Below, piece after piece: positions 1 to 4,023 of a DNA stretch of 4,023 nucleotides (positions are counted from its first letter, which is position 1; each line of letters opens with the position of its first letter). The position numbers were made by a program, and so were the translations under genes. Source of the stretch: a virus (taxonomy: Duplodnaviria; Heunggongvirae; Uroviricota; Caudoviricetes); IMG/VR virus record IMGVR_UViG_2579778622_000009; one strand, written 5' to 3'. A model generated the notes under the pieces. That model saw only the letters and a list, made by a program, of their open reading frames with translations. It was not told the DNA's origin and ran no database searches.

Positions 1-122
1 CACCACTTTGTCTAATTCGTCAGATTCTGACCAGACGGTTCAGGCTGTACGCTTACGGATATACCGCCAGCCTGGTTGATAAAAAATGGTTGCGACTGGC
101 AGCAAGGAGGAATCATGGCTGA
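1..122 (+). CDS. ninE: NinE-family protein, C-terminal fragment (start lies upstream of the window)
   Basis: Frame 3 is open from the window edge to TGA at 120-122 and translates ...[39 protein letters not shown]. The basic C-terminus and the position immediately upstream of ybcO fit the ninE slot of lambdoid nin regions. It is absent from the ORF track because no start codon lies inside the window. Identity is from recalled similarity, not a search. Confidence 0.55.
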   Translation, partial: PLCLIRQILTRRFRLYAYGYTASLVDKKWLRLAARRNHG

Positions 123-405
123 TTTGAGAAAAGCAGCGCGTGGTCGGGAATGCCAGGTAAGAATCCCTGGCGTATGTAATGGCAATCCTGAAACGTCTGT
201 ACTGGCACATATCCGGCTGGCTGGATTGTGCGGTACCGGTATCAAACCGCCAGACCTGATTGCCACCATTGCATGTTCTGCCTGTCACGACGAGATCGAC
301 CGTCGCACGCATTTTGTTGACGCTGGATATGCAAAAGAATGCGCGCTGGAAGGTATGGCGAGAACGCAGGTTATCTGGCTGAAAGAGGGGGTAATTAAGG
401 CGTGA
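116..405 (+). CDS. ybcO: DUF1364-family protein, putative zinc-binding nuclease (YbcO-like), 96 aa
   Basis: ATG at 116 is preceded by a strong Shine-Dalgarno AAGGAGG at 104-110. The product [29 protein letters not shown]...[13 protein letters not shown] is Cys/His-rich and matches DLP12 YbcO as recalled. The ORF-track start at 76 has no RBS and would overlap ninE. Stop TGA at 403-405. Confidence 0.85.
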
Positions 406-764
406 ATACCTACAATATCACATTACCCTGGCCGCCGAGCAATAATCGCTATTACCGCCATAATCGCGGGCGCACGCACATCAGCGCAGAGGGGCAGGCA
501 TACCGCGAAAACGTCGCCCGAATCATTAAAAACGCAATGCTGGATATCGGCCTGGCTATGCCTGTGAAAATCCGCATTGAGTGTCACATGCCGGATCGCC
601 GTCGCCGTGACCTGGATAATCTACAAAAGGCCGCTTTTGACGCACTCACCAAAGCAGGTTTCTGGCTGGATGATGCTCAGGTCGTTGATTACCGCGTTGT
701 GAAGATGCCGGTTGTCAAAGGTGGAAAGCTGGAACTGACCATCACTGAACAGGGAGATGAATGA
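402..764 (+). CDS. rusA: RusA-family Holliday junction resolvase, 120 aa
   Basis: GTG start at 402 overlaps the ybcO stop (GTGA), with a purine-rich GAGGGGG at about 385-391 upstream. The product has the RusA hallmarks: N-terminal [11 protein letters not shown], and acidic residues D70, D72 (RRDLDNL) and D91 (WLDDAQV) at the known catalytic positions. Confidence 0.9.
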
Positions 765-901
765 TGTTTGAGTTTTATATGGCAGAACTTCTTCGCCACC
801 GCTGGATGCGCCTGCGCTTATATCGTTTCCCCGGTTCTGTTTTGACCGATTACCGAATACTGAAGAATTACGCCAAAACACTGACAGGAGCAGGAGTATG
901 A
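761..901 (+). CDS. ylcG: Small basic protein YlcG-like, 46 aa (not in the supplied ORF track)
   Basis: ATG at 761 overlaps the rusA stop (ATGA). Hand translation gives [46 protein letters not shown] with stop TGA at 899-901. Its position between rusA and Q matches the DLP12 ylcG slot. Confidence 0.6.
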
Positions 902-986
902 AGTCAGAGATAACAATCAACTAATACTGTTTTGTTGATTTTTGCTTGTAATTGGCGTTCTGGTCTGAGTTTTGTGGAGTAAGTTG

Positions 987-1370
987 ATGCGTGATATTCA
1001 GATGGTTCTTGAGCGTTGGGGAGCGTGGGCGGCTAATAATCATGAAGATGTGACCTGGTCGTCCATTGCCGCCGGTTTTAAGGGATTAATTCCTTCAAAA
1101 GTAAAATCTCGCCCACAATGTTGTGACGATGACGCGATGATCATTTGCGGGTGCATGGCCCGTCTGAAAAAGAACAACAGCGATTTGCATGATTTATTAG
1201 TAGATTATTATGTAGTCGGTATGACATTCATGTCACTGGCAGGTAAGCATTGCTGCTCTGATGGTTATATCGGGAAAAGGTTACAGAAGGCTGAGGGCAT
1301 AATTGAAGGGATGTTAATGGCATTAGATATCCGGTTAGAGATGGATATCGTTGTTAATAACTCTAATTAA
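987..1370 (+). CDS. quuD: Q-like late-gene transcription antiterminator (QuuD-like), 127 aa
   Basis: ATG at 987 is preceded by GGAG at 976-979; the ORF-track GTG at 972 is probably an over-extension. The product [24 protein letters not shown]... carries Cys clusters ([15 protein letters not shown]) consistent with a zinc-binding Q family. It sits in the canonical spot upstream of the late promoter region and lysis genes. Stop TAA at 1368-1370. Confidence 0.85.
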
Positions 1371-1390
1371 TATGCCAATTGTTTACTAAA

Positions 1391-1421
1391 AATTATTAAA
1401 AATGGGGCGTTGAGACGCCCC
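1391..1421 (-). terminator. Rho-independent terminator on - strand, likely ending the nmpC transcript
   Basis: Perfect 6-bp GC stem GGGGCG (1404-1409) / CGCCCC (1416-1421) with loop TTGAGA. Read on the - strand it is followed by ATTTTTAATAATTTTT (complement of 1391-1403). On the + strand it is followed by CAAAAATAAA, so it is orientation-specific for the - strand. Confidence 0.5.
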
Positions 1422-1440
1422 CAAAAATAAAGGGTAATAT
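1410..1440 (+). promoter_or_regulatory. Candidate Q-dependent late promoter (pR'-like): -35-like TTGAGA at 1410-1415, -10-like TAATAT at 1435-1440
   Basis: Found by eye about 40-70 bp downstream of the Q stop, where lambdoid pR' normally lies. The 19-bp spacer is suboptimal. A -10-like TTTATATAG at about 1451-1460 in the presumed initial transcribed region could act as a sigma-dependent pause element. Boxes are inferred, not verified. Confidence 0.25.
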
Positions 1441-1509
1441 ATAACAGAAGGTTTATATAGTTAGAAGCAAGGTTGTGCTTCTAAAGGAAGTGGCTTGAGG
1501 GAGCCACTT

Positions 1510-1550
1510 ATATGTTGGGGAGGCAAAGCCTCCCGCAACATATCTTTTTC
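1510..1550 (+). terminator. Rho-independent terminator on + strand (tR'-like), ending the short late leader transcript
   Basis: Stem 1510-1524 (ATATGTTGGGGAGGC), loop AAA, stem 1528-1543 (GCCTCCCGCAACATAT) with one bulged G, followed directly by CTTTTTC at 1544-1550. The U-tract is present only in the + orientation. Confidence 0.5.
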
Positions 1551-1559
1551 GTAATCAGA

Positions 1560-2642
1560 TTAGAACTGATACACCAGACCTACAGCGACGATGTCGTCGG
1601 TATCAATACCAGCTGTTTTGGTAAACTTACTATCGTCAATTAAGTTGATTTTGTAATCAACAAAAGTGGACATGTTTTTATTAAAGTAGTAAGTAGCACC
1701 GACATCGACATACTTGACTAAGTCTCGGTCACCATGAACACCAAGGTCTTTACCTTTTGACTGAAGGTAAGCAACAGATGGTCGCAGACCGAAGTCAAAC
1801 TGATATTGTGCTACTGCTTCAAAGTTTTGTGCTTTGTTTGCAATATGGTTATTACCAAAAACGGTCATATTCTGAGTTTCAGAATATGTGGTAGCCAGAT
1901 AGATATTGTTCGCATCATATTTCAGGCCTGCAGCCCATACTTCCGCATTTTTGCCGGAGGCATTGAATTTGCTCTTACCATAGGCGACCTGACCGTCAGT
2001 GCGATCTGATTTAGCATAGGTTGCACCCACGCCGAATCCTTCATACTCATAAGTAGTGGAGAAACCGAAACCATCACCATTGGCTTCAGTTACGTCAGTG
2101 CGGTCATTTTTACCCTGATACTGAGCAGCAAAGTTCAGGCCATCGACCAGACCAAAGAAGTCGTTGTTACGATAGGTTGCAACACCAGTGGTGCGACCAG
2201 TCATGAACACATCTGTTTGGGTCCAGGTATCGCCACCGAATTCTGGCAGAACGTCAGTCCACGCACCGATGTCGTATGCTACACCGTAGTTACGGCCGTA
2301 ATCGATTGAGCCGTAGTCACCGAATTTCAGGCCTGCAAATGCAAGACGGGTTTTGTCTTTGGAGGAACCTTGAGATTCAGCGCGGTTGCCTTTGAATTCA
2401 TATTCCCACTGACCGAAACCAGTCAGTTGATCGTTGATTTGGGTTTCACCTTTGAAGCCAAGACGGGCATAAGTAGTATCACCATCATCTGCATCGTTAG
2501 AGGAAAAGTAGTGCTTGGCATTAACTTTCCCGTACAGATCCAGCTTGTTACTGTCTTTATTATAAATTTCAGCTGCCTGAGCAGACATCGCCATCAGTAC
2601 TGATGCAGCTACAGCAGAAATTGCCACTGTTAATTTTTTCAT
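1560..2642 (-). CDS. nmpC: Outer-membrane general porin, OmpC/OmpF/PhoE family (NmpC/Lc-like), 360 aa precursor, apparently intact
   Basis: N-terminal signal peptide [23 protein letters not shown] followed by the mature start [17 protein letters not shown], typical of enterobacterial porins. Aromatic/Gly-rich beta-barrel composition. C-terminal ...VGLVYQF with terminal Phe, the beta-barrel assembly signature. Start codon complement CAT at 2640-2642, stop complement TTA at 1560-1562. Confidence 0.92.
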
Positions 2643-2760
2643 CGTGAGCCCTTTTTTTTGAACTATTATTAAAAAATGATGTCACTGCGCGATAAATATT
2701 CATCTAATCAATGTGATTATTTCAAGATGTAAGTTTTAGTTTCTCATTTAATTTGTGAAG
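2643..2760 (-). promoter_or_regulatory. nmpC translation-initiation region and probable promoter/5'UTR (exact boxes uncertain)
   Basis: On the - strand an A-tract plus AAGGG lies just upstream of the ATG (complement of 2643-2660). A candidate -35 TTGAAA is at the complement of 2720-2725. The region is extremely AT-rich. Transcription start not determinable from sequence alone. Confidence 0.25.
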
Positions 2761-3230
2761 TAGATCTCTATTTTTATCTGAACTTTTTCTATCGAAACCT
2801 ATTTATGGCTCTTATTTGAACAAAAATAAACCTATTAGCTAATTTATATTAATGGCTGTTATTTATGGGGGTTCTATAATTCGGTGGTTTAATTTAAATC
2901 AACTAAAAATAACGCCGGAAATTATTTATTGGTTATTTGTTGAGGTTTTCTTATATATTTGTGGTGGTGTTTTGAACACTCGGTAGCATTCTCATAAATA
3001 TCATTCAGTGGTTTACGTACGTAAAAAATTGGTTATGCTGTTAAGAGTGGTTACTTCGTCACACAGCTTAAACCCGCCGTCGAGCTGGTTTTTCCATTTT
3101 TTGAGTCTCGATATTAGCTGATAACTCAATACCTGAGTTATTCACTGACTCCGAGTCTGTTACGTTTCTGCTTTTTTGCGATACGTTGTATTCCCTCAAT
3201 TTACACCCGCTTTGTCTGCGAGGTGGGGTT

Positions 3231-3446
3231 ATGAAATCCATGGATAAGTTAACAACGGGTGTCGCCTATGGCACCTCAGCAGGTAGTGCCGGTTACTGGT
3301 TTTTACAGCTGCTCGATAAAGTCACGCCCTCACAGTGGGCAGCAATAGGTGTGCTGGGTAGCCTGGTATTTGGCCTGCTGACGTACCTGACAAACCTTTA
3401 TTTCAAGATTAAAGAAGATAAGCGCAAGGCTGCGAGAGGTGAATAA
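3231..3446 (+). CDS. essD: Class II pinholin (phage 21 S-like) with dual-start motif, 71 aa
   Basis: RBS GAGGTGGGG at 3220-3228 and ATG at 3231. The product [71 protein letters not shown] has two transmembrane segments and a basic C-terminus. Met1-Lys-Ser-Met4 gives two in-frame starts (3231 and 3240), as in holin/antiholin pairs. The ORF-track start at 3186 is probably an over-extension. Confidence 0.9.
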
Positions 3447-3943
3447 TGCCTCCATCATTACGAAAAGCCGTTGCTGCTGCTATTGGTGGCGGAGCAATTG
3501 CTATAGCATCAGTGTTAATCACTGGCCCAAGTGGTAACGATGGTCTGGAAGGTGTCAGCTACATACCATACAAAGATATTGTTGGTGTATGGACTGTATG
3601 TCACGGGCATACAGGAAAAGACATCATGCTCGGTAAAACGTATACCAAAGCAGAATGCAAAGCCCTCCTGAATAAAGACCTTGCCACGGTCGCCAGACAA
3701 ATTAACCCGTACATAAAAGTTGATATACCGGAAACAACGCGCGGCGCTCTTTACTCGTTCGTTTACAACGTGGGCGCTGGCAATTTCAGAACATCGACGC
3801 TTCTTCGCAAAATAAACCAGGGCGATATCAAAGGCGCATGTGATCAGCTACGTCGCTGGACATATGCTGGCGGTAAGCAATGGAAAGGTCTCATGACTCG
3901 TCGTGAGATTGAGCGTGAAATCTGTTTGTGGGGTCAGCAATGA
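3446..3943 (+). CDS. rrrD: SAR endolysin (T4-lysozyme-type muramidase with N-terminal signal-arrest-release domain), 165 aa
   Basis: ATG at 3446 overlaps the pinholin stop (TAATG). The N-terminus [20 protein letters not shown] is a Gly/Ala-rich weakly hydrophobic segment typical of SAR domains. Glu35, Asp44 and Thr50 ([18 protein letters not shown]) sit at the catalytic-triad positions of T4-lysozyme-like enzymes. Stop TGA at 3941-3943. Confidence 0.9.
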
Positions 3944-4023
3944 ACAGAGTAACCGCGATTATCTCCGCTCTGGTTATCTGCATCATCGTCTGCCTGTCAT
4001 GGGCTGTTAATCATTACCGTGAT
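3940..4023 (+). CDS. rzpD: Rz-like inner-membrane spanin (i-spanin), N-terminal fragment continuing past the window end
   Basis: ATG at 3940 overlaps the endolysin stop (ATGA). Translation [28 protein letters not shown] is an N-terminal transmembrane anchor, as expected for Rz, and lies directly after the endolysin. Confidence 0.7.

Follow-up and report, generated by a model that had tools for sequence, protein, structure and literature searches.

What does the short reading frame wedged between rusA and the late antiterminator gene of a lambdoid prophage encode, is it a genuine gene, and what might its product do? The window considered here is the whole 4,023-nucleotide stretch of viral DNA that was analysed (IMG/VR record IMGVR_UViG_2579778622_000009), in which a preliminary description, made from the sequence, had pointed to an unlisted 46-codon basic reading frame. 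The window derives from a DLP12-type cryptic lambdoid prophage of E. coli, whose nin/late region it represents: positions 56–4023 match E. coli ATCC 8739, E. coli C and further strains with 100% identity, and the gene order runs from the 3' end of ninE through ybcO, rusA, ylcG, quuD, a porin gene on the minus strand, essD and rrrD to the start of rzpD. The features that matter for the argument are as follows.

115–405, plus strand: ybcO (DUF1364, putative nuclease), the earliest gene of the overlapping chain to lie complete in the window
402–764, plus strand: rusA, Holliday-junction resolvase gene, GTG start overlapping the ybcO stop; the coupled gene upstream of ylcG
752–756, plus strand: Shine-Dalgarno-like GGGAG within the 3' end of rusA, 4 nt before the ATG at 761 and 7 nt before the ATG at 764
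761–764, plus strand: ATGA shared by the rusA stop and the ylcG start, of the kind that marks translational coupling
761–901, plus strand: ylcG coding sequence, ATG start, 46 codons plus TGA; basic protein, predicted two-helix hairpin
898–924, plus strand: 8-codon mini-ORF (MKSEITIN and a stop), its ATG overlapping the ylcG stop (ATGA), with AGGAG at 890–894
902–986, plus strand: spacer between ylcG and quuD, 85 nt, part of the short-Q module
987–1370, plus strand: quuD, short PF06530-type Q antiterminator gene, downstream of ylcG
1560–2642, minus strand: prophage porin gene, 360 aa, intact

Several peculiarities of the surrounding DNA were recorded along the way. The porin gene bears the RefSeq name ompC in the identical genomes and corresponds to nmpC, which is split by IS5 in K-12. 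The first 55 bases of the window show no collinearity with ninE of ATCC 8739 or K-12. In NZ_CP182203, both halves of window positions 1–130 lie inside a single 550-bp stretch under ybcN/ninE, a layout that implies that about 420 bp were deleted and that the joint at 55/56 links ybcN-derived sequence to the 3' end of ninE; the exact 55/56 joint was not found in any complete E. coli genome of the collection searched. Between quuD and the porin gene, a GC-rich hairpin (GGGGCGTTGAGACGCCCC, window 1404–1421) with A- and T-runs on its flanks was scored as a minus-strand terminator, and further short hairpins can be read at 1461–1541; these intergenic hairpins are probably the terminators of the two convergent genes. 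A promoter/terminator scan returned nothing above chance inside or adjoining ylcG, and an Rfam scan of the whole window (E ≤ 1) matched no RNA family.

The reading frames of ybcO, rusA and ylcG form an overlapping chain, of which ylcG is the last member. Its layout agrees with the preliminary description in every measurable respect: the 46-codon frame opens with ATG at 761 and closes with TGA at 899–901; rusA (402–764) ends in a TGA at 762–764 that shares bases with the ylcG ATG at 761–763, which gives the ATGA overlap; and the distance of about 85 bp to the Q gene is exactly 85 nt, counted to the quuD ATG at 987. An alternative in-frame ATG is present at 764. The product, described as Arg-rich, is indeed basic (K+R 8 versus D+E 3, computed pI 10.27), and the twelve-letter peptide quoted for it corresponds to residues 12–23. 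When homologous loci were scanned for a Shine-Dalgarno sequence, GGAG, GAGG or AGGA was located 3–10 nt 5' of the ylcG start in 24 of 40, the remaining 16, mainly K-12-type loci with GGGGA, missing the pattern. Tight coupling to rusA, as had been proposed, is backed by the ATGA overlap, with the addition that the link to the downstream Q gene is equally strong.

This reading frame is very probably ylcG, a genuine conserved small-protein gene of the nin (delayed-early) region of Enterobacteriaceae lambdoid phages and prophages. The NCBIfam model NF033498 (YlcG_phage_expr) matches the product with 78.6 bits against a cutoff of 30 (E = 2e-22, profile positions 1–39 of 41), and PHROG 2705, a family of unknown function, matches it with E = 5.8e-22. 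Pfam PF26818 is precomputed on all YlcG homologues; our own Pfam-A scan of the product gave no match because the copy scanned lacked that family. At the same position in the 100%-identical ATCC 8739 locus, RefSeq carries ylcG (WP_000971071.1, "YlcG family protein"). The counterpart in K-12 MG1655 is ylcG, b4509 (YP_588439.1), which is identical to the window protein at 44 of 46 residues, the differences being Y6N and M16G (N6 and G16 in K-12). The window protein has the length typical of the family, at 46 aa, and all of the core residues R12, R14, W15, L18, Y31, R32, L34 and N36, and its gene lies immediately 5' of the Q gene quuD in a lambdoid nin region. K-12 YlcG and orf45, as ylcG is entered between rus and Q in the phage 82 record X92588, share with it the length, the rusA-ylcG-quuD position and the ATGA start overlap. 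There is no substantive difference from K-12 YlcG, and the window copy is a strain variant.

As a gene, ylcG is already known and routinely annotated, going back to the phage 82 and K-12 entries. The frame had been called unlisted, which is right in that it falls under the size cutoff of the ORF track and wrong in that it already carries the annotation ylcG. Nor is it of a kind easily missed by automated annotation, as had been supposed: PGAP names ylcG via NF033498 in the identical genomes. The accompanying remark that its function is unknown even in K-12 stands, b4509 being described there as "uncharacterized protein YlcG".

The family is small and taxonomically confined. An exhaustive HMMER search of 1.84 billion representatives recovered only 35 clusters, mostly small (27–62 aa), none of which belongs to a larger known family. 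A profile search returned 894 proteins at E ≤ 1e-3; among the 120 matches listed, the named proteins were nearly all "YlcG family protein" and every one came from Enterobacteriaceae, with the genera Salmonella, Citrobacter, Enterobacter, Klebsiella, Raoultella, Leclercia, Lelliottia, Atlantibacter, Trabulsiella and Yokenella represented. At the DNA level, ylcG has a close copy in 3440 of 5426 complete E. coli genomes. Among the matches listed, those covering at least 93% of the query were all annotated as YlcG family protein, and among the E. coli matches listed there was one partial match of 41 bases labelled hypothetical protein.

A few unusual homologues turned up as well. In Lelliottia wanjuensis (L024:2336-2635) and in one further protein (P0132), YlcG is 99 aa long owing to a 50-residue N-terminal extension; the ATGA overlaps with NinG and with Q are retained in the L024 type, and the extension, considered as a clue to function, contains no Pfam domain. 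A 110-aa protein (P0143) is a chimera of YlcG with the N-terminus of replication protein O, probably a deletion product. A 667-bp contig labelled Actinomadura rugatobispora (L021) bears a YlcG-coding fragment with 59% identity, and another homologue (P0101) bears the label Bacillus sp.; contamination of these actinomycete and Bacillus assemblies with enterobacterial DNA is the most likely source of both.

To assess coding status, 108 related loci were collected from annotated phage records, from genomes taken at one per species, and from IMG/VR, yielding 40 distinct ylcG coding sequences from Escherichia, Kluyvera, Enterobacter, Klebsiella, Raoultella, Salmonella, Lelliottia and Entomohabitans. 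The encoded lengths stay within 45–48 aa, the N-terminally extended 99-aa Lelliottia version excepted. The preliminary description had named frameshifts or stops in otherwise conserved homologous regions as evidence against a gene; none occurs in the 104 loci (among the 108) with a called ORF. The ylcG sense frame is open in 40 of 40 distinct sequences, including 20 of 20 divergent ones, and the other five frames are open in 0–28 of 40. Entropy at codon positions 1, 2 and 3 amounts to 0.69, 0.64 and 1.16 bits. The comparison of synonymous with nonsynonymous changes across lambdoid nin regions, suggested at the outset as a check, likewise favours coding: between the E. coli type and divergent types, pS is ~0.78 (saturated), and pN is 0.25 in the core (residues 10–38) and 0.55 in the tails, with omega ~0.1 where computable (window versus mEp237 or Kluyvera). 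The 11 most divergent sequences all have R12, R14, W15, L18, Y31, R32, L34 and N36 in common, and R12, R14, W15, D30, Y31, R32 and N36 do not vary in a 58-sequence alignment; the conserved core reads L-R-x-R-W-x-x-L-R...G-[ST]-V-x-x-D-Y-R-I-L-x-N. Judged from these alignments, the YlcG protein sequence is under purifying selection, which supports a coding gene whose peptide matters.

One qualification is needed. Across 16 close E. coli-type loci, pN/pS is 0.51 for ylcG, about twice the values of 0.22 for rusA and 0.26 for Q, with small counts on 46 codons, which suggests that constraint on ylcG may be relaxed in cryptic prophages such as the DLP12-type window. The DLP12 copy could on this account be a decaying passenger, open and perhaps still translated after host selection has gone. 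We regard this as possible, though we lean against it. The K-12 annotation of DLP12 as a defective prophage and the deletion joint at window 55/56 fit such decay; the uninterrupted frame in all 104 loci with a called ORF, the close copies in 3440 E. coli genomes, still annotated as intact, and the smallness of the counts speak against it, as does a report that the host factor HusR regulates rusA-ylcG (PMC12844172).

In that report, the strongest gSELEX peak of HusR (YnfL), a LysR-type factor, lies upstream of rusA; the authors consider rusA-ylcG an operon that HusR switches on in stationary phase, and refer to Hemm et al. (2008) for the stationary-phase induction of ylcG (PMC12844172). The HusR box CAGGTAAGAATCCCTG is given there as the site from which rusA-ylcG is activated in stationary phase (PMC12844172), and an exact copy of it is found at window 154–169, inside ybcO. 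In an ASKA overexpression screen, ylcG is among the genes with a glycogen-deficient phenotype (PMC2853380). Our literature search on ylcG, b4509 and orf45 found no functional experiment or assigned function.

AlphaFold2, supplied with the 58-sequence alignment, placed YlcG residues 3–20 and 24–43 in helices that meet at a conserved P/R-G-S/T turn (mean pLDDT 71, pTM 0.36). YlcG is thus predicted, with moderate confidence, to be a soluble, strongly basic two-helix hairpin. Charged residues are spread throughout the protein (GRAVY −0.06), and a small membrane protein or type I toxin of the Hok kind was rejected, as YlcG has no hydrophobic run of 15 or more residues. Foldseek searches of the model against PDB and BFVD returned generic helical hairpins only, with nothing at E < 1; a search of PDB chain sequences with the 58-sequence profile gave no match even at E ≤ 10; and no family among the PADLOC anti-phage defence models matched YlcG at E ≤ 1. 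With a model of only moderate confidence and no Foldseek match at E < 1, any binding mode for YlcG is a guess. Two known proteins invite comparison. The histidine-kinase inhibitor Sda (46 aa, PDB 3d36_C) resembles YlcG in size and predicted helical-hairpin architecture, but the Foldseek hit is not significant (E = 9.6, probability 0.08), sequence similarity is absent and the organism and context are different, so that Sda only illustrates, by analogy, how a hairpin of 46 aa can work. NinH of lambda (68 aa) is a small nin-region protein encoded in an ylcG-like slot, right after ninG and with an ATGA-type overlap; however, ninI lies between ninH and Q in lambda, unlike ylcG, which adjoins Q. Homology of the two was rejected (hhalign probability 0.13, 4 aligned columns).

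Comparison of 40 loci showed a 4-nt overlap between the ylcG start and the stop codon of the ORF before it in 39, and an xTGA at this junction in all 40. In 24 diverse loci, the upstream gene encodes NinG in 11 and RusA in 6, two separate Pfam families, and in phage 434 ylcG is preceded by an lpxR moron rather than by a resolvase gene. A Q antiterminator gene lies directly 3' of ylcG in at least 25 of 26 related loci, with Q belonging to PF06323 in 10, to PF03589 in 8 and to PF06530 in 7. For the two long Q types, the ylcG stop and the Q start overlap by 1, 4 or 11 nt, the exception being one locus (L015) with a 250-aa Q and an 80-nt gap after ylcG; the short PF06530-type Q follows a spacer of 72–85 nt, in the window as elsewhere. 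In phages with overlaps at both ends of the gene, the Q Shine-Dalgarno sequence sits within the last ylcG codons. The gene thus keeps to the slot before Q whichever of the three Q or two resolvase families is present. This conserved position could simply reflect the fixed gene order of lambdoid phages. The sequence type of YlcG shows no co-variation with the family of either neighbour, be it the upstream resolvase or the downstream Q: a single subtype, such as ...IYQTLGETA, is found beside Q genes of 125, 165, 213, 229 and 269 aa and after NinG, RusA-like and other upstream ORFs.

The overlap of the ylcG start with the resolvase stop would allow ribosomes to be handed from the resolvase gene into ylcG, and the overlap of the ylcG stop with the Q start, found in most relatives, would hand them on into Q; overlaps at both ends imply that translational coupling carries ribosomes from resolvase through YlcG to Q. 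The window would retain the step from rusA to ylcG, within the delayed-early nin operon, with the step from ylcG to Q replaced by the 85-nt spacer.

Folding of that spacer detected no stable structure; it is less stable than its shuffles (z = +1.76). At the position of the 8-codon mini-ORF, two distant loci (L025 and L028) encode MKLEASLKHF.., which resembles the N-terminus of a long PF03589-type Q (MNLESIAKYF). This suggests that the mini-ORF is a stump left by an exchange to the short QuuD-type Q module, and it is probably the vestige of a formerly coupled Q start. The coupling of ylcG to Q is broken in the window, the 85-nt spacer having arrived together with the short QuuD-type Q module.

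Returning to the role of the protein, a constrained, basic, soluble and hairpin-shaped peptide whose type is independent of its neighbours is most readily explained by a target common to all hosts. We infer, tentatively, that YlcG may be a small cytoplasmic protein binding such a target, either a nucleic acid or a host protein. A more elaborate version, which we find rather doubtful, would make YlcG, as a basic hairpin of 46 aa, a 'pre-Q' factor universal to the lambdoid phages of enterobacteria, synthesised in a fixed ratio with resolvase and Q, which would bind a shared host target or RNA and tune either the delayed-early-to-late switch or the processing of recombination intermediates. Candidate targets would then be RNA polymerase, the nucleoid, branched DNA or an RNA, and YlcG would act independently of the Q or resolvase family that a given phage carries.

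It appears unlikely that YlcG is instead a dedicated partner of its neighbours, serving RusA/NinG as accessory subunit or regulator, or else modulating Q-dependent late antitermination. Its gene is well placed for this, being always wedged between both genes, with a junction resolvase upstream in 17 of 24 loci (albeit from the separate RusA and NinG Pfam families) and Q downstream in at least 25 of 26, and the ATGA overlaps would give near-stoichiometric synthesis. However, one YlcG subtype occurs beside Q proteins of 125–269 aa and diverse upstream ORFs, a shared docking surface across three Q and two resolvase Pfam families is unlikely, and in phage 434 the gene follows the lpxR moron rather than a resolvase. 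YlcG does not look like a partner dedicated to the resolvase or Q, since its sequence type varies independently of the families of both.

Very improbable, in our estimation, is a pure coupling relay, in which translating ylcG would serve only to bring ribosomes from resolvase to the start of Q, with a peptide that does nothing by itself. Such a relay would look like what most phages show, with an ATGA overlap at either end of ylcG and the Q Shine-Dalgarno sequence embedded in its final codons, but the conservation of the amino acids argues against it: eight residues are invariant, core pN is 0.25 against a saturated pS of 0.78, and the length is held at 45–48 aa. Moreover, the frame is intact where a spacer of 80–85 nt uncouples ylcG from Q, as in the window. 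Finally, we dismiss a chance reading frame, or an antisense 99-codon ORF at 621–920 as the real feature: of 40 sequences, 28 leave antisense frame −3 open, but it is shut in 8 of 20 divergent homologues, in all 20 of which the sense frame is open, third-position variability agrees with the sense frame, and the curated HMMs (NF033498 and PHROG 2705) match the sense product, so that the antisense ORF was rejected for want of a conserved frame.

As a discovery, ylcG matters little, since curated HMMs name it automatically. What is added here is explicit evolutionary support, in the form of purifying selection, for its coding status, and a synteny rule, by which ylcG lies ahead of Q whichever of the three Q families is present and shows no co-variation. 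YlcG belongs to a large set of conserved small phage proteins, and learning its function would hold modest interest for those who study phages and small proteins. The lack of co-variation with the neighbouring genes points towards a common host or nucleic-acid target and away from a neighbour-specific partner.

Follow-up and report, generated by a model that had tools for sequence, protein, structure and literature searches.

The hairpin-dense interval between the antiterminator gene quuD and an oppositely oriented phage porin gene raises the question of which strand, and which gene, its hairpins serve. The interval occupies positions 1371-1559 of the DNA analysed here, a 4,023-nucleotide stretch of a Caudoviricetes genome (IMG/VR record IMGVR_UViG_2579778622_000009; hereafter the window). 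On one side lies quuD (987..1370, plus strand; so named in RefSeq), which encodes a Q antiterminator that belongs to the Q21/Q933W family (Pfam PF06530, E 8.5e-54). On the other side lies a porin gene of the nmpC/lc type (1560..2642, minus strand), which encodes 360 amino acids, is intact here according to the list of open reading frames, and carries the annotation porin OmpC/NmpC/Lc both in RefSeq and in phage records. The original prediction gave the interval a function on each strand: a Q-modifiable late leader and a terminator for it on the plus strand, and the nmpC 3′UTR, an IpeX-like RNA with a terminator of its own, on the minus strand. The explanation that best fits our results, and that we hold to be very probably correct, is that the minus strand carries the nmpC/lc 3′UTR known as IpeX and that the late promoter lies elsewhere; a direct antisense action of this RNA on ompC and ompF is what we infer from its sequence.

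Four hairpins and two one-way tails

An inverted-repeat search located four strong hairpins at the places where they had been predicted, with minor corrections to their stems. H1 (1404-1410/1415-1421) has a 4-nt loop and a stem of 7 bp rather than the predicted 6 bp, in which all pairs but one are G-C. H2 (1461-1469/1476-1484) is a perfect 9-bp stem that starts at 1461 as proposed, but its 3′ arm stops at 1484 and not at 1485. The stem lengths given for H3 (1488-1495/1502-1509; 8 bp, perfect) and H4 (1510-1524/1528-1543; 15 bp with a bulged G at 1535, ΔG −22.2 kcal/mol) were correct. A further inverted repeat (1438-1444/1453-1459) forms a fifth, weak hairpin of A-U pairs only.

All stems of the interval are purely Watson-Crick, and its hairpins can therefore fold on either strand; the inner hairpins had been expected to do so in both transcripts. 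Folding of the whole interval gave −66.9 kcal/mol for the plus strand and −65.1 kcal/mol for the minus strand, compared to means of −41.7 and −34.4 kcal/mol for dinucleotide-shuffled sequences (z −5.87 and −7.13, respectively); none of 200 shuffles folded as well. What distinguishes the strands is the position of the T-tracts, and here the predicted asymmetry held. On the minus strand, the H1 stem is directly followed by A+U5, which was matched by the terminator scan and yields a tail score of 2.45, versus 0.04 on the plus strand, where A-tracts flank the hairpin on both sides. Conversely, C+T5 (1544-1549) directly follows H4 on the plus strand only, with tail scores of 2.36 (plus) and 0.24 (minus). 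A single bidirectional terminator, in which one hairpin has an A-tract before it and a T-tract after it, was not found in 1371-1559; H1 and H4 are distinct hairpins, each with a one-way tail, and lie about 120 nt from each other.

The minus strand of the interval matches IpeX

IpeX is reportedly an sRNA of DLP12 and PA-2 that corresponds to the nmpC/lc 3′UTR, as we know through reviews of the work of Castillo-Keller et al. of 2006. The interval 1371-1559 aligned over 189/189 nt and with 99.5% identity to DLP12 of K-12 (NC_000913), to 434B and to PA-2 (J02580), and the genes annotated on either side of the aligned DLP12/PA-2 interval are quuD and a porin. On the minus strand, H1 and its tail (1398..1421; stem 1404-1421, A+U5 at 1403-1398; ΔG −12.5 kcal/mol) qualify as the intrinsic terminator of nmpC/IpeX, with 7 bp, 6 G-C pairs, a loop of 4 nt and A+U5. 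The nmpC 3′UTR bounded by this terminator (1395..1562, minus strand, about 167 nt) measures 165-167 nt when counted from the stop codon at 1562 up to the U-tract at 1396-1398. This distance agrees with the 167 nt that reviews give for IpeX of DLP12/PA-2, which they describe as part of the porin transcript and whose expression, according to the literature, represses OmpC and OmpF. H2 and H3 fall within the body of this RNA.

The minus-strand part of the original prediction is thus borne out by the identity to DLP12/PA-2 and by the H1 terminator and, judged by its sequence, the interval is IpeX, an already known RNA from the porin 3′UTR with its terminator. No structural difference from IpeX of DLP12/PA-2 was found: sequence, location with the porin stop codon on one side and Q on the other, strand, terminator and length are the same, and the window holds another E. 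coli haplotype in which the porin gene is intact. Placed by the stop codon and the terminator, with the match in length as their support, the ends of the RNA would lie at about 1562 and about 1396 on the minus strand. It would be made from the porin promoter and then trimmed, as the literature has it. Rfam gave no match anywhere in the window at E of 1 or below, and none to MicC or MicF, and the RefSeq annotation of K-12 (NC_000913.3) holds no ipeX feature. This absence from Rfam and RefSeq reflects missing curation rather than a missing RNA.

The late promoter homologue lies beyond the porin gene

The plus-strand part of the prediction would have the interval contain a QuuD-responsive late promoter and leader with H4 as tR′, and IpeX as the 3′UTR on the other strand. 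Its appeal lies in the location directly 3′ of Q, which is where lambda, 21, 82 and Stx phages have PR′, in the terminator-like H4 + C-T5 on the plus strand, and in the hexamer-like words TTGAGA (1410-1415) and TAATAT (1435-1440). Yet these hexamers, the best on the plus strand of 1371-1559, are 19 bp apart, and a scan of that strand for sigma-70-like promoters at 9 of 12 or better returned none. A promoter following Q by analogy with phage ev087 was also considered, on account of a shared 9-mer (ATATAACAG) and of TAAT- and TTAGAA-like words; the spacing differs, and we judged the resemblance to be chance.

The position of PR′ in a close relative also speaks against a late leader in the interval. 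QuuD shares 79% identity with Q of the Stx phage VT2-Sakai, the closest Q, whose PR′ has been mapped by dRNA-seq. In VT2-Sakai, a promoter-like site (L089:702-729) precedes a start at 736 and a terminator end at 994; this spacing of 258 nt agrees with the dRNA-seq and Term-seq report. The VT2-Sakai PR′ block aligned to the window at 3012-3095, outside the interval and between nmpC and essD. The aligned VT2-Sakai elements comprise a −35 box TTTACG, a −10 box TATCAT and the dRNA-seq start site; the homologue of the Q933W type in the window (3012..3046, plus strand) has −35 TTTACG (3012-3017) and −10 TATGCT (3034-3039), and its start site would be at about 3046. The window has a single copy of the PR′ core motif AAGAGTGGTTAC, at 3043, and the homologue is almost invariant across 83 loci. 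Downstream, a leader hairpin with T-runs (3072..3102, plus strand; CCCGC/GCTGG, T5, then T6) is the sole terminator-like element between PR′ and essD, and is kept in SfII, cdtI and VT2-Sakai. In the window, T3086 creates a C·U mismatch in this hairpin (ΔG −3.8 kcal/mol), whereas K-12-type relatives have a G (ΔG −10.0 kcal/mol). The first late gene that PR′ would serve is the holin gene essD (3231..3446, plus strand; from the open reading frame list and annotation).

The alignment thus points to a putative Q-dependent late promoter at 3012-3046, 1.6 kb away from the hairpin interval, and the Q-modifiable late leader predicted for the interval did not hold up. Compared to the PR′-tR′ cassette of Q21/Q933W-family phages, whose PR′ leader RNA is StxS, the window has a Q of the same family and a homologous promoter and leader block. 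In contrast to the Stx-type arrangement, the block lies at 3012-3095, with the 1.6-kb porin cassette parting Q from PR′, and a tR′ at +258 is absent.

The interval stays with the porin gene

The interval was present in 2516/5426 complete E. coli genomes, with every copy at least 90% identical and a median of one copy per genome; it is not a dispersed repeat. A BLAST search for more distant homologues found none below 90% identity apart from truncations, and a scan of genome contigs with the H4 core pattern, a generic G+C hairpin, returned only unrelated terminators from other phyla. All 36 phage records with the interval also carry the porin gene, and no homologue was found in porin-less phages. 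Phages that share the Q but carry other cargo (ev087, 2E9, 4B5 and IdasGreatGrand) are without the interval. Homology to ev087 ends at 1346, and phages of this type lose homology from 1347 to 3219, which sets the left junction of the porin cassette at 1346; the last 8 codons of quuD (1347-1370) belong to the swapped-in cassette. Remnants that have lost Q and the lysis genes keep the porin gene together with the interval and are without the PR′ block. Co-inheritance of 1371-1559 with its Q gene was accordingly not found: the element stays with the porin gene after the loss of Q, PR′ and lysis genes. Both the consistent presence of the porin gene and the absence of the interval from phages with the same Q count against a late leader at this place, as does the poor conservation of the T-tract after H4 (see below), and we consider a QuuD-responsive promoter and leader within the interval highly improbable.

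In the Q-less remnants, 9/33 sites beyond the terminator differ, compared to 0/25 in the U-tract and H1 stems, 0/29 in the seed core discussed below, and 0/30 in the H4 stems. The H1 loop is variable at 3/4 positions while its stem and U-tract are unchanged, also in the remnants, and the loop and bulge of H4 vary or are deleted while its stems are kept. T1480C in H2, found in 12/30 haplotypes, results in a G·U pair on the minus strand and in an A·C mismatch on the plus strand. The paired share of pair cells is 99.6% on the minus strand versus 98.3% on the plus strand overall, and 100% versus 94.8% in H2; stem changes that are G·U-compatible on one strand only number 6 (minus) versus 3 (plus), a difference that is not statistically significant. 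Double compensatory changes in the stems were not found among these copies of at least 90% identity, because divergence is too low in the absence of homologues below that level. The support for the stems consists of conservation together with variation in loops and bulge.

This pattern also bears on the idea that the palindromes act as DNA, either as protein-binding sites or as the recombination joint of the porin cassette. The interval does adjoin the recombination junction at 1346, and a data-mining paper, relying on where a DNA-binding-protein motif is located, lists Fur as the regulator paired with the sRNA IpeX. Variable loops and bulge with kept stems and wobble-compatible transitions are, however, the marks of an RNA hairpin, the terminator geometry is canonical, and the interval is not a dispersed repeat; we therefore give a role as DNA hardly any credence. 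As an autonomous minus-strand unit that is inserted at a fixed point at the end of Q and brings a terminator with it, the locus resembles the 'moron' cassettes of prophages, which comprise a promoter of their own, a gene and a terminator, and as a regulatory RNA in the 3′UTR of the porin cassette it resembles other 3′UTR-derived sRNAs. It shows no notable difference from either and could serve as a textbook case.

H4 on the plus strand

With the late leader placed elsewhere, the plus strand of 1371-1559 comprises only the untranslated tail after quuD. One element of the predicted two-strand function persists, in that H4 and its C-T5 tail (1510..1549, plus strand) are terminator-like in this haplotype, with a score equal to that of H1; they precede the oppositely oriented porin gene and not the late genes. 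H4 + T5 may thus stop quuD read-through into antisense nmpC, as a possible terminator. On the minus strand, H4 is the 5′-proximal hairpin of IpeX. A plus-strand open reading frame at 1512-1643 (ORF1 in the PA-2 record, 'hypothetical' in 434B) was rejected as a gene: its ATG lies within the H4 stem, and a T5-to-T4 indel gives an in-frame TAG after 13 codons in 14/30 haplotypes.

Carried further, this leads to a model of two crossed one-way terminators, in which H4 ends read-through from quuD or from the early right transcript and H1 ends nmpC. The two 3′UTRs would then overlap by about 150 nt and be fully complementary, and the quuD tail could protect nmpC against being transcribed in antisense, or could form a duplex with IpeX; the minus-strand half of the model is compatible with our preferred explanation. 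The T-tract of each gene is found at the end of the interval farther from that gene, H4 is about equal to H1 in quality (−22.2 kcal/mol, tail score 2.36), and it stands at the edge of the porin cassette, whose left junction is at 1346. On the other hand, the T-tract is reduced to T4 in 14/30 haplotypes and to T3 in the Q-less remnants, and the base of the H4 stem is A-U-rich, with four A-U pairs followed by a C before the U5, which would be poor for release. The H4 stems are moreover intact in remnants without an upstream Q, and their conservation therefore needs no plus-strand role. We regard crossed terminators as possible but rather doubtful. As a secondary possibility, IpeX may have a natural antisense partner in a quuD transcript that ends at H4.

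A candidate seed for ompC and ompF

Returning to IpeX on the minus strand, between H1 and H2 lies a conserved, mostly unpaired and A/U-rich stretch (1424..1458), which is a candidate seed. It overlaps the weak A-U hairpin (1438..1459), which appears in both the minimum-free-energy and the ensemble folds and displays the anti-Shine-Dalgarno sequence ACCUUCUG in its loop; the unpaired probability is about 0.9 for the loop and 0.6-0.99 for the loop and its flank. Only 2/29 sites of the seed core (1425-1453) are variable. Within this stretch, the ompC leader is the predicted pairing partner of AACCUUCUGUUAUAU (1453..1439) and CCUUUAUUU (1433..1425), and the Shine-Dalgarno sequence (SD) of ompF is that of UAUUACCCU (1439..1431).

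We evaluated these pairings by testing the unpaired IpeX segment against decoy windows, as RNAduplex on full-length IpeX gave meaningless end-to-end duplexes. The predicted duplex with ompC −32..−2 comprises 24 bp (15 + 9, within ompC −32..−7), overlaps the MicC site and reaches −26.7 kcal/mol (z −4.8); 1/4363 decoys was as good. Pairing with the ompF SD yielded −18.8 kcal/mol, with 68/4363 decoys as good, and pairing with the phage's own nmpC mRNA yielded −14.3 kcal/mol, which is not significant. As positive controls in the same test, MicC-ompC and MicF-ompF gave −26.5 and −27.4 kcal/mol, respectively. The accessible segment is therefore predicted to have an extended complementarity to the porin initiation region of the MicC/MicF type.

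IpeX shares with MicC and MicF a short unpaired seed complementary to the leader or SD of a porin mRNA, and all of them were given equal duplex energies by this test. The 5′ end of MicC has GUUAUAU and CCUUUAUU in common with IpeX, and MicF has AUUACC in common with it. There is no overall homology to the micC and micF genes; the sequence in common is confined to seed halves of 7 and 8 nt. Unlike in MicC and MicF, the IpeX seed is internal and 3′-proximal, is split by a 5-nt loop and reaches over the SD, and one stretch would hit both porins. MicC and MicF are encoded by free-standing genes beside a porin gene, whereas IpeX is a 3′UTR product of a phage porin mRNA.

The bipartite complementarity of IpeX to ompC and ompF found here is denied in reviews, which state that IpeX is without complementarity to ompC and does not act through base pairing, and which report independence of Hfq for ompC. 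The reviews themselves conflict, as 'no base-pairing' stands next to 'base pairing-dependent for some targets'. An alternative is therefore that the hairpins are cis-acting 3′-end elements only, a terminator and exonuclease blocks that stabilise the porin mRNA. The repression of OmpC and OmpF would then be indirect, through competition for Hfq or for the envelope or secretion machinery, and the complementarity would be the relic of a captured porin leader. Apart from the reported lack of base pairing and Hfq independence, it draws support from the resemblance of the plus strand of 1425-1453 to the ompC leader, which could be ancestry and not function, and from the exact matches, which extend to at most 10 nt for ompC and 9 nt for ompF, lengths seen in 1.6% and 5.7% of decoys, respectively. 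It accounts less well for the rarity of the full bipartite duplex among decoys and its parity with the MicC and MicF controls. Nor does it readily explain why the SDs under the duplex are precisely those of ompC and ompF, the two reported targets, with that of the phage's own porin left out, why few parts of the interval vary as little as this stretch, which is unchanged in decaying remnants, and why a loop presents a portion of it. We consider a purely cis-acting role unlikely.

Our own proposal is that IpeX would use its stretch 1424-1458 to bind the Shine-Dalgarno regions of ompC and ompF by base pairing, such that host OmpC and OmpF are repressed, while the phage's own porin mRNA would be spared. 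IpeX would then be a direct antisense regulator with a composite MicC- and MicF-like seed. We advance this tentatively, as a model derived from predicted pairing, and rate its chances as close to even.

Implications

DLP12-type prophages are present in almost half of the complete E. coli genomes. In these prophages, the late promoter would lie not beside Q but past a 1.6-kb porin cassette, which matters for annotating and engineering late regions. For 20 years, IpeX has been catalogued as an RNA whose mechanism is unknown or does not involve base pairing. A specific model of pairing to both ompC and ompF, with a predicted strength equal to that of MicC and MicF, makes this mechanism directly testable and, if true, direct pairing would overturn the repeated statement of the reviews that IpeX has no target complementarity. 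Lysogenic conversion would then take a compact form: the prophage swaps in a porin of its own, and the tail of the same mRNA would silence the porins of the host.

IpeX on the minus strand of the quuD–nmpC gap

The 4,023-base window comes from a DLP12-type lambdoid prophage of E. coli and covers its late-control region. First come ybcO, rusA and ylcG, then the Q gene quuD (987-1370, + strand), which is followed by a 189-bp gap (IG1, 1371-1559), an intact nmpC/lc-type porin gene (1560-2642, - strand), a 588-bp gap (IG2, 2643-3230) and the genes essD, rrrD and rzpD. Between 1300 and 1620 the sequence matches E. coli B-type genomes at 100% identity and K-12, counting the aligned part only, at 98.6%. 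IG1 was found at ≥90% identity, nearly always in single copy, in 2,516 of 5,426 complete E. coli genomes.

An inverted-repeat search recovered all four of the hairpins previously noticed in IG1: H1 (1404-1410/1415-1421, 7 bp), H2 (1461-1469/1476-1484, 9 bp), H3 (1488-1495/1502-1509, 8 bp) and H4 (1510-1524/1528-1543, 15 bp with a bulged G1535), together with a weak A-U hairpin at 1438-1459. Both strands fold far more stably than dinucleotide shuffles, with values of -66.9 versus -41.7 kcal/mol on the + strand (z -5.9) and -65.1 versus -34.4 kcal/mol on the - strand (z -7.1); 0 of 200 shuffles equalled either. The suggested asymmetry of the T-tracts also holds. H1, which a terminator scan picked up, is followed by A+U5 on the - strand only (tail score 2.45 versus 0.04) and H4 by C+T5 on the + strand only (2.36 versus 0.24); the feature is not a two-way terminator housed in one hairpin.

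The original prediction read the minus strand as the nmpC 3'UTR, an IpeX-like RNA with its own terminator, and this was correct: sequence, position, strand, terminator and length all match. In reviews, IpeX of DLP12/PA-2 is a 167-nt RNA that is transcribed from the porin promoter within the porin mRNA, is then processed, and lowers OmpC and OmpF. IG1 is 99.5% identical to the corresponding gap in K-12 DLP12, phage 434B (which carries DLP12 DNA) and phage PA-2, and the distance from the nmpC stop codon (1562) to the H1 U-tract (1396-1398) is 165-167 nt. Because of this identity and matching length, we conclude from sequence that the minus strand of IG1 is IpeX, a member of the porin 3'UTR sRNA class, with H1 as terminator, H4, H3 and H2 as body, and putative ends. 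This identity is already known; ipeX carries no annotation in the current RefSeq K-12 record, and IpeX has no Rfam family.

Among 80 viral contigs, IG1 (94-100%) is better conserved than the porin coding sequence (1560-2642, 85-100%), which fits 3'UTR constraint combined with diversifying selection on porin surface loops. Insertion sequences repeatedly strike the porin or its 3'UTR: IS1 lies within nmpC in BL21, IS5 lies 58 nt ahead of the porin stop codon in K-12, and an IS5-like element interrupts IG1 after position 1434 in strain JB2.

Across 30 haplotypes, loops and bulge are the most variable positions (variable sites: 3/4 in the H1 loop, 2/4 in the H4 loop plus bulge, 2/6 in the H2 loop), and the H4 bulge is deleted in some. 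Site variability is ~10-14% in stems and 7% in the core (1425-1453) of the H2-H1 interval. Divergence is too low for double compensatory changes, and none were found in IG1 stems among these haplotypes. Single transitions retaining a G·U pair favour the - strand at 6 sites versus 3 for the +, and 99.6% of pair cells are paired on the - strand versus 98.3% on the +. T1480C, present in 12 of the 30 haplotypes, gives G·U on the - strand and A·C on the +. Stem variation leans towards the minus strand, a preference that is not significant alone.

The probable late promoter, a PR' homologue, maps to IG2

The plus strand had been proposed to encode a Q-modifiable late leader. That reading is wrong: IG1 was rejected as a member of the Q late-leader class on promoter, homology and co-inheritance. 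A promoter scan of its + strand yielded no passing sigma-70-like site. QuuD, a member of the Q21/Q933W family (PF06530), shares 79% identity with Q of the Stx2 phage VT2-Sakai, for which a dRNA-seq and Term-seq study placed the PR' start and the tR' 3' end immediately after Q, separated by 258 nt. In VT2-Sakai, the sole promoter-like site on the + strand after Q is TTTACG-16-TATCAT (L089:702-729); position 736 lies 7 nt downstream of it, and the end of a strong terminator, at 994, is exactly 258 nt past 736. The coordinates in the study follow an earlier version of the record; the match made here relies on this internal consistency and not on a table of coordinates. In the window, this PR' block aligns to 3012-3095, within IG2, giving a + strand homologue with -35 TTTACG (3012-3017), -10 TATGCT (3034-3039) and a probable start at ~3046. 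Past the start comes AAGAGTGGTTAC, which occurs once in the window, and then a hairpin with T-runs. The block is almost invariant across 83 related loci, and in phages SfII and cdtI it likewise follows a minus-strand cargo gene.

The PR' homologue (3012-3102, +) thus sits between nmpC and essD, 1.64 kb downstream of quuD, and the conserved block shared with VT2-Sakai, SfII and cdtI spans the -35 element to ~+50. At position 3086, in the promoter-proximal hairpin of the leader, the window has T, creating a C·U mismatch (-3.8 kcal/mol); about half of related loci, K-12-type included, have G (-10.0 kcal/mol). Since this hairpin is the only terminator-like element ahead of essD, B-type prophages may show leakier lysis-gene expression. 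It may or may not terminate efficiently: the equivalent hairpin of Stx phages lies at +24..+50, yet the reported 3' end is at +258. A 16-nt indel in the leader (3168-3183, CTGCTTTTTTGCGATA) is missing in ~40% of related loci, the 434B haplotype (K-12 DLP12 DNA) among them. Lambda_ev087 carries a different short region straight after a closely related Q (4550-4680 of its record, L005), with TATCAT and TAGAAT words and a terminator, GCCAGCCTCCCCAAAGGCTGG-T8, resembling the Stx-phage tR'. The AAGAGTGGTTAC block is absent from this region, so closely related Q proteins of the QuuD subfamily may use different leaders. The PA-2 record (L004) bears two depositor-annotated CRP/CAP sites (1434-1454 and 1730-1750) between lc and the lysis genes, equivalent to IG2; this places them within the porin promoter region and ahead of the PR' block.

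IG1 travels with the porin. In same-Q phages with other cargo (ev087, 2E9, 4B5, IdasGreatGrand), homology ends at 1346, eight codons before the quuD stop, and in ev087, checked directly, it resumes only at 3220. By this pattern, 1347-3219 behaves as a replaceable porin cassette that includes IG1. All 36 of 36 phage records with IG1 have it at full length together with a porin. The recombination joint at 1346/1347 is fixed, and the cargo beyond differs by phage (porin here, blc/ybgA in ev087). Weak similarity to the 3' end of a Q933W-type Q gene is present at ~2970-3011, upstream of the IG2 -35 element, and in VT2-Sakai the Q stop codon falls within the PR' spacer. It therefore looks as if Q and PR' overlapped ancestrally and were parted by the porin cassette.

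Strains SF-166 and muskdeer13-4 have degenerate remnants near fliE/yedK that are devoid of Q, PR' block and lysis genes and retain porin and IG1 at ~90% identity. Beyond the minus-strand terminator this DNA is decaying (9/33 sites differ), and the + strand T-tract has decayed to TTT. No site has changed in the U-tract and H1 stems (0/25), the core of the H2-H1 interval (0/29) or the H4 stems (0/30).

A narrower plus-strand role can be considered for H4, whose terminator score with T5 is about as high as that of H1 in this haplotype. If used, H4 would stop quuD or early-right read-through just ahead of antisense nmpC, and the quuD and nmpC 3' tails would be fully complementary over ~150 nt. Of the 30 haplotypes, 14 have a T4 tract, the remnants have T3, and the stems are kept even where no Q lies upstream. 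H4 as a read-through terminator is therefore possible, at appreciably less than even odds, and the hairpin is explicable without it. A 43-codon ORF (1512-1643, +), antisense to the nmpC end and listed as ORF1 in PA-2 and as hypothetical in 434B, is most probably spurious: its ATG lies within the H4 stem, and a 1-nt T-run indel truncates it in many haplotypes.

Predicted pairing of IpeX with host porin leaders

The H2-H1 interval of IpeX (1424-1458, -) is A/U-rich, conserved and mostly unpaired; the loop of its weak hairpin exposes ACCUUCUG with an unpaired probability of ~0.9. IpeX 5'-AACCUUCUGUUAUAU-3' (1453..1439) is predicted to form 15 bp with K-12 ompC 5'-AUAUAACAGAGGGUU-3', a segment that covers the Shine-Dalgarno sequence, and a second predicted helix of 9 bp joins CCUUUAUUU with AAAUAAAGG. 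The predicted total of -26.7 kcal/mol is equalled by 1 of 4363 decoy windows of enterobacterial and phage DNA (z -4.8), and true pairs score alike in the same test (MicC-ompC, -26.5; MicF-ompF, -27.4 kcal/mol). Both halves of the MicC 5' seed (GUUAUAU, CCUUUAUU) recur in the IpeX site, with AUUAC between them; this insert makes UAUUACCCU, the complement of the ompF Shine-Dalgarno region. Predicted pairing with ompF is weaker (-18.8 kcal/mol; 68/4363 decoys), and the phage's own nmpC leader showed no match to the IpeX stretch (-14.3 kcal/mol; 507/4363). When full-length IpeX was co-folded with each leader, the four hairpins stayed intact and the H2-H1 stretch formed the intermolecular helix.

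In the proposed mechanism, this conserved unpaired stretch would pair with the Shine-Dalgarno regions of ompC and ompF. IpeX would work like MicC and MicF, yet is homologous to neither. According to reviews, IpeX shows no complementarity to ompC and its action does not involve pairing; another review refers to base-pairing-dependent regulation. We put direct pairing with porin leaders at or just short of an even chance, and the model may or may not be new.

The value of these findings lies solely in a testable pairing model and a relocated PR'. OmpC is the receptor of phage PA-2, so silencing ompC while supplying Lc would act as a form of superinfection exclusion.

Follow-up and report, generated by a model that had tools for sequence, protein, structure and literature searches.

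The window analysed here, a 4,023-nt stretch of DNA from a Caudoviricetes record (IMGVR_UViG_2579778622_000009), is 100% identical over positions 56–4023 to both ATCC 8739 and E. coli C. It carries the late antiterminator gene quuD on the left, the lysis genes essD and rrrD on the right and a porin gene on the opposite strand between them (Table 1), an arrangement that agrees with an earlier note describing the porin as prophage cargo placed between Q and S in the opposite orientation. QuuD, annotated under that name in ATCC 8739 and K-12, is 79% identical to the Q protein of 933W (E=4e-76) and matches the Q21 structures only distantly (E=7.6e-8). The phage 21 Q-binding element GCAAATGAGCAACA was rejected as a candidate, its only matches having three mismatches and lying inside the Q gene, at chance level.

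Table 1. Features of the porin cassette and its flanks (positions in the window)
Feature	Position	Strand	Basis
quuD, late antiterminator Q of 933W/H-19B type, left boundary of the cargo slot	987–1370	+	Pfam Phage_antitermQ, E=9.7e-54
Four or five stable hairpins between Q stop and porin stop	1404–1550		Folds and terminator scan
Hairpin with minus-strand T-run, likely porin mRNA terminator	1404–1421	−	Terminator scan
Hairpin followed by CTTTTTC, likely terminator for Q-operon read-through	1510–1543	+	
Porin gene, nmpC/lc type, intact	1560–2642	−	ORF, profile and structure matches
Porin stop codon	1560–1562	−	
Mature porin, coding part	1563–2573	−	
Porin signal peptide, coding part	2574–2642	−	Mature-chain alignments
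Porin 5' UTR, ~43–48 nt, AU-rich	2643–2690	−	PA-2 identity and published start
PnmpC start site (G)	~2685–2690	−	Exact base deduced
Probable PnmpC core: −35 TTGAAA (2720–2725), −10 GAATAT (2696–2701), 18-nt spacer	2696–2725	−	
Proximal CRP site ATAGAGATCTACTTCACAAAT	2751–2771	−	Annotated in PA-2 J02580, 100% identity
Putative late promoter pR', Q933W/QuuD type: −35 TTTACG (3012–3017), 16-nt spacer, −10 TATGCT (3034–3039)	3012–3039	+	933W homology
Early-transcribed pR' leader with invariant TAAGAGTGGTTAC, presumed Q-loading/pause region	3040–3102	+	Alignments
Leader hairpin: 5' arm 3070–3077, loop 3078–3083, 3' arm 3084–3091, T-run to 3102	3070–3102	+	
essD holin / rrrD endolysin, first late genes, right boundary	3231–3446 / 3446–3943	+	Pfam Phage_holin_2_1, Phage_lysozyme; annotation

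The ORF listing gives a minus-strand frame at exactly the porin interval, with an ATG start, 360 amino acids and the C-terminus VGLVYQF. The Pfam family Porin_1 (PF00267) spans the whole protein (profile positions 1–337 of 337, E=1.9e-151), and the NCBIfam "porin OmpC" subfamily model scores it at 521 bits against a cutoff of 484. Solved OmpC, OmpK36, PhoE and OmpF chains match residues 24–360, starting from chain residue 1 to 3 (E down to 6e-137). Because these mature crystal chains begin at query residue 24, residues 1–23 can be assigned to a signal peptide cleaved between AQA and AE; since the same alignments reach residue 360, the C-terminus is untruncated. The PEFGG motif of loop 3 lies at residues 133–137, and the C-terminal Phe (YQF) is present. 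An AF2 model of moderate confidence (pLDDT 70, poor in the loop 3 region) has 16 strands, long loops alternating with short turns and a 37-residue loop 3. A 360-aa frame with a full-length family match of 505 bits is far beyond chance. By these measures the gene is complete and has all the sequence hallmarks of a 16-strand trimeric general porin, and the earlier note had rightly identified a porin that runs uninterrupted from signal peptide to terminal Phe.

Judged by its identities, the protein belongs to the NmpC/Lc/OmpD clade and is a known, ordinary gene. In the three comparisons that the earlier note had proposed, it reaches 90.7% identity with both PA-2 Lc and reconstructed K-12 NmpC, and its full-length identity with Salmonella OmpD is 79%. 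The figures are lower, at 64% for OmpN, 63% for OmpC and 59% for OmpF, among the E. coli chromosomal porins, with which it has the Pfam family, the fold, the PEFGG loop 3 and the C-terminal Phe in common. OmpD, a chromosomal core gene in Salmonella whereas the gene here is prophage cargo, is like nmpC a reported RybB target with a seed site early in the CDS. The window protein carries the RefSeq label "porin OmpC" because its score exceeds the cutoff of the NCBIfam subfamily model, a broad one. The name is misleading for a gene in the argU prophage, away from the ompC locus next to micF, whose product has 63% identity to K-12 OmpC; it is not the orthologue of ompC. This porin family dates back to the studies of PA-2 and K-12, and the exact protein already has a RefSeq entry.

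The closest described counterparts are the lc cassette of phage PA-2 and the nmpC locus (b0553) of the K-12 prophage DLP12. Window positions 1333–4023 align across the whole PA-2 record (GenBank J02580) at 92% DNA identity, and the PA-2 cassette has the same orientation relative to R/Rz; Lc has 365 amino acids against 360 here, with the differences clustered in loops L4–L8. DLP12 is the same type of prophage at argU, with the same neighbours (ybcO, rusA, ylcG and quuD on one side, essD and rrrD on the other). Its left arm is 97% identical to the window, but its porin and right arm show only 90.5% DNA identity, so that the two carry different alleles. In MG1655, IS5B interrupts nmpC, leaving 1040 bp on the 5' side and 58 bp on the 3' side, in agreement with the earlier note, which had placed the disruption near the 3' end; the window copy is unsplit. 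No IS5 sequence or remnant, for which that note had recommended a search, is present in the window, nor does the corresponding position have TTAG, the target site duplicated on IS5 insertion in K-12.

The earlier note had treated the intact state as noteworthy, a view that the population counts overturn. The porin cassette, with an intact gene, is present alongside this Q gene at all loci examined as well as in sequenced lambdoid phages. Searching IMG/VR with QuuD gave only loci whose Q is at least 99% identical, and in this set the porin was intact in all 79 assessable loci, as 13 alleles of 360 or 365 amino acids. The gene also occurs in dozens of phage records: Q, spacer and porin are found together in 35, and an identical porin protein in at least 12, including ev017, ev207, 2G7b, Perceval and PhiR11_1. 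Of 5426 complete E. coli genomes, 2503 (46%) hold at least 80% of the gene. For the nmpC-type porin, then, the intact state is the norm, and the disruptions in K-12 (IS5) and B (IS1) are the exceptions seen. Isolates from nature usually have a working copy, in contrast to K-12 and B. Allelic variation is concentrated in the surface loops, which hold 31 of the 44 variable positions, with none in turns (odds ratio 5.9, p=1.4e-7). Such loop-focused variation would be expected if phages, colicins or immunity exert pressure on the porin.

We next consider where late transcription begins relative to the porin. Window positions 3011–3093, between the porin 5' end and essD, are the homologue of the annotated pR'/tR' segment of 933W, an annotation that itself reads "promoter, putative, homologous to pR'". 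The predicted start in the window is A3046. The scanner calls the homologous promoter of Sakai Sp5 (TTTACG-16-TATCAT), with a predicted start 257 nt upstream of the end of the terminator T-run, which fits the 258-nt PR' transcript published from dRNA-seq/Term-seq. The pR' assignment draws on this homology and on that one distance match. A two-piece homology, Q plus the 3011–3093 block, recurs in six comparator phages, and porin-less phages share homology with the window only from ~3215 onward. The leader is near-invariant in alignments of the window, K-12, PA-2, SfII, phiP27, 933W and H-19B, even though the Q proteins of SfII and phiP27 are merely 47–48% identical to QuuD, and we infer that it acts as the Q-binding and pause region. 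Because the pR' homologue is beyond the porin, the porin cassette sits between Q and Q's own late promoter. Late transcription would then start past the porin 5' end and run away from the gene. On this placement the porin and the late genes are transcribed divergently, and the antisense relation that the earlier note had proposed does not arise.

The canonical lambda layout, with pR' adjoining Q, would instead put the promoter in the 190-bp spacer 1371–1559, so that late transcription would run antisense through the porin and the gene would occupy a post-pR' slot like that of stx. Within the spacer, TTGAGA-17-GGTAAT weakly resembles a promoter; strong hairpins come after it, the final one having a T-run on the plus strand. 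Just past the Q stop, a short sequence (AATTGTTTAC-----TAAAAAT) is similar to the −35 region of 933W pR'. However, position 2 of the candidate −10 is not the essential A, and the scan gave no promoter call in the spacer. A pR' relic adjoining Q was rejected, as local alignment of the pR' block with the spacer gave a score of 15, equal to the shuffle mean of 15.0 and thus no significant similarity, and the actual homologue of 933W pR' is the 3011–3093 block. In SfII, moreover, the Q stop and an antisense cargo gene are only 3 bp apart and the pR' block follows the cargo; since this gap leaves no room for a promoter, pR' of SfII cannot adjoin Q. The same split between Q and the pR' block is found in PhiR40_1, POCJ13 and phiP27. 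We regard a Q-adjoining pR' at the window locus as highly improbable. The Q-proximal spacer was also aligned with those of POCJ13 and PhiR40_1, where divergence was too high to inform.

A second placement, which we consider unlikely though somewhat less so, would make the Q-dependent promoter of the lysis cassette a sigma-E-type essDp at ~2691, back-to-back with the porin promoter PnmpC, and would reduce 3011–3093 to a leader element. It draws on PMC7918800, where the regulatory region, citing Rueggeberg 2015, is cloned as −121 to +650. The forward primer given there maps to window positions 2570–2589 and so would put the essDp +1 at ~2691, not at 3046; the plus strand near 2691 reads TGAACTAT-N16-GTCACT, which is sigma-E-like on our reading. 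Against this, the essDp region is common to no other Q933W-family phage whereas the 3011–3093 block is common to all, and a late promoter dependent on sigma-E only would be unusual for a lytically growing phage. Q dependence does not discriminate essDp from pR', because all reporter fragments used included the 3011–3093 block. With either promoter the start is past the porin 5' end, so the porin would still be uncrossed by late transcription.

Our preferred reading, to which we assign a probability of about 80%, is that an intact nmpC/lc-type general-diffusion porin forms a self-contained cargo cassette (~1400–3005) in the late-control region of a DLP12-type lambdoid prophage, at the position between Q and pR'. 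The cassette would bring its own promoter. In K-12, 5' RACE puts the PnmpC start at a "G", and the homology arm for an rrnB terminator placed "immediately downstream of PnmpC" maps to window positions 2684–2734 (PMC11677980). Positions 2643–2712 show zero differences from PA-2. The PnmpC hexamers in Table 1 are probable assignments, made by reading the sequence relative to the published start. Deleting the −199 to −1 segment, within which the candidate core falls, removed PnmpC activity in K-12 (PMC11677980). A strict consensus promoter scan of the window called neither PnmpC nor pR'. Both CRP sites annotated in PA-2 J02580 are 100% conserved, as are the core promoter and 5' UTR, and the centre of the proximal site is ~72 bp upstream of the PnmpC start, a class I geometry. 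Crp activates PnmpC, which in K-12 is the main driver of IS5 transposase mRNA, while OmpR, IHF and MprA are listed as nmpC repressors alongside sRNA control (PMC11677980). From this K-12 and PA-2 literature and the conserved sites, a sigma-70 promoter of the porin's own would fire leftward from the mapped start, activated by CRP at the proximal site and repressed by OmpR and IHF.

The porin mRNA would also be a target of RybB, as reported for nmpC mRNA. A 7-nt complement to the RybB seed lies at codons 5–7; pairing as good arises in 31 of 300 shuffles, so the match by itself does not stand out. MicC pairing at the canonical ompD site was not recovered in the window porin, the best MicC duplex falling elsewhere and being uninformative, and an Rfam scan of the whole window returned zero matches at E up to 1.

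At the other end of the cassette, the RNA of the hairpin cluster between quuD and the porin is exceptionally stable on both strands (plus strand z=−6.5, minus strand z=−8.3; none of 200 shuffles reached this stability), and the spacer is 95–98% conserved among 35 porin-carrying phages. From their folds and T-runs, these hairpins would be expected to act as terminators, ending the porin mRNA and shielding the gene from rightward read-through of the Q operon. Separately, a 24-nt imperfect direct repeat (1379–1402 and 2652–2675, 75%) brackets the cassette; it is AT-rich and possibly due to chance.

With such an organisation, a resident prophage would express the porin independently of Q and of induction. 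The protein would be exported by Sec and assembled by BAM, and would add or substitute a pore with distinct surface loops, altering permeability and the landscape of phage and colicin receptors. That the porin remodels the outer membrane and changes phage or antibiotic susceptibility, as the earlier note suggested, is plausible.

The cassette architecture is also compatible with a porin that is intact but quiescent in its host, silenced through H-NS or OmpR or repressed by sRNAs, as for ompN; such a porin would add little to the outer membrane in ordinary conditions. The DNA upstream of the porin is very AT-rich (27–30% GC), the kind that H-NS silences; repression by OmpR, IHF and MprA and control by sRNAs are in the literature (PMC11677980), and historically nmpC was termed a "quiescent" porin gene in laboratory strains. 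That quiescence, however, is explained by the IS5 and IS1 insertions, and the core promoter and UTR of the window are identical to those of PA-2. Lysogens of PA-2 make Lc as a major protein, as described in the 1970s–80s. In K-12, PnmpC is active enough to be the chief driver of IS5 transposase mRNA (PMC11677980). Moreover, the intact ORF in 79 of 79 loci, together with the loop-focused variation, argues for selection on an expressed surface protein. We consider quiescence improbable, although less so than either alternative placement of the late promoter. Because the K-12 and B copies are disrupted and many wild strains can make the porin, studies of outer membranes, antibiotic uptake and phage receptors in laboratory strains miss it.

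The earlier note had likened the position of the porin to that of Shiga toxin genes. The likeness stands for gene order: in 933W, Sakai Sp5 and phiP27, whose Q is of the same family and whose pR' is homologous, the Stx cargo likewise occupies the Q-to-S interval. It fails for the relation to the promoter, since stx is a late-strand gene downstream of both pR' and tR' that needs Q read-through. The porin, by contrast, is upstream of pR', on the minus strand, opposite to the plus-strand late genes, and has a promoter of its own. The porin is not the only occupant of the gap between Q and pR', which is filled by ORFs in SfII and PhiR40_1 (antisense) and in POCJ13 and phiP27 (sense). We tentatively suggest, while judging it somewhat short of even odds, that the Q-to-pR' junction of Q933W/QuuD-family phages is a recurrently used cargo slot, separate from that of Stx, whose cargo would be expressed in lysogens while insulated from late transcription. 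Literature searches on PA-2 Lc function and on a described cargo slot of this kind returned nothing usable. Architecturally, the position itself is of modest interest.

With pR' beyond the cassette, the regulation of the porin, and likewise that of the DLP12 lysis genes, has to be read differently; these lysis genes have been linked to biofilm and vesicle phenotypes. If the cargo-slot reading is true, the published DLP12 "essDp" start would lie ~355 bp upstream of the real pR', and the distal "CRP site" annotated for lc would be the Q-loading leader. Position 3086 in the leader hairpin, a G in K-12 and a T in the window, would on the same reading set how leaky the lysis genes are without Q. 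The hairpin folds at −12.0 kcal/mol with G (z −3.7) and at −6.7 kcal/mol with the T of the window (z −1.4), and of the 79 loci roughly 40 have one variant and 39 the other.

The porin gene, an nmpC/lc-type ORF in a DLP12-type lambdoid prophage, is flanked by the late antiterminator gene quuD (Q) on one side and by the lysis genes on the other. The earlier note had read it as antisense to late transcription, which presumes a lambda-like late promoter pR' adjoining Q; the pR' homologue we found lies beyond the porin 5' end. QuuD shares 79% identity with Q from the Stx phage 933W (E=4e-76). Assignment to the Q21 type was rejected, as kinship is only distant and the Q21 binding element is absent. 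Window 3005-3105, used as a query, matched a block at the Q 3' end (76-77% identity) in hundreds of Stx phages. The 933W record annotates this block as "promoter, putative, homologous to pR'" and also as "terminator, putative, homologous to tR'", the terminator of pR'. In Sakai Sp5, a promoter scan calls TTTACG-16-TATCAT; its predicted start is followed, exactly 257 nt further down, by the end of a second hairpin/T-run, in agreement with the PR'-to-tR' transcript of 258 nt that dRNA-seq and Term-seq had mapped (PMC7547250).

Features of the window, with positions on its given strand
Feature	Position	Strand	Detail
Outer end of IS66-family element	1-57		
ybcO, rusA, ylcG	left of porin	+	Pfam/NCBIfam profile searches
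quuD (Q)	987-1370, left of porin	+	Pfam/NCBIfam profile searches
Q-porin spacer	1371-1559		
Direct repeat, copies	1379-1402 and 2652-2675		
First spacer hairpin	1404-1421		T-run on minus strand
Last spacer hairpin	1510-1543		then CTTTTTC on plus strand
Porin gene	1560-2642	-	ATG start, 360 codons, TAA stop
PnmpC start	~2685-2690	-	deduced from homology arm
Proximal CRP site	2751-2771		PA-2 record
pR' block	3011-3093	+	homology
pR' block, -35		+	TTTACG, common to window and 933W alignment
pR' block, spacer		+	16 nt, contains CGTAAAAA, shared in alignment
pR' block, -10		+	TAnnnT; TATGCT in window, TATCAT in 933W
pR' block, downstream of -10		+	invariant TAAGAGTGGTTAC
pR' block, end		+	GC hairpin, then T-run
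Putative pR'	3012-3039	+	predicted start 3046
Distal CRP site	3046-3066		1986 PA-2 lc record
Leader hairpin	3070-3091		conserved
essD (holin), rrrD (endolysin)	3231-3943, right of porin	+	Pfam/NCBIfam profile searches

Homology to the window fell into two pieces in all six comparator phages, one at Q (985-1319) and one at the pR' block. The two pieces are 88 bp apart in 933W and H-19B, and are separated by a sense-strand gene in POCJ13 and phiP27, by antisense genes in PhiR40_1 and SfII, and by the porin cassette in the window. In SfII, only 3 bp separate the Q stop from the antisense cargo, leaving no room for a promoter beside Q. Porin-less phages show homology to the porin-holin spacer only from ~3215 on, with the exception of SfII (window 3016-3225) and phiP27 (window 3034-3093), both of which match past the cargo that comes after a QuuD-family Q (47-48% identity to QuuD). 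The alignments point to a pR' beyond the porin and place the porin between Q and pR'. Late transcription would begin past the porin 5' end and head away from it. The likeness to Shiga toxin drawn in the earlier note holds for gene order but not for the slot, since stx lies downstream of pR'. What the analysis adds appears to be this architecture alone, a cassette that separates Q from its cognate pR'. Four other QuuD-family phages have unrelated cargo in the corresponding gap, and our literature search found no description of it as a cargo position, although it may already be known. The antisense ORFs that fill it in SfII (locus 329-1943) and PhiR40_1 (locus 2738-3184) are uncharacterised.

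A competing coordinate comes from the published lysis-operon start, essDp. The DLP12 lysis-operon regulatory region was cloned as -121..+650 (PMC7918800, citing Rueggeberg 2015), and the forward primer maps to window 2570-2589, so that this numbering puts essDp at ~2691, some 355 bp before the pR' start defined by homology. The plus strand near 2691 reads as a sigma-E-like TGAACTAT-N16-GTCACT. Because the cloned fragment also includes the pR' block, the Q dependence of the reporter cannot separate essDp from pR'; with either, the promoter is past the porin 5' end. The essDp position nearly coincides with the start of the porin's own promoter, PnmpC, and diverges from it.

Downstream of the predicted pR' start, position 3086, in the 3' arm of the leader hairpin, is polymorphic between G and T. 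With G, the K-12 state, the hairpin has an 8-bp stem (-12.0 kcal/mol, z -3.7); with T, the state of PA-2 and the window, that stem is lost (-6.7 kcal/mol, z -1.4). Across 79 IMG/VR loci the two states are almost equally common (about 40 to 39), and the difference could alter how much transcription reads into the lysis genes independently of Q. The pR'-to-essD leader of K-12 lacks about 28 bp (window ~3164-3193, around CTGCTTTTTTGCGATA) that the window, PA-2 and SfII all have.

On the other side of the porin, RNA folding predicted four or five stable hairpins in the 190-bp Q-porin spacer (z=-6.5 on the plus strand, z=-8.3 on the minus strand), the first of which was called by a terminator scan. 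We infer that the spacer acts as a two-way insulator, ending the porin mRNA and blocking rightward read-through from the Q operon. Any antisense relation of the porin would be to early pR-derived read-through, not to late transcription. The hairpins at 1404-1550 are unusually dense, would form a ~155-nt structured 3' UTR on the porin mRNA, and had no match among Rfam families. Two further resemblances lack statistical support: the porin lies between the two copies of an imperfect 24-nt direct repeat (75%), the second of which overlaps the sigma-E-like -35, and AATTGTTTAC-----TAAAAAT just past the Q stop resembles the 933W pR' -35 region.

In K-12, PnmpC is an active sigma-70 promoter at most 199 bp from the start codon, and its start by 5' RACE is a G. 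Crp activates it through two operators, OmpR, IHF and MprA repress it, and sRNA control is also reported; its strength makes it the main driver of IS5 transposase mRNA (PMC11677980). The homology arm that placed a terminator "immediately downstream of PnmpC" in that study maps to window 2684-2734, which locates the start in the window and implies a 5' UTR of ~43-48 nt. The PA-2 record annotates two CRP sites, and the window carries both with 100% conservation. The proximal site is centred ~72 bp upstream of the PnmpC start, a class I geometry. The distal site exactly overlays the invariant early-transcribed pR' leader, and its conservation appears better explained by Q function than by CRP binding, because the leader is equally conserved in Q933W-family phages without a porin. 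PA-2 and the window show zero differences over 2643-2712, 2751-2796 and 2968-3151, with differences clustered in 2797-2916. E. coli nmpC mRNA is reported to be a RybB target (PMC3333887); porin codons 5-7 hold a perfect 7-nt complement to the RybB 5' seed, which is not distinctive alone (31/300 shuffles pair equally well). Duplex prediction on the porin mRNA did not recover MicC pairing at the ompD site.

The porin ORF itself is real, lies at precisely the coordinates first given, and is complete from signal peptide to terminal Phe, as first read. Its protein covers the whole Pfam Porin_1 profile (1-337/337, E=1.9e-151), carries the loop 3 signature PEFGG at residues 133-137 and ends in ...VGLVYQF. 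Porin residues 24-360 align with the OmpC, OmpK36, PhoE and OmpF chains of crystal structures from chain residue 1-3 onward, indicating that residues 1-23 are the signal peptide and that the C-terminus is complete. In the comparison with Lc, nmpC and ompD suggested in the earlier note, PA-2 Lc and reconstructed K-12 NmpC each share 90.7% identity with the porin, and Salmonella OmpD shares 79%; the value for P7 NmpC is 81%, and those for the E. coli host porins OmpN (64%), OmpC (63%) and OmpF (59%) are lower. By sequence, the porin groups with the NmpC/Lc/OmpD clade. It passed the NCBIfam "porin OmpC" subfamily cutoff and did not reach the PhoE and OmpF equivalog cutoffs; the RefSeq name "porin OmpC" derives from this broad subfamily model. 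The gene is of an already-known kind, with the exact protein present in RefSeq and in sequenced phages, and its probable function is drawn from these close relatives.

The K-12 copy is disrupted by IS5 near its 3' end, as the earlier note says: MG1655 nmpC (b0553) is annotated as 1040-bp and 58-bp fragments with IS5B between them, and removing IS5 and one 4-bp target copy restores a 365-aa ORF. A check for an IS5 remnant found no IS5 sequence in the window, which also lacks the TTAG target at the position matching the K-12 insertion. DNA identity to K-12 is only 90.5% over the porin and right arm, against 97% over the left arm, and the window porin is a distinct allele, not merely K-12 nmpC without IS5. 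E. coli B derivatives carry the window's allele, broken by IS1. The laboratory phage 434B (OL657227.1) has the K-12 IS5-interrupted nmpC together with quuD and the lysis genes, evidently acquired from DLP12 via recombination; a phage thus stays viable with the 1.2 kb IS5 in the cassette.

Intact copies are not unusual at all. An IMG/VR scan with QuuD returned 80 loci with Q at least 99% identical, and the porin was intact in all 79 with enough sequence to assess it, with no stops or frameshifts; these encode 13 distinct proteins of 360 or 365 aa, the window's exact protein among them in 11 loci. The phage collection held 42 porin-encoding records, and the identical protein occurs in 12 phage records (9 distinct phages, including ev017, ev207, 2G7b, Perceval and PhiR11_1). 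At least 80% of the porin gene is held by 2503 of 5426 complete E. coli genomes. The disruptions seen were in the laboratory lineages K-12 and B.

When Lc is compared together with the 13 IMG/VR alleles, one of which is the same as K-12 NmpC, 44 porin positions vary, with patches at residues 182-187, 216-231, 263-267, 294-312 and 335-347. An AlphaFold2 model gave a 16-strand barrel with long loops alternating with short turns (mean pLDDT 70; 75-89 over residues 170-360, where the variable patches fall). On this model, extracellular loops L3-L8 hold 31 of the 44 positions and periplasmic turns hold none (odds ratio 5.9, Fisher p=1.4e-7), a pattern that would be expected where a surface protein is expressed and diversifying pressure acts on it.

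From base 56 to base 4023, the window matches at 100% identity the argU DLP12-type prophage of many genomes, among them E. coli ATCC 8739 and strain C. The IS66-family end is 100% identical to the ISEc8 terminus of strain JB2 and closes with GTAAGCG, the inverted-repeat signature of this family; the insertion lies in ninE, DLP12 homology restarting at base 56, and no complete genome among the best matches listed spans the junction. The first 41 bp of the porin CDS (window 2602-2642) have a 100% match in unannotated DNA at ~1.9-2.0 Mb in several genomes among the matches listed. In the one genome inspected, AMSCJX04, this 41-bp match (locus 2501-2541) directly follows emrE-ybcL-ybcM within a decayed DLP12-like remnant that has lost, by deletion, all from ybcN to the greater part of the porin.

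Follow-up and report, generated by a model that had tools for sequence, protein, structure and literature searches.

Late-gene control in related phages

The late control region of phage lambda (PR′-qut-6S RNA-tR′) comprises a constitutive promoter with the Q site inside it, a short terminated RNA of 194 nt and then the genes S-R-Rz. At the phage 21 PR′ (PDB IDs: 6P18 and 6JNX), the Q21 element is a TGAGCA direct repeat centred near −21 and −13, with two protomers ~8 bp apart and a sigma-dependent pause just downstream. In lambda as in phage 21, Q binds between −35 and −10.

The Shiga toxin (Stx) phages 933W, H-19B and Sakai Sp5 carry Q933-type antiterminators, and it is through PR′ that Q933 controls how much Shiga toxin 2 is made. 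Their primary PR′ start has been mapped, with dRNA-seq and Term-seq of the Sakai Stx phages placing it 257–258 nt upstream of the tR′ 3′ end. The polymerase passes a first hairpin and reaches the terminator at +258, and the 258-nt PR′ transcript gives rise, in its 3′ part (+173 to +258), to the 74-nt small RNA StxS. In 933W, the annotated pR′ (TTTACG-N16-TATCAT) overlaps the end of Q, the first hairpin is annotated as a rho-independent terminator, and tRNAs and stx lie downstream.

The third relevant group is formed by phage PA-2 and the Escherichia coli K-12 prophage DLP12 (qsr′), in which a porin gene (lc or nmpC) that is phage-carried and dispensable for phage growth lies next to the lysis genes. 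The PA-2 record (GenBank J02580) annotates only two CRP sites between porin and lysis genes. The K-12 homologue of this spacer is one of 78 ‘promoter islands’, a concept that denotes unproductive DNA (Panyukov and Ozoline 2013; PMC3661553), and is listed in Table 1 of that work as island 576129_354, nmpC(−)/essD(+), H-NS-bound in all ChIP studies. A σS-holoenzyme SELEX peak, obtained in vitro, also falls inside the nmpC/essD spacer. Work on homologues of the present locus has thus shown where PR′ starts (Stx phages), that the late operon depends on Q, and that H-NS binds (K-12).

Identity and composition of the tract

We analysed a 4,023-nt stretch of phage DNA (the window; IMG/VR record IMGVR_UViG_2579778622_000009), in which a tract at 2643–3230 separates a porin gene (Porin_1, 1560–2642, minus strand) from a holin gene. 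An earlier note on this DNA had described the tract as AT-rich and devoid of a convincing open reading frame, and this description holds. The GC content is 33.5% compared with 44.3% for the whole window, staying at 26–30% over 2700–3010 (minimum of 26% around 2700–2900), while the segment at 3011–3093 is less AT-rich (36–40% GC). No open reading frame in the tract exceeds 57 amino acids. The 44-residue frame at 2852–2986 was considered as a gene and rejected, since its start is lost or stops are gained in PA-2, K-12 and two other homologues and it has no Pfam match. The Rfam 15 covariance models gave no match anywhere in the window at E values up to 1.

The motifs reported previously are all present, namely the perfect 14-bp palindrome TTTACGTACGTAAA at 3012–3025, the inverted repeat GACTC-C-GAGTC (GACTCCGAGTC) at 3147–3157, copies of GAGTCT starting at 3103 and 3153, and the ATTTATGG/ATGGCT repeats at 2801–2810 and 2852–2868. 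Small inverted repeats and repeated 6- and 8-mers are not enriched (the fractions of Markov-1 versions reaching the observed values are 0.12, 0.17 and 0.08), a repeat search within the tract returned low-identity AT-rich pairs only, and the GACTC-C-GAGTC repeat is disrupted in seven of 45 related loci. Among Markov-1 versions, 6.4% of those made from the tract and 24% of those made from the whole window have a perfect palindrome of 14 bp or more, and the window itself has a second one, CATCAGTACTGATG (2592–2605), within the nmpC coding sequence. As a bare sequence the palindrome is therefore unremarkable, and its significance rests on its conservation and position.

The tract itself is ordinary and well known. 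In lambdoid prophages of the PA-2/DLP12 type it separates nmpC/lc from S, and this qsr′/DLP12/PA-2 region is present in 3168 of 5426 complete E. coli genomes, more than half of them. Identity is 94.7% to the PA-2 lc-to-Rz record (J02580) and 90.7% to the K-12 DLP12 nmpC–essD spacer, with the same flanking genes and an identical palindrome in both. Unlike the window, DLP12 has IS5 in nmpC, a holin leader shortened by a 19-nt deletion, and a canonical GCGGG stem in its first hairpin.

The AT-rich gap is made up of two known control regions that stand back to back and face in opposite directions, a porin upstream region and a prophage late (lysis) promoter. Homology with Q0-type loci bearing other inserts begins only at ~3010–3011; the palindrome belongs to the right-hand module because homology with porin-less loci begins exactly there. 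Positions 2643 to ~3010 form the porin-insert upstream region, and 3011–3230 the phage late-gene switch. The explanation that we consider quite probable overall combines this porin upstream module with a PR′ late switch whose palindrome most likely docks a Q antiterminator of the QuuD/Q933 type.

A late promoter at the palindrome

The right-hand module contains a predicted PR′ (3012–3039, plus strand), with a −35 hexamer TTTACG at 3012–3017, a 16-nt spacer including an A6 run, a −10 hexamer TATGCT at 3034–3039, and a predicted start at ~3046. It is collinear with the annotated pR′ of 933W, and the PR′–tR′ layout of the Stx phages (TTTACG-N16-TAT..T, with a Q of the same clade) is likewise collinear with that of the window. 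Whereas the Stx phage start has been mapped by dRNA-seq, the PR′ of the window is placed entirely by homology. Applying the 257–258-nt distance to 933W puts the start 7 nt past the −10 TATCAT; the distance to tR′ was used since the published Sakai start (1,266,203) falls inside Q on NC_002695.2, another version of the record. A consensus scan of 1300–3500 (threshold of 9 of 12 positions) reported no σ70 promoter and no hairpin in the tract. The PR′ hexamers match at eight of the 12 positions, which accounts for the absence of a call here.

The window segment 3011–3093 is 76–90% identical to the DNA right after Q in Stx phages, where pR′ and a terminator are annotated. The same module is present in the porin-less phages 933W, SfII and phiP27, directly after Q in the case of 933W, and the −10 pattern (T/C)AnnnT is retained across all dyad classes described below. 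Phage 434B, which is viable, carries all of the DLP12 DNA from Q through the beginning of essD, so the late promoter for this Q must lie somewhere in that DNA. A position immediately after Q (1371–1560) was also considered and rejected, as this stretch is absent from nmpC-less Q0 loci, whereas the 3011–3093 block is shared.

Just beyond the −10 hexamer is an initial transcribed block, TAAGAGTGGTTACTTCGTCAC (3042–3062, plus strand), which is identical in the window, 933W, SfII, phiP27 and WGPS2 in a free alignment, and which served as the pattern to scan for related loci. The TAAGAGTGGTTAC block is also identical between 933W and the window. Within 3042–3062, a −10-like AAGAGT (3043–3048) straddles the predicted start (−3 to +3), with its A at position 2 and T at position 6 invariant. 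It is a candidate sigma-dependent pause element; the corresponding element at the beginning of the lambda transcript is AACGAT. Positions 3053–3060 are the counterpart of the ‘putative qut’ of 933W. The logic of the region would be that of lambda. RNA synthesis from a σ70 promoter, here PR′, would start near 3046 and proceed in the direction of the genes for holin, endolysin and Rz.

The cognate factor for this promoter would be the Q antiterminator encoded at 987–1370 (plus strand), a QuuD/Q933-clade member of Pfam family PF06530 (E = 8.5e-54), to which Q21 also belongs. It is ~78% identical to the 933W Q and a distant relative of the structurally solved Q21 (E = 7.6e-8). The lambda Q family (PF03589) is unrelated to it. 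In contrast with 933W, where promoter and Q end overlap, the window Q lies 1.67 kb upstream of PR′ because the 1.6-kb porin insert sits between them.

The palindrome changes with the Q allele

The palindrome at 3012–3025 covers −34 to −21 of PR′, with its centre at ~−27.5 and its left arm forming the −35 hexamer, and the promoter that carries it reads away from nmpC and towards the holin. Comparison with related prophages, which the earlier note had proposed as a check, shows that it is perfect in all 38 PA-2/DLP12-type Q0 loci. In 933W the dyad is TTTACGATCGTAAA, likewise a perfect palindrome, which equals that of the window except for the two central bases (TA to AT) and overlaps the 3′ end of the Q coding sequence.

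Other Q clades have different palindromes with the same centre. Across 104 loci from IMG/VR and reference records, Q clusters correspond one-to-one with dyad classes (ARI of 0.999 for the 82 non-identical loci), whereas the dyad and the gene directly 5′ of Q have been shuffled against each other (ARI of 0.33). This pairing persists over Q-to-promoter distances of 5 to 2885 nt and with six, nine and eight insert types in the three large clades. Within each clade the dyad, the A-tract and the TAnnnT −10 are constant, whereas the flanking bases vary. When the 60 nt upstream are searched for their longest palindrome, it has the common centre in six of eight Q clades (P per shuffled sequence of 0.011), and an independent scan, with each species represented by one genome, yielded new Q subtypes, in Kosakonia and Ewingella, with new palindromes (TGTAATTACA and TCGGCCCGA) at that centre. 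Changes in the dyad are mirrored on both arms (A..T to G..C, TTTACGTACGTAAA vs AACGCGTACGCAAA). Other dyads are GCGTACGC, GCGGTCCGC and ACGCGTACGC, and two variants have an imperfect dyad (TTTACAATCGTAAA and GCGCACGC). The Q proteins of the different clades differ mainly in a helix–turn–helix-like segment (residues ~62–100).

What the analysis establishes is the homology, together with where the dyad lies, how well it is conserved and how it co-varies with Q. The one-for-one change of dyad and Q allele suggests that the dyad is a Q-binding element. A Q of the QuuD/Q933 type would dock on it and load onto polymerase paused just past the start, and the Q-modified polymerase would then read through into the lysis genes. 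To the more general proposal, in which the Q-binding element of the QuuD/Q933 clade (PF06530) is a compact dyad of 8–14 bp at −27.5 whose sequence has changed along with the recognition helix of Q to give at least eight orthogonal Q/promoter pairs, we assign about an even chance. Such an element would differ from the Q21 direct repeat in being an inverted repeat and in its position; reading of 3012–3040 revealed no TGAGCA.

The alternative that survives best, although we regard it as unlikely, is that the palindrome is nothing more than the −35 region of PR′, with its symmetry and its match to Q as by-products of co-inheritance, and that Q docks elsewhere, for instance on the invariant transcribed block. 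Insert types are never common to different Q clades, so the association of Q and dyad may be partly linkage, with Q, insert and dyad possibly inherited as one block, and the overlap of the 933W dyad with the end of Q would fit such descent. The 933W record moreover puts its putative qut at ACATTGCC, downstream of the start, and Q21 uses direct repeats. Against this, the symmetry recurs at one fixed centre in at least eight unrelated or partly related classes, two of them found prospectively, the arm changes are mirrored, and the pairing of Q and dyad was never reshuffled though the gene 5′ of Q was. The −35 bases match TTGACA poorly in most classes, and −35 function alone therefore does not explain the conservation of the dyad. 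The block past the start cannot encode Q specificity, as all Q clades share it unchanged.

If the dyad does bind Q, it would define the so far ‘putative’ qut of Shiga toxin phages (TTTACGATCGTAAA in 933W), and docking there would explain how genes such as nmpC could be inserted between Q and the promoter without breaking late control. The comparative data predict a docking place for Q933-type antiterminators, which is of interest given the role of Q933 in Shiga toxin 2 production, and cognate pairs of Q and dyad could be used as orthogonal parts for antitermination.

The porin upstream region

The earlier note had raised the nmpC promoter with distal regulator sites as one possible content of the tract. 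The first part stands for the left two-thirds, which is porin upstream DNA, whereas the palindrome is not its regulator site. The nmpC/lc 5′ leader and promoter region (2643–2790, minus strand) is the most conserved porin-proximal part among five homologues with 82–95% identity. It contains a putative CRP-binding site of the porin promoter, ATTTGTGAAGTAGATCTCTAT (TGTGA-N6-TCTCT; 2751–2771, minus strand), which corresponds to the site annotated in J02580 (1434–1454) and whose TCACA half-site is unchanged in all five aligned homologues, in agreement with the CRP-type site anticipated in that note. No −10/−35 pair for the porin promoter exceeded the threshold of the consensus scan.

The region at 2700–3010 is AT-rich noncoding DNA of the porin insert, and the suggestion of an H-NS region agrees with the K-12 promoter island (PMC3661553), whose published coordinates we could place on the window approximately; for H-NS occupancy itself, the published data concern the K-12 homologue alone. 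This raises the reading, which we consider improbable for the whole tract, that all of it is xenogeneic DNA silenced by H-NS, an unproductive island in which the palindrome is incidental. The 26–33% GC content, the H-NS occupancy of the K-12 homologue in all ChIP data sets (PMC3661553) and the binding of the σS holoenzyme in vitro agree with it, and chance alone would give a 14-bp palindrome in 6% of such tracts. For 2700–3010, H-NS silencing is compatible with the porin-plus-PR′ explanation, but it fails to explain 3011–3093, which is conserved among phages with unrelated left flanks and corresponds to the mapped primary start in Stx phages. Phages with this layout are viable and must express their late genes and, in contrast to the island concept, the right end of the tract has a real phage promoter.

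The possibility that the palindrome is the operator of a dimeric porin regulator (CRP, OmpR or a phage repressor) acting distally on the nmpC promoter, as the earlier note had proposed, is very remote. It is a perfect dyad in a porin upstream region, and one of the CRP sites in the PA-2 record lies 21 nt to its right. However, it is 370 bp from the nmpC start codon, does not resemble TGTGA-N6-TCACA, and recurs with the same spacing as the −35 and spacer of PR′ in 933W, SfII, phiP27 and other phages that have no porin, homology with which begins exactly at the palindrome. The second CRP site of the 1986 PA-2 record (3046–3066) lies inside the late-promoter block and, because this block is invariant in the late promoters of porin-less phages, is probably not a CRP site. 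The palindrome is thus to be read as part of a late promoter rather than as a porin regulator. The options listed in the earlier note included neither a late promoter nor a Q antitermination site.

A further promoter candidate lies close to the porin gene. A σE-like GAACTA-N16-TCACT (2660–2686, plus strand), with hexamers read off the sequence and a start near 2692, is probably what the DLP12 literature calls the ‘essD promoter’, an assignment that we make with low confidence. The position of the latter was reconstructed from the primers of PMC7918800, which span 2570–3356 of the window (771 bp in K-12); as that paper names the amplicon −121 to +650, after Rueggeberg 2015, the literature +1 falls at ~2691–2692. 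The DLP12 literature therefore appears to put the essD promoter ~350 nt to the left of PR′, which counts against the PR′ account.

That the palindrome is instead a hairpin, terminator or processing site for transcripts arriving from the left, for example from the σE-like promoter near 2692, is the least credible reading, for although RNA 3005–3032 folds at −5.6 kcal/mol (z-score of −2.5) and the A-run after the dyad is a T-run on the minus strand, the stem has just five AT-rich pairs around a 4-nt loop, the 8–10-bp palindromes of other clades have no loop and are too short to fold, the plus strand has an A-run rather than a U-run after the dyad, and the terminator scan was silent on both strands.

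Promoter-proximal hairpin, lysis leader and holin

Downstream of PR′, a promoter-proximal hairpin and U-run (3064–3093, plus strand) form a candidate tR′, homologous to the hairpin and U-run of 933W. Compared with 933W, the window allele carries a weakening G-to-T change at 3086 that disrupts the usual CCCGC/GCGGG stem, leaving an alternative stem (CAGCUU, 3064–3069, with GAGCUG, 3082–3087) followed by five Us. The calculated energies are −6.5 kcal/mol for the window, −8.5 kcal/mol for K-12 and −10.1 kcal/mol for 933W, and the consensus terminator scan of the window did not report the candidate. Homology with ETEC1717 and the Stx phages stops at its end, 3093 (~+48).

A hairpin and U-run in the first ~48 nt of RNA should stop or stall polymerase that lacks the Q modification, if this particular allele acts as a terminator. 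The predicted RNA of ~48 nt is shorter than that of lambda and dissimilar in sequence; with respect to the unannotated small RNA that had been suggested for the tract, a short promoter-proximal RNA is plausible. Since the homologous hairpin is read through in Stx phages, the allele here is weaker, and the scan of 1300–3500 found no second terminator before the holin, late-gene repression in the lysogen is left unexplained. A homologue of StxS in the tract was considered and rejected, as the similarity to Stx phages ends at ~+48, short of the part that gives rise to StxS. Whereas 933W has its second terminator and StxS, with tRNAs and stx following, the holin of the window follows after 185 nt.

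The untranslated leader of the lysis operon (3094–3230, plus strand), which holds the GACTC-C-GAGTC and GAGTCT repeats, is ~74% conserved with SfII up to the ribosome-binding site. In the minimum-free-energy fold, a stem-loop at 3204–3225 (plus strand; CACCCGC...GCGAGGTG) pairs with the holin Shine–Dalgarno sequence GAGGTG. In the SfII version (CACCTGC...GCGAGGTG) the pairing is kept and the bulge is shifted, as judged by eye. By analogy with S21, the stem-loop may influence the choice between the two holin start codons.

The first late gene under PR′ encodes an S21-type class II holin (3231–3446, plus strand; PF04971, E = 2e-35) with the dual start MKSM, and is followed by a lysozyme gene (PF00959) and the beginning of Rz. 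The 434B record annotates antiholin and holin starts at the same codons as those of the window holin.

Gene content and identity of the tract

The window is a lambdoid prophage late-control region carrying a ybcO-like gene (115–405), rusA (402–764), ylcG (761–901), a Q antiterminator gene (987–1370; Pfam PF06530), a minus-strand porin gene (1560–2642; Porin_1, E 1.9e-151), the genes for an S21-type holin (3231–3446) and a SAR-type lysozyme (3446–3943) and, after the latter at the window end, only the start of Rz. The tract is the 588-nt gap between the porin and holin start codons. It is an already known region (qsr'/DLP12/PA-2), found in 3168 of 5426 complete E. coli genomes, with an identity of 90.7% to the nmpC–essD spacer of the K-12 prophage DLP12, 94.7% to the lc–S region of phage PA-2 (J02580), and 97–99.5% to several sequenced temperate phages.

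The motifs and coordinates listed for the tract in the earlier note proved exact on checking the sequence. The tract is also AT-rich, as it had said (GC 33.5% versus 44.3% for the window, with a minimum of 26% near 2700–2900), and lacks a convincing ORF, none being longer than 57 aa; a 44-aa ORF at 2852–2986 is not intact in PA-2, K-12 or two more homologues. The perfect 14-bp palindrome at 3012–3025 is not significant by itself, because perfect palindromes of this length or longer turn up in 6.4% of the Markov-1 sequences modelled on the tract, and a second 14-bp one, CATCAGTACTGATG, lies at 2592–2605 within the porin signal-peptide coding region. For Markov-1 sequences modelled on the whole window, the fraction with such a palindrome is 24%. 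The tract's small inverted repeat, like its repeated 6- and 8-mers, is no commoner than chance predicts, and GACTC-C-GAGTC is disrupted in 7 of 45 relatives.

A late promoter in the right third

In a distant search, window 3011–3093 alone matched ∼300 Stx-phage records, in which the match lies directly 3' of the Q gene. The 933W record annotates this DNA as pR' (TTTACGATCGTAAAAATCTGCATATCAT), a putative qut (ACATTGCC) and a rho-independent terminator (CCCGCCGATGCGCGGGTTTTTTT). By alignment, the window equivalents are a −35 TTTACG (3012–3017) and, after a 16-nt spacer, a −10 TATGCT (3034–3039), followed by a hairpin with a U-run (3064–3093). Free alignment of the window, PA-2, K-12, 933W-like, SfII, phiP27 and WGPS2 sequences gave an invariant block, TAAGAGTGGTTAC.T.G.CAC...AACCCGCC...GG.TTT, with a variable segment containing the palindrome 5' of it. 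The promoter module is that of Q933-type Stx phages. Of the parts of a Q-dependent cassette, the window has Q, the late genes and, by homology, the promoter, together with a candidate Q-binding element, a candidate pause element and a candidate terminator. The palindrome, earlier considered as a possible porin-side regulator site, is instead part of the late promoter, which faces the other way.

In the Sakai Stx phages, the primary PR' start was mapped by dRNA-seq (Sy et al., PMC7547250) and lies 257–258 nt upstream of the tR' 3' end determined by Term-seq (PMC7547250). Measured back over this distance from the T-run of the second 933W terminator (1453–1458 in our 933W locus, L128), the 933W start falls at 1199–1202, 7 nt past TATCAT, and by homology the window start would be at ∼3046. 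With the start placed there, the predicted holin leader is about 185 nt and the predicted RNA to the U-run about 48 nt. On NC_002695.2 (L132), the start published for Sakai Sp5 (1,266,203) lies within the Q gene and ∼141 nt to the left of the promoter; those coordinates belong to a record version other than the current RefSeq. The viable recombinant phage 434B carries the whole DLP12 segment from ylcG to the essD start, and its viability shows that this segment holds a working Q/late-promoter pair, despite IS5 in nmpC.

The dyad varies with Q

Scanning IMG/VR for the invariant block returned 120 loci, all with a common layout: an upstream A-run, the dyad, an A-/T-run, a (T/C)AnnnT −10, the invariant block and a hairpin. 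The dyad centre is fixed 22.5 nt before TAAGAG (∼−27.5) while its sequence varies between phages (TTTACGTACGTAAA, TTTACGATCGTAAA, ACGCGTACGC, GCGGTCCGC, TGTTATAACA, TTCGTTACGAA and TGGAATTCCA). The longest palindrome of the 60 nt upstream sits at this centre in six of eight Q clades (probability per shuffled sequence, 0.011). In the 104 loci where a PF06530-type Q lies upstream, Q clusters and dyad classes correspond one-to-one, with an agreement score (ARI) of 0.999 over 82 non-identical loci; as a control, ARI is 0.33 for the gene directly 5' of Q, which has been reshuffled against the dyad, a single gene family being found with five dyad classes. The Q–promoter distance ranges from 5 to 2885 nt, with six, nine and eight insert types in the three large clades. 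Within a clade the dyad, A-tract and key −10 positions are constant and the flanks vary; downstream leaders, and one 13-nt −10 segment, are common to different Q clades.

An independent scan of one genome per species gave 28 loci (Yersinia, Serratia, Trabulsiella, Kosakonia, Ewingella and others), in which known Q clades again had the expected dyads and two divergent Q proteins had new palindromes, TGTAATTACA and TCGGCCCGA, at the same centre. Conservation among the Q proteins covers the first ∼60 residues, and clade differences lie mainly in an HTH-like segment (∼62–100). In lambda and phage 21, the Q-binding elements are also between −35 and −10. Taken as a whole, these observations make the dyad the best candidate for a clade-specific Q-binding element. 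It stays a candidate because Q21 binds direct repeats, because the inserts are clade-specific, so that linkage contributes to the association, and because two variants are imperfect palindromes. A Q21-type direct-repeat element is absent from the window's late promoter. The co-variation, possibly the one new point here, points to where Q933-type antiterminators would dock.

Module boundaries

Same-Q-clade loci with other or no Q–promoter inserts share homology with the window only from ∼3010–3011 rightwards, and strain ETEC1717 matches the window through quuD, the porin gene and the tract only as far as 3093, beyond which its late genes are Stx-phage-like. From these homology edges we divide the tract into 2643–3010, which travels with the porin gene, the promoter module (3011–3093) and the holin leader (3094–3230); the GC step fits this split (26–30% left versus 36–45% right). 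The Q-to-PR' slot is a habitual insertion site, holding 0.6–2.9 kb of varied DNA in most of loci L008–L160 (IMG/VR and GTDB), including porin genes, minus-strand gene pairs and, in phiP27, a GIY-YIG nuclease, and the dyad always marks the left edge of the conserved promoter. The window Q (3' end, 1355–1370) stops 7 residues (IVVNNSN) past the conserved LEMD motif, and Q933 runs ∼24 residues further, with its stop codon inside the palindrome, so the 3' end of an ancestral Q gene seems to have been replaced by the porin insert. In K-12 DLP12, 19 nt of holin leader that both the window and PA-2 carry are missing (3169–3187, CTGCTTTTTTGCGATA region).

The porin side

The most conserved part of the tract is the 150 nt adjoining the porin start codon, which contains the first of two CRP sites annotated in the PA-2 record (window 2751–2771), its TCACA half constant in five of five homologues. 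In K-12, the counterpart of the AT-rich DNA is one of 78 listed 'promoter islands' (576129_354, nmpC/essD) and is H-NS-bound in all ChIP data sets. The earlier porin-side reading of promoter, CRP and H-NS is supported for this part. The same K-12 spacer is bound by SigmaS holoenzyme in genomic SELEX. No nmpC transcription start could be placed from the sequence of the porin upstream region. The second PA-2 site (J02580, 1986; window 3046–3066) sits on the TAAGAGTGGTTAC..CAC block and matches the consensus in its TCACA half only; it is probably a misassignment, because the block is invariant in late promoters of porin-less phages.

In PMC7918800 the amplicon is labelled −121 to +650, following Rueggeberg 2015, and the primers cover window 2570–3356; reconstructed from that label and span, the start of the 'essD promoter' of the DLP12 literature would lie near 2692 on the plus strand. 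A sigmaE-like GAACTA-N16-TCACT at 2660–2686 fits this position.

The hairpin after PR' and lysogen silence

Stx-phage transcripts run past the first hairpin and end at +258 (PMC7547250); a consensus scan of the window found no second terminator before the holin. The window allele disrupts the canonical stem, and its alternative stem has −6.5 kcal/mol versus −8.5 in K-12 and −10.1 in 933W. The G to T change at 3086 (in GAGCTGG), found in PA-2 and at least 15 IMG/VR loci as well as in the window, destroys the usual CCCGC/GCGGG stem and makes the alternative CAGCUU/GAGCUG; the late operon of this lineage may be leakier as a result. The lysis genes may be kept off in the lysogen by a weak promoter (matching the consensus at 8 of 12 positions), by H-NS spreading from the adjoining island, by partial termination or by a stem at 3204–3225 that occludes the holin ribosome-binding site.

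Other elements

A StxS homologue was rejected; Stx-phage homology stops at ∼+48. An Rfam search of the window, including the Q-to-porin gap (1371–1560), matched no family. This gap has three hairpins: GGGGCGTTGAGACGCCCC (1404–1421), terminator-like on the minus strand, one at 1463–1482, and ATATGTTGGGGAGGC...GCCTCCCGCAACATAT (1511–1544), followed by CTTTTTC on the plus strand. The gap is presumably where the IpeX sRNA of DLP12 maps.

The enterobacterial late-promoter block is also present on contigs labelled Chitinophagaceae, Chryseobacterium, Bacillota, Actinobacteria and Erysipelotrichaceae (L133, L138, L146, L153 and L155), probably through contamination or mis-binning; the L146 promoter equals that of the window across the 60 nt compared, and L153 is without promoter-like context.

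Follow-up and report, generated by a model that had tools for sequence, protein, structure and literature searches.

The lysis genes and their surroundings

The DNA analysed here, referred to below as the window, is a stretch of 4,023 nt from a caudoviricete virus record (IMGVR_UViG_2579778622_000009). Its 3′ part carries three genes of a phage lysis cassette, S, R and the beginning of Rz, all read on the plus strand. A gene for the late antiterminator Q lies upstream, and a porin gene in the opposite orientation, about 1.1 kb in length, separates Q from S. The features that bear on the argument are as follows.

972..1370, plus strand: late-gene antiterminator Q (quuD), matching PF06530 (E = 1e-53); the start annotated in Escherichia coli ATCC 8739 corresponds to window position 987
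1560-2642, minus strand: intact OmpC/NmpC-type porin of 360 aa with a signal peptide, PF00267
3220..3229, plus strand: tandem Shine-Dalgarno sequences GAGGT and GGGGT for the two S starts, read directly from the sequence
3231..3446, plus strand: S, annotated as essD in ATCC 8739 (100% DNA identity); the complete ORF of 71 aa starts with MKSM (MKSMDK) and corresponds to the antipinholin form, S71
3240..3446, plus strand: pinholin form, S68, from the second in-frame ATG at codon 4 (Met4, nt 3240)
3252..3311, plus strand: first transmembrane domain (TMD1) of S, weakly hydrophobic, about residues 8-27 (about 7-27 in the hydropathy scans), 63% Gly/Ala/Ser/Thr
3336..3401, plus strand: second transmembrane domain (TMD2) of S, about residues 36-57 (to about 58 in Kyte-Doolittle and Hessa-type scans), the pore-lining helix by analogy with S21
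3446..3943, plus strand: R, the SAR endolysin known as RrrD/YbcS in DLP12, a GH24-type true lysozyme of 165 aa
3467..3526, plus strand: SAR domain of R, residues 8-27, with Gly or Ala at 11 of 20 positions (7 Ala, 4 Gly)
3548..3595, plus strand: codons of the catalytic triad, E35 at 3548-3550, D44 at 3575-3577 and T50 at 3593-3595
3940..4023, plus strand: beginning of the i-spanin Rz (rzpD), whose N-terminus includes a signal anchor of strong hydrophobicity; the gene runs off the window end

The other ORFs of the window are ybcO (PF07102), rusA (PF05866) and a ylcG-type ORF of 46 aa. Between positions 56 and 4023, the window is 100% identical by megablast to a chromosomal locus of E. coli ATCC 8739, C and the B lineage, and its contents, ybcO-rusA-ylcG-quuD-porin-essD-rrrD-rzpD, stand in the DLP12-type order. 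The PGAP annotation of ATCC 8739 reads ybcN-ninE-ybcO-rusA-ylcG-quuD-ompC-essD-rrrD-rzpD-iss; emrE, ybcK, ybcL and ybcM lie upstream of these genes, and a truncated pseudogene of a tail gene lies downstream. By this identity and gene order, the locus is the DLP12-type prophage of E. coli, a context that the preliminary description of the DNA had not recognised.

The locus is widespread. At least 80% of the window is present in 2,013 of 5,426 complete E. coli genomes (megablast). The block also occurs in sequenced lambdoid phages, with 92-97% identity across the whole window and up to 99.6% in the lysis cassette. The identical S protein is encoded in 41 phage records at ≥99% identity, including ev243 and cdtI. 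Phage 434B has a homologous porin gene that is interrupted by an IS5 insertion after codon 346, whereas the porin of the window is intact.

The first 56 nt of the window are of a different origin. They are not part of ninE and match, at 100%, a multi-copy sequence found in chromosomes and plasmids, with a median of 2 and up to 22 copies per E. coli genome. In strain JB2, this sequence adjoins IS66-family tnpA/tnpB genes, and on the reverse complement the mobile-element end terminates in GTAAGCG, which we take to be a typical inverted-repeat end of the IS66 family. No exact match to the junction (window 31-74) was found among species-representative genomes. From the sequence of this junction, an insertion sequence appears to have truncated ninE, with replacement of its 5′ part, and such a truncation fits a decaying prophage.

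The S gene product

The S reading frame has a dual-start motif, M1-K2-S3-M4, which is the same as that of the phage 21 holin S21 and has the tandem Shine-Dalgarno sequences 5′ of it. A dual start is also annotated in phage 21 and phage 434B, and in the 434B record the ribosome-binding sites for the S71 and S68 products are annotated at positions homologous to 3220..3229 of the window. The translated protein matches the Pfam family PF04971, "Bacteriophage P21 holin S", with E = 2e-35 and 121 bits against a cut-off of 26.

Hydropathy scans of the whole 71 aa indicated two hydrophobic segments and no third hydrophobic stretch, and the C-terminus after TMD2 is a charged tail, which together make up the two-segment layout of a class II holin. 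Rough Hessa-type insertion-energy sums were +6.5 kcal/mol for TMD1 and +1.0 kcal/mol for TMD2; these sums are crude, unweighted by position and based on approximate scale values rather than on a dedicated topology predictor, so that only their ranking is reliable. The ranking places TMD1 as the less hydrophobic of the two helices.

These results bear on several statements of the preliminary description. The six-frame ORF list returned the two ORFs exactly where it had placed them (3231-3446 and 3446-3943), and the second Met at codon 4 bears out the dual-start MKSM that it had assigned to the holin. It had further described the holin as a protein with two transmembrane domains, the first Gly/Ala-rich. 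The scans agree with this, but that description is incomplete, as it omitted the exit of TMD1 from the membrane on activation, as known for S21. The two topologies that it had named as contrary evidence, a third transmembrane domain in S and a stable, strongly hydrophobic anchor in R, were both absent in the hydropathy scans.

The R gene product

SAR domains have been characterized as weakly hydrophobic N-terminal stretches of some 20 residues, with much Gly, Ala, Ser and Thr and with positive charge before them (PMC9239132). In R, residues 8-27 are composed to 65% of Gly, Ala, Ser and Thr and are preceded by R6-K7. The insertion sum of this segment was marginal (+0.8), compared with -2.5 for the signal anchor of Rz on the same approximate scale, which again serves for ranking only. 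The spacing of the three catalytic residues fits the E-X8-D-X5-T lysozyme motif as defined in the literature (PMC9239132), and the protein matches PF00959 with E = 1.3e-45 (Pfam).

A search of PDB sequences returned two nearly identical full-length proteins. R is identical at 164 of 165 residues both to 4ZPU ("Lysozyme RrrD"; E = 7e-112) and to 3HDE ("Lysozyme", R of phage 21; E = 3e-111), and the truncated chain of 3HDF covers residues 27-165 of R. The sole difference from 4ZPU is at residue 159 (I vs V). Judged by the E-values for PF04971, PF00959, 3HDE and 4ZPU, the family matches of S and R are far beyond chance.

Comparison with phage 21

The complete genome OL657228 was used as the phage 21 reference. 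Its lysis region is annotated with the antiholin S21-71, the class II holin S21-68, a SAR endolysin, an i-spanin and an o-spanin, in the same gene order and with the same 1-nt and 4-nt overlaps as in the window cassette. R differs from R21 by one residue in 165 (99% identity). The change is M98T, so that residues 1-97, including the SAR domain and the triad, are unchanged. S is identical to S21 at 61 of 71 residues (86%), with the same MKSM dual start and two transmembrane domains; the ten substitutions are I7L, S8T, I11V, W27L, Q30K, S32T, L47F, F49L, R61K and R64K. Residues G40, S44 and G48 of TMD2, which we take to be the glycine-zipper-like face of the pinhole, are kept.

The preliminary description had read the region as a cassette of pinholin and SAR endolysin of the phage 21 type, and these alignments to S and R of phage 21, with the match to PF04971, support that reading. 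They are equally in line with its more specific statements on the endolysin, since the Gly/Ala-rich N-terminal segment is found at residues 8-27 and residues 35, 44 and 50 are indeed E, D and T.

At the codon level, 33 synonymous and 10 non-synonymous differences from phage 21 were counted in S, and 8 and 1 in R. The synonymous excess in both genes indicates that both frames have been under purifying selection. The DNA identity is unevenly distributed. Codons 1-63 of S are about 75% identical to phage 21, whereas from nt 3426 onward the identity is about 98-100%; the R gene has 9 differences in 498 nt (about 98% identity). This shift in DNA identity points to a mosaic recombination joint near 3425/3426, close to the 3′ end of S. 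Phage 434B has the reverse pattern, its identity falling from 98% in S to 96% in R and 92% in Rz. Upstream of S, phage 21 has pR′, a Q-binding element (QBE), a terminator and two tRNA genes. The window has no meaningful similarity to phage 21 in this region (41% in a largely forced alignment) and no tRNA, and the opposed porin gene is found there instead.

Three of the ten substitutions in S deserve attention. W27L falls within YWFLQW, an aromatic patch, and L47F/F49L is a swap inside the pore-forming helix. The aromatic patch of S21 has been reported to stabilise pores. With ten substitutions, including these three, the trigger timing of this S allele could differ from that of S21. We think it rather unlikely, although conceivable, that the allele differs in trigger time or in the stability of its pores, perhaps as an adjustment to sub-lethal use in a host-domesticated DLP12. 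If true, this would be allele-level variation on a known mechanism, and that reading does not extend to a new system.

Other known systems

The closest known system is that of DLP12 itself, essD-rrrD(ybcS)-rzpD/rzoD, which is the same locus as window 56-4023 in DNA and for which an RrrD structure exists (PDB 4ZPU). Structures are likewise available for R21 of phage 21 (PDB 3HDE and 3HDF). A more distant relative is Lyz of phage P1 (PDB 1XJT and 1XJU), whose holin is LydA; it belongs to the same lysozyme family but is distant in sequence (R vs 1XJT, E = 2.5e-8). An N-terminal SAR domain, Sec-dependent export and release on depolarisation are common to both, these properties being assigned to the window R by homology. 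The two enzymes differ in their activation. In P1 Lyz, a disulfide cages the catalytic Cys and disulfide isomerisation activates the enzyme, whereas in R21 the SAR helix refolds into the enzyme body.

The lambda system (S105/S107-R-Rz/Rz1) has in common with the window cassette the gene order, the dual-start logic of holin and antiholin, the spanins and Q-dependent late expression. It differs in both main components: lambda S, a holin of class I, has three transmembrane domains and opens holes on the micron scale, and lambda R, which lacks a SAR domain, is soluble in the cytoplasm (PMC9636201).

Proposed mechanism

We conclude that S-R-Rz is almost certainly a pinholin and SAR-endolysin lysis cassette of the phage 21/DLP12 type. 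The data obtained here are sequence identity, motifs, gene order and hydrophobicity pattern, and each functional step described below is carried over from near identity to proteins that have been studied.

The single S frame would give two products, the pinholin S68 and the antipinholin S71. Both would build up in the inner membrane, each with its two helices inserted, and the extra N-terminal Lys2 of S71 would hold its TMD1 in the membrane and thereby delay exit. In the meantime, R would leave the cytoplasm through the Sec machinery of the host, and its SAR helix would keep it, inactively folded, attached to the inner membrane. Once S68 reaches a critical level, TMD1 would exit the bilayer and TMD2 would build heptameric pinholes of about 2 nm, with collapse of the proton motive force. 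Upon depolarisation, the SAR helix of R would leave the membrane and R would refold to an active lysozyme that cuts peptidoglycan. The spanins Rz and Rz1, the latter encoded beyond the window, would then break the outer membrane.

This scheme follows published work on phage 21. The accumulation of S68 and S71, the charge effect of S71, the exit of TMD1 and the heptamers of about 2 nm have been described (PMC9636201; bioRxiv 10.1101/2021.04.20.440580); in S21, the inner membrane is crossed by a flip of TMD1, and TMD2 is both required and enough for conductive pores (bioRxiv 10.1101/2021.04.20.440580). S21-68 makes nanometre-scale holes that depolarise the membrane and are impassable to folded proteins (PMC9636201, PMC7312051), and by homology to S21-68 we infer that the window S would form such pinholes. 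Sec export, tethering and release on depolarisation by the pinholin constitute the published phage 21 mechanism (PMC9636201, PMC9239132, PMC7312051), in agreement with the preliminary description, and they are assigned to the window R because its residues 1-97 are identical to those of R21. Release by a pinholin is regarded as the definitive test of a SAR endolysin, and SAR endolysins expressed without a pinholin are released slowly and spontaneously, (PMC9239132), which is the "slow lysis" hallmark named in the preliminary description.

Alternative readings and possible domestication

Two other readings were considered and rejected. The cassette could be a canonical pair of the lambda type, in which S opens micron-scale holes and a folded cytoplasmic R escapes through them. 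Although the S-R-Rz order and the dual-start motif are common to lambda (PMC9636201), S has two hydrophobic segments, not three, and is a member of PF04971, the family of the P21 holin. The N-terminal Gly/Ala-rich hydrophobic segment of R is that of R21, the prototype SAR endolysin, and S21-68 has been reported not to complement lambda S (PMC9636201). On the two-segment S and the R21-like SAR segment, we regard a lambda-type pair as practically ruled out. The genes could also be a silent relic, with ORFs intact by chance and neither expressed nor functional, and the decayed surroundings of the prophage, with an IS end and pseudogenes nearby, would be in keeping with this. However, the synonymous excess in the comparison with phage 21 is strong in both genes, the catalytic and topological motifs are all intact, and transcription and lytic activity have been published for the K-12 orthologues (PMC7918800). 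Given purifying selection and intact motifs, a dead relic is very improbable.

A third reading retains the mechanism proposed above and differs in its use: the cassette may have become a host-domesticated module of a defective prophage, weakly expressed and serving the turnover of peptidoglycan, the control of vesicles or the formation of biofilm. The DLP12 setting speaks for it, with the flanking genes emrE, ybcK, ybcL and ybcM and the truncated tail-gene pseudogene, as do the multi-copy mobile-element end that adjoins ninE and the retention of most of the window in more than a third of the complete E. coli genomes. The DLP12 lysis module has been found to be conserved and transcribed and to give a lytic phenotype when supplied on a plasmid, its deletion leads to more outer-membrane vesicles, and the authors of that study interpret the module as domesticated for peptidoglycan turnover (PMC7918800). 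On the other hand, the same S and a closely related R occur in sequenced lambdoid phages, which argues that true lysis competence is kept. Domestication and lysis competence are mutually compatible. Because the cassette sits in a DLP12-type prophage, its routine role may be in cell-wall turnover, vesicles or biofilm rather than in virion release, and we consider domestication of the module evenly balanced between likely and unlikely.

Whichever use prevails, the pinholin and SAR-endolysin cassette is, as far as its sequence tells, a textbook member of the S21/R21 family that is already known, with nothing new in it. The phage 21 proteins on which this pathway was worked out share 86% (S) and 99% (R) of their residues with those of the window; for the DLP12 copy, a structure has been solved and genetic work has been published. 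The value of the analysis lies mainly in the correct annotation of what is an ordinary case, present in some 2,000 of the 5,426 complete E. coli genomes.

Gene overlaps and expression signals

The S stop TAA and the R start ATG have one base in common (TAATG, 3444-3448), and the R stop TGA and the Rz start ATG overlap by four bases (ATGA, 3940-3943). Both overlaps had been pointed out in the preliminary description and are present in the sequence, and they make translational coupling through S-R-Rz plausible. Each downstream start is also preceded by a G-rich stretch resembling a Shine-Dalgarno sequence, GAGAGGTG for R and GGGG for Rz, so that independent initiation of R and Rz is equally possible. 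The start of Rz is 100% identical in DNA to Rz of phage 21 and is annotated elsewhere as rzpD or i-spanin.

No late promoter was located in the window, where the sigma-70 scan gave fewer sites than in shuffled controls, and the same scan gave no sigma-70 sites upstream of S. A tRNA scan and an Rfam scan of the window (E up to 1) returned no match. quuD is presumed to be the upstream regulator of the lysis operon. The region from the porin start towards S (2650-3000) is very AT-rich and presumably contains the promoter region of the porin gene; the scan reported no sigma-70 consensus site in it.

Predicted RNA structures were noted at two places. Four strong predicted hairpins cluster within 1404-1545, in the 190 nt that separate quuD from the porin 3′ end, and the predicted fold of nt 1371-1562 has a minimum free energy (MFE) of -66.9 kcal/mol. 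One of them, a GC-rich hairpin at 1404-1421, was flagged as terminator-like on the minus strand, and a further one, at about 1511-1543, has TCTTTTT after it on the plus strand. Judging from the predicted folds, these hairpins may act as bidirectional terminators that the Q-modified polymerase must read through. The second place is just 5′ of the dual start of S, where nt 3205-3270 have a predicted fold with an MFE of -16.9 kcal/mol. Within window 3205-3230, ACCCGCUUUG is predicted to pair with CGAGGUGGG of the S Shine-Dalgarno region in a 9-bp hairpin, and this hairpin could influence the ratio of S71 to S68.
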